Assembly: GCA_050950145.1 (NCBI GenBank)
Contig: JBMNHB010000001.1
Location: 492,820-556,819 of the forward strand
Direction: 5' to 3'
From: Candidatus Dojkabacteria bacterium
Lineage (GTDB): Bacteria > Patescibacteriota > Dojkabacteria > SC72
DNA length: 64,000 bases
This document shows, piece after piece, positions 1-64,000 of the stretch. The notes under the pieces were generated by a model. That model ran no database searches. It saw nothing but the letters and a program-made list of their open reading frames with translations, and was not told where the DNA came from. The position numbers were made by a program, and so were the translations under genes. Every line of letters starts with the position of its first letter. The first letter of the stretch is position 1.

Positions 1-998
1 CATACAAGAGATACCAGGTACAAAATGTTTGGAGAGCAGATAATGTGCAAAAAGGTAGATGCAGAGAGTTCACCCAGATGGATATAGATACATTAGGAAG
101 TAGCTCACCTTTTGCAGATGCTGAAATTTTACAATTCGGATTAAACTTTCTAAAAGAACTAGGATTTAAGAAATATCAAGTAAGGATAAATAGTAGAGAA
201 ATAATTCAAGGTATAGTTGATTCTCTCCTACTAGGTCAAAAAAACTTTGAATCTGTATATATAGCCATTGATAAACTTCAGAAAATAGGAGAGGAGAATG
301 TAAAGAAAGAATTAATAGATAAAGGGATTGCAAGTAAAAAGGTTGATTCCCTTTTGGAGATATTAAAACTAAAAAGTATTGATGAAATAGAAAAAGAAAT
401 TTCTCAATCAGAAGCAGGAGAGAAGGGAATTCAGAATGTTAAAGAAATCATCTCTATTCTAAAAGACTCTGGTATAGAGGATGAATATATTAAATTTGAC
501 CTTTCATTAGCAAGAGGACTAGCATCATATACAGGTGCAGTTTGGGAATTTGAAATCATAGATGGTGATGTAGGATCTGTTAGTGGAGGAGGAAGATATG
601 ACAAAGCGGTCAGTAAATATATTGGAAGAGAAGTCCCTGCAACAGGTACATCCTTTGGTTTAGAAAGATTAACTGAAATAATTAAAGATAGAGAAATGTT
701 ACAAGAAAGTAGAAAGAAAAAAGATGTTTTAGTTATCCCTCTAGCAAGTAAAGTTCTTCCTTACACAATGAAAGTCGCAAACAAACTAAGAGAATCTGAT
801 ATTAATTCAAATATTTACCCCAACATTGAGAAATTAAAAAACTCTCTTAAGTATGCAGACAGGAAAAACTACAAATTGGTAATGATAATAGGTGAGGAAG
901 AACAACAAAAAGAAGTTGTACAACTAAAAAACATGAAAACAAAAGAACAACTCTCCCTAAGCATTAACGATGCTATAAAAACAATTTCCAAAAAGTAA
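1..998 (+). CDS. hisS: histidyl-tRNA synthetase, 5'-truncated at window edge
   Basis: Frame is open from nt 3. Translation YKRYQVQNVWRADNVQKGRCREFTQMDID matches class-II aaRS motif 2 of HisRS (GRxREFxQ), and GGGRYD and a C-terminal anticodon-binding-like region follow. The ORF-track start at 45 is an internal GTG. Confidence 0.75.
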   Translation, partial: YKRYQVQNVWRADNVQKGRCREFTQMDIDTLGSSSPFADAEILQFGLNFLKELGFKKYQVRINSREIIQGIVDSLLLGQKNFESVYIAIDKLQKIGEENVKKELIDKGIASKKVDSLLEILKLKSIDEIEKEISQSEAGEKGIQNVKEIISILKDSGIEDEYIKFDLSLARGLASYTGAVWEFEIIDGDVGSVSGGGRYDKAVSKYIGREVPATGTSFGLERLTEIIKDREMLQESRKKKDVLVIPLASKVLPYTMKVANKLRESDINSNIYPNIEKLKNSLKYADRKNYKLVMIIGEEEQQKEVVQLKNMKTKEQLSLSINDAIKTISKK

Positions 999-1032
999 GA
1001 ATTTTGTAAGAACAGAGGTATACCATTTCTGC

Positions 1033-1647
1033 ATGGTTAAGAAAAAAGCAAAAAAGGTATACCTTTTTACAAAAGATTTAGACCTTATTAATAAAATCAG
1101 AAAAAGTGTTTACTCTCTCAAAATCCCTTTAACTTTTCATTTAAACCCTAATAGCTGTAATGAAGATTTTCCTCCAGACATCATAATTACAGATCAAAGA
1201 TTCTTTGAAAGAGATAATGTAACAAACTTAAATACTACTACTAAAATAATATATTTAACAAACAATTCATCACCTGAAAACATTCAAACTATTTTAGAAA
1301 CAGGAGTTGATAATATACTCTTCTGTCCAATTAATTTTAATTATCTTCTTTGTCTAATTAAAAAATATCTCGGAGTATTAAAAACAAATGAATATCGCAA
1401 GCTTAGACATAAAGGAATTACACTATGTAAAGATTCCTCATCTGTAACATACAATGATTGCAAGGTCTATCTTACAAATAGAGAATTCTCAGTAATAGAA
1501 TCAATTATGACTAACAGTAGAAATAGTGAAATTTCAAAAGAAACATTACAAGTAACAGTACATAGAATAAATAAGAAAACAAAAGAGGGAATAGGGCTGA
1601 AACTAATAAAAAATAGAAGAGCAACAGGATATCAGATAGCTATCTAA
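1033..1647 (+). CDS. OmpR-family-like winged-helix protein with degenerate receiver-like N-terminus
   Basis: C-terminal VYLTNREFSVIESIMTNSRNSEISKETL resembles the trans_reg_C wHTH. The N-terminal DIIITD resembles the receiver phospho-Asp region, but the rest is poorly conserved. Confidence 0.4.
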   Translation: MVKKKAKKVYLFTKDLDLINKIRKSVYSLKIPLTFHLNPNSCNEDFPPDIIITDQRFFERDNVTNLNTTTKIIYLTNNSSPENIQTILETGVDNILFCPINFNYLLCLIKKYLGVLKTNEYRKLRHKGITLCKDSSSVTYNDCKVYLTNREFSVIESIMTNSRNSEISKETLQVTVHRINKKTKEGIGLKLIKNRRATGYQIAI

Positions 1648-4247
1648 ATCTTCTTTTTCCACTCAACAATCTTCTTCAATGCTTCAAGTGGGGTCAAGTT
1701 GTCAGTATCAAGTTTTTGAATCTCCCTTTCAACTTCTGAATCCTTTGCAGAAAAGAGAGGATATTGAACTGCATTAATCTTAGATTTAGCTTTTTCTTCT
1801 TTTGTTACAAAAGATATTTCTCTAACTCCTTTTTTAGATGCAAACATATTCTTCTGTTCAAAGCTTTCTAGAATTTCATTAGCTCTTTTAATAATCTTCT
1901 CTGGTAAACCTGCCATTTTAGCAACATATATTCCATAACTTCTATCTGTTCCACCTTCAACTATTTTTCTTAAAAATATTACTTCTCCTTTTTCTAAATC
2001 TTCTTCTACTAAAACATTGTAGTTACTAACAGCATCTGGGAATTTCTCCGAAAGTTTAAGAAGCTCATGATAATGAGTAGCAAAAAGAGTTCTCGCTTTA
2101 AGTTCATTAGTTATATACTCTGCTAGTGCCCATGCGATACTAACTCCATCATATGTGCTTGTACCTCTACCAACCTCATCAAGAACAATTAGACTATACT
2201 TTGTAGCATTGTTAATAATGTTAGCAGCTTCATCCATTTCTACCATGAAAGTACTTCTCCCCCTAGACAAATCATCAGATGCACCAACTCTTGTAAAGAT
2301 TCTATCTACAATTGATATAGATGCACTCTGTGCAGGAACAAAAGAACCTATCTGAGCCATCAGAACAATTGTTGCAACTTGTCTGATATATGTGGACTTA
2401 CCAGACATATTAGGACCAGTTAAAATACACATACCACCTTTTGTTAAAGATAATTCAGTGTCATTTGAGATAAAATCCTCAGAGCTTAGAGATTCTACAA
2501 TTGGATGTCTGCCTTTTTCTATCTTAATAATCCCATCATTCTCTCCCATTTCAAAAATCTCTGGTTTAACATAGTCTAAATCTCTAGCCACATATGCGAA
2601 ATTGGATAAGACATCAATCTTTGCTATCACTTGAGAAAGCTTCTGTAATTTTTCTAAACTAGGAAGAAGAGATTCTCTAAATTCATTAAACAATTGATAC
2701 TCCAAAGCAGAAAGATTATCATGTGCATTCAAAATAATATCCTCTCTCTCTTTTAGTTCTTCTGTAATATATCTTTCAGAATTAACTAATGTCTGTTTCC
2801 TAATATATCTATCAGGTACTTTATCAAAATGCGTCTTTGTAACTTCAATATAATAACCAAAGACATTGTTAAATCCAATTTTCAAGGAAGGAATTTCTGT
2901 TTCTTTTTTCTCCTTCTCCTCAAATTCCTTCAACCATTCTTTACTATCACCTGAAAGGGATCTTAATCTATCAACCTCATCATTAAAACCTTTATTAATT
3001 ATCCCTCCCTCAGTTATCGCCAAAGGTGGATCTTCTACAAATGTTCTATTAATCTTTTTTGCTAATTCATTAAAGAAATCTCTATCTAAATCTTTCTCCT
3101 TAATCTTCAACTTCTTCTCTGCTAGTTCCAAAATCTCAATAGAGTTAAGGAGAGACACCTCAAGTGCTTTAATATCCCTTGCATTAACTCTGTTAAGACC
3201 AATCTTTCCAACAATTCTTTCAATATCATTAATACCATCAAGTTTCTCTCTTACTTCATTAAGAACATCTTCATTCTCAAAAAACTTTTCTACAACATTT
3301 AACCTTTCATCTACCTCCTTCTTATTTATCAATGGATTAAGAATCCAAGAGTAGAGTAGTCTAGTACCCATTCTAGTATTTGTTCTGTTCAAAACAGAAA
3401 AGAGAGAACCTTCAATCCCTCCGCTATATGCATTTGAAACTAACTCAAGATTTCGAATAGTAGCTCTATCTAGAATCATTGTACTATCCAAAGAAACTCT
3501 TTTAGGTTTAAGAATATGAGTAGGATTCATTAATTGTGTTTCCTCTATATGTTTAAGAATCATTGCAACAGGAACAACAGATTCTGAATCTTTTTCTAAA
3601 CCAATAGATTCTACATTTTTCAGATTGTAAAAATCCTTAACTAATTCTTCACTAAATTGAATGTTTTTTAGACCTTTATCTAAAAACTGAACAGGTAGGT
3701 GATTAAGATTTTCATTACTCTCTCCCTCAATCAAAAGAATTTCTACTGGATTGTAAGCAGAGAGAACAGAGTTAATATATCCATTTCCTTTGCCTTCATT
3801 AAGTAGAAGAAACTCTCCTGTTGAAATATCTGCTAGTGAAACAAAAACATTTTTCTTAGAGAAATGAAAAGCTGCAAGATACGAGTTGTGAACAGCATTT
3901 GCTTGATCACCGTCTACAGTTCCAGGAGTAACAATTCTAACAACACCTCTTTTTACAATGCCTTTTGCTAACTTCGGATCTTCTAACTGATCTACAACTA
4001 CAACACAATGACCAGCTTCTATAAACTTAGGAAGATATTGGTCAATTGCTTTGTGTGGAAATCCTGCAAGAGCAGTTGCATTAGCCTTCTTATCTCTCTT
4101 TGTAAGAGTGATATTCAAAACCTTAGATGCAATTTTAGCATCCTCTCCAAAGGTCTCAAAAAAATCACCCATTCTAAAAAGGACTATCTTGTCAGGATAC
4201 TGCCTCTTAAAACCTAAAAACTGTCTCATCATCGGAGTCTCTCCCAT
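1644..4247 (-). CDS. mutS: DNA mismatch repair protein MutS
   Basis: N-terminal TPMMRQFLGFKRQYPDKIVLFRMGDFFETFGEDA is the MutS mismatch-binding domain. Walker A GPNMSGKSTYIRQ and C-terminal HTH are present. The ORF-track start at 4271 is a TTG; the ATG at 4247 (MGETPMM) is the likely start, preceded by an extended -10 tgg-TATACT. Confidence 0.9.
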   Translation of the reverse strand: MGETPMMRQFLGFKRQYPDKIVLFRMGDFFETFGEDAKIASKVLNITLTKRDKKANATALAGFPHKAIDQYLPKFIEAGHCVVVVDQLEDPKLAKGIVKRGVVRIVTPGTVDGDQANAVHNSYLAAFHFSKKNVFVSLADISTGEFLLLNEGKGNGYINSVLSAYNPVEILLIEGESNENLNHLPVQFLDKGLKNIQFSEELVKDFYNLKNVESIGLEKDSESVVPVAMILKHIEETQLMNPTHILKPKRVSLDSTMILDRATIRNLELVSNAYSGGIEGSLFSVLNRTNTRMGTRLLYSWILNPLINKKEVDERLNVVEKFFENEDVLNEVREKLDGINDIERIVGKIGLNRVNARDIKALEVSLLNSIEILELAEKKLKIKEKDLDRDFFNELAKKINRTFVEDPPLAITEGGIINKGFNDEVDRLRSLSGDSKEWLKEFEEKEKKETEIPSLKIGFNNVFGYYIEVTKTHFDKVPDRYIRKQTLVNSERYITEELKEREDIILNAHDNLSALEYQLFNEFRESLLPSLEKLQKLSQVIAKIDVLSNFAYVARDLDYVKPEIFEMGENDGIIKIEKGRHPIVESLSSEDFISNDTELSLTKGGMCILTGPNMSGKSTYIRQVATIVLMAQIGSFVPAQSASISIVDRIFTRVGASDDLSRGRSTFMVEMDEAANIINNATKYSLIVLDEVGRGTSTYDGVSIAWALAEYITNELKARTLFATHYHELLKLSEKFPDAVSNYNVLVEEDLEKGEVIFLRKIVEGGTDRSYGIYVAKMAGLPEKIIKRANEILESFEQKNMFASKKGVREISFVTKEEKAKSKINAVQYPLFSAKDSEVEREIQKLDTDNLTPLEALKKIVEWKKKI

Positions 4248-4271
4248 ATCTTGTAGTATACCACAACACAA

Positions 4272-4294
4272 CAGGTCTGACCTAGGTCTGCCCC
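4272..4294. repeat. REP-like palindromic element (left arm of RAYT-flanking inverted repeat) CAGGTCTGACCTAGGTCTGCCCC
   Basis: Perfect reverse complement of 4808-4830. It contains the nested palindromes AGGTC-T-GACCT and GACC-TA-GGTC and abuts the mutS start region. Confidence 0.8.
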
Positions 4295-4336
4295 TAGTTA
4301 ATCTAGATTTAATAATTATGTGAGAAAATCAAAACC

Positions 4337-4792
4337 ATGAGAAAAGAAAAGGTTGAACAACTTTATAGAAGAAGTGGCTATTACCATATCTATAACCGTG
4401 GTAATAGGAAACAGGATATCTTTTTAAGAGAGAAGGATTACAAAATCTTTATAAACCTTTTGTATAAATACTTGAAAAAGAAAAGACTTTTATTAATCGG
4501 GTATTGCCTTATGCCAAATCACTTCCACTTAATAATAAAAAATGGAGCAGATGTAAGAGCAATTCCCCACTTCATGCAGTGTTTTATGACAGCTTATGTA
4601 ATGTACTTTAATCGTCATTATAAAAAAGTTGGACACTTGTTTCAGTCTCCTTTCCAAGCAAAAAGATTACCGAAGATAAGAGATCTGGAAAATGCAAAAA
4701 GATATTTAGAACTTAACCCATTTGAAGCTGGAATACCTATCCAAAAGATAGAAGAAGGATATAAATGGCTATATCTCAGAAAGGAAAAATGA
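4337..4792 (+). mobile_element. REP-associated tyrosine transposase (RAYT), IS200/IS605 TnpA-like HUH Y1 transposase, apparently intact
   Basis: 151 aa. HUH motif LMPNHFHLII and C-terminal catalytic-Tyr motif AKRYLELNPFEAG are present. It is flanked by perfect 23-bp inverted REP copies. Confidence 0.75.
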
Positions 4793-4807
4793 AAAATAAA
4801 TTAACGC

Positions 4808-4830
4808 GGGGCAGACCTAGGTCAGACCTG
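4808..4830. repeat. REP-like palindromic element (right arm) GGGGCAGACCTAGGTCAGACCTG
   Basis: Reverse complement of 4272-4294. The extended 30-mer TTAACGCGGGGCAGACCTAGGTCAGACCTG recurs at 18357-18386, and it abuts the stop codon of the pps-like gene. Confidence 0.8.
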
Positions 4831-7374
4831 TTATTTACCGAGGATTATGCGACCTTCTTCATCTGCTACAACCTTTCTAGCCTCTCGTATATCTTCTGGT
4901 GTAACAGCAACACCATAAACTCCTGTTTGTACAGAGTACTTCAGAAGAGGTTTACTGTTCTCCACAACAACTATCACCTTCCCAGCCTTATCTCGAACAG
5001 AAGTTGTAATATTATCTAAAACCTTAAACACACTTGATCTTGCCAAGTCATATTTCGCATTCTTCTCATCAACCTTAAACCCTTGCATCTGTCTCGCCAC
5101 TCTAGGTGTATTCAAAATCACACCATCAATCTTTGTATTCAAAATTTCATCAATCAATATAACTTCAGAAGGATTATCTAATACAACATACATATTGAAA
5201 GAGGACATCCTTCTTAATTTCTCACCTGAAAGCAACTTCTTTATCTCTTTCATAACATCCTCATTCATTGGAGCATGGATACCCAAAGAAACATTTCTCT
5301 TTTTATGCACATTCCTAATTCTACGAATAATTCTTGCAACTCTTCGTAACAACTCAGGGTTAGCAATATAGTGAACAGCACCATAAGCTTCAGCAGACAG
5401 AGATTCATCTTCAAATTTTTTCCCACCAACCAATCCTCTAAATTCCTTAACCTTAGAAGAACCGATTGTGATAACAACCTCATCTCCTTTAACTAAATTT
5501 ACATATTCTAAAATCTTCTCACAAATTTTCTTAGTATAGTCAACAAATTTTTTATCATTCACATACTGCAAAATATGTCTTCCATCCTCAACCATTATCT
5601 TATCCAAATCTATATACACAATCCCATTAGAATCTCCAACATAGTCAAACAGTTTCTTAGAATCTCTATCAACCATAGAAAATACTTTAGTAGCAGTAGG
5701 TGGCAATGTAATATCCTTAGGTGGGGTAGAAGTATCCTCATTTTCCAACTCAATCTTTTCCCTATCCTCAGCAGTAACCTCACCTTTAGCATACGCTCCA
5801 GCAACAGGATGTAATTCTTTCTCCAATTCCTTTTCTAACTTCTCGCTCTTGTATACAGTTCCTGAATTCCCATCAAGCTTTACAAAATCCCCATTTCGCA
5901 ACAGTGAAGACGCAGAAGTCGCACCTACAACTGCAGGAATCTTAAACTCCCTACAAAGAATCGCTGTATCACTTGTTAAACCTCCAGTCTCCATCAAAAC
6001 ACCTCCAGAAGAAAGAATCATACCTTCCATCTCGGAAGAATACTTCTTAATCAAAAGAATATCTGATTTCGTAAACTTCTTGTCCACAGGTGCATCTACA
6101 ATATTAATCTTACCAGTAACAATTCCAAAACTTGCTCCAATTCCTGATATAACGAAATCCTCCTTCTTTGTTTCCTCCTTAACTAACTCTGTATCTAATT
6201 CTTTCTTTGCTTGGTATATTAATTCCTCAAGCCTCTTAATGTCTTCATCGTTGCTCTTTTTAATTATCTTTTTAGCTTCCGTCATAGCAGATGAAACCAT
6301 TTCATCTTTACTCTCATATTTCTCAATAAAACCTAAAATCTCTTCTCTAATATTTGCTCTAACAATTAAAACTCCTTCATTCTGAATCTTATAATCCAAA
6401 GACTTGTACCTAACTGGCTTATTCTGCAAAACCCAAAATCTTCCACCAGAGAGAACCCACTCAACATTTTGAGGTTCATTACTCTTATCCTCAATCACTA
6501 ATGCAATTTTTGAAATCTCTTCAATATCTTTATCTGACAGTTTCTGTTTATGACTCCACCCTTTAGAAATCTTTATCTTCTCAATGCCCTGAGCCCCTTT
6601 CTTCGCCTGTTTCATTGTTCTTACCTTCATCCACTCCTGTGGAGCAATATGTTTTTCAACAGTAGACAAATCTCTCTTATTAAGAAGATATGTATCTGGA
6701 GTAATCTCACCTAGAGAAATTACATCACCCAATCCATACACAGCCTCAATATTTAGTTTAGTATTATCTTGAGAAATTGGATCTACAGTATATACAATTC
6801 CAGCAACTTCTGATTGAACCATTTTCTGTACAACCACAGCCATTTTTACATCAGAGATATCTACATTCATCCTACTAGCATAAGCAACAACATCATCACA
6901 AAACATTGAAGAAAATATTCGTTTGATAGAAGGAAGAAGTTCATCATATTTCCTAACATTTAACTCCGTAGAAAAAACACCTGTAAAAGAAACTTCCTTA
7001 TCTGCGGGAAAAACAACTGAAGACCTAACTGATACCCAAGCATCTGTAAATCCAGACAATCTAGTATACGCAGAAAGTATCTCTTCCTGTACCGATTTCT
7101 CAAAAGACTCACCAAGCATTACAGCCTCAACTTCTCTCGCTTCAGGATTTTTCCCTTTTGCTAATAATTTACCTTTACTGTTTTTAAAAACTTTTAATGC
7201 ATGTTTAACAAAAACCTCACTTGAAACAACAAAGAACTCTGGGACAGGGACGTCCATATCCTTAAGCCTAAAAAGACTCAATCCTTTTCGTCCAATCTTA
7301 TCTTCATTAAGCTCTTTAGCTGAATAATCTTCAAAGAAGTATACATTTGTCTTGTTTGAGCTCTCGCTACTCAT
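4831..7374 (-). CDS. PEP-utilising enzyme family protein (phosphoenolpyruvate synthase / pyruvate,water dikinase-like)
   Basis: N-terminal ATP-grasp PPDK_N-like segment IGRKGLSLFRL...VPVPEFFVV. A central mobile-domain motif GGLTSDTAILCREFKIPAVVG corresponds to GGRTSHAAIIARELGIPAVVG, with D in place of the phospho-His. A C-terminal TIM-barrel-like domain follows. Confidence 0.65.
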   Translation of the reverse strand: MSSESSNKTNVYFFEDYSAKELNEDKIGRKGLSLFRLKDMDVPVPEFFVVSSEVFVKHALKVFKNSKGKLLAKGKNPEAREVEAVMLGESFEKSVQEEILSAYTRLSGFTDAWVSVRSSVVFPADKEVSFTGVFSTELNVRKYDELLPSIKRIFSSMFCDDVVAYASRMNVDISDVKMAVVVQKMVQSEVAGIVYTVDPISQDNTKLNIEAVYGLGDVISLGEITPDTYLLNKRDLSTVEKHIAPQEWMKVRTMKQAKKGAQGIEKIKISKGWSHKQKLSDKDIEEISKIALVIEDKSNEPQNVEWVLSGGRFWVLQNKPVRYKSLDYKIQNEGVLIVRANIREEILGFIEKYESKDEMVSSAMTEAKKIIKKSNDEDIKRLEELIYQAKKELDTELVKEETKKEDFVISGIGASFGIVTGKINIVDAPVDKKFTKSDILLIKKYSSEMEGMILSSGGVLMETGGLTSDTAILCREFKIPAVVGATSASSLLRNGDFVKLDGNSGTVYKSEKLEKELEKELHPVAGAYAKGEVTAEDREKIELENEDTSTPPKDITLPPTATKVFSMVDRDSKKLFDYVGDSNGIVYIDLDKIMVEDGRHILQYVNDKKFVDYTKKICEKILEYVNLVKGDEVVITIGSSKVKEFRGLVGGKKFEDESLSAEAYGAVHYIANPELLRRVARIIRRIRNVHKKRNVSLGIHAPMNEDVMKEIKKLLSGEKLRRMSSFNMYVVLDNPSEVILIDEILNTKIDGVILNTPRVARQMQGFKVDEKNAKYDLARSSVFKVLDNITTSVRDKAGKVIVVVENSKPLLKYSVQTGVYGVAVTPEDIREARKVVADEEGRIILGK

Positions 7375-7406
7375 TGTATAGGGCAGTACAAAACTTAAAT
7401 CATTTC

Positions 7407-8510
7407 CTAATTAACGATACCTTTAGCTTCTAGTTTTTGCAAGTCTATATAGAATTCATAAAGAATTTTAATTAAAACAATAAAAGGAACTGCAATAACA
7501 GCACCAAGAGGACCTGCTAAGATTAATAGGATAATAACACCTATCATTATATAGAAAGGTTTAACACCAACAACATTACCCATAACCTTTGGAATAATGA
7601 GATTGTTTTCAACTTGCTGGTACAAAACCATCAAAACCAAAATTATAATAGCATTAATAGGTCCAACAGTAATTAAAGAAACAATACCAACAGCAAGCCC
7701 TGCTAAAGTTGCACCAATACTTGGAATTGCATCCATTATTCCAACAAAAACAGCAAGAGGTATTGCGAATGGTACTTTAAATAACGAAAGAATGATTGCA
7801 GAAAATAGGGTAGCAATAAGACTAACAGTACCTTGACCCAAAACCCAGCTCCCCAGTTTATCTTCCACTTCCTCTATCAGTTTTTTCACTCTCTCTGTTT
7901 TCTCCTTAGACCTAATTCTCATAAACAAGACATCTGCTAAAGAATCATGCTCTGCAACTAAATAAATTGACAAAACCGTAGCAGAAAGAAATGTAGTAAA
8001 ACTATTAAATACTCCACCAACAGCAGAAGTAACATTCTTAACACTATCTGATGTTGTAAGAGATTTCAGACTATCTGAAATTGTTTTCTCAACAGAGTGT
8101 ACATCAATAGTAACACCACCAATATTTACACCATTAAGAAAATCAAGTAACTTTGCAATCCAATCAGGCAAAGTATTAATTAACCCTCCAACCTGATTTA
8201 TAAATGGAACAATAATTATGGATAAAATAATGACAATAAAGACCAGAAGGGAAAAATAAGAAAGAAATATGGCCCAACCTTTAGTCACTTTCTGTTTCAT
8301 AAACCAACCAACAATAGGGCGCATAGTACACATAAATACAAAGGAAAGCATTAAGAAGAGAACTATTGATACTAACTGCTTACCAAAAAACACAACAGCT
8401 AAAACAAAAAAAATCAAAGCTAAAAGAGTAGGGGATAGATCTATAAGAACTCTTCTAGGTTCTCCACCCCCATAACTCTCTTTAGTATCAACAGAGTAAA
8501 CTTTTGCCAT
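7407..8510 (-). CDS. AI-2E family (UPF0118/PerM-like) membrane transporter
   Basis: About 8 predicted TM segments. The C-terminal region LIIPKVMGNVVGVKPFYIMIGVIILLILAGPLGAVIAVPFIVLIKILYEFY resembles the AI-2E family signature. Confidence 0.5.
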   Translation of the reverse strand: MAKVYSVDTKESYGGGEPRRVLIDLSPTLLALIFFVLAVVFFGKQLVSIVLFLMLSFVFMCTMRPIVGWFMKQKVTKGWAIFLSYFSLLVFIVIILSIIIVPFINQVGGLINTLPDWIAKLLDFLNGVNIGGVTIDVHSVEKTISDSLKSLTTSDSVKNVTSAVGGVFNSFTTFLSATVLSIYLVAEHDSLADVLFMRIRSKEKTERVKKLIEEVEDKLGSWVLGQGTVSLIATLFSAIILSLFKVPFAIPLAVFVGIMDAIPSIGATLAGLAVGIVSLITVGPINAIIILVLMVLYQQVENNLIIPKVMGNVVGVKPFYIMIGVIILLILAGPLGAVIAVPFIVLIKILYEFYIDLQKLEAKGIVN

Positions 8511-8559
8511 ATGTGGTATTAATTGCTTATATTATCTCTACAATAATACCACAATTTTA

Positions 8560-9498
8560 CTATGCTATTCTATTCCTTTTAAAAACAATTACACCTGACG
8601 ATACAAGAAATGCTACTAAAGCTAATAAACCAAGTATTGCCATCATCTTTCCATCTCTGATAATAGATAGCGCTAACTCTAATTCTCCTGCTGCCACTGG
8701 TAAATCCGAATCAATAACTGCATTACCATTTACAGAACTATGTTCTGAATATATAACGGAAACCTTCTCTTCAACTTCCCTGGTATTTCCAGCTTCATCT
8801 TTTAACACAACAGAATATACATTTACACCATCTTCTCTTAAAGTAATATCTTTAATAACAAACATACCATCTTCTCCAACTTCAGTCTCATAAACATCTG
8901 TACCTCTCTTTACAATTACAGAAGTACTTGGTTCTCCCTCTCCTGTTATTGCAAAAGTCTCAGTACCTACCTCTTCTAGATAATTAATTTTTGCTAATTC
9001 TGGTGCTGTTCTATCAACTGTAACAACTATTGGATCTGACTTTGGAGTTGTAGTCTTCTTAAAGCAACCTTTAAGAGCTGCTGTTGAAAGAATATACTTA
9101 CCCTCATCTTCAATTTTATGTTTATATTCATATTTTCCATCCTTATTTATCCTCACCGTTTTTACTAATTCATTATCTAAGTAAATCTGTGCTCTCTTGT
9201 AACCAGAAGCCTCACCCTTAACAATTATCTCCTCACCATTAACTGCAAGTGGAGTTTCAGCTAAAGATGGAGGTGTCAATGTTTCATCAAGTACTGGATT
9301 CTTCTCTCCCTTAACAAAGGAGAAAACACCATATCCTATTAGCAACAAACCAATAACAATAAACAGTGTTCCTATAAGTCTTGAAAGAGATCTATCTTTG
9401 ATATCTTTGATCTCTACTTTAGAGAGCATAGAACCCTTGGAAGAATTTACTTTTTTGGCAGTTACTTTCTTGGCAGATTTGTTTTTTTTCTTTGCCAC
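8560..9498 (-). CDS. Surface protein with N-terminal signal-anchor, Ig-like middle and C-terminal TM plus basic tail (possible sortase substrate, non-canonical LPVAAG)
   Basis: N-terminal basic tail plus TM (LIGTLFIVIGLLLIGYGVF). C-terminus ...DLPVAAGELELALSIIRDGKMMAILGLLALVAFLVSSGVIVFKRNRIA. It is divergent from a sortase gene. Confidence 0.35.
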   Translation of the reverse strand: MAKKKNKSAKKVTAKKVNSSKGSMLSKVEIKDIKDRSLSRLIGTLFIVIGLLLIGYGVFSFVKGEKNPVLDETLTPPSLAETPLAVNGEEIIVKGEASGYKRAQIYLDNELVKTVRINKDGKYEYKHKIEDEGKYILSTAALKGCFKKTTTPKSDPIVVTVDRTAPELAKINYLEEVGTETFAITGEGEPSTSVIVKRGTDVYETEVGEDGMFVIKDITLREDGVNVYSVVLKDEAGNTREVEEKVSVIYSEHSSVNGNAVIDSDLPVAAGELELALSIIRDGKMMAILGLLALVAFLVSSGVIVFKRNRIA

Positions 9499-9599
9499 TT
9501 TTAACCCATATTAAAATTTATATACTAGGTAATTTAGAATAATATAATTTCAGGAATAATGCAACTATTTATAAAATTTAGTAGAATAACAATAGATTT

Positions 9600-10286
9600 A
9601 TGAAAAAACCAATTAAAATCATATTAACTCTTTTCCTCATACTATTGGTTCTTACACCAATATTCTTTTTCATCACATATCCTTTCTACAATGATATCGC
9701 TCTAAAGCTTAAAAATTTAAATATATATGACAGAACAAAAGAAACATTTATCACCTTACTTACAACAATATCTCCAACACCTGATAAGTTTAAAACAGAA
9801 GAGTTTTCAGCTAATTCAATTGAAGAATCTATCAAGTCTACAGATATAATTCTTGATACTAAATTACTTGAAGAACTAAATACAACATTAAGCATTGACA
9901 ATGTACTAATTGAAGGAAGAGTATTTCAAGGAACATCTTCACAAACAATGGACTTAGGATTTTGGCATTTTCCAATCTCAAAATATCCAGGACAGAAAGG
10001 AAATGCAGTGATAATAGGGCACAGATTTCTTAATTTACCTCCAGCAAAAGATACTTTCTTCAATCTAGACAAAGTTAAAATAGGAGACGAAATTGTATTA
10101 AAACATGATGAGGGAGAGTGGAAATATATTGTAACTGAAACTAACATTGTGGATGAGAATGACATCTCTGTAGTAAAAGATACTGATGACTACAGACTGA
10201 CCTTAATTACATGTACACCATTATGGACATCAGAGAAGAGGTTGGTTGTAATTGCTAAGCTAGACAAACTATACCAAAAAGTGTAG
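9600..10286 (+). CDS. Sortase family transpeptidase
   Basis: N-terminal TM anchor. Catalytic motifs VIIGHRF (His) and RLTLITCTP (TLxTC Cys) are present, with a downstream Arg. Confidence 0.6.
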   Translation: MKKPIKIILTLFLILLVLTPIFFFITYPFYNDIALKLKNLNIYDRTKETFITLLTTISPTPDKFKTEEFSANSIEESIKSTDIILDTKLLEELNTTLSIDNVLIEGRVFQGTSSQTMDLGFWHFPISKYPGQKGNAVIIGHRFLNLPPAKDTFFNLDKVKIGDEIVLKHDEGEWKYIVTETNIVDENDISVVKDTDDYRLTLITCTPLWTSEKRLVVIAKLDKLYQKV

Positions 10287-10317
10287 AATTACAGCGATAA
10301 TTTAATAGAAATATCTC

Positions 10318-11343
10318 ATGAACGATTTTTACACAAGAAAAGATGTAGATAAAAGTACCATTGAATTTACAATCACAATTCCAAAGGATGCTTTTCAGAA
10401 AAGTTACAAGGCACTCCTCGAGCAAGAGCTTAGTAATACTAAAATAGATGGTTTTAGAAAAGGAAAAGTTCCTACAGATTTGGTAGAACCACAAGTTAGC
10501 ACAAGCATTAAAACCAAAGTATTAGAGCAGTTAGTTCCAATGTATCTAACAACTGCTTTACAGAAAGAGAATATTAATCCAATTGCACCTCCAGATTACA
10601 AGAACTTTCCAGATCTATCAAAAGATGAGGATTTAGAACTTAAGGTAGGAATCACAGTAATGCCAGAATTCAAATTAGGATATTTAAATAAAGTCAAAGT
10701 CACAAAAGAGAAGGTTACTGTATCTAAGAAAGAAGTTGATGAGGCTCTAAACAATCTTTTTAAAAATGAAAATCTTGGAGAGAAAGAGATTAATGATAAA
10801 TGGGCAAAGGGTATGGCAGAGAAAATTAAAATTGAAGGTGTGAAAACATTAAAAGAGTTAGAGGAATTTGTTAAGAAAACAATTAAAGAGCAGAAAGAGA
10901 TAATAGCAAAGAGGAAGGCAGAAGAAGAAGCTTTTAATAAAGCTATTGAACTTAATAAAATAGAGATTCCACAACCAGCAATTGAATATGAAGCACAAGA
11001 GAGAGAACATTCTTTTGTTCATGATATGGGACATGACCAAACAAAGATTGATAACTTCCTTAAGGCTAATAATATTACAATGGGGAAGATGAGAGAACTT
11101 TGGTTAAAAGATGCAAAAGAAGCATTGGAGACAGATGTTTTCTTAAAACTCTATGCTAAAGAGAAAAATATAAAAGTTACTGATGAAGATTTAGCAAAGA
11201 AAATAGAGGGGATTAAATCAAAATCTCCTCAAGTTGAAAATCAGACAATATTTGAGAATGAGGAATGGAAAGAGTATGTTAGGAGAGTAGAAGTTAAAGA
11301 GAAAGCATTTAGAGAATTTATAAAAGAAGTTCTAGGAGAATAG
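10318..11343 (+). CDS. tig: Trigger factor (short form)
   Basis: N-terminal ribosome-binding domain with the GFRKGKVP signature. It lies immediately upstream of clpP, the classic tig-clpP synteny. Confidence 0.7.
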   Translation: MNDFYTRKDVDKSTIEFTITIPKDAFQKSYKALLEQELSNTKIDGFRKGKVPTDLVEPQVSTSIKTKVLEQLVPMYLTTALQKENINPIAPPDYKNFPDLSKDEDLELKVGITVMPEFKLGYLNKVKVTKEKVTVSKKEVDEALNNLFKNENLGEKEINDKWAKGMAEKIKIEGVKTLKELEEFVKKTIKEQKEIIAKRKAEEEAFNKAIELNKIEIPQPAIEYEAQEREHSFVHDMGHDQTKIDNFLKANNITMGKMRELWLKDAKEALETDVFLKLYAKEKNIKVTDEDLAKKIEGIKSKSPQVENQTIFENEEWKEYVRRVEVKEKAFREFIKEVLGE

Positions 11344-11376
11344 TAACTGCCTGTTTAAGTTTTTAAGAATTGATAT

Positions 11377-11958
11377 ATGGGTTTAATACCAACAGTTATT
11401 GAAAAAGAAAGAGGTGGTGAGAGAGCATATGATATCTATTCTAGATTATTAAAGGATAGGATAGTGTTTGTTAGTGGAAAGATAGAGACAAATATGGCAA
11501 ATACTATAGTTGCACAGCTTCTTTTTTTAGAGAAGGAAGATCCTAAGGCAGATATCCAGATGTTTATCAACTCACCAGGAGGATATATTACAGCAGGTAT
11601 GGCAATTATTGATACTATGAACTACATTAAGCCAGATGTTTCAACTACTGCTGTAGGATTAGCTGCATCTATGGGAACTATGCTCCTAATTAATGGTGCA
11701 AAAGGAAAAAGGTTTGCATTACCAAATAGTAAGATTCATATTCATCAACCACTTGGTGGAGTAGAAGGGCAAGCTAGTGATATTGCAATTGAAGCTAAGG
11801 AGATACTAAAGATTAGAGAACAGCTTTACAAAATGATTTCTGAAAAAACAGGAAAGAGCATATCTCAGATTACTAAGGATGCTGATAGAGATAAATACTT
11901 TACTGCCAAAGAGGCTAAGGCCTATGGTTTGGTAGATAAAATTATTAAGAAAAGATAA
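11377..11958 (+). CDS. clpP: ATP-dependent Clp protease proteolytic subunit
   Basis: [23 protein letters not shown]...INSPGG...GLAASMG...IHQPLGG, with the Ser-His-Asp triad context conserved. Confidence 0.9.
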
Positions 11959-12140
11959 TAATGCCAGAGAGATATTATACAGACACAGGAGATCCGTTTG
12001 ATGCTTGTCAGAAGCAGGAAGATTTAGATGTCGTAAGAAAAAACCTTGAAGACTTTCTAAATCACGGTGATAGTGGAGATTAGGAAACTCAAAATTTACT
12101 CAATATCACAAGTAGAGATGTTAGATTTTGCATAAAGGAT

Positions 12141-12503
12141 TTGATTGATAATGGAGATATTGATGTAGAACATTACAATTGTCTAACTATTGATGATGCA
12201 GAAGAAAAGGTAATGCTATGCGATTATTTGTCAGTAACTCTCTACGATACTACTAATATGAATGGAGATATACAAGTACATATCTTAGAAGCTAAAGATT
12301 TTGGACTAACTGTTTCCGTAATACAAACAGGTAGTAAAGGTGTGTCTATAAGATTTGAACCATTAGAAGAGAGTCCTAAATTTTTGAGAAGAAAATGGAT
12401 ACAATTGATTAATGAACAGAGTAAGCATACTAGAAACAAAAAGCTTACAGGAAAAGAAAAACAAAAAAGATTTGCAGAACTTAAAAACGATTTTGGATTG
12501 TAA
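12141..12503 (+). CDS. Hypothetical protein (TTG start). It is in the same frame as an upstream 40-codon ATG ORF (11961-12083) and separated from it by one TAG.
   Basis: ORF only, with no recognisable domain. Confidence 0.3.
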   Translation: MIDNGDIDVEHYNCLTIDDAEEKVMLCDYLSVTLYDTTNMNGDIQVHILEAKDFGLTVSVIQTGSKGVSIRFEPLEESPKFLRRKWIQLINEQSKHTRNKKLTGKEKQKRFAELKNDFGL

Positions 12504-12538
12504 AAAGATTTAAAAGGATATAGAATTGTTCTTACTGT

Positions 12539-12615
12539 GGGCGATTAGCTCAGCTGGTTAGAGCGTCACATTGACATTGTGGAGGTCACAGGTTCGAGCC
12601 CCGTATCGCCCACCA
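12539..12615 (+). tRNA. tRNA-Val (anticodon GAC), CCA encoded
   Basis: Acceptor stem GGGCGAT/ATCGCCC. D-arm GCTCAGCTGGTTAGAGC. Anticodon stem-loop TCACA-TTGACAT-TGTGG gives anticodon GAC. T-loop GGTTCGAGCC. Discriminator A plus CCA. Confidence 0.85.
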
Positions 12616-12671
12616 TTTCGTTTTAGGATATGACAAGCAAAACTAAATATGTTTGTTAGTGAGAGATAATA

Positions 12672-13328
12672 ATGACAAAAGAAAAAGAGGTACTTTCCGT
12701 TTTTACAGAAATTTACAACCTAAATGTTTGTGGAGAAGATCCTCTTAAAATATACAGAGATATATCAAAAACAAATGTTAACTCCAAAGTTATGATTATT
12801 GCAGAAGCAATGGCACCAAAACAGGTTAGATTATCAGGAGTAAACTATTTCTACAAAGATGGAAGGATTGGAAGTACTGGTAAATATTTAGAAAAATTTC
12901 TAAACCTGTTTAATCACAGTGTATATCCTAATCACCCAAATTGTGTATATCATACTGAGATTGTTCACAATTTCCCAGGATATATTATAAAAAATGGGAA
13001 AAGAAATATTAGAAGACCCAATTCTGAAGAGATAAAGAAATCTGTTGAAAGTGGAATACTACAAAAAGAGATAGAAATAATAGAACCTAAGTTAATACTC
13101 TTAATGGGAAATACTGCCTATACCACATTCTACACACATTTTTTAAAACAGAAACTAGAAAGAAACTTATCAGAAGAGATAGAGAAAATTAGTTTAACAG
13201 GCATTTATAAAAAGTATAAAGACATTCCAGTTATTCCAATACAACATAGTTCAGGAGCAAATCCCAGATTCTCTAAGTTTCTAAAGAATAATAACCTTTT
13301 AGAAATAATTAAAAGAGTGTTGATATAA
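12672..13328 (+). CDS. Uracil-DNA glycosylase superfamily protein (family 4/5-like)
   Basis: VMIIAEAMAPKQVRLSGVNYF...GSTGKYLEKFL resembles the GEAPG...G.PF.G.aG motif region. LILLMGNTAY resembles the second UDG motif. Confidence 0.4.
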   Translation: MTKEKEVLSVFTEIYNLNVCGEDPLKIYRDISKTNVNSKVMIIAEAMAPKQVRLSGVNYFYKDGRIGSTGKYLEKFLNLFNHSVYPNHPNCVYHTEIVHNFPGYIIKNGKRNIRRPNSEEIKKSVESGILQKEIEIIEPKLILLMGNTAYTTFYTHFLKQKLERNLSEEIEKISLTGIYKKYKDIPVIPIQHSSGANPRFSKFLKNNNLLEIIKRVLI

Positions 13329-13342
13329 TAGTTGTAACTAAT

Positions 13343-14500
13343 ATGAAACTAACAGAGAAAACACAGAACCAAGAGGATATAGAATACTTACAAAAGCAAT
13401 CAGAAAAGACTCACTTTGATCTCTACAGAAACATCAGCAAAGAAGAGTTCACTTCCTCATTGAAAAAAGCAACAGAGGTTAAATCTGAATTTTTCGAACT
13501 TGCTATCCAAGAATCTCTAGCTCTCTTAGGTGATGCACACACATATGTATATGGAACAACTGATTACGAATTACTACCATTAAGAACAAAAGAAATAGAT
13601 GGGAACTTTTACATAATAGGAGCATCAAGAGAATATGAAGATATGTTAGGACAAAGAATAGAGAAAATTAATGGTTATAAATTAAAAGATATTCTAGAAA
13701 AAGTATCTAGACTGTCATCAAAAGAAAATAAAGAGCTTCTACTAAAAGAAAATGCAGCAGATATTATCTCTAATAGAGTTTTAAGATACTACGGTTTTAG
13801 TAATGATTCATTAGTAAAAATAACAACGGAGAAAGGTACTAGAGATGTTGATACAAAAGATGACAGTGCAATTAGAACACTCAATCCTTTTGACTGGAGA
13901 AAGGAAGATACTAAAGACCCAACCTTCATAGGAAATGAAATTTATAGATTTAGGATATTAGGTAATACTTTACTTTTCCAATACAATGAATGTACCAATG
14001 AAGGTAAAACTAAAGAAGAATTAAAAGAGTTTAAAAAGCAATTACTAGAAAAAGTTAAATCTGTAAAATCAATTGTTGTAGATTTAAGGCAAAATGGAGG
14101 TGGAGACACCGACATTATGGAGGACCTCTTTAATAAACTTCCTGAAAATAAAAACATTTATGTAGCAATTGGTCGGAATACATACTCATCAGCAATACAT
14201 CATCTCCTATATTTAAAAAACAAAAAAGGAGCAATACTAATAGGAGAGAATGCTGGACAAAAACCTAGTAGATTTGGAGACAGTAAAGAATTTGTCCTAC
14301 CTCATTCACAACTGAAAGTTACATGTTCTTTTAGATACTTTGAACTTTTACCTGGGAAGGATATTGATGTAATAGAACCAGATATTAAAATTCCTGTTAA
14401 AATTGACAACTATATAAACAACATAGATCCTCTTAATGAATGGATCAAGGAAAATATGAATTCTAATCCTTATGAGCATAATCCCCATACTTCCCACTAA
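13343..14500 (+). CDS. S41 family C-terminal processing peptidase-like protein
   Basis: VVDLRQNGGGDTDIM matches the S41 DLRNNPGG motif, and GRNTYSSAIHHL matches the TaSAsE region. Confidence 0.55.
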   Translation: MKLTEKTQNQEDIEYLQKQSEKTHFDLYRNISKEEFTSSLKKATEVKSEFFELAIQESLALLGDAHTYVYGTTDYELLPLRTKEIDGNFYIIGASREYEDMLGQRIEKINGYKLKDILEKVSRLSSKENKELLLKENAADIISNRVLRYYGFSNDSLVKITTEKGTRDVDTKDDSAIRTLNPFDWRKEDTKDPTFIGNEIYRFRILGNTLLFQYNECTNEGKTKEELKEFKKQLLEKVKSVKSIVVDLRQNGGGDTDIMEDLFNKLPENKNIYVAIGRNTYSSAIHHLLYLKNKKGAILIGENAGQKPSRFGDSKEFVLPHSQLKVTCSFRYFELLPGKDIDVIEPDIKIPVKIDNYINNIDPLNEWIKENMNSNPYEHNPHTSH

Positions 14501-15011
14501 TAGGATCTTTAAAGATAAAGGCCTTAGGAGGAAAGTAAGAGAAAATTGCAAAAAGTACACCTATTATCACAACAAATACTGTTGCAATAAACTCACCAAA
14601 TAATAAAATTCCCTTAGTTAATATCCTATACTCTACCAACAACCCGATTGCTATTGAAAGAAAAAATATTACAATTGTTAACCAAAGAGGAACTTTTTTC
14701 ATAATTACTCTTAAAGGTTCAAAGAGTAGAGGCATTGCGATAAGTTCCATAAAAAGAAGGGCTAGAGTAGCATTCCAAAAATTAGAATAAACACCCTTAA
14801 AAGCAAAATACTGAAATACAATAACTAAAATAGTAGGAGCTAAAAGTAACTTCATATGCTCCCATGTACTTTCATTAAGAGCAGAAAAAACATGTAAAAG
14901 GATCCCTTTCTTAAACCAACCATGAGTAAAATGGAGTAGGGTACCAAATGTTGAGATTACAAAAAACGAAATTAGCAACACTTTCCAGAGTTCCATACTA
15001 AAGTATAACAC
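14463..15011 (-). CDS. Hypothetical polytopic membrane protein
   Basis: 5-6 predicted TM helices. Its 3' end overlaps the convergent S41 peptidase gene by about 38 nt. Confidence 0.35.
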   Translation of the reverse strand: MLYFSMELWKVLLISFFVISTFGTLLHFTHGWFKKGILLHVFSALNESTWEHMKLLLAPTILVIVFQYFAFKGVYSNFWNATLALLFMELIAMPLLFEPLRVIMKKVPLWLTIVIFFLSIAIGLLVEYRILTKGILLFGEFIATVFVVIIGVLFAIFSYFPPKAFIFKDPISGKYGDYAHKD

Positions 15012-15980
15012 TTAACCAACAAGTTGTAACAACACTTCTCTTACACCTTCAACAGTATCTAAATCCATAAGGGTAGTTCGTAATTCAACAGCCCCTTCAA
15101 AATTACTAATATATGCTTTAATATATTTTTTCTGACTATTAAATATATCCATATTCCCTTTTTCTTTTTCAAATATATCTAAATGATGAAGTAGGGTAGT
15201 TATTCTCTCTTCCTTGCTAATATTTCCATTCTGTTTTTCTAAATCTCCTGAAAACAACCAAGGATTATTTAATATTGCTCTTCCAATCAGAACACCATCT
15301 ACTTTGTACTTTTCTACATATTCCTCTGCTTGAGATTTACTCTTAACATCACCATTTCCTAAGATTATAGTTTTTGGGGAAATACTATCTCTTAACTTTA
15401 CACTCCTAGCTATCTCATCCCATCTAGATGGAGTAGCATATCCTTCTCTAGAGAGTCTCCCATGTACAGTTATCATATCTAAACCTTGCTCAAGCAGAAA
15501 ATTTATCCACTCTTCTGTTTCTATCTTCTCAAAACCAATCCTTGTCTTTACACTAACAGGGATATTCCCAACACTCTGTTTTACTGCATCTATAATCTCC
15601 CCAGCCAAAACCTTATCATTAATCAAAGCAGATCCTCTACCTCCTGAGAGAACATCCCTAACAGAACAACCCATGTTAATATCAATTCCATCAGGTTTTA
15701 ACTGCTTAAGGTATTCAATTGTTTCTACATAGTATTCAGGAACATTCCCCCAAAGCTGTATAATAATTGGTCTCTCAACATCCCTAAACGCCAATCTATG
15801 TATAACTTTCTCTCTACCTTTAGAACAGAAGCCTTCAACATTGAGAAATTCAGTAAAGAACAAATCTGGCTTACCAATCTCACAAATAACTTGCCTAAAA
15901 ACAGTATCTGTAATACCTTCCATAGGAGCAAGAGCAAATATATAATCTTTCTTTTCAAGTATCTGTTTGTATATATTCAT
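15012..15980 (-). CDS. tRNA-dihydrouridine synthase
   Basis: ALAPMEGITDTVFRQVICEIGKPDLFFTEF is the Dus family N-terminal TIM-barrel signature. Conserved Cys (NMGCS) and FMN-binding residues are present. Confidence 0.8.
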   Translation of the reverse strand: MNIYKQILEKKDYIFALAPMEGITDTVFRQVICEIGKPDLFFTEFLNVEGFCSKGREKVIHRLAFRDVERPIIIQLWGNVPEYYVETIEYLKQLKPDGIDINMGCSVRDVLSGGRGSALINDKVLAGEIIDAVKQSVGNIPVSVKTRIGFEKIETEEWINFLLEQGLDMITVHGRLSREGYATPSRWDEIARSVKLRDSISPKTIILGNGDVKSKSQAEEYVEKYKVDGVLIGRAILNNPWLFSGDLEKQNGNISKEERITTLLHHLDIFEKEKGNMDIFNSQKKYIKAYISNFEGAVELRTTLMDLDTVEGVREVLLQLVG

Positions 15981-16111
15981 AAATGTATTCTACCACACAC
16001 TTTTCTTTTTCATTAACCTATCCAAAATCCTTGCAATCCACAACTTAACTCTGTACTATTTAGTATCAAATAGTATCTTTTAATTAATATTAAATTAAAG
16101 GAGGAAGGTTT

Positions 16112-18172
16112 ATGAAAGAAGAGTACAAACCACTATTCACCCCATGGAAGATTGGTAATCTTGAAATCAAAAACAGGATTGTTATGACATCTATGGGTGG
16201 TACTTCACTCTTTGGATGGATGGAACCATTCGGTAACCATTTTGACAAAGAGGCAGCCAATTTCATCTTAGAACGGGCAAAGAATAATGTAGGATTAATA
16301 CTCCCTGGTATTGCTCCAATTCGTGATATTCTTTGGGGAAAATGGCTATACAAAGGTAAAGGCAAATTCAAAGAACTTAAAGAATTTATGGATGAATTTC
16401 ATAAAACAGGTTCCAAACTATTCATTCAACTAGGTGCAGGTTTCGGGAGAAGTTTAGCAATTAATCACCTAATGGCAGAGGCGTATCATAATAAATTGCT
16501 AGGAACACTTCTTAAGCCAGTCATTGATGTTGATTACCTAACAGCTAGTGCAAGTGCAACACCAAACCGTTGGCTTGAATCTGTAATGTCAAGGCCAATG
16601 ACAGAGAAAGAAATACAGGAAATCGTTGATGGTTTTGCTAAAACAGCTAAACTTTGCCAAGAGGCTGGAGTTGATGGTATTGAAGTACACGCTGTTCATG
16701 AAGGTTATCTTCTTGACCAATTTACAATGAAATATACAAATTTCAGGGATGATAAATATGGAGGTTCATTTGAGAATAGATATAGATTTCCTGTTGAAAT
16801 AGTGCAGGCAATTAAAAAAGAGTGTGGTAAAGATTTCCCTGTATCACTTAGATATTCGGTCGTTTCTAAGACAAAAGGATTCGGACAAGGAGCACTTCCA
16901 GGTGAAGAATACACTGAAGTAGGAAGAGATATGGAGGAGTCAAGACAAGCTGCAAAATATCTACAAGATGCAGGGTATGATATGTTAAATTGTGATAATG
17001 GAACATATGATGCTTGGTACTGGGCTCATCCTCCAGGGTATATGCCTCACAACTGTAATCTTGAAGATGTTGAAGAAATTAGAAAATCTGTTGACATCCC
17101 TGTAGTTTGTGCAGGTAGAATGACACCATTGGCAGCAGCTGAATCGATAAAAGAGGGGAAGATTGATGCAATGGGAGTTGCTAGACAATTCCTTACTGAC
17201 CCTGAGTGGATAACTAAACTCATGAACGGTGATGAGGAAAGTATAAAGCCATGTATCTGTTGTCACAATGCTTGTTTCAGCATGGCTCATTACAAAGGAG
17301 TAGGAAATGACCAATCAATTTCAGATAACGCAGGGATGGCAAGATGTGCACTAAATCCAACAACTATGCAGTCCAAGAAATACAAGATTGTTAAAACAAA
17401 AAATCCTAAACATATTGCAATCATAGGAGCAGGAATAGGAGGAATGGAAGTTGCAAGACTCTTAACACTACGAGGTCACAAGGCAACTATTTATGAAAAG
17501 ACTGACAGGGTAGGAGGAGTTTTTACATATGCTTCAACACCTGCCTTTAAGGATAAAGAGAAAGCCTTGCTTGATTGGTATGAAAAAGAGATGAAAGATC
17601 TACAAATTGAGATTAAGTTTAATACTGAAGTAACTGATTTAGATCAAATAGATGCAGAGGAAGTAATTGTTGCAATAGGTGCAACACCAAAAAGATTAAA
17701 GATAAAAGGGATTGAGAATACAATTGAAGCATGTGACTATCTAAAAGACAACTCTAAAGCTGGAGATAAAGTTCTCATCATTGGTGGAGGTTTAACTGGA
17801 TGTGAAATTGCACTAGATCTATACCAAAAAGGTAAGATACCTATCATCGTTGAAGCAAGGAATGATTTAATAGCTGTAAGAGGCGTCTGTTTGGCAAACA
17901 GTTCATATCTCAGAGAGTTCTTTGCATTAAATAATGTTGATGTCCATCTAGAAGCTTCCGTTCAGGAGATAACAAAGGATGGGGTTGCCATAAAGAACAA
18001 AGATGGTAAAGAAATTTTCATAGAAGCAGATACTGTCATTATGTCAGTTGGGTATAATCCGAAAACTATTCCTGAGACAAAACGCAAAATCCATTTAGTA
18101 GGAGATTGTCATGAAGTTGGAAACTTAAGAACAGTTACCTGGAGAGCATGGGATGTTGGAATGAAAATTTAA
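16112..18172 (+). CDS. NADH:flavin oxidoreductase of the Old Yellow Enzyme family, fused to a C-terminal FAD/NAD(P)-binding domain (2,4-dienoyl-CoA reductase / NADH oxidase-like)
   Basis: N-terminal OYE TIM barrel (PWKIGNLEIKNRIVMTSMG), a Cys cluster CICCHNAC, and a Rossmann IAIIGAGIGGMEVA. It appears GC-richer than its neighbours and is followed by a REP doublet. Confidence 0.8.
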   Translation: MKEEYKPLFTPWKIGNLEIKNRIVMTSMGGTSLFGWMEPFGNHFDKEAANFILERAKNNVGLILPGIAPIRDILWGKWLYKGKGKFKELKEFMDEFHKTGSKLFIQLGAGFGRSLAINHLMAEAYHNKLLGTLLKPVIDVDYLTASASATPNRWLESVMSRPMTEKEIQEIVDGFAKTAKLCQEAGVDGIEVHAVHEGYLLDQFTMKYTNFRDDKYGGSFENRYRFPVEIVQAIKKECGKDFPVSLRYSVVSKTKGFGQGALPGEEYTEVGRDMEESRQAAKYLQDAGYDMLNCDNGTYDAWYWAHPPGYMPHNCNLEDVEEIRKSVDIPVVCAGRMTPLAAAESIKEGKIDAMGVARQFLTDPEWITKLMNGDEESIKPCICCHNACFSMAHYKGVGNDQSISDNAGMARCALNPTTMQSKKYKIVKTKNPKHIAIIGAGIGGMEVARLLTLRGHKATIYEKTDRVGGVFTYASTPAFKDKEKALLDWYEKEMKDLQIEIKFNTEVTDLDQIDAEEVIVAIGATPKRLKIKGIENTIEACDYLKDNSKAGDKVLIIGGGLTGCEIALDLYQKGKIPIIVEARNDLIAVRGVCLANSSYLREFFALNNVDVHLEASVQEITKDGVAIKNKDGKEIFIEADTVIMSVGYNPKTIPETKRKIHLVGDCHEVGNLRTVTWRAWDVGMKI

Positions 18173-18177
18173 CCCAC

Positions 18178-18200
18178 CAGGCCTGGCCTAGGTCTGACCT
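18178..18200. repeat. REP-like element variant CAGGCCTGGCCTAGGTCTGACCT
   Basis: Four mismatches to the 4272-4294 REP. It lies 6 nt after the oxidoreductase stop codon. Confidence 0.65.
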
Positions 18201-18363
18201 TCGTTCATAACTTTTTAATCCACCCAAAAGGTCTACTACTACTACTAAGTAATTACAATATCCTATGTCTCCCTAGACCCAAAATTTTTACAAAATACAA
18301 AAGTTTGTTTCAAGGATAACTCTTAGGAAGAGGTTTGGAAGATGATTAAATATAGATTAACGT

Positions 18364-18386
18364 GGGGCAGACCTAGGTCAGACCTG
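18364..18386. repeat. REP-like element GGGGCAGACCTAGGTCAGACCTG (identical to 4808-4830)
   Basis: Exact 23-mer repeat with the same TTAACGYG prefix. It forms an inverted doublet with 18178-18200 around about 163 bp of ORF-less DNA. Confidence 0.8.
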
Positions 18387-18403
18387 ATGACCCTTACCAA
18401 CCC

Positions 18404-18853
18404 TTGCAAGAGAAGAGATTTTCGCATAAACTGGTAGGAAGAAGAAATACTGCCCAAATGGAACAAAAAAATCTACTAAAAAACACAGGTCAACAACTGA
18501 TTGACACAGATAGAACCGATTCATACTTACAAATCCTTGTATATTACATACAAGATTTCCTAAACTGGTGGTATGTTAAAATGTCTGTAAGACACCTAAA
18601 AATCCTAGGAAGACTATCAACAATCGTAGATGACAACCTTTCAATATCATTACTTTTCAAAAACTTCTTTACCCCATGGCATAGAGATAGAACAATAATA
18701 GGATATTTCTTCGGAATCTTTATCAAACTACTTTACCTTCCAATAGCACTAGTAATATACATGTCAATAATATTTCTTTACATGACATTCATTTTGATTT
18801 GGTTAATTCTGCCAATAGTAACAATCGTATTTATAATAACATCAATATTTTAA
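18404..18853 (+). CDS. Hypothetical small membrane protein
   Basis: The C-terminal half is strongly hydrophobic (2-3 TM). Its stop abuts the start of the ClpC-like gene, suggesting an operon. Confidence 0.3.
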   Translation: MQEKRFSHKLVGRRNTAQMEQKNLLKNTGQQLIDTDRTDSYLQILVYYIQDFLNWWYVKMSVRHLKILGRLSTIVDDNLSISLLFKNFFTPWHRDRTIIGYFFGIFIKLLYLPIALVIYMSIIFLYMTFILIWLILPIVTIVFIITSIF

Positions 18854-18854
18854 A

Positions 18855-21569
18855 ATGGCATTAGAATTTGAAAGCAAACAAAAAACAATTATTGGTATAC
18901 ATAACAGAAAAAATAACACCTTTTCTGTTTCAAAAAAAGATAACCCTATACCAAAAGATGAAGATCACTCAATATTCTTACTAACTAGAGATAATTTTTT
19001 TTCCATATCAACACCACAAATCAAATATCTTTTAAAAAGTAGTCCAAAATACGAAAAATTTGAAAATATTAAAAGCATTGTAATAAATACTCTTCTAATA
19101 CCTGGATTACTTATAGCAGTAACATACATTCTTAAGTTTTCATCACTCTTACAAGACTATCCACAAATTACAAAAATACTAAACCTACCCATTGTAAATA
19201 TCCTCTTTGGAATATCAATTTTTTCAATCTTGCTTCTTTGGCATGATTTCTGGGGAGATAGGAATGAACAAATTAATCTTCCTAAAATAAAGAAAATCTC
19301 TCAAAAAGATTTAGATGAAATCAATACTGTTGGTTTTAAATTTGGTAGATATGCAAATTTAGACACTGTAAACTACATCTCTTCAGAGACAATACATTTA
19401 CTATCTGATTTCTGTATTAATGAAACCTTTAAAACCCATACTTGTTACAGCACCCTAATTAAAGAGAGTTTTGAAATACAGCAGATTCTTAGAAGAAGTG
19501 GACTTGAATCATACGAAGAGAAGCTAAAAGAAGCGAGAATTACAGACAAAGAGGTAAATAATTTTGACTTTACATCAATTAGAGGATTGCTTATTTACGC
19601 CTTAGAAGAAGCACTACTAACTGAAAGTAAACGTATTGAACCCCAACACATATTCTTGGCAATTACAAAAATCAATCCTTCTATACAAAAACTATTACAA
19701 AAAGAGAATCTAAATATAGATATCCTCAGAGAGGTCGTTAAATACCATAATTTCTTAATTCAAAGGAGAGCAAAACCATTAGATCCCGACATCCCATACT
19801 ACCGAAAAGGGGGTATAGGAAAAGCTTGGATTTACGGATGGACTTTCATTCTTGGACACTTCAGTAAAGAAGTTAATAAAACAATTGCAAGCTCAAAAGA
19901 TATTTTTGGAATAGGACATGATGAAGAAGTAGAAAGTTTAGTCTCAACATTGGGTAAAGTTACAAACAAAAATGCGTTATTAATAGGAGAACCAGGTGTT
20001 GGGAAATCTAGCATTATTCTCGGATTAGCACAAAGAATTAATAGGGGTGATGTACCCATTCAATTAAAAGATAAAAGAATTATAGAATTAGACATTAATG
20101 CTCTAATTGCACAATCACAAAATACAGGAAATCTAGAAGAATTAATTATCAAAGCTATGACTGAGTTAGCAAAAGCAGGAAATACAATTCTTTACATAGA
20201 TGAGATACAACAGATAATACCTGTAAAAGCAGCAGAGAGTGGACATAGTATAGCAGGAATAATGCTACCATATATATTAAATAGCCAATTCCCAATAGTT
20301 GGAAGTATTAACTACGCTGATTACAAGAAATATTTTTACACAAACGAATCTCTAAGACAGAGTTTTACAAACATAGAAACCAAAGAAATTTCTGCAGCAG
20401 ATGCTTTAACAATCCTAGAAAGTAAAATACCATCATTAGAGAGTAACTTTAATTGCTTTGTAACATTTCCAGCCCTTTTTGCAGCAGTAGAAGTCTCTCA
20501 GAGATATATTAGAGACAGAAAGTTGCCAAGTAGTGCAGTGCAAACTATAGAAGCAACATGTTCGTGGGCACAAGCAAATGGAATAAACAAGATTACAGCT
20601 GAACATGTGTCAAAAGCAATTTCTATACAAAGAAATATTAACATCGCAGAAATTGATCAAGATGAAAGTAATAAATTGATGAAGTTAGAAGAAAATATAA
20701 AGAATAAGATTGTAGGACAGGATGAAGCTGTAACTGCAATATCCGAAGCATTAAGAAGAGCAAGAGCAGATATTAGGAATCCAAACAAACCAATAGGTTC
20801 TTTCCTATTCATTGGTCCAACTGGTGTAGGTAAAACATATCTAGCAAAAGTAGTAGGAGAAGAATATTTCGGATCACAAGATACAATTATAAGATTAGAT
20901 ATGTCTGAGTACCAAGAAGTTTCAAGTATTAATAAATTTTTAGGAACATCCGAAGGCGATAGTCTGCTAGGAGTAACAGAGATTTCACTAATAGATAGAA
21001 TTAAGAGAAATGCCCATACAGTGGTTCTTTTTGACGAAATTGAAAAAGCACATCCAGACATTCTAAATCTTTTCCTACAGATCTTTGATGAAGGTAGGTT
21101 AACCAGTACTCAAGGAGAAACAGTTGATTTCACACATTCAATCATTATCTGTACAAGTAATATTGGAAGTAAGATACTTCTAGATTCCCTTAACGAACCC
21201 AACATTATATGGGAAGAAGTAAAAGAAAGAGTTCTATTAGAATTAAGACAATTAATGAAGCCAGAACTAATTAACAGATTTGATGATATTATTGTTTTCC
21301 AACCACATGATACAAGTAACCTATCTGAAATAGCAGTATTAGAATTAAACCAACTAGCAAAGAGATTAGCAGAAAAAGAAATAACCATTAAGTGGTCAGC
21401 TCAAATTCCAATGCTAATTGCAAATAAATCAAATGAACCAGGAATGGGTGCAAGACCAATGAAGAGATATATCCAAGATAATATAGAAGGGCAAATTGCA
21501 AAAGGAATAATTGAGCAGACAATAAAGCCCGGAGAGGAGATTGAAATCAAGGAAAGCTGGATAACATAA
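18855..21569 (+). CDS. Clp/Hsp100 AAA+ ATPase (ClpC/ClpA-like) with unusual N-terminal transmembrane extension
   Basis: D1 has GEPGVGKSSIILGLAQRI plus ILYIDEIQ. D2 has LFIGPTGVGKTYLAKVV, RLDMSEYQE and VVLFDEIEKAHPD. A Clp_N-like repeat region is present. Two predicted TM helices lie at about aa 66-128. Confidence 0.75.
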   Translation: MALEFESKQKTIIGIHNRKNNTFSVSKKDNPIPKDEDHSIFLLTRDNFFSISTPQIKYLLKSSPKYEKFENIKSIVINTLLIPGLLIAVTYILKFSSLLQDYPQITKILNLPIVNILFGISIFSILLLWHDFWGDRNEQINLPKIKKISQKDLDEINTVGFKFGRYANLDTVNYISSETIHLLSDFCINETFKTHTCYSTLIKESFEIQQILRRSGLESYEEKLKEARITDKEVNNFDFTSIRGLLIYALEEALLTESKRIEPQHIFLAITKINPSIQKLLQKENLNIDILREVVKYHNFLIQRRAKPLDPDIPYYRKGGIGKAWIYGWTFILGHFSKEVNKTIASSKDIFGIGHDEEVESLVSTLGKVTNKNALLIGEPGVGKSSIILGLAQRINRGDVPIQLKDKRIIELDINALIAQSQNTGNLEELIIKAMTELAKAGNTILYIDEIQQIIPVKAAESGHSIAGIMLPYILNSQFPIVGSINYADYKKYFYTNESLRQSFTNIETKEISAADALTILESKIPSLESNFNCFVTFPALFAAVEVSQRYIRDRKLPSSAVQTIEATCSWAQANGINKITAEHVSKAISIQRNINIAEIDQDESNKLMKLEENIKNKIVGQDEAVTAISEALRRARADIRNPNKPIGSFLFIGPTGVGKTYLAKVVGEEYFGSQDTIIRLDMSEYQEVSSINKFLGTSEGDSLLGVTEISLIDRIKRNAHTVVLFDEIEKAHPDILNLFLQIFDEGRLTSTQGETVDFTHSIIICTSNIGSKILLDSLNEPNIIWEEVKERVLLELRQLMKPELINRFDDIIVFQPHDTSNLSEIAVLELNQLAKRLAEKEITIKWSAQIPMLIANKSNEPGMGARPMKRYIQDNIEGQIAKGIIEQTIKPGEEIEIKESWIT

Positions 21570-21653
21570 CTGAAATTAACTTAAACCGACCTATAAGAAG
21601 ATTAAAATTCTATTAAATATACAGATAAACATATACTAGAAAAGAATAAACTA

Positions 21654-21698
21654 ACAGACCTGGTCTGTCTTGAAAAATATTGATATATAAAATATAAT
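21654..21698 (+). promoter_or_regulatory. Palindrome ACAGACCtGGTCTGT followed after 1 nt by a sigma70-like promoter TTGAAA-17-TATAAT for the rpmF operon
   Basis: Palindrome 21654-21668, -35 at 21670-21675, 17-nt spacer, -10 at 21693-21698. rpmF ATG at 21728. Confidence 0.6.
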
Positions 21699-21727
21699 CG
21701 TCAAGTTAATATATACTTTAAATAAAA

Positions 21728-21886
21728 ATGGGTGCACTACCAAAAAGAAGAATTTCTAAGGCTAGAAAAGGAAGAAGAAGAGCACATAATGCATTGAAGC
21801 TGGAAGGTGTTTCAAAATGTCCAAAGTGTGGAAGCTTAAAGAGAAGCCACTTTGTCTGTCCTAATTGTGGAACATATAAGAAATAA
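21728..21886 (+). CDS. rpmF: 50S ribosomal protein L32 (bL32)
   Basis: 52 aa [52 protein letters not shown] with a Cys4 zinc ribbon. It is missed by the ORF track (<60 aa), and its stop overlaps the nusB ATG. Confidence 0.8.
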
Positions 21887-22329
21887 TGAAGAGATCTACA
21901 GATCCAAGACATCTTGCTAGAATACTTGCACTGCAAAGTCTTTTTACTAAATATTTTGCACAAGAAGACATTGTAACAGATATGATACCTGTTACAGAGT
22001 TACTCACGATAGATGAAATAGAGGAATACAATACTGAATTGTTTGAAAAAATTACCAAGGGTGTTGTTAAGAATATAGATGAGATAGACAAGATGATTAC
22101 AAAGTATGCTCCTCAATGGCCGATTAAACAAATGAAGCTTGTTGATTTACAGATATTAAGAATAGCTATCTATGAAGGCTTCATTGAAGAAATTACCCCA
22201 CCTAAAGTATCAATAGATGAAGCTATTGAAATTGCAAAAGATTTCGGTGGTCAAAGTAGTGGAAAATTCGTAAATGGTGTACTAGGAGCAATATATGAAG
22301 AGATGAAAAAGGAGGAAGAAAATGAATGA
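21886..22329 (+). CDS. nusB: Transcription antitermination factor NusB
   Basis: [13 protein letters not shown] matches the NusB N-terminal signature (RRxAReLAlQaLy). The size is right for NusB. Confidence 0.7.
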
Positions 22330-23023
22330 AATTAAGGAAATAGAAGAAAAAATAGGGATATCATTCAAGAACAAAACATATCTTGAAACTGCATTTACTC
22401 ATAGATCATACCTAAATGAAAATAAGGAAGAGGATATAGAAAACAATGAGAGATTAGAATTTCTAGGAGATGCGGTTCTAGAATTAATAATATCTTCTAA
22501 CCTCTATCATAACTATTTAGATAAAGCAGAAGGAGAACTAACAAGTATAAGAGCAGCTATTGTTAGAACAGAAAGCTTGGCAGAAGAGACAAAGAAACTT
22601 GACGTTGGACAATATTTAAGAATGTCTAAAGGAGAGAAAGATTCTGGAGGAGAAGAGAAACCATATCTTCTAGCAAACCTTTATGAGGCAATACTTGGAG
22701 CAATATATCTTGATGCTGGGTATGAGGAGTGTCGTAATTTTGTAGATAGAACACTTCTTAAAAAGATTAAAAAGATTATTAATGAAAAGCTTTTTATAGA
22801 CCCTAAAACAAAGATACAGGAAATTATGCAGAGTAGATTTAAGATAACTCCAACATATGAAATTATTAAAGAAGAAGGTCCTGATCATAATAAGTCTTTT
22901 ACCGTAGCACTCATGAGAGGAAAGAAAAAAATAGTAGAAGGAGTAGGACAGAGTAAACAGAAAGCAGAAGAAGATGCTGCTAGTAATGCAATAGAGATTT
23001 TTGAGAATGAAGCAGAATCTTGA
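22322..23023 (+). CDS. rnc: Ribonuclease III
   Basis: ETAFTHRSY plus [13 protein letters not shown] is the RNase III signature, and a C-terminal dsRBD is present. Confidence 0.85.
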
Positions 23024-23056
23024 ATTAAATAAGTTCTTTTGATAAAATTCAGCACT

Positions 23057-23353
23057 ATGTTAAAAATAAGACTAAAAAGAGTTGGTAGAAGTAAAGACCC
23101 TAGTTACAGAATTGTAGTAATGGAGTCTACTCAACCTAGAGGTGGAAAAACCAAAGATGAGATTGGTATCTATGACCCTAGAAAAAACCTATTTGATGTT
23201 GATAAAGAAAAAGCAGAGAAATGGTTAAAGAATGGGGCTCAGCCAACAGACACTATTGCACAATATTTTGTAAAAGAAGGACTTCTAAAGAAGTTAAAAA
23301 GAGGTTCTACCAAACCAAGTACAAAGAAGAAAGCAGAAAAAGCAGAAGAGTAG
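23057..23353 (+). CDS. rpsP: 30S ribosomal protein S16 (bS16)
   Basis: MLKIRLKRVGRSKDPSYRIVV. The ORF-track start at 23039 is an upstream TTG; the ATG at 23057 gives the canonical N-terminus. Confidence 0.85.
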   Translation: MLKIRLKRVGRSKDPSYRIVVMESTQPRGGKTKDEIGIYDPRKNLFDVDKEKAEKWLKNGAQPTDTIAQYFVKEGLLKKLKRGSTKPSTKKKAEKAEE

Positions 23354-23389
23354 TATAATTTATTTACATAATATATTACCTATACAAGA

Positions 23390-23704
23390 ATGAAAGAATT
23401 ACTAGAGTACATAGTTAAGTCTATTGTAAATGTTCCTGATGCTGTAGAGATTGAAGAGAAGGAAAGTGTAGACTTTCCTGGTCTTACAATCCTCACTATT
23501 AATGTCGCAGAAGACGACAAAGGTGTAGTCATTGGTAGGAAAGGAAGAACTATTAATGCTATCAGAGACTTAATCACTATTAATGCAATTAGAACAAACA
23601 GAAGAGTAAAAGTATTGATTAAAGATGATTCAAGAGAAGATAACGAAAAAAGTAATCATAAATCTAATGAGGTAGATGAAAGTATCTTTGAAGATGAGAT
23701 CTAA
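23390..23704 (+). CDS. KH-domain RNA-binding protein (UPF0109/YlqC-like)
   Basis: A small protein with GRKGRTINAIRDL, a GxxG KH-like motif. It is conserved downstream of rpsP in many bacteria. Confidence 0.55.
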   Translation: MKELLEYIVKSIVNVPDAVEIEEKESVDFPGLTILTINVAEDDKGVVIGRKGRTINAIRDLITINAIRTNRRVKVLIKDDSREDNEKSNHKSNEVDESIFEDEI

Positions 23705-24426
23705 TTATCAGTTACATCTGAGCTAAGTCTCTTAGCTTTATCTTTTAATATTTCCATTGCATCAGAAAAATCTGTATATGGTTTAAATGGTTGATACAGA
23801 TTAAAGACTGCATAATCATCCTCTGTAATATAATATCCTGTTAAACTAAGCTTAACTTCCCATCTTTCAGCACTTCTTTCCAATGAAATATTTTCAGGAG
23901 AAACAATATATGGAGAAGAAGTATAGAAACTATCTAAGAAAGATAAAACATTTTCTAAAGAACCATAATAAGCTAAAGGACCATTAACACCCTTATACCT
24001 CTCATTCTGTTTGTCGTCTTCTTTTTTTGTAGTACCAATATTAACATCACCTGCAGAAATAGAATCAGCTGTTAAATTCTTAAGTCTAGCAAGCTCATCA
24101 ATATAATAGAGGAAACTAGAGACCTTTAATGTCCTAGGTATAACGTTTTTTACATCAATTAAATCTTTTGTTAATTGGTCTTCAGAAATCTTCTCTACAG
24201 ATTCTTTTAAAGTAGTAAGCTGCTTACTTTTTGATTCAATACTCTTCAATTCGGTACGATATCCAGATGCTTTGGTTAACATTGGAATGAAGAGAAAAAC
24301 AGTTATTAGTATCAAGATGATAGCAACAACTATTGGAATAACTAAATCCTTAAACTTTAATCTAGTACCTTTTACTCTCTCACTAATACTTTCTAATTTT
24401 TTCTTGTTATTCGTTTGTCGTATCAT
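23701..24426 (-). CDS. PilO-like type IV pilus assembly protein (bitopic)
   Basis: N-terminal TM helix plus coiled coil. It is the last gene of the pilM-N-O arrangement; assigned by position and topology only. Confidence 0.35.
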   Translation of the reverse strand: MIRQTNNKKKLESISERVKGTRLKFKDLVIPIVVAIILILITVFLFIPMLTKASGYRTELKSIESKSKQLTTLKESVEKISEDQLTKDLIDVKNVIPRTLKVSSFLYYIDELARLKNLTADSISAGDVNIGTTKKEDDKQNERYKGVNGPLAYYGSLENVLSFLDSFYTSSPYIVSPENISLERSAERWEVKLSLTGYYITEDDYAVFNLYQPFKPYTDFSDAMEILKDKAKRLSSDVTDN

Positions 24427-25096
24427 TTTTATTTTCTAAACTTTTAGTGTTAAATGCACCTTCTTTCATAGTTACCTTAAAAGAAAATCTAACTGAGTCA
24501 TCTAATTTTGATATAGAGTCTAAAATAGCATTATCTACCTTCTCATCTTCCGTTAAAAGATACCAGAATCTAGATACTGTATCTAAAGTATTTCCCTTAC
24601 CTTCAAAATCTAAACTTGTATCAGATCTAAAAATAAACCTATCTAAATGAATATTTTGATCAAAAGAAGCTATATTAGAGAAATAATCAAAAATAATTTT
24701 AGGAGAATATTGATTAGATTCAATGTCGTTATATAAGTAAATTCTCTTCAAAATCTCATTATTAGATAATATTTTTGAACTAAATTGCTTCATATCCTGT
24801 TCTTGTTTGGATAAATTTGTTTTAGCATTATCAACCTGAATCTTAGAAACAGTAGTAAAGACAACAATTGATATTGTAATAACTAAAAAGACAATAATAC
24901 TAACGATTGCAGATATATTAAGTTTAACTTTTTTCTTTTCTGCAACTACTTCTGAGCGAGACATTATTGGGATAAGATTTATAGAACTGTCATGATCCGC
25001 TATAAATGTATCCTCCTGCTTTTTAGGTTTTACCTCTTTAGCAGTCTGTGAAACTACTTTTTCTGATTTGTTTTTTACTTCTTGTTCCTTATTCAT
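24407..25096 (-). CDS. PilN-like type IV pilus assembly protein (bitopic)
   Basis: Cytoplasmic basic N-terminus, a single TM helix, and a periplasmic domain. It lies directly downstream of pilM with an overlap. Confidence 0.4.
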   Translation of the reverse strand: MNKEQEVKNKSEKVVSQTAKEVKPKKQEDTFIADHDSSINLIPIMSRSEVVAEKKKVKLNISAIVSIIVFLVITISIVVFTTVSKIQVDNAKTNLSKQEQDMKQFSSKILSNNEILKRIYLYNDIESNQYSPKIIFDYFSNIASFDQNIHLDRFIFRSDTSLDFEGKGNTLDTVSRFWYLLTEDEKVDNAILDSISKLDDSVRFSFKVTMKEGAFNTKSLENKNDTTNE

Positions 25097-26120
25097 CTTT
25101 CAAAGCTAATCCTATTGCAACTGTATAAGATGGAGCTCCTTTCATTGCAATATCTTCAAATTTTTTATCCATTATAATATTATTCCATGGCATAGCTATC
25201 ATCGCATTTGCATTTAAACTCTTTGTTACATATTCTCTCAGACCAGGAAGTAAAGCACCATCACCACTTAGAATATAGTCAGTTGGAGCAATAGAAAAAG
25301 TTCTACTCTTAAAGAATTCAACACCTCTTCGTACCTCAACCATTATAGATTCAATAATAGGGGTAAGTACAGAATATATTTTACCTTCTAATACAGTCTC
25401 TACAACACCATAGTTTCTCTTAAACTCCTCAGCTCTCTGATTATCAAAATTGAATTTGTTAACTATTGCCTGTGTTAATGAGTCAGAACCAATTGCAATA
25501 CTTTGTGAGAATACTAAATATCCCTCTGAGATTATACTCATATCTGTACTATTTGCACCGAAATCTAGCATTACAACAGCTTTTTTACCAGTAGATTTAT
25601 ATATAGCTCGGCCCATTGCTACAGATTCTGTTTCAATTGAAAGTAGATCTAGCCCTGCCTGTGCTGCAATATTAATATATATATCTACAACCTTTTTAGC
25701 AGCTGCTACAACTAATACTCTAGGAGCATTTTTTTCCGTATTAAAACCAATAGGAACATAGTCTAACTGTACTTCATTAAGGGGTAGGGGAATATATTGT
25801 TTAGCTTCATAATATACAGCTTCCTTTAGTTCCTCCTGCTTTACACCTGGTAGTTCAAAAAATCTAGTAAAAACTGAGAACTCTGGAAGTGCCATTACTA
25901 CCTGTTTATTTTTAATTGCAGAGGCATCATAAAGTCTTTTAAGAACATCTGAAAGTTTCTTTTGATCTGCAACATCTTCGCTATTTATTACCCCCTTAGG
26001 TGTAGCTTGAGCTCCAAGATTTACAAGCCTTGGTTTGTCCGTAGAAATACCAGCTAGCTCTACAGCTTTTACAGAGTGAGTTCCAAAATCAATTCCAACA
26101 TGATCGGGCAGTTTAGCCAT
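25089..26120 (-). CDS. pilM: Type IV pilus assembly ATPase-like protein PilM (actin/FtsA fold)
   Basis: The N-terminal HVGIDFGTHSVKAVEL phosphate-1 motif and actin-like ATPase domain organisation are present. Confidence 0.75.
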   Translation of the reverse strand: MAKLPDHVGIDFGTHSVKAVELAGISTDKPRLVNLGAQATPKGVINSEDVADQKKLSDVLKRLYDASAIKNKQVVMALPEFSVFTRFFELPGVKQEELKEAVYYEAKQYIPLPLNEVQLDYVPIGFNTEKNAPRVLVVAAAKKVVDIYINIAAQAGLDLLSIETESVAMGRAIYKSTGKKAVVMLDFGANSTDMSIISEGYLVFSQSIAIGSDSLTQAIVNKFNFDNQRAEEFKRNYGVVETVLEGKIYSVLTPIIESIMVEVRRGVEFFKSRTFSIAPTDYILSGDGALLPGLREYVTKSLNANAMIAMPWNNIIMDKKFEDIAMKGAPSYTVAIGLALKDE

Positions 26121-26180
26121 GTTTATTTAATTCTTAAGTTATCTTTTAATATAATATATCAGGGATGTAGATAGTTTCAA

Positions 26181-26573
26181 CTATTCTAAATCACCAATAT
26201 ACTTGTTTAATTCCTTAACCAATCCTTCATAATCTAAATCTGTTTTAACAAGATATGAGGATGCTCCCAATGTAAATGATTCTCTAATAACAGATTCACT
26301 TGTCATATTTGTGAGTATAATAACAGGGGCATCTCCATATTTCCCTGTATTTGTCTTTATAGCTCTTAATACCTCCAAACCATCTACACCAGCCATCATT
26401 AAGTCTAACAAGATGATATCTACATTACCTAAGTTCTTTGCCAATATATCCAATGCCTGATATCCATCAGAAGCTATCAATACATTTAACCCTGCTGACT
26501 CTACCAATTCTTTGTAAGACTCAAGCAAGTCCTTTTCATCTTCTACTATTAATACTGTTTTGTTTTTACTCAT
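26181..26573 (-). CDS. Stand-alone response regulator receiver (CheY/PilH-like)
   Basis: LIVEDEKDL...DIILLDLMMAGVDG...K is a complete receiver with Asp and Lys residues. Confidence 0.8.
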   Translation of the reverse strand: MSKNKTVLIVEDEKDLLESYKELVESAGLNVLIASDGYQALDILAKNLGNVDIILLDLMMAGVDGLEVLRAIKTNTGKYGDAPVIILTNMTSESVIRESFTLGASSYLVKTDLDYEGLVKELNKYIGDLE

Positions 26574-26622
26574 GTGTAGTAATTCTTTAAATTTAGTAGT
26601 TCTAACTAATAATATTAATATC

Positions 26623-27333
26623 TTACCATATTACTCCCTCTGTTTTAACAACTGCTTGTCTATAAAAACTTCTATTTAACAATCCACCTTTTGCAAAATA
26701 CCAGTATACTGCAGAACTCTTTAAATCAAACTGTATTATTTTATTATAATCGTCTCCTGCTAAACTCTGTTTTATCTTAAAATCCTCAATATTCGCAAAT
26801 CTGGAGTTGAGAACTAAATAATTAGATTGATGGTTAACCTCAGGATTAAAACATCCTTTATGACCTTCAATATTATTATCCATATCCTCAATAGATGTTT
26901 TTAAAATATATCCTTTTACCACACCAGCATTATCAGTATCAGAAGGAGATCCTTTGTAATATGCAACACATAACCATCTACTAGAACCATTGGGCTTAAT
27001 ATGTATCTCATTTCCCGTCCCTGTTGTTACTTCCGTAAAGACTCCATCTCTAATACTAACATTATTATTAATGGTATCAAATTCTCTTCCACTACTATCA
27101 AATATCTTCACATAATCTGGACTCGTTGTTCTTATAGTTCTTTTAAGTAACTCAAGTACATACTCTGAATCCGTTCTAATTCTCGCTTTATTAGTAGCCG
27201 TGGTAGATACTCTTAGAAGAGTAGTTAAAACAAGTGCAGAGATTAACATAATAAAGCCGAGAAGAACTGTAGTTATTAACATTTCTATTAAACTAAAACC
27301 TTCATATGTTTTTCTTTTGTACACTCTTATCAT
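26623..27333 (-). CDS. Type IV pilin-like protein (pseudopilin / minor pilin)
   Basis: N-terminal prepilin motif KRKTYEGFSLIEMLITTVLLGFIM (G-F-S-L-I-E class III signal). Confidence 0.55.
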   Translation of the reverse strand: MIRVYKRKTYEGFSLIEMLITTVLLGFIMLISALVLTTLLRVSTTATNKARIRTDSEYVLELLKRTIRTTSPDYVKIFDSSGREFDTINNNVSIRDGVFTEVTTGTGNEIHIKPNGSSRWLCVAYYKGSPSDTDNAGVVKGYILKTSIEDMDNNIEGHKGCFNPEVNHQSNYLVLNSRFANIEDFKIKQSLAGDDYNKIIQFDLKSSAVYWYFAKGGLLNRSFYRQAVVKTEGVIW

Positions 27334-27908
27334 AATGCTATAATACTTGCATAATTATAATCTTTTACATTATTCTTACGAGTAAAGTCACCTTTACTCT
27401 GTATATGTCCTACCTTTACTACCACATTCAAATATTTTGATTGGGATAGGGAAGGAGCAGAGAGGCAAACATATCGGAAATACTCTTTCTTTTCTCCTGT
27501 TACATCTTGTTCTACAATAACAATTTTGCTGTCATTTCTATCTACAGGTTCCACTATTTTTGTATATACATTATTATCTTTTTTAAAATCAAATACTGTT
27601 CTATCTGCTGTTTCATCTACTATATATGGTACGTAACAGTTAGTAGCACCTGCTAATAAATCAAATTTTTCTTTTGGATCTTCTCCTTTATTTTTCATTT
27701 CAAGTATTATAGCTTCTGTCATAGTTGCTCCTTCTATAGCAAACTGTGTCATCTTATCTATTCTTTCATTCTGTACAGCATCCATTAAAGTACTGGCTGC
27801 TAGTCTCATTAGAACAACAGATGCTACACCAACAATCATAATAGCTATTAGAGATTCAACAAAACCTACAGCTTTATATTTTTTTATATTACTCATTTGC
27901 TTCAACAA
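27330..27908 (-). CDS. Type IV pilin-like protein (pseudopilin / minor pilin)
   Basis: N-terminal KAVGFVESLIAIMIVGVASVVLM prepilin-type cleavage/methylation segment. Confidence 0.5.
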   Translation of the reverse strand: MLKQMSNIKKYKAVGFVESLIAIMIVGVASVVLMRLAASTLMDAVQNERIDKMTQFAIEGATMTEAIILEMKNKGEDPKEKFDLLAGATNCYVPYIVDETADRTVFDFKKDNNVYTKIVEPVDRNDSKIVIVEQDVTGEKKEYFRYVCLSAPSLSQSKYLNVVVKVGHIQSKGDFTRKNNVKDYNYASIIAL

Positions 27909-28692
27909 TTACTCTTCCTGACATATTATATATTGTTATTTTCTTTCCTTTACCTCCAATACTTGGTTTTATTCTCATAACAAAATTGGTCGCATCCTCC
28001 CTAGGAGTCATTGGTGTCTCAGCAAGATTATAATTCAAGAGACGACCAAAGACATTATAGAAGAATGTTCTACCTGTCACAGATTCAAATAGTACATATC
28101 TAACAGTTTTGTTACGAATCGTATCTGTAGATAGTTGATTCACCTCTATAGTTCCTTTAGGAGGGTTAGCATCTATTCCTGTACCAACTCTCCCATCTCC
28201 ATAAAGTATATGTTCTTTCAACATTTGTTGTGAGCCATCTGTTCCACAATTTCCTGGAATAATTTCATCAAAATTTGTTTTTGGTATTTCTGAATTACCT
28301 GTACCTACAGTAGATGGCATGGTTGGATCATAATTAGGAACTAATGAACTTGTCCTCAAATCTCCATAGTCAGAAAATCCTGAGCACCATTTAAATACCT
28401 TGTACTGTCCATAAGTATCATCATTATTTATACTTCCAAAATCAATCCCTATGCCATATATCCAACCTTCATTTGATTTCTTTTCTAATAACATTGCATC
28501 TCTTTGTGCCTTTCTAATATTCTGTTCTAAATTGTTAGTATATTCATTTAGTCTAATTGTAGCTTGTAAGTTTTGATATGTAGCAAGAGATAGGGTAATA
28601 ATGGTAATTATTACTGCTATAACAATTAACATCTCTATAAGAGTAAAAGTTGAGTATTTTGAATTTTTGTAAAACATAGAGGGCAGATTCAA
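27889..28692 (-). CDS. Type IV pilin-like protein (pseudopilin / minor pilin)
   Basis: N-terminal KYSTFTLIEMLIVIAVIITIITL prepilin motif. Confidence 0.55.
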   Translation of the reverse strand: MNLPSMFYKNSKYSTFTLIEMLIVIAVIITIITLSLATYQNLQATIRLNEYTNNLEQNIRKAQRDAMLLEKKSNEGWIYGIGIDFGSINNDDTYGQYKVFKWCSGFSDYGDLRTSSLVPNYDPTMPSTVGTGNSEIPKTNFDEIIPGNCGTDGSQQMLKEHILYGDGRVGTGIDANPPKGTIEVNQLSTDTIRNKTVRYVLFESVTGRTFFYNVFGRLLNYNLAETPMTPREDATNFVMRIKPSIGGKGKKITIYNMSGRVIVEANE

Positions 28693-28729
28693 ATTACTAC
28701 TATTAATTTATCATATTGATTAATAACAA

Positions 28730-29482
28730 TCAATTAGAAATACACATACTTAATAAGGTGTTGAATATCTCTGTTCCCCATATGGATGAGATTAGAAATG
28801 ATATAGTAAAGAATGGAATCATTGGTATTTTAATTCCTTTTAATCTTTTCTTTTGTAATATACCAAAACATATCGCATAGAGTAGGGCAGTGAAGATACT
28901 TAACCAGAAAAGAACTGCAAATTGTTTGTAGTCTATAGCTAATCCTAATGATAGTAGAATTAAGATATCACCAAAACCAAATGATTTTTTAATTATTAAA
29001 GTTAGGAGAGAGATAACAAGAAGTATACCTACAGTTAAGAGTACAGAGGTTAGGTTTAGATTAAAGAATATGAATATTAGTAAAGATATACCAATCAGTA
29101 TGTGTACTAGTATTCTAGGTACTTCTCTATAGAGAATGTCGTAATAGGAGAGGATGAAGAGAAAAAGAAGTAGAATCCATATATAGAAAGGAACTGAGTA
29201 CATATACATTAGTAAGAAAGATATACCTAAAAACAACTCAGAGAGAGGATATATTATATTTACCTTTGTATTACATTTAGAACATTTACCGCCAATATAT
29301 ATATATCCCAGTATGGGAACCAACTCATACCATGTAAGTTTCTTTTTACATTCTTCACAGTAAGAACTCTGGGTAAGTAGCGCTTTTAGTTTAATACCTT
29401 TCTCTATTCTATATAATGTAGCATTTATATAGCTTGCTATAGATGCTCCTAAGAAGAATATACAGATATATATAATTACCAT
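28730..29482 (-). CDS. pilD: Prepilin peptidase (A24 family) PilD
   Basis: N-terminal Cys pairs CEEC...C..C form the zinc-binding loop. There are multiple TM helices, and a conserved Asp-containing FGFGD region is present. Confidence 0.7.
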   Translation of the reverse strand: MVIIYICIFFLGASIASYINATLYRIEKGIKLKALLTQSSYCEECKKKLTWYELVPILGYIYIGGKCSKCNTKVNIIYPLSELFLGISFLLMYMYSVPFYIWILLLFLFILSYYDILYREVPRILVHILIGISLLIFIFFNLNLTSVLLTVGILLVISLLTLIIKKSFGFGDILILLSLGLAIDYKQFAVLFWLSIFTALLYAICFGILQKKRLKGIKIPMIPFFTISFLISSIWGTEIFNTLLSMCISN

Positions 29483-29510
29483 ATATCTATTATATATATG
29501 ATTAGATAAA

Positions 29511-29540
29511 AGAAAAACCCCTCAGAAGAGGGGTTTTAAT
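29511..29540 (-). terminator. Rho-independent terminator downstream of the pilA pilin gene (bidirectional hairpin)
   Basis: aaaaa-CCCCTC-agaa-GAGGGG-tttt. On the minus strand the stem is followed by a T-run. Confidence 0.6.
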
Positions 29541-29561
29541 TTCTAGATAATTAAGGGGGCA

Positions 29562-30104
29562 TTAGAAGCTCTTGTCTTCAAAGTTTGCTTGGTGTGTGTC
29601 TGTAACTTCAAGGATATCATCATAAGCGTCGTCATCTGTCTCAACTTTATCTGTCGTCACAGTTACTCCAACATCAGAATCTGAGAATCCGTTACCTGCA
29701 CATACAATACCTTTACTACCTTCATCATCTATACCTCCAAGAGTAACACAGATTAACATAGATTGGAATTCACCATCTACAAGGTAAAAATATGTTGCAT
29801 CCTTACCTCCAAAAGAACCCATATCAAGATACTGTCCTATTGTATTTTGGCCGGATTCACCAGTAATAACTGCAGACAAACTGGCAACACCTTCAGAACT
29901 TATTTGAGGAAACTTACCATGGTCTGTATAGTGAGCCTGCATAGCCTGATATAATTGGGTAGCACCATTTCTATTTGCAATCTCATTTGCTCTATTGATT
30001 GCAAATCTACCAGCAGCTACTCCTACTACCATAAGGATAATAAGAATACCCATAACGATAAGCATTTCAATCAATGTAAATGCTTTATATATTTTTCTGT
30101 CCAT
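29562..30104 (-). CDS. pilA: Type IVa major pilin-like protein
   Basis: N-terminal MDRKIYKAFTLIEMLIVMGILIILMVVG class III signal peptide. It is followed by a strong terminator, and it is the largest pilin-like protein and is encoded separately from the minor pilins. Confidence 0.6.
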   Translation of the reverse strand: MDRKIYKAFTLIEMLIVMGILIILMVVGVAAGRFAINRANEIANRNGATQLYQAMQAHYTDHGKFPQISSEGVASLSAVITGESGQNTIGQYLDMGSFGGKDATYFYLVDGEFQSMLICVTLGGIDDEGSKGIVCAGNGFSDSDVGVTVTTDKVETDDDAYDDILEVTDTHQANFEDKSF

Positions 30105-30171
30105 AAATTAAAACAGTAAAATTTAATTTAATTAATAATAAACTACACAACTTAAGAAACTTTGTCAATGC

Positions 30172-31383
30172 CTATCCCATAACCTTAGCTAAACCAAACA
30201 TAGGCATATATACTCCTAATGCAATAAATGCAACAGCACCACCCATGATAATAAGAAGGATAGGTTCTAAAATAGTTGAAAGATTAGAAGTAGCCATATC
30301 AACCTCTTCCTTGTAATATTCAGATACTTTCTCCAACACAGCATCAATCTCACCTGTCTCTTCTCCAACAGAGATCATACTACTAACAAGCAAAGGGAAA
30401 TACTCACTCCTTGCGATTGGAATTGCCAATGGACCACCTTTCTCAACCTCATCTCTAGCATCCAAAACAACATCTTTAAAAACAGAATTACCCAAAGATT
30501 GACCTGTTAGTTCTAAAGCTTTAACAATTGATAAACCACTACTTAAAAGAAGAGATAATATTCTACTAAATTGTGCAATCTGTGTCTTAGAAACTAATTT
30601 ACCAACAATAGGTAATTTAAGAATAACCTTATCTATTGTTTTTCTACCTTTCTCAGTACTTCTGTAATACCTAAAACCCAAAAAAAGGATTAATATTGTA
30701 ACCAGTAATGCCCACCAATAATTAATCATAAAATTACTCATAGCTATAATTGCTTTAGTAATCCATGGAAGTTCTGCATCAAAATCTTTGTATATCTCAG
30801 ACATAGAAGGGATAAGGACAAGCATCATAACTAGAATAACAGCAATAATAACAACAAGAATAATACTAGGATAAATCATTGCTGATCTAATTTTCTTGTT
30901 TAAAGAATCTCTCTCTTCCAACTCAGTAGCTAGCTTCGCTAAAATAACCTCTAAGTTTCCACTCTCTTCACCAGCTTCAATCAAGTTCAATGTAATATTA
31001 TCAAAGACATCTTCCTGCTCCCTAAAAGCGGTAGAAAGAGACTTACCTGCCTGTACAGAATCTGACACATCTCTAAGTACTTTTTTAAACTTAGGGTTAT
31101 TAGACTGTTCAACCATAATTTCTAAAGCTCTGTTAAGAGCTAATCCTGAAGCAATCATAGTAGCCATCTGTCTCATAAAAACAACCTTTTCCTTCATTGG
31201 AACTCCACCAATATTGATTTCTTGTAACCTTTTCAAATCTAAGGCACCAACCTCTTTAATGGAAACAACAATTAAACCTCTATCATGAAGAATATCTGCT
31301 ACAGCAGAACTATCTCTTGCTTCAATATCAGATTTTACCTCTTTACCATCTTTATCTCTTGCAGAATATTTAAATCTTGCCAT
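30172..31383 (-). CDS. pilC: Type IV pilus inner-membrane platform protein PilC (GspF family)
   Basis: There are two GspF repeats with three TM helices, and N-terminal ARFKYSARDKDGKEVKSDIEA. Confidence 0.85.
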   Translation of the reverse strand: MARFKYSARDKDGKEVKSDIEARDSSAVADILHDRGLIVVSIKEVGALDLKRLQEINIGGVPMKEKVVFMRQMATMIASGLALNRALEIMVEQSNNPKFKKVLRDVSDSVQAGKSLSTAFREQEDVFDNITLNLIEAGEESGNLEVILAKLATELEERDSLNKKIRSAMIYPSIILVVIIAVILVMMLVLIPSMSEIYKDFDAELPWITKAIIAMSNFMINYWWALLVTILILFLGFRYYRSTEKGRKTIDKVILKLPIVGKLVSKTQIAQFSRILSLLLSSGLSIVKALELTGQSLGNSVFKDVVLDARDEVEKGGPLAIPIARSEYFPLLVSSMISVGEETGEIDAVLEKVSEYYKEEVDMATSNLSTILEPILLIIMGGAVAFIALGVYMPMFGLAKVMG

Positions 31384-31386
31384 ATT

Positions 31387-32997
31387 TTATCCTTTCAATA
31401 ATCTTACTACTTCTTCAGGGTATACTGCATACTCTTGTGCTTTCTGTGCAGTAATTACTCCTTCTCTAACTAATGATACCAAAGATTTTTCTAGATATAC
31501 CATACCCATATCAGCCCCAGTTCTAATCATATTATCTATCTGGTGAGTCTTAGCTTCTCTAATTAGGTTTGCAATAGCTGGAGTGTTGAACATAATCTCA
31601 GAAACAGCTCTTCTTCCACCTCTATCAAGAGGTATAAGTCTCTGTGCTATAACAACCTGCAAAATATTAGAGAGTTGGAGTCTAACTTGGGGTTGCTGAT
31701 TTTCTGGGAACACATCAATAACTCTATCTATCGTTTGTGCTGCATTATTTGTATGTAGAGTAGCAAACACCAAGTGTCCTGTCTCAGCAAGAGTAATAGC
31801 TGCAGCAATAGTTTCATAGTCTCTCATCTCACCAACTAATATGACATCAGGATCCTGTCTCATTGCACTTCTAAGTGCAATTGCCCAAGAATTAGTATCA
31901 TCATTCATCTCTCTTTGATCTATTAATGCTTTTTTACCTTCAAATATATACTCAATAGGATCTTCAATTGTAATAATATGATCAAATCTATTCCTGTTAA
32001 TATCTTCCAGCATAGCTGCTAATGTGGTACTCTTACCATGACCTGTAGGACCAGTTACTAGAACTAAACCTTGTTTTAATTTGGTAATTTGATGATATAC
32101 CTGTGGTAGAGAGAGTTCTTCAATGGTCTTAACCCTAGTAGGAATCAATCTAAATGCAGCAGCAAGATTCTTCATCGTATAGTATGCATTGATTCTAAAT
32201 CTTGCTGTAGTAGCACCTTCATGTGAGTATGCAAAGTCAATCTCTCTGTTAACTTCTAACAATTCTTTCTTATCATCAGGAATTATGGATAATATCAATT
32301 TTTCTGTATCTTCTGGAGTTAACAATCTCTCACCTACATCTATCAATTCGCCATCAATTCTAATAATTGGTGGATATCCTACAGATATATGTAAGTCTGA
32401 TGCATTTCTACTTACAACTTCATTAAACAGTTCATCCATAGAAAAGTTTTTACCATTTGTTCCCATCTCTGTAGTTATCTTGTTGTCTTCTATTGGGGAA
32501 CTACTCGTATCCGCAGATCTTAATGGTTTTGAAAGATTGTTTTCTTTTTCATCTCTCTGCATAGCTTTTATCTGATGCATCTCTGGCATTATACTTGTTA
32601 AAGAATCACTCCAATTTTTCTGTTCTGCTGGTTTAGTCCCTAAGTTGGGTAATTCCGTTGGTTCCTGTGTATATGTTTGTTCTTCTGCTTTCTCTTCAAC
32701 AACAGGTACCTCCTGTTTTTCTTCTACTTTCTCTGAAGTAGGAGTATCAAGCAATACACTAATATCTTTCTTTAACTCTTCTAATTTATCCTCATCAATA
32801 TAGTTAGTTGACTCCTGGGGTGTTGAAGGTGTTGTTTGTACTGGTTGAGATAAGACAGGTGGATCAGAAGGTGTTACATTTACATCTGCAGGAGGAGGTG
32901 GTGGTGGAGTCGGCTGAGTAGGGTTAGTTGTTTGAGAAAAATCAGGATAATTAAACTGAGGTCCATTTGGATTTTGTACTTGGGCAGTATTTTCCAT
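31387..32997 (-). CDS. pilT: PilT-family type IV pilus retraction ATPase with about 190-aa Pro/Thr/Glu-rich N-terminal extension
   Basis: Core LVLVTGPTGHGKSTTLAAML...ITIEDPIEY (PilT Walker A / Asp box), with a His box and an AIRNLIRE-like motif. The first about 190 aa are low complexity (TNPTQPTPPPPPPADV...). Confidence 0.7.
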   Translation of the reverse strand: MENTAQVQNPNGPQFNYPDFSQTTNPTQPTPPPPPPADVNVTPSDPPVLSQPVQTTPSTPQESTNYIDEDKLEELKKDISVLLDTPTSEKVEEKQEVPVVEEKAEEQTYTQEPTELPNLGTKPAEQKNWSDSLTSIMPEMHQIKAMQRDEKENNLSKPLRSADTSSSPIEDNKITTEMGTNGKNFSMDELFNEVVSRNASDLHISVGYPPIIRIDGELIDVGERLLTPEDTEKLILSIIPDDKKELLEVNREIDFAYSHEGATTARFRINAYYTMKNLAAAFRLIPTRVKTIEELSLPQVYHQITKLKQGLVLVTGPTGHGKSTTLAAMLEDINRNRFDHIITIEDPIEYIFEGKKALIDQREMNDDTNSWAIALRSAMRQDPDVILVGEMRDYETIAAAITLAETGHLVFATLHTNNAAQTIDRVIDVFPENQQPQVRLQLSNILQVVIAQRLIPLDRGGRRAVSEIMFNTPAIANLIREAKTHQIDNMIRTGADMGMVYLEKSLVSLVREGVITAQKAQEYAVYPEEVVRLLKG

Positions 32998-33019
32998 ATA
33001 TTTATTTATACCAAAAAAA

Positions 33020-34849
33020 TTATTCTTTTGATACTCTTAGAACTTCTTCAAGAGTCGTTATACCTTCAAGAGCCTTTAAATAACCATCTTGTATCATTGT
33101 TATCATCCCTTGTTCAATTGCTGATTTTCTAATATCAGAGTCTGTAACATTCTCCATAATCATTCTACTAATTTTCTCTGTAACATCTAGTACTTCAAAT
33201 ATACCAATTCTTCCAGAATATCCAGTACCACCACAATGATCACACCCTTTACCTCTATAAAGATATATCAAAGGAGTACCATCTGCACCTGTCTCTGGCG
33301 CTTTCATTACGATAGGATCATCTTGTCCATCCGTTTGTACAGAATTTTTTGATGCAATTACTCTGTTAATATACCCAACCAAATCAAAATCTTTAATACC
33401 CTGCATTGTTTCTGTAATATTTCTTAAAACTTCTGGAGTAATAGGGTAGGCCTCTATACAATGTTTACAAATTCTTCTTGGTAATCTCTGAGCAGCAACT
33501 GCTCTAATAGTAGAAGCTAAAAGATATGGCTCTATGCCCATATCCATTAATCTTGGTATAGCTGCAGCAGCACTGTTTGTATGTAGTGTAGAGAGAACTA
33601 AGTGACCTGTTAAAGATGCCTGAACAGCAAGCTGTGCAGTCTCGTTATCTCTAATCTCACCAACCATAACGATATCAGGATCTTGTCTTAAAACAGCTCT
33701 TAGACCATTTGCAAATGTCAAACCAACATCATCATTTATCTGGACCTGAGTTACACCAGGGACTCTAATCTCAACTGGGTCTTCTAAAGAGATAATATTT
33801 ACCTTTGGATCATTAACTTTCATAAGAGAGGTTGCTAAAGTTCTAGTTTTACCACTACCTGTTGGACCGGTAACAAGAACAATACCATTAGTAACACTAA
33901 GAGCATCTACAAATATCTTGTAGGCATTACCTCTTAAACCAGTATCTTCTAATGTAATATTCTCTGTCTCTGATTCAAGTAATCTCATAACAACTTTTTC
34001 ACCATAAATCATAGGCATAATAGAGACTCTGATATCTACTTTGTTTGTCCCCATCTTAACTTGAAATCTACCATCCTGAGGTATACGTTTTTCATCAATT
34101 TTTAAATTTGCAAGAATTTTTACCCTTGAAACAACAGCTGCTGAAAGACTCTTTGGTAAAACAAGTCTCTCTGTCATAACACCATTAATTCTAAAACGGA
34201 CACGAACTTTTTCCTCCAATGTCTCAATATGAATATCTGAAGATTTACTTTTAACCGCATACTGAAGTATTGAGTTTACAATTCTTGCAACGGGAGCAGC
34301 AGCTAAATCAGAAGAGCTTAAACCTCCCAAAGCATTACCAGTATCATCCTCTGTAATATCAGTAACAGGAACATCAACATCCTCCAATGCCTCAGTAACT
34401 TGAGAACTCATCATATCACCAACTCTACGATCCAAAATCGTACTAATTCCTTCTTTAGGTGAAATATATACCTCCATACGAGTACCAGCTGGATATCTAC
34501 TTTGAAGTGCTTGAGTCGCTTGAATATCAAAAGGATCTTCCATTGCTATCTTAACCAATCCATCACTTCTTGCAAAAGGAACTGCTCTATATTTCGCTAA
34601 ATTATCTATTGGAATCTCTGCAATAACACTCTCAGGAACTGAAACAGTAGATAAGTCAATGAATGGAATACCAAAAATTTCCGATTTTGCTTTTGCAATA
34701 TCAGCATCACTAACAAGATTAAACTCTCTAATTAATGTTTCTTCACTCTTGTTGCTACGAGACCTTTCTAGAAGGACCTTTCTAACACCTTCTTCATCAA
34801 TCAAATTCTTCTGCTGTAAATATTTCAAAATAGATGTTTGGGCAGCCAT
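33020..34849 (-). CDS. pilB: Type IV pilus assembly ATPase PilB (GspE family)
   Basis: An N-terminal GspE_N-like domain, Walker A LVTGPTGSGKTRTL, and a C-terminal tetracysteine CDHCGGTGYSGRIGIFEVL. Confidence 0.85.
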   Translation of the reverse strand: MAAQTSILKYLQQKNLIDEEGVRKVLLERSRSNKSEETLIREFNLVSDADIAKAKSEIFGIPFIDLSTVSVPESVIAEIPIDNLAKYRAVPFARSDGLVKIAMEDPFDIQATQALQSRYPAGTRMEVYISPKEGISTILDRRVGDMMSSQVTEALEDVDVPVTDITEDDTGNALGGLSSSDLAAAPVARIVNSILQYAVKSKSSDIHIETLEEKVRVRFRINGVMTERLVLPKSLSAAVVSRVKILANLKIDEKRIPQDGRFQVKMGTNKVDIRVSIMPMIYGEKVVMRLLESETENITLEDTGLRGNAYKIFVDALSVTNGIVLVTGPTGSGKTRTLATSLMKVNDPKVNIISLEDPVEIRVPGVTQVQINDDVGLTFANGLRAVLRQDPDIVMVGEIRDNETAQLAVQASLTGHLVLSTLHTNSAAAAIPRLMDMGIEPYLLASTIRAVAAQRLPRRICKHCIEAYPITPEVLRNITETMQGIKDFDLVGYINRVIASKNSVQTDGQDDPIVMKAPETGADGTPLIYLYRGKGCDHCGGTGYSGRIGIFEVLDVTEKISRMIMENVTDSDIRKSAIEQGMITMIQDGYLKALEGITTLEEVLRVSKE

Positions 34850-34902
34850 TCTTATATCAGTTTATGATACCCAATAAAATTAGTCAATGTATACACCAAG
34901 AT

Positions 34903-35167
34903 AGGGTTACCTTACCAGTTTTGCTACTCCTACCAAAGACTATATTATCTTTTTAACAAAAATTTAACATACTAGAAGATAAAAATAATACACGAAGTTT
35001 TATTAGCTAGGAGTTTTTCTGCAAATCATATCCACAAAGAGAGTTAATCTGTCTACTTTGTATTTGTGTATTACTTCAGACTAAACAACCTTATAGCAAG
35101 TTAACTAATCGTAACAAATACATATATAGTCCTTTCTAGCAAACATAAAACTAGTAAGGTAACCCCG
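34903..35167. repeat. 17-bp inverted repeat pair (TAGGGTTACCTTACCAG / CTAGTAAGGTAACCCCG) bounding the 265-bp pilB-holB divergent intergenic region
   Basis: The 12-bp perfect core GGGTTACCTTAC occurs at 34905-34916 and its reverse complement at 35153-35164. Confidence 0.45.
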
Positions 35168-35192
35168 TTCGCTACTTATGATAAAATAAGAT

Positions 35193-35873
35193 ATGACATA
35201 TATCCTAGTTCGCAAAACAGAAGATGAAGAAAAGACAGCACTACGACATTTTCTAGTAAAAATTCTTAAAGAAGATATTACACTAGATATGATATATTCC
35301 CACCCAGATATACATAATCTAGAAATTACAGATAAATTAAGTATTGGAATAGAGGATGTAAAAGATTTCCAAAAGAATTTAATCTACAAACCATTTCAAG
35401 AAAATTCACAACTTGGAATTATTCATGATGCCCAAAAACTAACACATGAGGCTCAAAACTCCTTACTAAAAGCATTAGAAGAGAGGACTAAAGAAACAAT
35501 ATATATTCTTACAGTAAACAATGAAAAAAACTTACTACCTACCATTCGTTCAAGATCAAGGATTGTATATATCCAAACAGAACAAGAGGAAACAGAGAAC
35601 AGCTTAGATGACTTTTTAGACTTAGACTTAATTTCACAATTTGAAATAGTTGAGAAAGCTTCTGAGGACAGAGATTCCTCACTAGAATTCATAAATGAAC
35701 TAGAAGCAGTAATAAAAACAAAATTTGAAATAAGTATAAAAAATGGTAATATAGATGGTTCTAAAAAATTTCTAGAGGACCTTAAAGTAATACAGAAAAG
35801 TAGAGAGAAGATAGCTGCAAATTGTAATCGCAGATTGACTTTAGAGGCAATGGTAATACAGTTAAAATCTTAG
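35193..35873 (+). CDS. holB: DNA polymerase III delta-prime-like subunit (short form lacking Walker A region)
   Basis: AQNSLLKALEERTKETIYILTVNNEKNLLPTIRSRSRIVYI matches the clamp-loader AQNALLKtLEEPP...TIrSRC signature. Confidence 0.5.
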   Translation: MTYILVRKTEDEEKTALRHFLVKILKEDITLDMIYSHPDIHNLEITDKLSIGIEDVKDFQKNLIYKPFQENSQLGIIHDAQKLTHEAQNSLLKALEERTKETIYILTVNNEKNLLPTIRSRSRIVYIQTEQEETENSLDDFLDLDLISQFEIVEKASEDRDSSLEFINELEAVIKTKFEISIKNGNIDGSKKFLEDLKVIQKSREKIAANCNRRLTLEAMVIQLKS

Positions 35874-37868
<1,995 letters not shown>

Positions 37869-37886
37869 TTTTTTAATTTAACAAAA

Positions 37887-38420
37887 ATGACAGAAACATA
37901 TGAGAGTGAAAGAAGAAAAGAACTAACAAGTTTGTTGGATGTTGCAAGAGCAATCAGTCCAGATTCCCAAGAAATAGCTAAAAGATCAAAAATAGATAGT
38001 GGAGAAGAAAACGAGGTGCTAGCACTCACAAAACTATTAGACGATGATGGTAAAGCAAATAGAATCCTTTTTGAAATACTCAAAGATACACCAACAGGAG
38101 AAAAGATTAAGAAATATTTAAACCTAACGGACGAGAGGAACCAGGAAGGTGATTTGATTGTTGATACAAGAAAAAATTTCTCAAGTTCAGGACAAGATAA
38201 AAAAGTTATTGTCCTTTACGACGAAAATAATAAATACCAGATTGTAAGATTTGAAAAATCACCTGAACAACCTTATGAAATTGATGTTATAAACACAGAA
38301 GAGGAAGACAGAGGTTTTTCCGTAAACCCAGAAACTGCAAGGAAATTAGATGAACTTATCAACAACCAGAGAGAGATTTATGAAAGTAATCTTACAGAAT
38401 TAGCAAGAACAACTTTTTAA
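37887..38420 (+). CDS. Hypothetical acidic protein encoded between gyrB and gyrA
   Basis: ORF with a tight fit between conserved genes. No recognisable domain. Confidence 0.4.
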   Translation: MTETYESERRKELTSLLDVARAISPDSQEIAKRSKIDSGEENEVLALTKLLDDDGKANRILFEILKDTPTGEKIKKYLNLTDERNQEGDLIVDTRKNFSSSGQDKKVIVLYDENNKYQIVRFEKSPEQPYEIDVINTEEEDRGFSVNPETARKLDELINNQREIYESNLTELARTTF

Positions 38421-38422
38421 AA

Positions 38423-39208
38423 ATGGAACAATATACAGAAACAATACAAAAGATAGAAGTAGGTAGACAAGATAGCTGTTCAAAGAGTGATAATTGGTCG
38501 GAAAGAGGAGGAAAAATGATTGAAGCCTTACAAGAAGCATTCTATAAATTACTTCCAAATACAACTTGGAATAATGACACTGAGATTGAACACACTGGGG
38601 GTTTAACCACAGACGAAGCATGGGAACATATGAAATTTATATGTATAGACGGTACTATGCGTTCCCTTGCCTATTCTGGGTATGGAGAAAAGATTATAGT
38701 ACTCTTAGCAAACAAACCAGAAGAAGAAGCTCTTAAGTATTGTCTTACAAAGAATTTTCCAGAGGACAATCGTCCTTCTGTTCATCACACTGATGCATAC
38801 TTAGAAGCAGTTATGAAAAATGATCTATATACAGTAAGGAGATTACAAATTGATTTTGAAAACTTAAAATCTGATTTAAAACATGGAATGAAGCCAGAGA
38901 CCCTTAAAAGTGAAACTGGACTAATTGAAATAAGAAAAGATATTATGTCTAAATTCCACAATTATTCTTTACTCCTTCCAGGAGAAGGAGAAAATGAACT
39001 TTTCATATTTCCAATTTTTCAAAAAAAGAAAGAAGTTGTTGGAATGCCTGAAATCCATCCTCTGGAAATATTCCCAAAAGACATGATTAAAATAAGTCAA
39101 AAAACCATGAAAGAAAAAGGAAAGGAATTATTACTTATTTTAGAAGAACAAAGGAAAGAATTAAAAGATTTCCTACAAAATCCTTTTAAAGCATATGGAC
39201 GAAGATAA
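38423..39208 (+). CDS. Hypothetical protein encoded between gyrB and gyrA (3' end overlaps gyrA start)
   Basis: ORF with an operonic arrangement. No recognisable domain. Confidence 0.4.
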   Translation: MEQYTETIQKIEVGRQDSCSKSDNWSERGGKMIEALQEAFYKLLPNTTWNNDTEIEHTGGLTTDEAWEHMKFICIDGTMRSLAYSGYGEKIIVLLANKPEEEALKYCLTKNFPEDNRPSVHHTDAYLEAVMKNDLYTVRRLQIDFENLKSDLKHGMKPETLKSETGLIEIRKDIMSKFHNYSLLLPGEGENELFIFPIFQKKKEVVGMPEIHPLEIFPKDMIKISQKTMKEKGKELLLILEEQRKELKDFLQNPFKAYGRR

Positions 39209-41936
39209 AAAAACAATACAAGAGAATACAGATACGATAGAGCAGAACTCCTCATTTAAATCCGGAGAGATTAGTAATAGGTCAATTGTAGATGAGATGA
39301 AAGGTAACTACCTTGACTACTCCATGTCCGTAATCGTATCAAGAGCACTACCAGAAGTAACAGATGGTCTAAAACCATCACAGAGAAGAATTCTTGTTGC
39401 AATTAATGACTTAGGTCTAACACCTTCATCACACTTTAGAAAATGTGCAAAGATTGCAGGTGATACTTCAGGTAACTATCACCCACACGGTGAAGCTGTA
39501 GTGTATCCAACCTTAGTAAAAATGGCTCAGGACTTCTCCATGAGATATCCATTAGTAGATGGACAAGGTAACTTTGGTTCCATTGACGGAGATGAAGCTG
39601 CAGCTATGAGATACACAGAAGCAAGAATGGGGAAGATTACACCAGAATTAATCTCTGAGCTAAACAAAGGTACTGTCACTTTCGTACCTAACTATGATGG
39701 AACAAGATTAGAACCAACAGTACTACCTGCAGGTTTTCCAAATGTACTAGCAAATGGAGGAGATGGAATTGCAGTAGGTATGGCTACAAAAATACCTCCT
39801 CATAACCTAACAGAACTAATCAATGCTTTACAAAAAATGATTTCCCTAGGTAACAAATGGGAAGGTAAAGCAGTATATGATGAATTAAGAAAACAGAAAG
39901 AGAAAGGTGAGAGAATCCCACAATTACTTAATGCACAACCAGCAGATTATTTAGAAAATTACATAAAGACTGAAGATGCTACTAACCAAGAAGTTCTTGA
40001 TACTCTAAGAGCAAAGATAGAAGAAGATGGAAATGTCCTCTATCCTGAATTTAAGTCAAACATTACACCAGAAGAGTTAGTTGAGATAATACCTGGCCCA
40101 GACTTCCCAACAGGGGCAACAATATACAACAGAGAAGAAATCTTAAATACATATGCAACTGGAAGAGGAAGAATACTACAAAGAGCAAAAGCATCCATAG
40201 TAGAAGGCAAACAAGGAAAATACCAAATTGTCATCACAGAGATACCTTTCCAAGTAAATAAAGCAAACCTCATTACCAAGATTGCTGACTTGGTAAAGGA
40301 TAAAAAGATTAAGGGTATTTCTGACATTATAGATGAATCCAATATTGAAGGAATGAGAGTTGTTGTATATCTCAAGAGAGATGCACAACCAAAAGCAGTT
40401 TTAAACAAGCTCTACAAATACACAGAGATGCAGAAGGTTTTTAATGCAAATATGATTGCATTGGTAGAGAAAGAGCCAAAGACATTACCTCTTAAAAGAT
40501 TCTTAGAACTCTTCCTCTCATTTAGATTAGTAGTAACAATAAGGAGATTTGAATTTGATTTAGCACAAGCAAGATACAGATCTCACATCTTAGAAGGATT
40601 ACTTAAAGCAATTGATATGCTTGACGAGGTCATTGCTACTATTAGAGGTTCAAAAACTCAAGAAACAGCAAAAACCAACTTAATGGACAAGTTTGACTTT
40701 ACAGAAGTACAGGCACAGGCAATCTTAGATATGCAGTTAAGGAGATTAGCAGCACTTGAGAGATTGAAATTACAAGATGAACAGAAAGAGTTGAAAGAGA
40801 AGATTAAAGAGTTAAATACACTTCTAGAAGATCCAACAAAGATGTTAGAGGTTGTAGATGCTGATCTTGAGATAATTAAAGAGAAGTTTGGAGATGAAAG
40901 GAGAACAAAGGTTGTTAAAGGTAAGGTTGATGAGATTTCAGAGGAGGATATGGTTGCTTCAGAGGATACTCTTGTAACAATTACTAATTCTGGATATGTA
41001 AAGAGATTAAGTCCAAATACATACAAGGCACAGAATAGGGGAGGCAAGGGTGTCTCTGGAGGAGAGACAAAGGAAGGTGATTTTGTAGAACATGCATTCT
41101 TGTGTAATACTCATGATGAACTATTACTTTTCACAAACAAAGGTAAGGTATATACACTACGAATATTTGAGATTCCAGATTTAGGTAGGACAGCAAAAGG
41201 ATTACCTCTTGTTAATCTTGTACAACTAGACCCTGAGGAGCTTGTAACTTCTGTATTAACTAGAGATCCAAAAGGAAAGATTGCTGAAGGAAAGAGTACA
41301 GAGGAAGCTAAAGAGAAAGAAACAACAAGAGAGTACAAATATCTCTTGATGGCAACAGAGAATGGTGTTGTAAAGAAAACAGCTCTTCCTGAATTTAAGA
41401 AGATTAGAGCTAATGGGTTAACAGCAATTAAACTAGATGCAGGTGACCAATTGATAGGGGTGAAAGCTACTACTGGTGATGATCAAGCAATTATCCTAAC
41501 AAGAGAAGGTAAGTCCGTAAGGTTTAAAGAAACAGATGTTAGACCTATGGGTAGAAGTACAAGAGGGGTAACAGGTATTAAGTTTAGAAGTAAAGAGGAT
41601 AGGGTAGTTGGTATTGGAATTGTAGAGAGTGATGAGCAGCAACTTCTCACTCTTTCAGAGTATGGTTACGGTAAGATGACAGCACTTAAGGAGTATGCAA
41701 CTCAAAAAAGAGGTGGTACAGGTATCTTTACATTTAGAGTAACACCTAAAACAGGTAATGTGGCTTGTGCAAGAATTCTGAGAGAAGAAGATGAAGAGAT
41801 TGTTGTAATATCTGAGAAATCTAAGGTTATAAGGGCAGATCTTAAGGATGTACCAAAGTTAAAGAGGCAGACTTCAGGTGTAAAGATGATGAATATCGCA
41901 AGTGGTGATAGAGTAGCAACAGTTGCTATCCTCTAA
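39195..41936 (+). CDS. gyrA: DNA gyrase subunit A
   Basis: YSMSVIVSRALPEVTDGLKPSQRRILVA, an active-site Tyr region, and a C-terminal beta-pinwheel with GyrA-box-like repeats. Confidence 0.9.
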   Translation: MDEDKKTIQENTDTIEQNSSFKSGEISNRSIVDEMKGNYLDYSMSVIVSRALPEVTDGLKPSQRRILVAINDLGLTPSSHFRKCAKIAGDTSGNYHPHGEAVVYPTLVKMAQDFSMRYPLVDGQGNFGSIDGDEAAAMRYTEARMGKITPELISELNKGTVTFVPNYDGTRLEPTVLPAGFPNVLANGGDGIAVGMATKIPPHNLTELINALQKMISLGNKWEGKAVYDELRKQKEKGERIPQLLNAQPADYLENYIKTEDATNQEVLDTLRAKIEEDGNVLYPEFKSNITPEELVEIIPGPDFPTGATIYNREEILNTYATGRGRILQRAKASIVEGKQGKYQIVITEIPFQVNKANLITKIADLVKDKKIKGISDIIDESNIEGMRVVVYLKRDAQPKAVLNKLYKYTEMQKVFNANMIALVEKEPKTLPLKRFLELFLSFRLVVTIRRFEFDLAQARYRSHILEGLLKAIDMLDEVIATIRGSKTQETAKTNLMDKFDFTEVQAQAILDMQLRRLAALERLKLQDEQKELKEKIKELNTLLEDPTKMLEVVDADLEIIKEKFGDERRTKVVKGKVDEISEEDMVASEDTLVTITNSGYVKRLSPNTYKAQNRGGKGVSGGETKEGDFVEHAFLCNTHDELLLFTNKGKVYTLRIFEIPDLGRTAKGLPLVNLVQLDPEELVTSVLTRDPKGKIAEGKSTEEAKEKETTREYKYLLMATENGVVKKTALPEFKKIRANGLTAIKLDAGDQLIGVKATTGDDQAIILTREGKSVRFKETDVRPMGRSTRGVTGIKFRSKEDRVVGIGIVESDEQQLLTLSEYGYGKMTALKEYATQKRGGTGIFTFRVTPKTGNVACARILREEDEEIVVISEKSKVIRADLKDVPKLKRQTSGVKMMNIASGDRVATVAIL

Positions 41937-42005
41937 AATCCCCCATAGTAAGATTAAAAAACCTTAAAAACGATATGTTTGTTCTTTCATGACAAGGAGA
42001 AATTA

Positions 42006-42049
42006 ACAGACCAGGTCTGCTTGACAATCTTCCACTTTTAGGACATAAT
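42006..42049 (+). promoter_or_regulatory. Palindrome ACAGACCaGGTCTG followed after 1 nt by a sigma70-like promoter TTGACA-17-CATAAT upstream of abiEi
   Basis: Palindrome 42006-42019, -35 at 42021-42026, 17-nt spacer, -10 at 42044-42049. abiEi ATG at 42076. Confidence 0.6.
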
Positions 42050-42075
42050 ATGTCCCATATCTAAAAGACACAAAT

Positions 42076-42720
42076 ATGAAAAAAAGCATTCTTAAAGACA
42101 ACCTAAAAACTCTTTTTTTAACAAAAGACATGCTTCGTTTACTCTCTGATGAAAATGAAGAATCTATTAACAAAAGTATTACTAGATGGATAAAGAGTGG
42201 GGATTTAGTCAAACTAAAAAATGGTCTTTACATTTCAAAGGCGAATGTGGATAGCTATTCTGCAACAGAAGGATTTACAGAATTAATTGCAAATAAATTA
42301 AGAACACCATCGTATGTTTCTTTAGAATATGCACTTGCAAAATATGGTATTCTAACTGAAGTAATATATGCAGTAACTTCACTAACATTAAAAACAGGTA
42401 GAAAGTATAGTAATCCAACTGGAGAATATATATACAGAAGTATTAGAAAAGAATTTTTTACTGGATATACAGCAATGAGATTTCTTAACTATACATACTA
42501 CATAGCTACAAAAGAAAAAGCCCTTTTTGATTACATTTACTTCTCCTTAGATACACTTCCAGAAGATATACAGAATATTAACCTTGTTGAGGAATTAAGA
42601 TTAAATATGAAATCTTTCAAAAAGAAAGATTTAGCAGAACTTCAGAGATATGCAAAGATATCAAAAAACAAGAAAGTTATTAAAATAATTGAGAATATTG
42701 TTAAAAATGCATCCAATTAA
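42076..42720 (+). CDS. abiEi: AbiEi-like antitoxin / transcriptional regulator (type IV TA, abortive infection)
   Basis: N-terminal LFLTKDMLRLLSDENEESINKSITRWIKSGDLVKLKNGLYIS resembles the AbiEi_4 wHTH domain. It overlaps and precedes an AbiEii gene. Confidence 0.6.
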   Translation: MKKSILKDNLKTLFLTKDMLRLLSDENEESINKSITRWIKSGDLVKLKNGLYISKANVDSYSATEGFTELIANKLRTPSYVSLEYALAKYGILTEVIYAVTSLTLKTGRKYSNPTGEYIYRSIRKEFFTGYTAMRFLNYTYYIATKEKALFDYIYFSLDTLPEDIQNINLVEELRLNMKSFKKKDLAELQRYAKISKNKKVIKIIENIVKNASN

Positions 42721-43522
42721 ATATCAACTACAAACAATTGTTCAAGAGGCAAAGAGTAAGAACAAAAGTAATGCTTTGATTAGAAACAAGCTTAAGGAAT
42801 ACTTGCAGGATATTATCTTGTATATAATATATAGCAACAAGAAATACAAAGATCTCATTTTCTACGGAGGAACACTACTAAGAAAGGTATATGGATTAAA
42901 CAGGCTTTCTGAAGATTTAGATTTTGAGAGTACTACTAGGATTGATATAGATGAGGTGGCTTCTGTGATAAGGAAATATTTTAAGGAGGAGCATTTTAAT
43001 GGGGTAGAGGTAACAACACAGAGAAGTGAGAATATAATGAGGTGTTTGGTTGAGTTTGAACTGTTACATGATTTAGGATTATCAGAAAATGAAAATGAGA
43101 AGCTACATGTTAAGGTAGAGATAAATGAGAGAGTAGGGAGTAAGTATCCAACAGAATATACACCATATACAAAAGATATATACAGCATGGTTATTAAACA
43201 TTACTCATTACCAATTCTAATGGCTAGTAAGATGATTGCTTGTATAGAAAGGATATACAGAAGAGGAAAAAGTAATGTTAGTATTAAGGGACGAGATTTC
43301 TACGATTTAATTTGGTATATGGAGAAAGGTATAGAGCCAGATAAAACCTTTCTTAAAGATAGTAAATATACAGTAAATGAAGCATGGGAGAGTATTGATA
43401 AGGTTGTAGATAGGATTTCAAAAAAAGACCTCTTAGTTGATTTAGAACCTCTTTTTGAAAATAGTACATATATCAATGAGTGGTGTAGTAACTTTCATTC
43501 TTTCTACAAAAGATTGAGATAG
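42689..43522 (+). CDS. abiEii: AbiEii/AbiGii-family nucleotidyltransferase toxin (DUF1814)
   Basis: LIFYGGTLLRKVYGLNRLSEDLDFES matches the conserved fKGGTaLrkvyg.dRfSEDiDF motif of AbiEii NTases. Confidence 0.8.
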   Translation: MRILLKMHPIKYQLQTIVQEAKSKNKSNALIRNKLKEYLQDIILYIIYSNKKYKDLIFYGGTLLRKVYGLNRLSEDLDFESTTRIDIDEVASVIRKYFKEEHFNGVEVTTQRSENIMRCLVEFELLHDLGLSENENEKLHVKVEINERVGSKYPTEYTPYTKDIYSMVIKHYSLPILMASKMIACIERIYRRGKSNVSIKGRDFYDLIWYMEKGIEPDKTFLKDSKYTVNEAWESIDKVVDRISKKDLLVDLEPLFENSTYINEWCSNFHSFYKRLR

Positions 43523-43527
43523 ACATA

Positions 43528-43758
43528 TCAAAATCCATTCATTCTACTAATATTAAAATCTCTGTAATATTCATCTCCTGAGAGTTCTACAATATTCTTA
43601 GAAAGCTCATCATAACTCATCCAACTATCATCTATCTTTCTCTTCTTAGTAAGCTTTTTAATTAACTTCTCAACATTTGTAAATCTTTTGTCGTATTCGG
43701 ACATGCTCCTTTTAATAATGTCCAAAATGATTGTAATATCTTCGTATGTTAGTCTCAT
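43528..43758 (-). CDS. Hypothetical small protein
   Basis: ORF only, convergent with abiEii. Confidence 0.25.
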   Translation of the reverse strand: MRLTYEDITIILDIIKRSMSEYDKRFTNVEKLIKKLTKKRKIDDSWMSYDELSKNIVELSGDEYYRDFNISRMNGF

Positions 43759-43888
43759 ATTTTCCCTTACTAAATTTAATACTTAATTCTACACTGACCT
43801 AAGATATACTTCCTCACCTAGAGAATGCTAACTCTGTCTTGTATAATAGATACTATTTAGAAAGAGATATATGTTGTAAAATAGGGAT

Positions 43889-44704
43889 ATGGAAAAATTA
43901 CTTACAAAAATAATTATATTTCTAATGGGTATTACTCTCTCTACAACTTCATTTAACTTTACAGATAATAATGAGGTAGAAAAGAAAAGGAGTACTCCAA
44001 ATATTATAGTAGAGGAAAAAATACAGAATGACAATCATCAGATAAGGCGTAGTGGTATAGTACAAAAAGAGAGTATAACGAGTACTACTGGGTGGTGGAG
44101 CTATCCTACAGATATTAAACTAACAAAGAGAAATGGTGATGATTTACTTGTTTTAGTTAACAAGGAGTATAGGTTAAGTGAGAGTTATGTACCTAGTGGT
44201 TTGGTATCTGCCAGCTTATCAGGTATTAGGAGAGGAGGTAGTTATCAATTAAGAAACATTGTTATAGATGACCTACGAGATTTAGTTAATCAAGCAGCAA
44301 GTGATGGAGTGGACCTTAGTATTAGATCTGGGTACAGATCGTATCAAGATCAATTAAGTACATATAACTATTGGTTGAGGTATAACGGAAATAACGCTGA
44401 CTATGCTGATAGGGTATCGGCTAGGGCAGGACATAGTCAACATCAGCTTGGTACAGCTGTAGATTTTAGTACTTCAGAGATTCAAGATGGTATAGGAGGA
44501 CAATTTGCACCAACAAAAGCAGCTAAATGGTTGGAAGAGAATGCATACAAATATGGTTTTGTAATATCTTTTCCAAGAGGTTATGAAAGTGTGACAGGGT
44601 ATAACTATGAGAGTTGGCATTATAGATATATAGGTAAAGCTAATGCACAGGAGATGGTAAATAGTGGTAAGATTCTTGAGATATATCTGAGAGAGAAGAA
44701 TTAA
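43889..44704 (+). CDS. D-alanyl-D-alanine carboxypeptidase, peptidase M15B (VanY-like)
   Basis: N-terminal signal/TM, SGYRSYQDQ, zinc ligands H-x6-D in HSQHQLGTAVDF, and a SWHYRY motif. Confidence 0.75.
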   Translation: MEKLLTKIIIFLMGITLSTTSFNFTDNNEVEKKRSTPNIIVEEKIQNDNHQIRRSGIVQKESITSTTGWWSYPTDIKLTKRNGDDLLVLVNKEYRLSESYVPSGLVSASLSGIRRGGSYQLRNIVIDDLRDLVNQAASDGVDLSIRSGYRSYQDQLSTYNYWLRYNGNNADYADRVSARAGHSQHQLGTAVDFSTSEIQDGIGGQFAPTKAAKWLEENAYKYGFVISFPRGYESVTGYNYESWHYRYIGKANAQEMVNSGKILEIYLREKN

Positions 44705-44767
44705 AAAGTCATTAACTATACAACATTTCTTTTGATTTAATCTCAAAAATATTGTATAATTAAGTAT

Positions 44768-44808
44768 TAGGTTAAGGGAGGTCCATTACAAAAATGTCCC
44801 TCCCATTT
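44768..44808 (+). terminator. Rho-independent terminator after the VanY-like gene
   Basis: GGGAGG-tccattacaaaaatgt-CCCTCCC followed by attttttatt. Confidence 0.55.
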
Positions 44809-44860
44809 TTTATTCCCTCTTTTACCAAATTATCCAAAGTATGATAAACTAAATCTAATA

Positions 44861-45514
44861 ATGAAGAAGAAAAACCTTTTTCAAAAAATAAATAGCATAT
44901 ATGTAGGAATGGGGTTCTTCTTCCTTACTATTGCACTAATAGCTATCATGATACCCATATGGCCATATATATGGTATAGATTAAATCCAAAAGAAACAGA
45001 TAAAGAGGTAGAGAAGATTGTAAAAGAGATAACACCTCCAGAAGTAGAAATAGAGAAGAAAGAAGAGATAATAGAAGAAGCTATATCAAACCTTCCTCCA
45101 TTTGATCCTTCATTACCTGAAGGATTGTTTGTGATAATTCCAAAGATAGGGGTAGAATCTCCAATATCAACAAGTAAGGATTACAATGATGGATTAGAGA
45201 ACGGTTCTTGGATTGTTTCAAATTACGGTACACCAGAATATACAGAACTACCGATAATATTAGCTGCACATAGGTTTGGATATTCATATTGGGGTATAGA
45301 GAAAAGAAACAAGATATCTTACTACAATCTTCCTAAAACAGGAGAAGGTGATGAAATAATCATATATTGGAATCAGAGAGCATATAAGTATAGGATATAT
45401 AAGTCAGAAGAGAGCACCTACATTAGCGATTATGACACAGACCTCATACTATATACATGTAAATTCTTTAATTCTCCAATACGTATATTTAGATATGCAG
45501 AGCGTATCTACTAA
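44861..45514 (+). CDS. Sortase family transpeptidase
   Basis: N-terminal TM anchor. Motifs ILAAHRFG (His), LILYTC (TLxTC Cys) and a downstream Arg are present. Confidence 0.6.
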   Translation: MKKKNLFQKINSIYVGMGFFFLTIALIAIMIPIWPYIWYRLNPKETDKEVEKIVKEITPPEVEIEKKEEIIEEAISNLPPFDPSLPEGLFVIIPKIGVESPISTSKDYNDGLENGSWIVSNYGTPEYTELPIILAAHRFGYSYWGIEKRNKISYYNLPKTGEGDEIIIYWNQRAYKYRIYKSEESTYISDYDTDLILYTCKFFNSPIRIFRYAERIY

Positions 45515-45609
45515 ACTTTATCTCCTATTCGTATACAACCCATAGTGTTGTATATTGGGTTTCTTTATGCTATAATCCTCCTGCATTTAAATTAACTAGC
45601 CCTTTAAAT

Positions 45610-45849
45610 ATGAGGAAGTTATTTTCAGCAATTTTAACTATTGCAATGATTTCCTTCTTTAGTGTTGCTCCTGTACTAGCTAGTGGTAATCCATACGGTC
45701 CATATAATCCATATGAACCACATATCCCATTACCAACAGGTTTTGGTGATACAGATATCTTCTATCTAGTTGCATTAGTAGCATTTACAGTAGGTATGGT
45801 CATTTTAGCAATAGCTAAAAACCTTAAGGGCAAGCAGTCTGCTGCTTAA
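45610..45849 (+). CDS. 79-aa secreted mini-protein with C-terminal sortase-type sorting signal (LPTG, hydrophobic segment, KGK tail)
   Basis: Signal peptide MRKLFSAILTIAMISFFSVAPVLA. A mature part SGNPYGPYNPYEPHIP of only about 17 aa, then LPTG, the TM FYLVALVAFTVGMVILAIA, and the tail KNLKGKQSAA. It lies directly downstream of a sortase gene. Confidence 0.5.
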   Translation: MRKLFSAILTIAMISFFSVAPVLASGNPYGPYNPYEPHIPLPTGFGDTDIFYLVALVAFTVGMVILAIAKNLKGKQSAA

Positions 45850-45871
45850 TTGGTGGACTGCTCCCTTAAGG
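45823..45871 (+). terminator. Hairpin spanning the stop codon of the mini-protein gene (weak terminator/attenuator-like)
   Basis: CTTAAGGGcaAGCAGTC ... GACTGCTcCCTTAAGG, with the stop codon in the loop and a weak downstream T-run. Confidence 0.35.
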
Positions 45872-45923
45872 AGCTAAATGCAATCTAATTTTAATCACTG
45901 CTCAATATGAACTATTTACAAGA

Positions 45924-46682
45924 ATGAAACTATCTTTGGTAATACCAACATACAAAAAACAAAGAGAAGTATTGGATCAGTTAGAAAGACTCTATGGTTT
46001 TCTTTCTAGAAAAAATCCAAATTTTGAACTCATCTTCGTAATTGATGGGTATGTTGATAATACTAAGGATATTTTAAATAAGTATGTTAAAGAGAACAGA
46101 CTTAAGAAAGTTTCAGTAATTGGTTACAAAGAAAATAGAGGAAAAGGATATGCTGTTAGATATGGTATGAAAAGAGCAAAAGGTGATGTAATCGGCTTTG
46201 TTGATGCAGATACAGATATTCAGATTAAAACATTAGGATATGCTCTTAAAGCAATTAAAGATGATTCTGTAATGGCAGTAATACCTTCTAAACTTCATAA
46301 AGATTCTAATATTGAAATGAAATTAGGAAGAAAGATTCTCTCCTACGGTTTGATACTTGCAAACAGGATATTCTTAAATCTTCCAAAGAATGTTAATGAT
46401 GTAGGATGTGGATTAAAACTCTTTAGAAAAGAATTAGTAGAGAGAATTTTACCTAGATTAAAAGTTAATGGATTTGCTATTGACTCAGATATATTAAATG
46501 AGATTGGTAGGGTAGGATACAATATTGCTATTACACCTTTCTTCTTAAACAAGAATAGAAGTGATAGTACATCTGTAAATATTAAAGAAACTTCCAAAAT
46601 GTTAAAGGATATATTTAGTATTGCTGTAAATAATAGGGTATTGGTTAATAGGAATAAGGAATTATTAGGATTAGAGAAATAA
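45924..46682 (+). CDS. Family 2 glycosyltransferase (Dpm1/GtrB-like)
   Basis: LSLVIPTYKKQREV...ELIFVIDGYVDNTKDIL...NRGKGYAVRYG...GFVDADTD is the GT2 DXD architecture. Confidence 0.65.
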   Translation: MKLSLVIPTYKKQREVLDQLERLYGFLSRKNPNFELIFVIDGYVDNTKDILNKYVKENRLKKVSVIGYKENRGKGYAVRYGMKRAKGDVIGFVDADTDIQIKTLGYALKAIKDDSVMAVIPSKLHKDSNIEMKLGRKILSYGLILANRIFLNLPKNVNDVGCGLKLFRKELVERILPRLKVNGFAIDSDILNEIGRVGYNIAITPFFLNKNRSDSTSVNIKETSKMLKDIFSIAVNNRVLVNRNKELLGLEK

Positions 46683-46727
46683 CTTTAATTGATATAGATC
46701 CCTAGATTTTGTATGATATAGTTAGCA

Positions 46728-46790
46728 GAGGGAATACTCGCCCCATATGCTTGGGGAGATGAGATTCCCTCTTTCTTTTCTAAAACTAAC
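46728..46790 (+). terminator. Nested hairpin plus T-run terminating the GT2 gene
   Basis: GAGGGAAT-actcg-CCCCatatgcttGGGG-agatgag-ATTCCCTC followed by tttcttttc. Confidence 0.5.
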
Positions 46791-46821
46791 TATCAAGTTA
46801 ATATCTTTATCAAATTTTCTC

Positions 46822-46903
46822 TTGTTATTAACACAAAAAACAAGTATACTTAGCTAATAGGTTGCAGAAGAGTCATCACCAAGATAGGCTCTTCTTTTTT
46901 TTA
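46822..46903 (+). ncRNA. Promoter-hairpin-T-run module copy 1 (TTGTTA-17-TATACT, then AGAAGAG...CTCTTCT plus T8). Candidate tiny sRNA or orphan promoter/terminator unit.
   Basis: -35 at 46822-46827, -10 at 46845-46850, stem 46866-46872/46889-46895, T-run 46896-46903. It is paralogous to 47019-47100 and 47776-47857. Confidence 0.4.
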
Positions 46904-47018
46904 CATAATCAATTTCCTAATAAATACAATTATGAAATCTAGATTGACTTGATATATAAGAAATTGAAAAACTTTTCTAAAACTAACTATCAAGTTAATA
47001 TCTTTATCAAATTTTCTC

Positions 47019-47100
47019 TTGCTATTAATGTGATAACAAAGTATACTTGTATCAATAGGATTCGGGAGGGCCCTTACGAAAGTTTTGACCCTCCCATTTT
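47019..47100 (+). ncRNA. Promoter-hairpin-T-run module copy 2 (TTGCTA-17-TATACT, then GGGAGGG...CCCTCCC plus Ts)
   Basis: -35 at 47019-47024, -10 at 47042-47047, stem 47064-47070/47089-47095. It is preceded by the shared A-unit ACAATTATGAAATCTAGATTGACTT at 46926. The hairpin abuts the 3' end of the NYN gene. Confidence 0.4.
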
Positions 47101-47710
47101 ATTTCTCAATAAAACTCTTTATTCTTGAAAACTCTTTGTATTCTCTAGAATATTTTTCTTTAATAATTCTAGCAGTCTTTTTTTTATGTGAAAGAACTGC
47201 AAACCTTGTTCCCTTCTCTCTTGCATATCGAAGTAGTATCTCGAAATCTCCATCTCCAGAAAGGAGAATAAATGAATCGTACTCTGGTTCTAATCGAAGC
47301 ATATCATAGGTTAAGTCAACATCACAGTTAGCTTTTAACTTTAATCCTCTTCCTGTTCTAATATGTTTAATTGGTTTTAGTCTTAAAACATAACCAAACT
47401 CTTCTAATTTCTTGAAGAACTGTACCTTCTTAATACTTTTGTGAATCTTCTGACTGTTCTTTCCAGTCCTCTGTTTAGGTAATTTGGTCAAATACTCAAG
47501 GAGGTTCTTAATTGGATATGGGGCAGTTGATTTGATATTTGCTTCATATCCACAAGTGTCAACTCCTGAGTAATAGAAAAACTTTTTAACTTTGTATTTA
47601 CTTTTGAGGTATTCCATCAGCTTCTTAAAATCGACCCTCCAATCTTGGTCATTTGGTGTTCCATAAAACATATTTGAAGCATCGATAAAGACATAACAGT
47701 TTTTAGTCAT
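47099..47710 (-). CDS. NYN-domain (LabA/DUF88-like, PIN-related) protein
   Basis: YVFIDASNMFYG ... NCDVDLTYDMLRL ... DSFILLSGDGDFEILL. The acidic residues of NYN/LabA nucleases are conserved. Confidence 0.7.
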   Translation of the reverse strand: MTKNCYVFIDASNMFYGTPNDQDWRVDFKKLMEYLKSKYKVKKFFYYSGVDTCGYEANIKSTAPYPIKNLLEYLTKLPKQRTGKNSQKIHKSIKKVQFFKKLEEFGYVLRLKPIKHIRTGRGLKLKANCDVDLTYDMLRLEPEYDSFILLSGDGDFEILLRYAREKGTRFAVLSHKKKTARIIKEKYSREYKEFSRIKSFIEK

Positions 47711-47729
47711 ATATAGATATTACAAAACA

Positions 47730-47857
47730 ATTATGAAATCTAGATTAACTTCATATACGAGAAACTAAGATTTTCTTGTTATCAACTCAACAAACAAGTA
47801 TACTTACAACAATAGGATTCGGGGTGGCCACTCATTTTGACTGACCATCCCTTTTTT
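47730..47857 (+). ncRNA. Promoter-hairpin-T-run module copy 3 with A-unit (TTGTTA-17-TATACT, then GGGGTGG...CCATCCC plus T6)
   Basis: A-unit ACAATTATGAAATCTAGATTAACTT at 47730. -35 at 47776-47781, -10 at 47799-47804, stem 47821-47827/47845-47851 (with one G:U). Confidence 0.4.
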
Positions 47858-47949
47858 CTTAATTGTACTTCCCAACAAAATATTGCAATATATTTCCATA
47901 ACATACGGAAAAGTGTATGTTACAGAAATAAAATAAATAGAAAATGGAA

Positions 47950-48924
47950 TTAGTTAAATCCTTGTTTTAAACCTCTTAGAAAATTCTTATAATCTTCTTC
48001 AACATTACCTGTAGGATTGGTTTCAACAACTAAACCAGGAATCTTTTGTCTCCTTATCATTCTTACATTAAGCCATTCACCTAATCTTTTGTTAGATTCT
48101 ACATCATCACCTAAAGGAAGATGTGTTCTTACTGTACCTTCTGTATTATCTTTACCACTCAATGAAAGATATATTGGAAAGTTATCTCTATCCATACTAT
48201 CCATAATATTGAAAACATGACCATACTCTTCCTTAGGTAAACCACCCATATCTAAATCAATACCAAACCTTAAATCTCTATTTTGATAATCATTCTTAAT
48301 ATTTTCATAGATATTCATAAAATTAGTAAATGTACCATCTCCAATCTTTTTGTTTGGTTCAATAACCCAAGTAATACTCTTACCACCATCTTTTAATATT
48401 CTGTTAATCTCCCTTATCTTTCTAATTTCGTCTTCAATACTTACAGTCTCAATACATGTTCTAATCTTTACAATATTATCCATTACATTTGCTACTCTAA
48501 GGGTACTATCTATCTGTTCCTCATCTGAATGAGATTGTAGAAGACCATATGCATACTCCTGTGCTACAGCTATACCTAATCCTAAACCAGTATATCCTTC
48601 TTCTTTACCTTTCTTTACTTTTTCTTTAAGAAAATCTGTATTTAATTTTACTAAGTAAGGATAATCAATAGAGGATATATATCCTTTCATCTTTTCAGGA
48701 TTAACTACAGATGCTAATACAGAAATACCTAAATTAACATTAGGAAATATCTTCTCTGTTACTGCTTGTGCTTCTAAGGCATTAGATATTACAGTATCTG
48801 TGTATCTATCCTTTGAAAAGACTGCTTGTCCAAAACCCTCTACAGCTCCAAATTTACCACCTGATTCTCTTGTATTACCAAGTGTAGTACTACTTATTTC
48901 AACATTTAATTCTTTACCTTCCAT
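47950..48924 (-). CDS. Hypothetical protein, possibly xylose-isomerase-like TIM-barrel (sugar phosphate isomerase/epimerase-like)
   Basis: Weak motif resemblance: ITWVIEPN, GIDLDMGG, and FPIYLSLSGKD...VRTHLPLGDD resemble the lvlEn / clDtgH / HlkD...HlplGeG pattern. Confidence 0.3.
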   Translation of the reverse strand: MEGKELNVEISSTTLGNTRESGGKFGAVEGFGQAVFSKDRYTDTVISNALEAQAVTEKIFPNVNLGISVLASVVNPEKMKGYISSIDYPYLVKLNTDFLKEKVKKGKEEGYTGLGLGIAVAQEYAYGLLQSHSDEEQIDSTLRVANVMDNIVKIRTCIETVSIEDEIRKIREINRILKDGGKSITWVIEPNKKIGDGTFTNFMNIYENIKNDYQNRDLRFGIDLDMGGLPKEEYGHVFNIMDSMDRDNFPIYLSLSGKDNTEGTVRTHLPLGDDVESNKRLGEWLNVRMIRRQKIPGLVVETNPTGNVEEDYKNFLRGLKQGFN

Positions 48925-48925
48925 A

Positions 48926-48954
48926 TTGATATTATATCAGACCTATAGTATAAT
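48926..48954 (+). promoter_or_regulatory. Consensus sigma70-like promoter TTGATA-17-TATAAT (copy a of a tandem pair)
   Basis: -35 at 48926-48931 and -10 at 48949-48954. The shared unit TATTGATATT...ACCTATAGTATAATATA is repeated at 49014. Confidence 0.55.
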
Positions 48955-49016
48955 ATAAATGGTTAAAGAATCTGCTCTTTATAACATTATAAATCCTAAT
49001 CAAAGGAGAGTACCTA

Positions 49017-49045
49017 TTGATATTTTCTAATACCTATAGTATAAT
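49017..49045 (+). promoter_or_regulatory. Consensus sigma70-like promoter TTGATA-17-TATAAT (copy b)
   Basis: -35 at 49017-49022 and -10 at 49040-49045. Downstream hairpins AAGGTttttACCTT and GAGTTTTTatttTTAAAAACTC follow about 60-110 nt later. Confidence 0.55.
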
Positions 49046-49403
49046 ATATGTATCTAAAATAACCTGCTCATTAAATATATAGTTTTCAAATAAAGATTCA
49101 TAGAAAAGGTTTTTACCTTGTATGAGTTTTTATTTTTAAAAACTCGAAGATCTTTAAAAATTTCTAAGTATATACATATGATTTATATCAGTATGTATTT
49201 AGATAAAATAGTGTGTGATGAAATAGAGATAGAGTAGGGTGTTTGTTTTACTCCTTATATATCTGCATATTCTATTGGAATGCATAGTGTATCTAATTAT
49301 TAATATATTTATATTAAATATATTGGGTATAGTATGCATTCCGTTAGGATTGCAGAGCAGAGAGATACTCTAAGATACATATTTATTCCCTAAGGAGGAA
49401 GAA

Positions 49404-50096
49404 ATGAAAGACTTTTTGAAAAATGCATTTAGTATTTTAGGAGTAGTTTTACTCCTAGCATTAGTCTGTATATTGGTAATCCCAGGAGTTTACAAACTTG
49501 GGAAAACAACATTTGATTGGGCTTGGGGTCAACCTGTAGTTCAAGTTCAACAGCCTGATGTTGCATGTCCAAGCTGTCCTGTATGTCCTTCTTCTACAGA
49601 TACAGAAGAAAAATTTGACACTATGGCATGTATGGACAAAGTTATAAAACGAATTAAAGTCCGAAGGGAAAACATTAGGCAGGAAGAGCTTCAAACGCTT
49701 ATTCCGCAAGCAACTGCAATGTGTCAACAAGAAAACAATGGCCAACCTGGTATTAGTAATTTTATACCTGGTACAATTATCCCATATGGGACGATTACAT
49801 TTGATCTAGAGGATAGGGTATGGATTCTTGAGAATTTCAGGGTACCTTCAGTAGCAAATTATAACACCGCTTATATTATAAGTGGTGAGCATACTGTGTA
49901 TGACCCTGTCACAAAAGAAAGATACAATATCCAAACAGATATAAGTAATCCAGCCAATATTTTTTTGTCTCCTTTCTGGATGCAGACTGAGCTCGGTTGG
50001 TTGAAAGACTACAGCAGAGTTGACTTCAAAGTCTGTTACAACTTTAAAGGCGATTGCGCCTTACCTCAGTCATTAATTGACGAGATGACACCATAA
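49404..50096 (+). CDS. Hypothetical N-terminally anchored/secreted protein with Cys-rich CPSCPVCPS motif
   Basis: Strong RBS AAGGAGG. N-terminal TM/signal VVLLLALVCILVIPGVY. There are 10 Cys. The gene appears GC-richer than its flanks. Confidence 0.4.
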   Translation: MKDFLKNAFSILGVVLLLALVCILVIPGVYKLGKTTFDWAWGQPVVQVQQPDVACPSCPVCPSSTDTEEKFDTMACMDKVIKRIKVRRENIRQEELQTLIPQATAMCQQENNGQPGISNFIPGTIIPYGTITFDLEDRVWILENFRVPSVANYNTAYIISGEHTVYDPVTKERYNIQTDISNPANIFLSPFWMQTELGWLKDYSRVDFKVCYNFKGDCALPQSLIDEMTP

Positions 50097-50303
50097 TTTC
50101 TCTCTGCTCCCGGGTGGGGGATATCTTCTTTTTGCTTAATTGCAATAAGAACCCCCACCCACTCTCAAGAACCATCACACACTATAAATCTTCTAAGACT
50201 AAAATAAGTCTTACTGATGAGTCCATATATATAAATATTAAGGACGAAAAGATAAAATAAAGAAAAAATTGTTAAAAGAGAGGATGTATATCCTCTCTTT
50301 TTT

Positions 50304-51131
50304 TTACTTTAATACCTCCCTAGAAAATTCAAATACTTTCATAAAGAGAGTAGGGGGGAGAATACTAAGTATTCTAACTCCTACTTTTTGCATATACCAT
50401 ATTACATATTCCCTAAAGGTAGGCTTAATATTTAGATTCTGTATAGCCCACTTCCTCATATCATCTGTCAATTTAAAATGTTCAACCATCTTAGACTGAC
50501 TCTCTGTTTGAAAAGTCATTCTGTATTTAAGAACAGTATCTGGTAGATTAGCAAATTCACCCTTTGTACTTAGTATAAGAAAAAGTTTAACATCTTCTAC
50601 CTTCCACATATCTTCAGGATAAAGACCTATCTCTTCTAATGTAGATCTTCTTAATGTAACAGCTGGATGTGCAAAAGGTTGAAAAAGAAATCTATTTTTC
50701 TTTAGATCCTTGTCTTTTTGTGCATACTCCCTATGACCAATAATGTCCGAATTTTCATTAATGATATCTATCTGACCACCCACAGCTACACAGTTAGGAT
50801 GACTCTCTAGATACTCAACCTGTTTTAATATTCTATCTGGATACATAATATCGTCTGCATCCATCCTAGCTATATATTTACCTTTAGAAGCTCTAATACC
50901 AATGTTAATGACATTACCTAAACCATTCTGTTTCTCCACTGGAAGAACTATTATCTTCTCTCCATATTCTTTAAGTATCTCTAATGTACTATCTGTACTC
51001 TTATCATCAACAACTATGATCTCAATATTTTTATATGTCTGATTAATACAACTATCTATTGCTTCTTTAATATATCTCTCTCCATTATGTACTGGTATTA
51101 CAATGGAAACTAGTGGATTAGTAGAGTTCAT
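50304..51131 (-). CDS. Family 2 glycosyltransferase
   Basis: LVSIVIPVHNGERYIKEAIDSCINQTYKNIEIIVVDDKSTDST and DADD are classic GT2-A signatures. Confidence 0.7.
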   Translation of the reverse strand: MNSTNPLVSIVIPVHNGERYIKEAIDSCINQTYKNIEIIVVDDKSTDSTLEILKEYGEKIIVLPVEKQNGLGNVINIGIRASKGKYIARMDADDIMYPDRILKQVEYLESHPNCVAVGGQIDIINENSDIIGHREYAQKDKDLKKNRFLFQPFAHPAVTLRRSTLEEIGLYPEDMWKVEDVKLFLILSTKGEFANLPDTVLKYRMTFQTESQSKMVEHFKLTDDMRKWAIQNLNIKPTFREYVIWYMQKVGVRILSILPPTLFMKVFEFSREVLK

Positions 51132-54100
51132 ATTTTCTTTGTTTTCTAATTTTAATAATTAAATATACAAACAGAATAATAATTAACAAATATCCGAAGT
51201 AAGAGAGGAGATTAGGCCAATAGAGGATTATAATATTTTCATAATTCTCATCAGAAATATCCCATCCTTGTTTCCAACCGTTAATTATAACTTTAGAATC
51301 TTTAGTTAAAACTTTAGGAATACCATCTTTTATCTTACCTATTGCCAACCAACCAGAATTAGAAGATTGTGGAATACTAACCAAAGCATTTTCTAATTTA
51401 CCATCTGTATTATTTATATTTACTTTGTAGAAAGTAGAGTGGGGTGAATTAAAAACACTCTCTGCTTTTAATTCTTTATACACTTTGCTATACCCACTAC
51501 TATACACAACAGTATCCCATTCTTTTGGATATTTCATAACTACTAAATCTCTTAAAACATTCTCCGTTAAAAGTTTGTAACTTGTACTACCATACACAAG
51601 ATTCATATATTTAGATTCAGAATCACTTTCAAAGAATCTAATCTCTCTCTTTCTAATATCTGCACTAAACATCTCTTGAAACCAACACTTATTCTCTTTG
51701 TCATATATCAAACAAAGAGACGAAGGGATATTTGAAACATTCTCGCCATTCCAAAATAGCATATATTTAGAATTAGTATCCGTATTAAAAAGTTCCACAT
51801 TCTGATTAACAATCTGATCTTTTGCAACTTGTCTCATACCATCAGTAACTGATATTTCATATTTACTATCATTCCCTAAACTCTCCTTTATCGGCTGCCA
51901 AAGAAGATCTCTGTTTTGATCTGCATCATATACATACAAAGAAGTACCAAAAACCAAAGGAGTACGAATTAAATATTTCTGTCCACTATTTAGATATAGA
52001 TCTCTAGGAATATACTCTTTACTCTCTGAGAGTTTCTTTAAAGATGATATTAATGGAGAAAAAGATAATTCTACTTTCTTGAAACTAACCTCTGCAGAAG
52101 TATCCTTATTTGTATTGGTTGCATAGAGTATTAAAGATATTCTATCTGTTCCTGATACAACTGCTTGAACAAGTTGCTCATATTCTCCAAAATTATTCTT
52201 GTTATCAACAAACTTCTCTCTATTCAAACACCTTTTTTCTGTTTCTGAAAAGATACAATAACCAGGATAATTACCATTAGGTGCTTCCCAATTGAATTTA
52301 ATCTTAACAACATATTTATTACCATAGTTAAACTCATGCAATCTTGAATATATACATGGTAATTCACTAGAACCTCTCACTCTTATCCCTGATGCAATTT
52401 CTTCTTTTATCACATTTGTATTATTCACAATTGCATTACCAGAACAATCACTACCTAAAGATTGAAGAAACTTAGGAAGAAGATCAATCGTTTTAAATCC
52501 TTCAGACAAAGAAAATATCTCCTCAATATCTTTGTACTTCTGATCTACAATGACACCTTCTAATAGCTGTTTGTCTGTGTATACATCGCCTTGAATAATA
52601 TAGTAACCAAGCCTACTTGAATTAAAAACTTTAAAAGGAAGTATAGAATCATCGCCTTTAATATTGGGATAGCTTGGTGTCACAATTATTTGCCCATCTT
52701 TAAGAAAAACTTTTGTAGGAAGTTCACCTAGCTGTTCTTCTGTCAAAGAATTCTTGAAAAAAGCTCCCTGTCCTGTATGTGTGTAATCACCAACTAATTC
52801 ATTTTTATCTAATCTTAAATTATTAAGTTTCAAATTAGAAAGCTTTAACAAAGGAGAAACAGAATTAGGTCTTGTAAAGTAATTTCTATCTAAACTATTA
52901 TTCCCAATACTCTCTCTATACTCGTTATCAATATTATCATCAGTAACTTTATACAATTCCAAAATGTCCGAATTCCATACAACAGAATAATTACTTAAAA
53001 GACTAGAATTTCTCTTAGCATCTAAATCAAAAGAGTATCCTTCAAGATTTAAACTCTTATCAAAAAGTATATACTCAACATCATACTTCTTAAGAAGTAA
53101 ATTAAATTTCTCTTTATCTCCAGATCTATATACATTACTTAAATCAAGCATTGCTTGTTCACTAAGATTAGAACCAACGGCAGAAGAGAGATCCATTACC
53201 GGATTAGGAATTGCGTAAGATATGAACTGAGAACCCCAAAATCCCCAATTATATTTTCTAAAGTAGTTATTATTTGAAGGTGGAGCATAATATATCCTTC
53301 CAAAAGCTTTGTTCTTTTTAATATATTGATTTAATCTTGAATAATCCTCTGGATAATCTACTAGAGACCTACTAGAAAAAAGATCACCCCTAAAGATATA
53401 TTCTGAATACATTAATGGTAAGAGAAGAAAGAAAAAGAACAAAATGATTTTAAAAATCTTTCTAGGTCTACCTTTTTTAAAGAAAGAAGAAAGAAAAGAA
53501 ACTAGATATATCAAACCAAATGTTGAGAGGACTGTAATTGAAACTAAATATATCTGTCCCAATTTTGAAAAAGGCCAACGAAGTACCTGCTTAAATAGTG
53601 GTATATTCTCTTGGAACCAGATGAATAAAGATTCAAAAGGTGGATTAATAACTTTAATGAGAAACCAAGAACACAAAGCTAATACTCCCCAGAAAAAGAG
53701 TTTTTTGTGTTTCTTAAATATTGCAAAAACTATTGCTAAAACAGAAAGAAATGCAGGAAGAAAACCAATTACTTTATAAAAGTCATATGTCTGGAATTCA
53801 AATCCCATTGGAAATATATATTTGTCACCATCCATTTCAAAAACATTTCTGTTATAAAATCTGGCTGCATTCATAGGTGTTTCCATATCAGATTCAAGAT
53901 CTATCGTACTTCCTGTTATTGTTTTATTAACATACGAATCTAAAACCTCTTGACTATTTGTTACAGTGTAGTGAATGAATGGTAAAATCCAAAATAACTG
54001 AGAGATCAGAAATACTCCTAAAACTTTCGCTATTCTACTAATTACTCCCCAGAAGGTTCTCTTTAAACTAAAACCTATCATTAAGAGGAATAGACCTAAG

Positions 54101-54795
54101 AAAATACTGTCTATGATAAAAAGAGTGGCAATAACTGAAATAGAGTTAAAGAATATAGATACAAGAAACACAATTAAAATATTTTCCCATGATGGGTTTT
54201 TCATACATTTATACATTGTCAAAAGCAGAAGTGTGAAGAAGGCAAAATTTGAAATATATGGTGCCATTACTTGGTAGAACAACCACACAGTCCACAGAGT
54301 AGTCATATATGTAATACCTGAAAAGAGGTAAGCTATTTGGTAATACTTTCGTATCTTAGAATCTCTCACTATGGAGGAAACAAAGGCTGCCATAGAGATT
54401 GTCCCGACAACTAGACAGAGGAGATAATAAAACTGTCCAGCTCCAGCAGTACTTGTAAATGGTCTGGTTATGAAGAAGAATATAGACCTAAAAAGATCTG
54501 CTTGTTCACTATCTGAAGGAACACCTAATACTCTATATCCCCTCCATGCTGGAGATTCAATATATCTAGATATTGATAAGTTAGGATTTAGCTCTGGAGA
54601 ATAATTATCATTAGAAAGTAGGAACTTTCCACTCCTGAAAGATACTATACACACCACTAACAAAAGTAATACTAGAAGTATCTGACCGTATCTTTGTTTA
54701 AATATATACCAAAGTTTTTTAAACATATTTAACATAGTTAAATATATCAGATTAATACACTTTTCTAAATAGGAAAGAAACTTGACAAGAATCAT
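51118..54795 (-). CDS. Very large (1225 aa) polytopic membrane protein with about 14 N-terminal TM helices and large extracytoplasmic C-terminal region (putative GT-C/YfhO-like glycosyltransferase)
   Basis: Hydrophobicity pattern. Its start overlaps the GT2 gene by 14 nt, suggesting an operon. Confidence 0.45.
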   Translation of the reverse strand: MILVKFLSYLEKCINLIYLTMLNMFKKLWYIFKQRYGQILLVLLLLVVCIVSFRSGKFLLSNDNYSPELNPNLSISRYIESPAWRGYRVLGVPSDSEQADLFRSIFFFITRPFTSTAGAGQFYYLLCLVVGTISMAAFVSSIVRDSKIRKYYQIAYLFSGITYMTTLWTVWLFYQVMAPYISNFAFFTLLLLTMYKCMKNPSWENILIVFLVSIFFNSISVIATLFIIDSIFLGLFLLMIGFSLKRTFWGVISRIAKVLGVFLISQLFWILPFIHYTVTNSQEVLDSYVNKTITGSTIDLESDMETPMNAARFYNRNVFEMDGDKYIFPMGFEFQTYDFYKVIGFLPAFLSVLAIVFAIFKKHKKLFFWGVLALCSWFLIKVINPPFESLFIWFQENIPLFKQVLRWPFSKLGQIYLVSITVLSTFGLIYLVSFLSSFFKKGRPRKIFKIILFFFFLLLPLMYSEYIFRGDLFSSRSLVDYPEDYSRLNQYIKKNKAFGRIYYAPPSNNNYFRKYNWGFWGSQFISYAIPNPVMDLSSAVGSNLSEQAMLDLSNVYRSGDKEKFNLLLKKYDVEYILFDKSLNLEGYSFDLDAKRNSSLLSNYSVVWNSDILELYKVTDDNIDNEYRESIGNNSLDRNYFTRPNSVSPLLKLSNLKLNNLRLDKNELVGDYTHTGQGAFFKNSLTEEQLGELPTKVFLKDGQIIVTPSYPNIKGDDSILPFKVFNSSRLGYYIIQGDVYTDKQLLEGVIVDQKYKDIEEIFSLSEGFKTIDLLPKFLQSLGSDCSGNAIVNNTNVIKEEIASGIRVRGSSELPCIYSRLHEFNYGNKYVVKIKFNWEAPNGNYPGYCIFSETEKRCLNREKFVDNKNNFGEYEQLVQAVVSGTDRISLILYATNTNKDTSAEVSFKKVELSFSPLISSLKKLSESKEYIPRDLYLNSGQKYLIRTPLVFGTSLYVYDADQNRDLLWQPIKESLGNDSKYEISVTDGMRQVAKDQIVNQNVELFNTDTNSKYMLFWNGENVSNIPSSLCLIYDKENKCWFQEMFSADIRKREIRFFESDSESKYMNLVYGSTSYKLLTENVLRDLVVMKYPKEWDTVVYSSGYSKVYKELKAESVFNSPHSTFYKVNINNTDGKLENALVSIPQSSNSGWLAIGKIKDGIPKVLTKDSKVIINGWKQGWDISDENYENIIILYWPNLLSYFGYLLIIILFVYLIIKIRKQRKYELY

Positions 54796-54877
54796 TAAAA
54801 CAAGTAATTTATATACAATAATCTGCCTTTGTTGTCTTTGCAGATGTATATAAAATATTTGTTTTCATTAAATAAAT

Positions 54878-56899
54878 ATGGGAAGTCAAGATGAAACCAG
54901 AGATCCAATATTCATAGATGGGAAATTTACAGATGTTAGTGATACAGGAGGATACAAAGATGAAGCAATGGCAGCAGCCTTTCAAAGAGCGGGAATATTA
55001 CCTGAATCTTTTGAAAAAAAAGACAATAGTACAACGCCTGAAACACCTACTATAAATGAAGAAGGAGAAGAAAGAAAGACAGAAATAACAACTGAATATT
55101 TAGACACTACTGCAACAAAACCAGCTGAAAACAAACAGTTACCTGATTATTACATAAAAGCCCTACAAGAAGCACAGAGAAAGAGTCAGGGACGTGTAGA
55201 CGCACGAAAAAAAGAAAGAGAAGTTATTAATACAAATATTCCTAAACCAAGTACTCCTCAACAAAATATAGAAGCTAAGAAAGAAGAGGATATGACATTA
55301 AAAGATAAAATAAAAAATCTAGAAAAAAGGAATAAAGATCTAGAAGAAAAGATTAAGAAGATGAATAAGTTACTTAATCATAAAAAAGTTAGAGAATCTG
55401 TAAAGATTGTTGAGGAAGAACAAAGACATCAACAAGAATTAGACCGAAATAAAGAACGAAATAAAAACTGGAGACCATACTCAGCTTCTGATGGAATATT
55501 AAGGATGGAAGAAGATGCAAAGAAAGCAATAAAGGAGAACGAAGAGTTTAAAAGAAGATTTACATATATAGATAAAGAAGGACAAGAAGTAGAGATTCCT
55601 CTTCCAATAAGAGAAGAGATGAAATTAATACTAAACGAAAAAAATCAGGTTTTTAATCCTGAGATTGCTCACAAATATGCTATTATGGAAAATGAATTGT
55701 ATAACAGAAAAATACAAGAAAGGATAGATTCTCTTAGACAAGAGAATAGGAGTGAGGAGTATATTAATAGTTATATTGATACAGCAAAAAAGGAAATAAA
55801 GATAGGTATACAACAATATGTAAAAGGGACAGTAACAAGAGATTTTCGTGATAGAGTTATTAAAAGAATTCTAGAAGAACCTGAGAAATACAAAGATTAC
55901 ATTGATTCAACAACAGGAAAAGTAATTAAATCTATAGATGATGAAAATATAATTGGCTATATATTAGGACAGAAGGTTTATCCAAGATGGATGAAAGGAG
56001 AAATAGAAGCAATTGAAAAGACAGACATTGTAAGAGAGGAAAAACCTAAGAACCTTAAAAAATGGGCAATAATTGCAGGAGCAGTCGGATTCGGTACAGC
56101 AGTTTTAGGTGGAGCTACTGTTGGAGGATATGCAGTTCTAGGTGGAGCAATTGTAAGTGGCACAGCTGCGTTAGCAAAATTTATTGGGAAGAAAAGAATT
56201 GAAAGCCTTACAACACAAATGAAAAAAGCAAGTGGGGAAGATAAAGCAATAATAGAAAAAAAGTTAAAAACGTGGAATAAAATTCGTAATATCGCTGAGA
56301 GTACAATGAAGATTGCTGGAGGGTTTACTACTGGTGCTGGAATAGGAAATGCTATTAGTAACATCTTCTTTGGAGGAGAAGGTCTCATAAATGTTCTACA
56401 GAGAGGAAAAGAGGTGGCACAAGTAACTCAAGCTGGATCAGCAACTAATTTAAAAAGTACAACACGAACACCTTCTTTTGAAGGAGTAACTACACAAAGC
56501 CCCGTTGAAAACATCGCAACACAAGCAACTATAGAAAATACTAATGGTATACTAGTTCAAAATGGTAGAGTTAACTTACCTAATTCACCATGGCATACAA
56601 ATCTCGGTGGAAAACATATTGCAAACTGGCCAGGAGGAGCTCTAAACCATAGTAACTATACTGGAGGGATGCATGAACAAGCTGCACATATGGTAGAAGA
56701 AGCCCTAAAAGCTAATAGTATAACAAGAGATGCCCTGTTAAACAACCTTGGCCCATCAGGAACTACTGAACTATTAAATAATTTCCTAAGACAAATTCAA
56801 CAGGGAATAGGAAAACCTAGCTTAACAAATGCACTACGTTCATTATCATCAGCTCAAATAGAGGGTGCTGATGCTCTTTTAAATATGGTTAAACCATAA
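54878..56899 (+). CDS. Hypothetical coiled-coil protein with glycine-zipper TM segments and distinct C-terminal domain
   Basis: Lys/Glu-rich heptad-like region about aa 100-380. WAIIAGAVGFGTAVLGGATVGGYAVLGGAIVSGTAAL. C-terminal NLPNSPWHTNLGGKHIANWPGG...GMHEQAAHM. Confidence 0.4.
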   Translation: MGSQDETRDPIFIDGKFTDVSDTGGYKDEAMAAAFQRAGILPESFEKKDNSTTPETPTINEEGEERKTEITTEYLDTTATKPAENKQLPDYYIKALQEAQRKSQGRVDARKKEREVINTNIPKPSTPQQNIEAKKEEDMTLKDKIKNLEKRNKDLEEKIKKMNKLLNHKKVRESVKIVEEEQRHQQELDRNKERNKNWRPYSASDGILRMEEDAKKAIKENEEFKRRFTYIDKEGQEVEIPLPIREEMKLILNEKNQVFNPEIAHKYAIMENELYNRKIQERIDSLRQENRSEEYINSYIDTAKKEIKIGIQQYVKGTVTRDFRDRVIKRILEEPEKYKDYIDSTTGKVIKSIDDENIIGYILGQKVYPRWMKGEIEAIEKTDIVREEKPKNLKKWAIIAGAVGFGTAVLGGATVGGYAVLGGAIVSGTAALAKFIGKKRIESLTTQMKKASGEDKAIIEKKLKTWNKIRNIAESTMKIAGGFTTGAGIGNAISNIFFGGEGLINVLQRGKEVAQVTQAGSATNLKSTTRTPSFEGVTTQSPVENIATQATIENTNGILVQNGRVNLPNSPWHTNLGGKHIANWPGGALNHSNYTGGMHEQAAHMVEEALKANSITRDALLNNLGPSGTTELLNNFLRQIQQGIGKPSLTNALRSLSSAQIEGADALLNMVKP

Positions 56900-56923
56900 A
56901 TAAATTAAATAAATATAAATAAA

Positions 56924-57409
56924 ATGGATTTCACACAACAAATAGAAAATATTAAGCAACAGCTTCTCTCTCTTGGCTTTACAGAGGAAAAATATAATGA
57001 ATTATTAAACCTTGCAGCAGAAGAAATGATGGACAATGCTCTGGAGACTTTACAAGAAAAAGATTTAGAAGAATTACAGAATCTTGAAAGCCAACTCATC
57101 CCAGAAGTATCAACACCAGAAGAAGCAAATAAAAATATTGCTCTGATTTTTACCGCTGCATATGGTGATAAAGCTGAAGAAATGAGACAGAAAATGTTAC
57201 TTGATTATCTAAATATAACAGTTGAACAAACAAAATCCACAAAAGACCTACTAGAAAGATATAATGCTGGAGATCCAACAGCTATCGCAGCAGTTGAAGC
57301 ACAAAAGGATAACCCTGATGTACAAGAATTTGTAAAGTATATGGAAGAAAACAATGCTACTTCAACGGATGATGCTCTTTCACCGTTTCCTCAGCAAACT
57401 TCTCACTAG
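56924..57409 (+). CDS. Hypothetical acidic protein
   Basis: ORF with predicted pI below 5. Its 3' end overlaps the convergent recombinase gene by about 53 nt. Confidence 0.35.
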   Translation: MDFTQQIENIKQQLLSLGFTEEKYNELLNLAAEEMMDNALETLQEKDLEELQNLESQLIPEVSTPEEANKNIALIFTAAYGDKAEEMRQKMLLDYLNITVEQTKSTKDLLERYNAGDPTAIAAVEAQKDNPDVQEFVKYMEENNATSTDDALSPFPQQTSH

Positions 57410-58670
57410 CATGTACATATTTTGTAGTCGTATTTAAGCTAGAATGTCCTAAAAGAACCTGTAAAGCAACAGGACTAGCACCTTCTTCAGCTAAGTAAGT
57501 AGCAAAACCATGCCTTAAGCTATGTGCAGATGTTGGTATCTGAATACCTAACTTTCTCCTGTACTGTGCAATTTTCTCTTGAAAATAATTTATAGACAAT
57601 CTTTCAGAATGTTTACCATCTCTACCACCAGAGAAAGGTATAAAGAGGGCAGGGGACTCAAATTTTTCCAAATATCCACTTTCTCTGTACTTCTCTACAA
57701 TCCTAATATATTTCAAACTATCATCAAACATCTCCAATGTCAGATCAGAAGGTTTGTCATTTTCATCCTCACCTTCTAAAGTTTCACGCTCAGTAGTGAA
57801 ACTTTCTGATTCTTTCTTTTTCTCTTCTCCAGTATTAGCAAACCTCAACCTTATCTTAAGATAGTTATTAAGCCACAAAAGACTTCTTGGTGTCATGAAT
57901 ACTGTACGCTCTTTTTTTCCTTTACCTAAAATATATAGCTTTCCTTCAGCATTAATATCCTTTAAATCAAGACTCATAAGCTCAGAAATACGCATACCAG
58001 TAGCAAATAACATCTCTAACATACATCTATTTCGCAATGCAACTTTCTCATCTTTCTCAAACTCCATTGGACACTCAATCAACTTTATCAATTCCTCCTT
58101 AGATGCGACCTTCTTAATACGTTTCTCAGCTTTCATCATTCCAATAGCATCTGGTGGCATTGGAATATCTAAATCCCATTCAATTCTAAACTTCAAAAAC
58201 GATCTCAAAGCTGACAACATTCTATTAATACTGTTCGGATCCAAACCTGAATTTTTCTTAGCAGTATTTCTAGGACGACTTGTGATTCCTAAGCTGCCAT
58301 ATACCTTTCTGTATATGTCAGAGAGAAATCCATCCTCAAATTTAGGTGTACTTACACCAGTCAAATCATTCACAGGCCTCTGAGAGCCTCCTAGCGCTTT
58401 GTGCTCATTTAACCCCGATATATCAATGTTTTTTGTATATTCCTCCCTAATTTTATCCAAATCTTTAAGATGTTGACCTGCAATTAAGTACCCTTTGTAT
58501 GCACTAATATCTTTTTTAGTTACTTTCATAAAGGGAGTATTTCTAAAGTGTAAAAACACAGCAAAAATACAAAGATCTCTAGCATAGTTTAATATGGTCT
58601 GAGTACTGTAGTTGTTATTCTGTAGATTAACTAAGAAGTCATCTTGATCATCTAGTTTTGGTATTTCCAT
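57357..58670 (-). CDS. Tyrosine site-specific recombinase (XerC/XerD-like, with central insertion)
   Basis: C-terminal HSLRHGFATYLAEEGASPVALQVLLGHSSLNTTTKYVH (R...HxxR...Y catalytic motifs). An N-terminal core-binding domain is present. Confidence 0.8.
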   Translation of the reverse strand: MEIPKLDDQDDFLVNLQNNNYSTQTILNYARDLCIFAVFLHFRNTPFMKVTKKDISAYKGYLIAGQHLKDLDKIREEYTKNIDISGLNEHKALGGSQRPVNDLTGVSTPKFEDGFLSDIYRKVYGSLGITSRPRNTAKKNSGLDPNSINRMLSALRSFLKFRIEWDLDIPMPPDAIGMMKAEKRIKKVASKEELIKLIECPMEFEKDEKVALRNRCMLEMLFATGMRISELMSLDLKDINAEGKLYILGKGKKERTVFMTPRSLLWLNNYLKIRLRFANTGEEKKKESESFTTERETLEGEDENDKPSDLTLEMFDDSLKYIRIVEKYRESGYLEKFESPALFIPFSGGRDGKHSERLSINYFQEKIAQYRRKLGIQIPTSAHSLRHGFATYLAEEGASPVALQVLLGHSSLNTTTKYVHASEKFAEETVKEHHPLK

Positions 58671-59112
58671 AATATATATTAACAGTAAAAGTTAAATTTG
58701 AAAATCAGAGTAGGGGGCCATTTTTTTGAATTTTGAGATAGGAGAGAAATATGGGTAGGAATAATATAAAGAATGGAAAGAACAGATAGAAGTATTGATT
58801 GAGATGAATAAGGAGATGATGATAAGAATGGCATTATCAAAGGTTTTCTAAATTTAATATATCCATACCGCATATAAGGGTGATTATACTCGGTGACATG
58901 TTCTAGAATTGTAACATATATCTGGTGAGAGTAGAACCCCCTCCCACCAGGTACACATATATCAACTCTTGAATCATCTCCATTCTTCTATCAAACACAC
59001 AACGAAATCTTTTTATTAAGTATATTAGCAATTACTTATCCACACTGATTACTATGGGTTGTGAAACACTATGGGTTCTCAGGTCTAGCAACCCCCTACT
59101 CCCCTATGCTAC

Positions 59113-59937
59113 CTATCCCTTTATATTAAAAAACAAAATAAGGAAAAGAATAAGGATTAATAAGAATATATAACGATTAAAGTATTCTACATAACCATTA
59201 AATAACTTCTCGTGTGTCACTGTATTCACACTTAAATAGTACCCTACTACTGGTACAAATGAGATAATTTCATGAAAGTTGCCTGAAAATACTACAGCAA
59301 CAAGCAAAACAGACATTATCAATGCTGTAATCAAAGATTTTCGTAACAATTCAGCCCCATCTATTTCAATATTAATATAATGTAGAAGAGAGATAATAAA
59401 GTATAGAAAAACTATTGAGGGGAAAATAATATATACTGGTAAACCACTAATAAGGAAGGCAAAAGTAAAAGCATAGACCATAAAGATAGAAGAAAGGTAA
59501 GAGATTGTTCTTCCTACCTGTGCTAAAGGTATAGGTTTAAACTGATTAACATTTAGAGTATTAACCATAAGAAAGACAAAATAGTCAGCAAAGAATACCA
59601 CTATGATCAAAAGAAGAAGAATAAAAGCTTCATATATTCTATTAAACTTCTGAAAGAAGAAGAAATCTATAAACAAAGATTGAGAAAGAACAAATAATGA
59701 AGCTTGAGTAATAAATAGCATAGATTTCTTTTTAACCTGAAAACTCAAAGAAAAGAGTAAACCTACAAACACCCCTACAAAATACAAACCTCCATCAAGA
59801 AATACTCTCCATATTGGCAAACTCTCTCTGGCAATAATTTTGTAAATAAACATAGAAAGTGCAACAATAGCAGCAAGAAGGAGCAACTTACCTCTTTTTT
59901 CATTGTCTACATTTGATTCATCTCTTCTCATTCTCAA
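59113..59937 (-). CDS. Hypothetical polytopic membrane protein
   Basis: 7-8 predicted TM helices. It overlaps the ruvB start by 20 nt. Confidence 0.35.
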   Translation of the reverse strand: MRMRRDESNVDNEKRGKLLLLAAIVALSMFIYKIIARESLPIWRVFLDGGLYFVGVFVGLLFSLSFQVKKKSMLFITQASLFVLSQSLFIDFFFFQKFNRIYEAFILLLLIIVVFFADYFVFLMVNTLNVNQFKPIPLAQVGRTISYLSSIFMVYAFTFAFLISGLPVYIIFPSIVFLYFIISLLHYINIEIDGAELLRKSLITALIMSVLLVAVVFSGNFHEIISFVPVVGYYLSVNTVTHEKLFNGYVEYFNRYIFLLILILFLILFFNIKG

Positions 59938-60958
59938 TAGATTCTAGATATTTTAAACCTTTCTGTGTAAGTACTCTACCCCTACTTGTGCGCTTGATAA
60001 AACCACATTTCATAAGGTATGGTTCATGTACATCAGAAACTGTTCCTTCATCTTCAGAAATCGAAGCTGCAAGTGTAGATACCCCTACTGGACCACCAGC
60101 AAAATTATTCAAAAGAGTAAAAAGTATCTCCCTATCTATCTTCTCTAACCCCATCCTATCTATTCCGAGTAAATTCATTGTCTTTTTTACTGTTTCCATT
60201 GTAATACTACCCTCTTTCTTACTCTCTGCATAGTCTCTACACCTTCTAAGAAGTCTTAACCCTACTCTAGCAGTACCTCGGGAAATAGTAGCAAGAGAGC
60301 TAAGAGCATCATCATCAATCTCAATATTCCATAGTCTACAAGCCCTTTTTAGAATCTCAACTAAATCACCTTCAGAGAAGAAGTCCAGCCTCTGTATTAA
60401 CCCAAACCTATCTCTCATAGGAGAGCTAATCTTACCAATTTGTGTTGTTGCACCAATTAAAGTAAATGGTTCAAGACTTAATCTAATCGTCTTTGCAGTT
60501 GGTCCTTTACCCATTACAATATCTAACATACCATCTTCCATAGCTGGATAAAGAATCTCCTCTACTACCTTAGGTAATCTATGAATTTCATCTATGAAAA
60601 TTACATCATTTTTTTTCAAGCCTGTTAATATCGCTGCCAAATCACCCTGCCTTTCAATTGCAGGTCCTGATGTAATCTTAATAGATGCTCCTACTTCATT
60701 AGCAATAGCTACAGCAAATGTTGTTTTACCAAGCCCTGGAGGACCATAGAAGAGGATATGATCAATAACTTCCTTTCTTCTCCTTGCAGAATTGATCATA
60801 ATTTTAAGGGTTTCCTTTTCTAGTTCTCTACCAATAATTTCATCTAATTTACTTGGTCTAATTTTCTCCTCATACTGTACAATAGATGCTTTACTATCAT
60901 CCTTTTTAGGATGTTTACTTTTTTTGTTTAGGGATTTCTCCTTACTTGACTCAATCAT
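59918..60958 (-). CDS. ruvB: Holliday junction branch migration helicase RuvB
   Basis: ILFYGPPGLGKTTFAVAIANE and IFIDEIHRL are AAA+ RuvB motifs, and a winged-helix C-terminus is present. Confidence 0.9.
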   Translation of the reverse strand: MIESSKEKSLNKKSKHPKKDDSKASIVQYEEKIRPSKLDEIIGRELEKETLKIMINSARRRKEVIDHILFYGPPGLGKTTFAVAIANEVGASIKITSGPAIERQGDLAAILTGLKKNDVIFIDEIHRLPKVVEEILYPAMEDGMLDIVMGKGPTAKTIRLSLEPFTLIGATTQIGKISSPMRDRFGLIQRLDFFSEGDLVEILKRACRLWNIEIDDDALSSLATISRGTARVGLRLLRRCRDYAESKKEGSITMETVKKTMNLLGIDRMGLEKIDREILFTLLNNFAGGPVGVSTLAASISEDEGTVSDVHEPYLMKCGFIKRTSRGRVLTQKGLKYLESIENEKR

Positions 60959-61539
60959 TAGTTTTTAATCACTTCTTTAATTAATTCTTCAGCAGTAATA
61001 TCTTTGTTCTTCTTTACAATATCTTCAGCTAATTTAATTTTTTCTTTGATAGAGGTTGTATCAAAACCAAGTGTTTTAAGAGCACCTTTTACATCTTTGA
61101 GTAATGTAGAATCTTCTTCTGAAGTCTTAGTTAGATCAACTATTCCTCTTAGTTCAATAATGATCTTTTGAGCTCTCTTCATACCTAAACCTGGTACTTT
61201 ACTTAGACTTCTTGCATCTCCCTCCTCTATTAACCCTTCTAATTCATCTCTTGAGAATGCAGATAATATAGACATACCAATCTTAGGTCCTACTCCTGAT
61301 ACTTGGATTAATTGTTCAAAAAAATTCCTTTCATTTTCATTAGTAAAACCATACAATGCTTGGGTGTCTTCTCTTACATGAAAGTGAGTAAAAAGTGAGT
61401 ACTCTTCTCCTATTGCAGGTATTATATATGAACTTGGTACTGATATTCTGTATCCTACTCCACCATTTGTTAATATGTCTACATATGTATCCTTAGATAC
61501 AACTATTTTCTGAATAGTTCCTGTTATGTATGATATCAT
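60958..61539 (-). CDS. ruvA: Holliday junction DNA-binding protein RuvA
   Basis: MISYITGTI...GVGYRISVP (OB domain) and the HhH motifs GVGPKIGMSIL. Confidence 0.85.
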   Translation of the reverse strand: MISYITGTIQKIVVSKDTYVDILTNGGVGYRISVPSSYIIPAIGEEYSLFTHFHVREDTQALYGFTNENERNFFEQLIQVSGVGPKIGMSILSAFSRDELEGLIEEGDARSLSKVPGLGMKRAQKIIIELRGIVDLTKTSEEDSTLLKDVKGALKTLGFDTTSIKEKIKLAEDIVKKNKDITAEELIKEVIKN

Positions 61540-61560
61540 ACCTACATTATACTATATTCT

Positions 61561-62070
61561 TTAAGAGGATGTACTATTAGCTATCTTCTTCTCCCTAGAC
61601 ACCAACACCTCTGTTGCAATTGCAATAGCTATAGCATCTGCAGCATCATCTGGCTTAGGTAACTCATCCATACCACATAACATCTTAACAGCTTCTTGTA
61701 CTTGCTTTTTATCAGCCTTACCATATCCTGTTACAGTACTCTTTACTTGTAATGGTGTCATTTCAGAAAGAGGTAAGTTAGATTGTTCTAAAGCTAAAAG
61801 AACTACACCTCTAGCCTCACCTACCGATATCGCTGTTTTTTGATTATTGTAAAAAAGAAGTGTTTCCATACCAGCATACTCTGGTTTATACTTCCTAACT
61901 AACTCTAATACATCTTGATATATCTCACATAGTCTTTCTGATACAGTAAGACCCTTTTTAGTAGTAATACAACCATAATCTAAAACATGAGGTTTTGAAT
62001 CATTATCAAACTCTACAACAGACCAACCTGTTGTAGCTAATCCTGGATCTATACCTATTATTCTAATCAT
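61561..62070 (-). CDS. ruvC: Crossover junction endodeoxyribonuclease RuvC
   Basis: MIRIIGIDPGLATTGWSVVE is the RuvC N-terminal catalytic Asp motif, and the protein is 169 aa. Confidence 0.85.
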   Translation of the reverse strand: MIRIIGIDPGLATTGWSVVEFDNDSKPHVLDYGCITTKKGLTVSERLCEIYQDVLELVRKYKPEYAGMETLLFYNNQKTAISVGEARGVVLLALEQSNLPLSEMTPLQVKSTVTGYGKADKKQVQEAVKMLCGMDELPKPDDAADAIAIAIATEVLVSREKKIANSTSS

Positions 62071-62093
62071 ACTTTATTTTACCATAAGACAAC

Positions 62094-62115
62094 CCTCAAC
62101 ACAGACCTGGTCTGT
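62094..62115 (-). promoter_or_regulatory. Palindrome ACAGACCaGGTCTGT (minus-strand reading) followed after 1-2 nt by a -35-like TTGAGG upstream of ruvC
   Basis: Palindrome 62101-62115 and -35-like at 62094-62099 (minus strand). The candidate -10 TAAAGT directly abuts the ruvC ATG, which implies a leaderless transcript or a different -10. Confidence 0.4.
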
Positions 62116-62272
62116 TGATTTTGTCTCTTCTAGAAAGCCTTTAAGGGTGTTTTTCACCACTTTTTAATCTTACTACAGGTAATAAATTCAATCAAAAGAA
62201 GATTTCTCCTAACAATATTTTATTGAAAACTGTAAAAGACAAAGAAAACATAAATGGGAGAAGGTAAAACTG

Positions 62273-62286
62273 ACAGACCAGGTCTG
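62273..62286. repeat. Palindrome ACAGACCaGGTCTG, 10 nt downstream of the yebC stop (minus strand), followed by a T-run
   Basis: Fourth copy of the CAGACCnGGTCTG motif. On the minus strand it reads CCCAGACCtGGTCTGTCAGTTTT and could be a weak terminator hairpin. Confidence 0.5.
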
Positions 62287-62295
62287 GGTTGTACC

Positions 62296-63075
62296 CTACT
62301 CCAAATCACTCCAAACATTCTGTACATCATCATGATCTTCTAACTTCTCAATAGCAGCATTAACCTTCTCTAATTCTTCTCCTTCTAATTTCTTTAAAAC
62401 ATTAGCTTCTTTAATAAGCTCTGCCTCTTTCATAACATAACCTAACTTATTAATACTATCTCTTACAGAACCAAAACTATCATATTTAGTATATATAGCT
62501 AAACCTTTCTTACCATCATCCTCATACTCATGAATATCTAAAACACCTGGTAGATCCATAATATTAAGTTCTACCTCCTCTGGATTATCTTCTACATATT
62601 TATCTTCCTCTCCATACTTCTCTGTCTCCTCCATATGTCCACACAATATTTCAAAGTATCCCTTAGTCTCAAAATTCCATGATACAGAACCTACATCACC
62701 CATCTTTCCCCCTATCTCATCAAAAAGCTGTCTTAGATCGGCCACCGTCCTATTCTTATTATCCGTAAGTACATCAACAACTAACTGTACATCATGAGGA
62801 CCAAATCCCTCATATGTAATCTCTTCAATGATAACACCATCACTACCCTCCCCTGTACCTTTTTTAATTGCTTTTTCAATATTATCATTAGAAAAACCAA
62901 CAGCCTTAGCTTTATCAATATACAATCTTAATGTAGGATTCATAGTTGGATCACCACCACCCTGTTTAGCTGCATGTGTTATCTGTACAGATACTTTAGA
63001 GAAAGATTTACCCTTCTTAGCATCATTAATAGCTTTTTTATGTTTAATTGTATCCCATTTAGAATGTCCTGACAT
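62296..63075 (-). CDS. yebC: YebC/PmpR-family transcriptional regulator (TACO1 homolog)
   Basis: MSGHSKWDTIKHKKAINDAKKGKSFSKVSVQI is the hallmark YebC N-terminus, and the three-domain length matches. Confidence 0.85.
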   Translation of the reverse strand: MSGHSKWDTIKHKKAINDAKKGKSFSKVSVQITHAAKQGGGDPTMNPTLRLYIDKAKAVGFSNDNIEKAIKKGTGEGSDGVIIEEITYEGFGPHDVQLVVDVLTDNKNRTVADLRQLFDEIGGKMGDVGSVSWNFETKGYFEILCGHMEETEKYGEEDKYVEDNPEEVELNIMDLPGVLDIHEYEDDGKKGLAIYTKYDSFGSVRDSINKLGYVMKEAELIKEANVLKKLEGEELEKVNAAIEKLEDHDDVQNVWSDLE

Positions 63076-63197
63076 ATACTAGTAATGTTATATTACTAAC
63101 ATTATTCTAACACAAAGGATATGGTTTGAAAAGAAGATATGGAACTCTTTATACCTATCACAATACAAAGAGTTCCAACCTAGAACAAAGGTTTTTT

Positions 63198-63779
63198 CTA
63201 TCTTTCTTGATACCACCTGGCAATTTCGCTTAAGATTCTTTCCACAACGGTGTAGTAGGATACAATCCTGGAAACTGCTACCGATAGAACAGTTGGAAGT
63301 ATACCAAAAGCACAATAATCGTGAAGGTTTTGAACAATCAGATAAGAAATATCTGAAAGTAACCATTCAATATCCTCCAACTCATCCTTTTTATCTCCAT
63401 CTATAACTACTTTATTATGTTCTTGAGTCATAAAAATCATACCATTGCCTACAACCCGAACCTCAAGAACATATCCCTGAACTGAAAGAAAAATAATAAT
63501 CCCTTTGGGAATTTGTTCTTTAGAAATTGTTTCTACAAGCTGATAGGTTGTCTCTAAGTTGCCATTTTCAAGTCTAATATAGACTTCACCATTTCCTGCT
63601 TCAATGGCACACACAGTCTCTATTGTCTCAAGAAAAGCTATCAGAGACTTCCTACATCCCTTGTTTAAGGATAATATTAAAACAACACCTTCGGTAAATA
63701 CAATCACTGGCAAGTTTACTACTTTCAAAATATCTGCACATTCCCTCATTTTTTCTTTTTGAAACTCGGAATTATCCAT
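63198..63779 (-). CDS. Hypothetical protein (possible tandem roadblock/LC7-like fold, very tentative)
   Basis: ORF with two internally similar about 90-aa halves. No confident motif. Confidence 0.25.
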   Translation of the reverse strand: MDNSEFQKEKMRECADILKVVNLPVIVFTEGVVLILSLNKGCRKSLIAFLETIETVCAIEAGNGEVYIRLENGNLETTYQLVETISKEQIPKGIIIFLSVQGYVLEVRVVGNGMIFMTQEHNKVVIDGDKKDELEDIEWLLSDISYLIVQNLHDYCAFGILPTVLSVAVSRIVSYYTVVERILSEIARWYQER

Positions 63780-64000
63780 ACTTTTCTCCTTTGCCTTTCG
63801 GCTTTTTTATTTTTTGGTACACTTCTGTGCCTAATACAACCCTCAATAAAACATATATTAAGAATCATATAGAGCACAAAAGGTATTAAATAAAACCAAG
63901 AAATATAATAAGAAAAAAACCTTTGTTGTTAATGAACAATACCTACATACTAAGATAATAGATATCTATATTCATCATAACATTCTATGGGATTATATTC

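Follow-up and report, generated by a model that had tools for sequence, protein, structure and literature searches.

REP/REPIN-RAYT systems combine short extragenic repeats, which carry a hairpin palindrome, form inverted doublets that fold into long structures and have copies downstream of genes, with a Y1/HUH transposase gene (RAYT) that is syntenic in related genomes and has its own repeat on both sides in inverted orientation; the repeats have variants specific to individual lineages (Nunvar 2010; Bertels & Rainey 2011; Ton-Hoang 2012; PMC3116915, PMC5581495). Our literature search found no description of REP/REPIN-RAYT repeats in Candidatus Dojkabacteria. Here, we describe a 79-nt repeat unit from a 64-kb stretch of a Dojkabacteria genome (i.e., the whole stretch that was analysed, hereafter the window) that shares all of these traits, and which we consider likely to be a REP/REPIN-RAYT repeat of this group, derived from the flank of a transposase gene, RAYT-2, seen in related genomes.

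A first-pass annotation of the window had reported a dispersed palindrome in four copies, intergenic throughout, and exact matching bears this out, with CAGACCNGGTCTG occurring at 21655-21667, 42007-42019, 62102-62114 and 62274-62286 (named S1 to S4, respectively). The four occurrences of CAGACCnGGTCTG compare with an expectation of about zero; none of 100 dinucleotide-preserving shuffles of the window gave a match, and tolerating two mismatches added a single match, a REP fragment at 4267. The palindrome is a perfect 6-N-6 inverted repeat and lies between a ClpB-like AAA gene and rpmF(-nusB-rnc) at S1, between gyrA and abiEi (of an AbiEi/AbiEii pair) at S2, directly upstream of ruvC at S3, and 9 nt past the yebC stop codon at S4. 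What the annotation had overlooked is that the similarity among the sites extends 66 nt upstream of each palindrome; that is, the palindrome is the 3' end hairpin of a conserved 79-nt unit, CCYATAGTAAGATTAAAAAAC...ACAGACCWGGTCTGT, of which the window contains three full copies and a truncated one:

21590-21668, forward strand: S1, full 79-nt unit with the head CCTATAAGAAGATTAAAA (nhmmer E=7e-12)
21654-21668, forward strand: tail hairpin of S1, ACAGACCTGGTCTGT
21570-21589, forward strand: 20 extra nt, CTGAAATTAACTTAAACCGA, that arrived with S1 (the occupied spacer is ~100 nt longer than empty ones)
21670-21698, forward strand: rpmF promoter, TTGAAA-17-TATAAT, ancestral and outside the repeat
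41942-42020, forward strand: S2, full 79-nt unit (nhmmer E=5e-19)
42021-42049, forward strand: abiEi promoter, TTGACA-17-CATAAT
62101-62179, reverse strand: S3, full 79-nt unit, tail toward ruvC (nhmmer E=7e-16)
62226-62287 (about), forward strand: S4, 5'-truncated unit, tail toward the yebC 3' end (placed by alignment with L132)
62101-62287, no strand assigned: head-to-head dimer of S3 and S4 (REPIN-like), filling most of the 225-nt yebC-ruvC spacer

At both S2 and S3, the box TAGTAAGATTAAAA precedes the palindrome by exactly 61 nt; at S1 it is found with two mismatches. S1 is bounded by the stop codon of the clpB-like gene (21567-21569) and the rpmF -35 box (21670), and its extra 20 nt appear, judged by eye against positions 7910-7935 of contig 10 of the CAYPAR01 assembly, to resemble GAAATATCGATTAACTGTAACTA, which lies between the RAYT-2 start codon and the repeat copy on its 5' side. 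CAYPAR01 shares 87-95% nucleotide identity with the window and carries orthologs of both S1 and S2. S2 is wedged in between the stop codon of gyrA (41934-41936) and the -35 box of abiEi (TTGACA, 42021); it has orthologous copies in the related contigs L026, L117, L143, L212 and L215, and S3 has orthologs in L132, L172 and L180. At S4, a deletion of 49 nt between short direct repeats (AAAACTGTA) removed the head; L132 is full-length at this site. A single long hairpin is the predicted fold of the S3-S4 dimer (dG -30.8 kcal/mol vs. -16.9 for shuffles, z = -4.7), and head-to-head dimers are also present elsewhere (L084, L132, L161, L180 and L239); taken singly, the unit has a weak tail hairpin of 6 bp (-4 kcal/mol as DNA).

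The 34 non-redundant copies in related contigs align gap-free and are all intergenic; conservation runs from CCYATAG to GGTCTGT, with none in the flanks. Within close relatives the core AGACC-N-GGTCT is strongly conserved, and among the family copies examined the palindrome was never found outside the 79-nt unit. Copies number four in the 64-kb window, five in 13.5 kb of L116 and six in 20 kb of L242, and monomers outnumber dimers. A pattern scan with the palindrome plus three upstream A's returned, among the matches listed, mostly single chance ones, alongside a group of CPR assemblies of low G+C that matched many times; homologs of NusB and RuvC assign this lineage to Candidatus Dojkabacteria. 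In a scan anchored on the head box, which is blind to the tail, the units recovered among the matches listed have the same palindrome or one-base variants of it as tails; for both scans, the listed matches are mostly chance ones in unrelated taxa and their counts do not represent genome-wide frequencies.

The head and tail of the monomer are unrelated, so that terminal inverted repeats are absent; no target-site duplication is visible at S1 relative to the empty orthologous sites, and no target-site signature or clean insertion boundary is definable from the copies compared (e.g., S1 has its 20 extra nt). No GTAG/CGTC tag precedes the stem on its 5' side, where the bases are TCTA, TGTA, CTAA, TTAA or TCAA, and where GTAG does occur, in some copies, it is 3' of the stem and on the other strand. 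The repeat was probably mobile once; the window copies have divergent middles, and copies of the family persist at orthologous sites across genera (L008/L096 and L024/L019), so that any recent mobility in the window lineage is putative.

Other ways of reading the unit were also explored. RNAalifold on 19 copies, on both strands, returned the terminal hairpin only and no covariation, an all-column pair scan gave no stacked covarying pairs, and Rfam searches at gathering and E-value thresholds gave no credible match; a structured small RNA or leader was rejected on these results. Inspection by eye revealed no start codon or open frame for a small ORF within the unit, and a DnaA-box-like TTATCC on its reverse strand was taken as chance. 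Homology of the unit head (TTTTTTAATC, reverse strand) to TTTTTAATC beside the 23-nt REPs of the window (below) was rejected, the two being not collinear; the 9-mer is unenriched in the window (6 found vs. 3.7 expected), and at the 23-nt REPs it derives from the 3' coding end of the local transposase gene.

The evidence for the origin of the unit comes from a second Y1 transposase. tblastn with the transposase of the window (RAYT-1, below) gave weak matches beside repeat copies in L116 and L094, and these represent RAYT-2, a Y1/HUH transposase of 148 aa with the HUH motif MPNHYHVLV and the catalytic tyrosine motif YMRDNP (HYH/HFH and Y..NP are found in both RAYTs). RAYT-2 is 35% identical to RAYT-1 and has a Pfam Y1_Tnp match at 5.9e-9; of the NCBIfam models, REP_Tyr_transpos fits it best, with scores of 35 bits for RAYT-2 and 44 for RAYT-1, below the curated cutoff of 80; two of its homologs are named RayT by JGI. 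In CAYPAR01 contig 10, L116 and L242, RAYT-2 is bracketed by two inverted 79-nt units with their hairpins outward and has a RimK-like gene as neighbour. The arrangement in the first two is as follows:

CAYPAR01 contig 10, 7832-7916: repeat
CAYPAR01 contig 10, 7958-8404: RAYT-2 ORF
CAYPAR01 contig 10, 8394-8477: repeat
L116, 206-289: repeat
L116, 279-725: RAYT-2 ORF
L116, 769-852: repeat

The final codons and stop of RAYT-2 (..S L P *, CTCCCATAG) are the head box CCCATAG of the downstream unit, with the stop codon being the TAG of that box. The L242 homolog, 66% identical, is flanked alike, and most of the units in this contig have the tail CCGATCAGGTCTG, which is a poor hairpin and shows that perfect pairing is not always kept. 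The flanks of the L243 homolog (48% identical) have the same architecture with a different palindrome, CCAACCAGGTTGG, which departs from that of the window by two compensatory double substitutions. The hairpin arms seen with different RAYT-2 homologs (CAGACC/GGTCTG, CCGATC/GGTCTG and CCAACC/GGTTGG) make a small natural test set for the specificity of RAYTs toward their hairpins. A RAYT gene bracketed by inverted units, together with REPIN dimers, is the anatomy by which RAYT/REPIN systems are defined (PMC5581495, PMC3733652), and RAYT-2 and the dimers described above reproduce it. The tblastn search with RAYT-1 found no RAYT-2 gene in the 64-kb window; we infer its presence in the window's own genome from the relatives at 87-95% nucleotide identity.

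As for the genomic setting of RAYT-2, in two more distant Dojkabacteria assemblies a homolog occupies the same position, within the ribosomal-protein gene cluster, where it is flanked by adk and secY and oriented on the opposite strand (L243 8067-8522 and L244 10001-10465).

The window does encode a RAYT of its own, with its own repeat:

4273-4829, forward strand: RAYT-1 locus, with the Y1/HUH transposase gene at 4337-4792 (Pfam Y1_Tnp 5e-9)
4273-4295 and 4807-4829: inverted 23-nt REPs (GGGGCAGACCTAGGTCAGACCTG) flanking RAYT-1
18178-18386, no strand assigned: inverted pair of 23-nt REPs lacking a RAYT gene; it represents the REPIN of the RAYT-1 system and is also conserved in L031 and L234

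The best NCBIfam match of RAYT-1 is likewise REP_Tyr_transpos (43.7 bits; cutoff 80), and RAYT-1 is also flanked by its own distinct REP in L096. We take RAYT-1 and the 23-nt REP to be a separate but related REP system and not the cognate of the 79-nt unit, and the two systems are probably old paralogs because their hairpins share heptamers. In L096 (Dojkabacteria UBA5232), the RAYT-1 gene stands between its REPs (2281-2840), and the orthologous site of CAYPAR01 (L008, 2338-2545) has the REP doublet only, a comparison that points to loss of the RAYT gene leaving a REPIN behind.

A few further repeats were noted near RAYT-1 and elsewhere in the window. A motif of ~35 nt with AATCTAGATT (AGTTAATCTAGATTTaATAATT) lies upstream of RAYT-1 (4296-4330) and recurs at 46923-46963 and 47716-47764, on either side of an NYN-domain gene (47099-47710), and TTAATCTAGATTTAAT is also found upstream of the L243 RAYT homolog; the shared motif may be a common promoter or operator. 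The NYN-domain gene was considered as a candidate transposase and is not one. It is surrounded by three direct repeats of 77 nt (46775-46851, 46972-47048 and 47729-47805) that are 61-90% identical to the reference copy and each end in CAAGTATACTT.

Comparison of orthologous spacers shows how the promoters relate to the repeat. The clpB-rpmF spacer measures 158 nt where the unit is present (window, L031 and L234) vs. 59-65 nt without it in L235, L236 and L237 (whose NusB is 81%, 75% and 67% identical, respectively), and these three element-free relatives keep TTGAAA-17-TATAAT, which begins 1-8 nt past the stop codon of the upstream gene. In the window, CAYPAR01 and L234, ~100 extra nt lie exactly between this stop codon and the -35 box. 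Since the same rpmF promoter is present in unit-free relatives, the promoter is older than the insertion. Similarly, the yebC-ruvC spacer spans 225 nt in the window, where it holds the dimer, and 74 nt, repeat-free, in L239, which has a dimer at another locus; the 79-nt unit is absent from this spacer in both L239 and L238. The spacer is variable more generally, with one to five small genes of unknown function replacing the dimer in relatives:

L240, 7282-9995: small genes in the yebC-ruvC spacer
L241, 8899-9948: small genes in the yebC-ruvC spacer
L238, 9514-9858: small-gene occupant of the yebC-ruvC spacer

According to the first-pass annotation, three of the palindromes abut a -35-like hexamer. 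This holds for S1 and S2; at S3 a TTGAGG is present but is unlikely to be a real -35 because no more than 12 nt separate it from the extended -10, TGGTAAAAT, which is conserved. The tail of S4 faces the yebC 3' end and no promoter. Across the family, -35 or -10 boxes are located 1-20 nt from the palindrome and start codons 22-216 nt from it, an extended -10 follows immediately after the palindrome in L070 and L090, and tails face gene or tRNA 3' ends in S4, L039, L079, L094 and L111.

Two observations concern these promoters themselves. ruvC appears to be transcribed from its extended -10 (window 62068-62084, minus strand), which is 5 nt before the ATG, a geometry kept in L180, and the ruvC mRNA is probably leaderless. 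At abiEi-abiEii, a palindrome of another kind (GGACAT-AAT-ATGTCC, 42041-42055) overlaps the -10 box (CATAAT) and could plausibly be an autoregulatory operator for the AbiEi antitoxin, AbiEi being called from a weak NCBIfam match with the AbiEii toxin identified beside it.

The explanation that we favor, and deem likely, is that the unit belongs to a REP/REPIN-RAYT system. It would have originated as the flank of RAYT-2, a domesticated Y1 (HUH) tyrosine transposase gene, from which gene-less copies, as head-to-head dimers (REPINs) and as monomers, would have spread into intergenic spacers. By analogy with RAYT and IS200/IS605 enzymes that have been characterised, RAYT-2 (rather than RAYT-1, which we take not to move this unit) would recognise the hairpin on single-stranded DNA and then cut and rejoin beside it, copying the unit to new sites. 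The spacers of these genomes, at ~60-75 nt, offer little beyond promoter and leader; the few bases between stop codon and -35 would be the tolerated slot, and the window copies would touch -35 boxes because this slot lies between the upstream stop codon and the -35. The idea that the repeats were "seeded next to promoters" is better explained by such insertion tolerance in very short spacers. More generally, promoter-abutting repeats may merely occupy the sole free slot between a stop codon and a -35 box, and should be read with this in mind.

Two hypotheses had been offered for the palindrome by the first-pass annotation, and neither stands as it was worded. Under the first, a dimeric transcription factor binds the palindrome as its operator and jointly controls rpmF-nusB-rnc, abiE and ruvCAB, always from the same place immediately before the -35; the perfect symmetry of the palindrome, the strong conservation of its core in close relatives and the three window copies located 1-2 nt upstream of a TTG-containing hexamer would all suit such a role. 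However, the palindrome always lies inside the 79-nt unit, the next promoter box is anywhere from 1 to 20 nt away (or an extended -10 comes directly after, as in L070 and L090), the tails of S4 and of the four relatives' copies listed above point at the 3' end of a gene or tRNA, three palindrome-free relatives have an intact rpmF promoter, and the ruvC promoter is an extended -10 at a different spacing. An operator or UP-element module was rejected on this variable geometry and on the empty orthologous sites; we find co-regulation by a dimeric factor very improbable, which removes the false lead of a hidden regulon joining ribosomal, RNase III, AbiE and RuvCAB promoters. The second hypothesis, that of a REP derivative spread by a RAYT, was correct in kind but not in detail, since the element is a 79-nt unit and not a 13-bp mini-REP. 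Nor is its source the 23-nt REP of the local RAYT, of which the unit is no shortened copy; the apparent cognate is the RAYT-2 paralog. The palindrome arms do share words with the 23-nt REP, as had been noticed (heptamers CAGACCT and AGGTCTG), and the two systems co-occur in the window, CAYPAR01 and UBA5232 (L096), both of which could speak for mobilisation of the unit by RAYT-1 (4337-4792) instead of RAYT-2. Yet in both the window and L096 the flanks of RAYT-1 are a distinct REP, and this REP forms doublets of its own; it is RAYT-2 that the 79-nt unit flanks and whose stop codon it contains; the shared heptamers, with ~1-2% chance expectation by our own estimate, are suggestive only, and we regard RAYT-1 as a highly doubtful mobiliser.

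A different possibility is that the unit is primarily a host element of transcript ends, its hairpin acting as terminator, 3'-end stabiliser or insulator, with the REPIN origin being secondary. In most monomers, the head begins -11 to 35 nt past the stop of a co-oriented upstream gene; tails that face convergent genes are -2 to 10 nt from the stop, with T-rich TAGATTTATCC after the hairpin; and a terminator scan flags S3 on the plus and S4 on the minus strand (2 found vs. 0.1 expected). The retention of copies at orthologous sites across genera fits as well, and REPs elsewhere are mostly downstream of genes and are thought to be RNA elements (PMC3733652). On the other hand, the 6-bp hairpin (-4 kcal/mol) is weak for this purpose and has no U-tract after it in the common orientation, relatives do without the unit at the same spacers, and a terminator leaves unexplained the ~60 conserved nt, including the head box, that the RAYT-2 flank explains. 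We therefore consider this origin improbable. Somewhat less so, albeit still unlikely in our view, is co-option of a REPIN population by the host, in which units kept in one orientation mark or insulate transcript boundaries between co-directional genes. About 11 unique loci are co-oriented with the neighbouring genes vs. 2-3 opposed, and this bias hints at host selection, since pure selfish spread would not predict it. If co-option were true, the unit would give the upstream gene a hairpin at its 3' end or stand as a barrier ahead of the promoter that follows, and the two RAYT/REPIN lineages would be long-term, vertically inherited partners of a genome of ~1 Mb or smaller. Any effect of the 79-nt unit on its host is putative.

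Among known elements, Correia elements (Neisseria) and MITEs such as ERIC, RUP and BOX are similar in being ~80-150 nt long, intergenic and near promoters or gene ends, and Correia, ERIC, RUP and BOX elements are able to influence transcription. Correia elements are bounded by 26-bp terminal inverted repeats, duplicate a TA and carry promoter boxes of their own, unlike the 79-nt monomer, which is without terminal inverted repeats and next to a -35 (that of rpmF) that predates the insertion; of the terminal inverted repeats and target-site duplication that classically identify MITEs, the former are absent from the monomer and the latter is not visible at S1. With IS200/IS605 and the gene-less PATEs, the system shares a Y1 HUH transposase, subterminal hairpin ends and no obvious target-site duplication. 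In IS200/IS605, however, the hairpin ends are in direct orientation on one strand and the whole element is multi-copy, whereas the flanks of RAYT-2 are mutually inverted and the gene, with its RimK-like neighbour, seems to occupy a single, syntenic locus. The closest likeness is to REP/REPIN-RAYT systems, as outlined at the beginning, and our results document such a system in Candidatus Dojkabacteria (CPR), with a unit that is unusually long and asymmetric and includes the stop codon of its transposase. Classical REPs are 20-40 nt, while the unit described here is 79 nt and has its one hairpin and the RAYT stop codon at opposite ends. It further differs in that monomers are more numerous than dimers, in the RAYT scores, which are below the NCBIfam cutoff, and in having no GTAG/CGTC tag, the unpaired tetranucleotide that characterises the tagged REP superfamilies (PMC3733652). 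Finally, two RAYT/REP systems coexist here, in a CPR host whose genome is very small.

Follow-up and report, generated by a model that had tools for sequence, protein, structure and literature searches.

A candidate family of very short RNAs encoded tail-to-tail with NYN ribonuclease genes in candidate-phyla-radiation bacteria

In type I toxin-antitoxin pairs, such as txpA/RatA and bsrG/SR4 of Bacillus subtilis, a toxin gene and a convergent, strongly promoted small RNA that overlaps its 3' end form an autonomous two-gene cassette; paralogous cassettes carry orthogonal sequences, and decayed and orphan copies lie in variable regions. The predicted cassettes described here resemble these pairs in most of these respects, and would share the 3' overlap as well. 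Known type I toxins are membrane peptides of fewer than 60 aa, and their antitoxins are 100-220 nt long with an overlap of at least 75 nt. In contrast, the partner at our locus is a 203-aa soluble NYN-fold RNase from a predicted leaderless mRNA and not a small hydrophobic peptide, the RNA is predicted to be ~45 nt long, and an invariant 5' tail characterizes the NYN-linked small RNA (sRNA) but not type I antitoxins. The SymE/SymR and RalR/RalA pairs of E. coli are similar in that a small RNA encoded in cis or nearly so represses the expression of a nuclease or nuclease-like protein. However, SymR and RalA act at the 5' end or ribosome-binding site of their targets (RalA requires Hfq), the folds of SymE (AbrB-like) and RalR (a small DNase) are unrelated to NYN, and we know of neither pair in bacteria of the candidate phyla radiation (CPR).

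Type III systems (ToxIN, CptIN and TenpIN) likewise couple an endoribonuclease gene to the gene for a small structured RNA, as would be the case here, and this RNA too may bind the protein. In these systems, 36-nt repeats form a co-directional antitoxin array 5' of the toxin gene, with a terminator between the two, and the toxin processes the antitoxin RNA, whereas at our locus a single convergent RNA lies downstream of a gene whose product has the NYN rather than the ToxN/AbiQ fold. VapBC (type II) modules share the PIN-like, metal-dependent nuclease fold and the small, mobile and variable cassette, but their antitoxin is a protein encoded by an upstream gene of the operon, and no such gene accompanies the NYN subfamily studied here. 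The protein itself belongs with the NYN/LabA-like proteins (PF01936; PDB 2QIP, VPA0982), for which no RNA partner is described in the literature searched; a full-text search returned neither an sRNA linked to NYN/LabA genes nor a CPR sRNA of this kind. Regulatory RNAs are almost unstudied in the CPR (Patescibacteria), most members of which are uncultivated and whose tiny genomes encode few recognizable regulators.

Four modules and one NYN gene in the Dojkabacteria window

The window, a 64,000-nt stretch of a Candidatus Dojkabacteria genome, was the subject of an earlier note that described three paralogous modules around an NYN gene, each composed of a promoter, a hairpin and a T-run. Every feature that it listed was recovered (Table 1). 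Exact matches to the promoter pattern TTGYTA-N17-TATACT occur three times in the 64 kb, all on the + strand, as compared to 0.07 +/- 0.26 expected after shuffling (none of 100 shuffled sequences reached three). A promoter used generally in the lineage was rejected as an explanation, as the strict pattern is confined to these three sites in the window. Each -10 element is followed 5-6 nt downstream by AATAGGWT, and then by a GC-rich stem and a T-run, which by sequence constitute an intrinsic terminator on the transcribed strand. Copies 1-3 fold better than their shuffled counterparts (z -2.1 to -3.0). A fourth module with the promoter TTGATT-17-TATAAT lies beyond the interval first reported and keeps the 5-6 nt spacing from the -10 to A[AT]TAGG. 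All four paralogues retain A[AT]TAGG[AT]T, although their stems are completely different. As the earlier note had it, the hairpin of copy 2 sits at the 3' end of the NYN gene, where its T-run contains the stop codon (the reverse complement of 47099-47101), and copy 3 lies just 5' of the NYN start, at a distance of 66 nt.

Table 1. Positions of the modules, the NYN gene and associated elements in the window
Feature	Span (strand)	Promoter (-35; -10)	5' motif	Stem	T-run	Reading
Module 4	44732..44811 (+)	TTGATT 44732-37; TATAAT 44755-60	ATTAGGTT 44766-73	GGGAGG 44776-81 / CCTCCC 44799-804	44806-11	candidate orphan sRNA gene
Copy 1	46822..46902 (+)	TTGTTA 46822-27; TATACT 46845-50	AATAGGTT 46856-63	AGAAGAG 46866-72 / CTCTTCT 46889-95	up to 46902	candidate orphan sRNA gene
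NYN deletion scar	46901..46930 (-)					last ~30 nt of an L012-type NYN CDS with stop codon
A-unit 1	46926..46975 (-)					upstream/promoter region of the deleted NYN gene
B-unit	46972..47018 (+)					5' of copy 2; contains AAGTTAAT; duplicate 46775-46821 5' of copy 1
Copy 2	47019..47104 (+)	TTGCTA 47019-24; TATACT 47042-47	AATAGGAT 47054-61	GGGAGGG 47064-70 / CCCTCCC 47089-95	T-rich tail 47096-47104, includes NYN stop codon	candidate sRNA gene paired with intact NYN
NYN gene	47099..47710 (-)	TAATAT, 6 nt, ATG				NYN-domain (PIN-like) ribonuclease, 203 aa; leaderless mRNA predicted
A-unit 2	47711..47775 (-)					upstream/promoter region of intact NYN gene
Copy 3	47776..47857 (+)	TTGTTA 47776-81; TATACT 47799-804	AATAGGAT 47811-18	GGGGTGG 47821-27 / CCATCCC 47845-51, one G.T	47852-57	candidate orphan sRNA gene

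The protein is a bona fide member of the NYN/LabA-like family (PF01936), as judged from its profile score (77.8 bits, against a cut-off of 24.2), its PIN-like fold and its conserved acidic residues. Profile matches were to the NYN family only. The AlphaFold model (pLDDT 88.5) has 2QIP and the T5 flap endonuclease as its best fold matches; 2QIP ranks first in sequence as well as in fold comparison (Foldseek E 2e-7), and D10, D130, D153 and D155 are invariant in the NYN alignment. NYN genes across the family lack a Shine-Dalgarno sequence and have a -10-like element located 6-8 nt 5' of the ATG. The corresponding region of the window gene, A-unit 2, is 100% identical over 52 nt to positions 4960-5011 of the related locus L012, and its core, AGTTAATCTARATTT, is also found 5' of a non-syntenic NYN gene in L019.

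Several other identities were considered and rejected. A defence system was indicated only by a match to PADLOC's generic NYN model that was weak and partial, and a phage or plasmid origin only by one weak IMG/VR locus, with no phage matches, and by NYN genes on Sinorhizobium plasmids that are just 28% identical and lack the module. A search of a Sinorhizobium plasmid NYN locus with the covariance model described below gave no match. As for known RNAs, no Rfam 15 family scored above its gathering threshold in the window except tRNA-Val, nothing was found in 15 related loci, and a permissive scan of one of them (L057) returned sub-threshold noise alone. ARAGORN placed a tRNA-Val at 12539 and reported no other tRNA or tmRNA.

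A covarying RNA family at the 3' ends of NYN genes

The comparative set comprised 71 loci with NYN homologues (36-60% identity; 285 kb). At 63 of them a module lies just past the NYN stop codon on the opposite strand, and a covariance model built from 60 sequences, R1, was used to define this NYN-3' convergent sRNA family. In the 285 kb R1 produced 65 matches at E<0.01, all of them opposite the NYN strand and beginning from the NYN stop codon, along with two second copies in tandem; no occurrence of this architecture was found in the searched sequence away from NYN 3' ends. R1 also matches at the NYN 3' end in Levybacteria, Pacebacteria and Parcubacteria genomes outside the model set. The distance from the predicted sRNA start to the stop codon is 37-52 nt at most loci, the NYN ORF extends into or across the sRNA at six, and NYN homologues without the RNA are rare (L079 and L087). 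The pair recurs in many unrelated neighbourhoods, in some cases among housekeeping genes (L103); this last setting would also fit a housekeeping RNase with an autoregulatory antisense RNA. The exact TTGYTA-N17-TATACT pattern recurs, among 185,579 species genomes, solely in the sister strain L008, and the other nine matches are chance promoters or coding sequence lacking the hairpin. The comparative data strongly support the idea of a tiny, independently promoted and terminated sRNA family tied to NYN, and an absence of further copies elsewhere, which the earlier note had named as evidence against its reading, is contradicted by them.

The family promoter is close to consensus (TTGACA-17-TATAAT, with spacers of 16-18 nt). 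In flanks that are otherwise unalignable, a perfect TTGACA is present in 41 of 59 distinct modules and at least five of its six positions in 51 of 59, and in 49 of 59 the -10 ends exactly 6 nt 5' of the sequence ACTAAAC. This fixed distance places the predicted transcription start at A1 of that sequence. The hairpin that follows has 11 bp and a 5-nt loop, with fixed stem length and loop size, and its U-run abuts the NYN stop codon. Pairing is preserved in 93.2% of cells, as compared to at most 62% in slid (shifted) controls, 133 double-sided changes are seen versus 43 +/- 5 in shuffles, and 9 of the 11 pairs covary; RNAalifold independently recovers the same helix. A small ORF starting at the conserved RUG (positions 8-10) was rejected, as there is no stop codon before the terminator, substitutions are compensatory rather than codon-like, and a ribosome-binding site is absent.

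The signal is also strand-specific. Pairing reaches 93% on the sRNA strand versus 81% on the NYN strand, the sRNA strand has the more stable fold in 58 of 60 sequences, and G.U cells outnumber A.C cells by 88 to 10, the G.U pairs being valid solely on the sRNA strand. The hairpin followed by a T-run is likewise confined to that strand; on the NYN strand the hairpin complement is followed 3' by AYGUUUAGU alone, a poor U-tract. Both these G.U pairs and the conserved hexamers of a canonical promoter are marks of an RNA that is transcribed, which, together with the lack of an accompanying recombinase, led us to reject the end of a mobile element (attC, MITE or IS200-type hairpin) as an identity.

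These data bear on whether the modules have an RNA function at all, as they might be the ordinary terminators of neighbouring genes accompanied by duplicated junk 'promoters'. In keeping with such an origin, the copy 2 hairpin is the sole terminator-like element after a co-directional GT2 gene in L008, and other terminators in the window equal copies 1 and 2 in R1 score. Nevertheless, ordinary terminators would not account for a perfect TTGACA at a fixed distance in most modules, for modules that have no co-directional upstream gene (L019 and L103), for the strand-specific G.U pairs, or for the exclusive association with NYN. We therefore strongly disfavour this explanation and give it next to no weight. 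The modules are very probably genuine NYN-linked sRNA genes, and the predicted family that they represent is large, previously unannotated and present in many CPR bacteria.

Divergent window copies and cassette turnover

The window modules depart from the canonical form in several respects. All four have a promoter of the sigma-70 type, with 5-6 nt between the end of the -10 and the 5' motif, but this motif reads AAUAGGW or AUUAGGU instead of ACUAAAC, and in place of the 11-bp/5-nt hairpin copies 1-3 have 7-bp outer stems enclosing partly paired interiors of 17-19 nt. The R1 scores of window copies, 10.7 bits (E 1.9) and 10.3 bits, are not significant and do not exceed those of unrelated terminators. 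Bridging forms occur in the closer relatives L016, L019 and L024, which carry the intermediate motif ACUAGAC and score 27-29 bits (E about 1e-3). Given these weak scores and bridging relatives, the window copies were filed as a divergent subfamily rather than as canonical members. Copy 2 lies opposite NYN with its U-run at the stop codon, copy 1 abuts a 30-nt remnant of an NYN 3' end, and copy 3 and module 4 can be assigned such a position by proxy only, via near-identical counterparts in L023 and L016 that abut intact NYN genes. Position and intermediate sequences together link the window modules to the main family.

Comparison with relatives points to swapping of cassettes. Copy 1 is 99.4% identical over 154 nt (window 46777-46930, L012 5733-5580) to a module that abuts an intact NYN gene in L012, whose protein is 67% identical to that of the window. 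Immediately beyond, the last nucleotides of an NYN gene are joined directly to an NYN upstream region (window 46926-46951 matches L012 4984-4959 at 96%). From these two alignments we deduce a 595-bp deletion of NYN beside copy 1, with 'acaat' at the junction. A search with tblastn for NYN pseudogene remnants returned nothing significant, because the scars are too short; they were found through nucleotide identity to relatives. The remaining modules have counterparts of their own. Copy 2 is identical in strains L008, L021 and L022, and its hairpin and loop are related to those of L016; copy 3 is 95% identical over 61 nt to the L023 module, which abuts a third NYN allele (64% identical); and the module 4 hairpin is 92% identical over 38 nt to that of the module abutting the L016 NYN gene. 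The four window modules therefore map one-to-one onto modules of four different NYN alleles in relatives, and by this comparison the window would hold one intact cassette (copy 2 with NYN), copies 1 and 3 and module 4 being probable orphans whose NYN partners were deleted.

Turnover is visible among close relatives as well. Near-identical strains differ in the presence or absence of modules. Copy 3 is missing from L012-L015 and from L016, where the gap between a 324-aa gene and NYN is 39-43 nt, and only the 3' half of module 4 remains in L008 and L012. The flanking proteins of the window and L012 are 95% and 92% identical, whereas the NYN proteins are merely 67% identical.

These comparisons revise parts of the earlier note. 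The 'A-unit' that it had assigned to the RNA modules (repeat D2, 46923-46963 versus 47724-47764, 88% identical) is in fact the region upstream of the NYN gene itself, as read from the opposite strand; in L012, the 43 nt that separate NYN from the 324-aa gene are identical to A-unit 1. The tandem duplication of ~200 bp that it proposed for copies 1 and 2 is real as a repeat (D1, 46775-46851 versus 46972-47048, 90% identical, with a spacing of 197 nt), but it corresponds to two cassettes, the first without its NYN gene; the B-unit portion of this repeat also lies 5' of modules in L008, L012 and L023. Finally, copies 1 and 2 are ~90% identical 5' of the -10 and unrelated 3' of it, which indicates cassette mosaicism and not stepwise compensatory change. 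Covariation is thus not demonstrable from the three copies alone, whose stems appear to be those of swapped cassettes from different NYN alleles, and the covariation that the note had claimed is borne out by the wider family.

Antisense control, protein recognition and significance

In the model that we propose, each module would be a gene for a non-coding RNA of ~45 nt with its own sigma-70-type promoter, and the RNA would begin with a short, single-stranded tail, followed by one hairpin, which also serves as the intrinsic terminator, and by a U-run. The gene would be convergent, tail-to-tail, with the stop codon of one stand-alone NYN (PIN-like) RNase subfamily, and the two would form a compact autonomous cassette of ~0.8 kb in which a weak promoter, mainly of the -10 type, drives a leaderless NYN mRNA and a near-consensus one drives the sRNA. 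Because the NYN stop lies inside the sRNA U-run, an NYN mRNA extending past its stop would contain, at its 3' end, a sequence exactly complementary to the sRNA. The abundant sRNA would then probably pair with this end, its 5' tail with the 3' tail of the mRNA and its hairpin with the complementary one, thereby limiting the stability or expression of the NYN mRNA; the logic would be that of a 3'-overlapping type I toxin-antitoxin pair in which an RNase replaces the membrane peptide. We infer transcription, antisense pairing, an effect on NYN and NYN toxicity from these arrangements, and we give antisense sRNA control of the NYN RNase a little better than an even chance. The retention of sRNA genes whose NYN genes were deleted, and the occurrence of an sRNA at 63 of 71 NYN loci, bear indirectly on the putative growth arrest by NYN and its neutralization by the RNA. 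Insulator or decoy functions are possible as sub-mechanisms.

The same arrangement, a promoter aimed straight at NYN with a terminator exactly at the gene boundary, could instead constitute a regulated antisense attenuator, in which conditional read-through of a leader terminator yields a long antisense transcript through NYN, the gene is silenced by transcriptional interference or double-stranded RNA, and the short RNA is only the default terminated product. Several U-runs are indeed weak or interrupted, as in copy 2 (ATTTTATTT) and L076 (CATTAC), and the conserved 5' tail could bind an antiterminator. We nevertheless consider this mechanism improbable, as the terminator is strong and canonical in most members (a GC-rich stem of 11 bp and 5-8 U), the leader is just ~10 nt long with no evident alternative antiterminator structure, and the orphan copies would fire into non-NYN DNA with their form unchanged.

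Other features of the RNA would not follow from base pairing with NYN mRNA. The ACUAAAC tail is almost invariant (A1, C2, A4, A6 and C7 are invariant), and within the helix 55 of the 60 sequences keep A18-U36 and 54 keep the U19.G35 wobble. A purely antisense RNA requires neither this tail, nor the 11-bp/5-nt geometry, nor the U.G pair, which argues for recognition by a protein, instead of or in addition to pairing; the invariant tail and conserved wobble suggest that a protein, possibly NYN itself, also reads the sRNA. A target for the tail inside the NYN mRNA, in trans or at the 5' end, was rejected, as the 7-mer complement of the tail occurs in the body of the NYN mRNA at none of 60 loci. 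Taken further, the sRNA could be primarily a ligand of the NYN protein, serving as pseudo-substrate, inhibitor, cofactor or processing substrate in a type III-like or ribonucleoprotein arrangement. A PIN/FEN-like nuclease would then recognize the 5' single-stranded tail joined to a duplex, and the convergence of the genes would mainly reflect genome compaction. The resemblance of the NYN fold to a flap endonuclease, the lack of a tail complement in the mRNA body, the fixed stem and loop sizes, and the retention of the 5' motif by four window paralogues with different stems are all compatible with such a ligand. However, a protein ligand has no need for the strict tail-to-tail overlap at the stop codon, which is kept at 36-60% NYN identity and in unrelated neighbourhoods, and the co-directional repeat arrays of known type III antitoxins are absent here; we judge this reading unlikely, though it merits consideration.

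A single-stranded conserved 5' tail followed by a terminator hairpin is also the classic layout of a seed-type sRNA, and it is the tail, not the stem, that the four window copies have in common. The RNA could therefore act in trans, with the tail seeding contacts to other conserved RNAs of the cell or of invaders; NYN, itself not regulated, would be linked by co-function, for example by degrading the targeted RNA. Yet among related lineages the tail shifts from ACUAAAC through ACUAGAC to AAUAGGA, which is unexpected if its target were a universally conserved RNA, and no target was found in the sequences searched. A trans-acting role thus seems very improbable.

Returning to antisense control, a broader and more speculative interpretation is that NYN and its 45-nt RNA represent an RNA-controlled toxin-antitoxin or conflict module of a new class that is widespread in the CPR, with a leaderless PIN-like RNase as the toxin and a tiny sRNA that serves as both 3' antisense RNA and protein ligand. 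The orphan sRNAs (copies 1 and 3 and module 4) would then persist as 'anti-addiction' immunity against related incoming cassettes. We regard this full scenario as possible but doubtful.

The NYN-linked RNAs form a very short and very well supported predicted sRNA class, defined by promoter, predicted start, covariation and strand-specific wobbles, that has an obvious protein partner, and the R1 covariance model is ready for use in the annotation of CPR genomes. The class offers a concrete entry point into RNA-based control in these bacteria. Should the pair prove to be a toxin-antitoxin or self-limiting RNase module, antisense control would extend to PIN-like nucleases and leaderless mRNAs, and the allele swapping, scars and orphan RNAs that make these sites locally hypervariable within otherwise conserved CPR neighbourhoods would be explained.

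Promoter-hairpin modules around the NYN gene

The earlier note described three promoter-hairpin-T-run modules (copies 1, 2 and 3) around a gene with a NYN domain (PIN-like RNase, PF01936), and all of their elements are present as described. The exact promoter, TTGYTA-N17-TATACT, occurs three times in the 64-kb window, as compared to 0.07 +/- 0.26 times in shuffled sequence. AATAGGWT begins 5-6 nt past each promoter and is followed by a 7-bp GC stem around a 17-19-nt partly paired interior and then a T-run; compared with shuffles, all three predicted transcripts have the more stable fold (z -2.1 to -3.0). The ~200-bp tandem repeat and the repeated A-unit, which is the NYN upstream region, were recovered, as was the NYN gene, whose stop codon lies within the T-run of copy 2. 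Neither Rfam nor ARAGORN matched a known RNA in the module region. A further module (module 4), located outside the interval originally noted, was detected via a model hit.

Features of the NYN region and its surroundings in the window
Feature	Position	Strand	Description
Promoter, copy 1	46822	+	TTGYTA-N17-TATACT
Promoter, copy 2	47019	+	TTGYTA-N17-TATACT
Promoter, copy 3	47776	+	TTGYTA-N17-TATACT
NYN gene	47099-47710	-	Between copies 2 and 3; Pfam NYN 77.8 bits
Module 4	44732-44811		TTGATT-17-TATAAT, ATTAGGTT, GGGAGG...CCTCCC; between VanY and sortase genes
Tandem repeat	46775-46851 / 46972-47048		90% identity, 197-nt spacing
A-unit pair	46923-46963 / 47724-47764		88% identity
Palindrome AAGTATACTT	46840-46849, 47040-47049, 47796-47805		Extended -10 region
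B-unit stretches	46791-46817 / 46988-47014		~70% complementary to the A-unit stretches
A-unit stretches	46928-46954 / 47729-47755
Element past GT2	46689-46775		TTGATA-17-TATGAT, nested hairpin, T-rich tail
Nested hairpin	46727-46772		46 nt, -26.3 kcal/mol, z -3.9
DUF6088-like and AbiEii genes	42076-43522		DUF6088-like (weak match), then AbiEii nucleotidyltransferase toxin gene (PF08843, E 2e-24)
Palindromic hairpin	50274-50301		Perfect 12 bp, A-runs and T-runs on both sides; between convergent genes 49404-50096 (+) and 50304-51131 (-)

The extended -10 region is a perfect palindrome, and copies 1 and 3 also contain an inverted repeat (CTTGTT-N12-AACAAG) made up of the -35 region and the bases preceding the -10; these symmetric elements overlap the sRNA promoters and could constitute an operator for a dimeric regulator. 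The A-unit and the B-unit, a repeat upstream of copies 1 and 2, both contain AAGTTAAT[AC]T, which may be a motif common to the two cassette promoters (sRNA and NYN), and the homologous locus L019 also carries TAGATTAACT upstream of its sRNA promoter. The promoter-like element and stable hairpin directly past the GT2 stop codon are without the AATAGG motif and without NYN linkage; ~77 nt are missing here in the relatives L012 and L008, and the element probably represents either a small insertion or the terminator of GT2. The DUF6088-like and AbiEii genes, which directly precede the VanY-sortase-GT2-NYN cluster and adjoin VanY in L012, L013 and L015 as well, look like a type IV toxin-antitoxin/abortive-infection pair.

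A predicted structured RNA family at NYN 3' ends

A protein-anchored metagenome scan yielded 80 loci with NYN homologues that are 36-98% identical, many of them on metagenomic contigs without taxonomy. At nearly all loci the strand opposite NYN carries, just past its stop codon and in this order, a promoter, ACTAAAC(A/G)T, a hairpin of 11 bp with a 5-nt loop, and a T-run that abuts or includes the stop codon. When 60 distinct sequences were aligned (alignment A3), 93.2% of the paired cells were complementary, as compared to 44-62% with partners slid by 1-3 columns, and double-sided changes numbered 133 versus 43 +/- 5 in shuffles; nine of the 11 pairs covary, and RNAalifold independently gives the same helix. 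The structure is biased toward the sRNA strand, as G.U cells outnumber A.C cells (88 versus 10), 93% of cells pair on it as opposed to 81% on the NYN strand, and mean folding energies are -16.7 and -12.1 kcal/mol, respectively, with the sRNA strand more stable in 58/60 sequences. A flawless TTGACA -35 hexamer occurs in 41 of 59 modules, with 51 matching it at 5 or more of 6 positions, spacers are 16-18 nt, and the gap between the -10 end and ACTAAAC is exactly 6 nt in 49 of 59, so transcription is predicted to start at A1.

A covariance model built from A3 (R1) produced 65 matches (E<0.01) across the 285 kb of the 71 NYN loci, all opposite the NYN strand and starting at the NYN 3' end, with a tandem second copy at two loci; its E-values are rough by construction. 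The sRNA is thus found at 63/71 loci, a count that covers NYN loci rather than RNAs far from NYN genes. Among the eight loci without a significant match, L012, L021 and L023 are of the divergent window type, the contig ends right past NYN in L028, L061 and L098, L054 holds a degenerate copy, and L079 is a genuine exception. In L079 and L087 (3100-3420) the NYN homologue has no recognizable sRNA, its reading frame extends beyond the usual end, and a ~75-nt direct repeat (caacaatcccttcataacgctccatgag...) lies downstream. In genomes outside the model set, R1 matched at the NYN stop codon of Levybacteria GCA_016182235 (62 bits), Parcubacteria GW2011_GWA1_50_14 (45 bits) and Pacebacteria GCA_018001705 (54 bits, plus a tandem copy) and nowhere else in these loci (up to 20 kb); it had no match in a Sinorhizobium plasmid NYN locus, and no Rfam family matched the NYN loci. 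Two complete sRNA genes in tandem, with different stems and nothing left of a NYN gene between them, share one NYN 3' end in L041 (2131-2262), L059 (3091-3218) and L107 (963-1102); the adjacent genes in L107 and L108 encode a reverse transcriptase and bAvd, the hallmark of a diversity-generating retroelement.

The candidate family of tiny, NYN-linked sRNAs proposed in the earlier note is borne out by this recurrent layout and covariation. At the level of sequence, the comparisons establish a conserved, separately promoted, structured transcription unit of a predicted ~45 nt that is linked exclusively to the NYN subfamily within the loci examined and whose terminator overlaps the NYN stop codon; the modules are very probably genuine sRNA genes.

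The window copies are not canonical members of this family, as R1 scores them no better than unrelated terminators (copy 2, 10.7 bits, E 1.9; copy 1, 10.3 bits) and their 5' motif is AAUAGGW versus ACUAAAC. The top R1 match in the window, itself non-significant, is the hairpin at 50274-50301, which looks like a textbook bidirectional terminator. Homology of the window copies to the family is argued by three features: they sit at the same place and in the same direction with respect to NYN, the distance from promoter to motif is unchanged, and the 5' motif forms a graded series that runs from ACUAAAC in distant lineages through ACUAGAC (L016, L019, L024) to AAUAGGA in the window clade. The intermediate loci have 7-bp stems with longer loops, NYN proteins that are 53-60% identical, and R1 scores of 27-29 bits (E about 1e-3); L019, which is not syntenic with the window, has a module at the NYN 3' end and a AGTTAATCTARATTT core upstream of NYN. 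We therefore treat the window copies as a putative divergent subfamily.

Exchanged cassettes in close relatives

The host is a CPR/Patescibacteria bacterium (G+C ~32%) with a near-identical strain, L008, that carries the GTDB label Saccharibacteria, whereas NCBI lists an identical NYN protein under a metagenome-assembled Candidatus Dojkabacteria genome. Among 185,579 species genomes the strict promoter+AATAGG pattern recurs only in the species of L008, and nine other matches were rejected as chance promoters or coding sequence.

The GT2/NYN/324-aa neighborhood is common to four informative relatives (L008, L012-L015, L023 and L016-L018). L008 contains copies 2 and 3 as well as NYN and the A-unit, and is without copy 1 and the first A-unit. 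The sole module of L012-L015 (NYN 67% identical) is of the copy-1 type, its T-run abuts their own NYN stop codon, and their 43-nt spacer between the 324-aa gene and NYN is the A-unit. A copy-3-type module abuts NYN in L023 (64% identical), and in L016-L018 (60% identical) the abutting hairpin resembles copy 2 and module 4. By blastn, window 46777-46930 aligns to L012 5733-5580 at 99.4% identity, a match that runs from the B-unit through the promoter, hairpin and T-run into the final 30 nt of the NYN coding sequence in L012, and window 46926-46951 corresponds to the L012 NYN upstream region; from these two matches, copy 1 adjoins a 595-bp deletion that removed a NYN gene. Identity is 95% between copy 3 and the L023 module, and 92% between the hairpins of module 4 and the NYN-attached L016 module. 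The window thus holds four sRNA-type modules that each correspond to a different NYN allele, and a single surviving NYN gene. With GT2 95%, the 324-aa protein 92% and NYN 67% identical between the window and L012, the cassette is, by sequence comparison, a hypervariable island within a conserved neighborhood.

L008 5060-6200, which corresponds to about window 44705-44860, has ~1 kb extra with a 189-aa gene without a Pfam match. It retains just the 3' half of the module 4 hairpin, followed by a ~45-nt stretch translating to EEYIDFLRLKKVCM*, a peptide that resembles the NYN C-terminus; this stretch could be a second scar left by the loss of a NYN gene.

Possible roles of the sRNA and its NYN partner

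Acidic residues that an active PIN-like nuclease should have are retained in the NYN alignment, and an AlphaFold model of the window protein (pLDDT 88.5) has as top structural matches the uncharacterized LabA-like 2QIP and the phage T5 flap endonuclease. In the family NYN genes (L029-L100) a TAnAAT-like -10 hexamer, often with TGn, ends up only 6-8 nt from the ATG and a Shine-Dalgarno sequence is absent, from which NYN is predicted to form a separate transcription unit with a leaderless mRNA. The window start region reads TAATAT-ctatat-ATG. This arrangement implies putative leaderless NYN mRNAs in many CPR lineages. Neighborhoods vary, from housekeeping genes (L103) and the diversity-generating retroelement (L107) to the variable cell-envelope cluster of the window.

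The 3' end of the NYN mRNA would have to carry the sRNA complement, and the sRNA would be expected in excess, since its promoter is near-consensus and that of NYN minimal. By pairing with this 3' end the sRNA would limit NYN expression, an antisense control that we consider somewhat probable and whose logic would resemble that of 3'-overlapping type I toxin-antitoxin pairs such as txpA/RatA and bsrG/SR4. The decay pattern fits a toxin/antidote relationship, because NYN genes are deleted while their own sRNA genes stay intact, the sRNA occurs at 63/71 loci with extra tandem copies in L041, L059 and L107, and alleles are swapped inside conserved flanks. A purely antisense model is disfavored because the 5' tail hardly varies, the helix geometry is fixed and the U19.G35 wobble is conserved, and the four window paralogues have the tail in common but not the stems. 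These features suggest an sRNA that is read by a protein, plausibly NYN itself, as PIN/FEN-type nucleases would bind substrates in which a single-stranded 5' tail leads into a duplex; we regard this role as less likely than antisense control. Antisense control and such a protein-ligand role may well act together.

In the literature we found no description of an RNA partner of NYN/LabA proteins or of this CPR sRNA. The proposed working of the pair is similar to that of known antisense-controlled toxin genes, but its NYN partner is not a small peptide like the toxins of those systems, a repeat array is absent, and NYN is not a ToxN-type toxin. Tentatively, and with considerable doubt, NYN and its sRNA could represent a new class of RNA-controlled NYN toxin.
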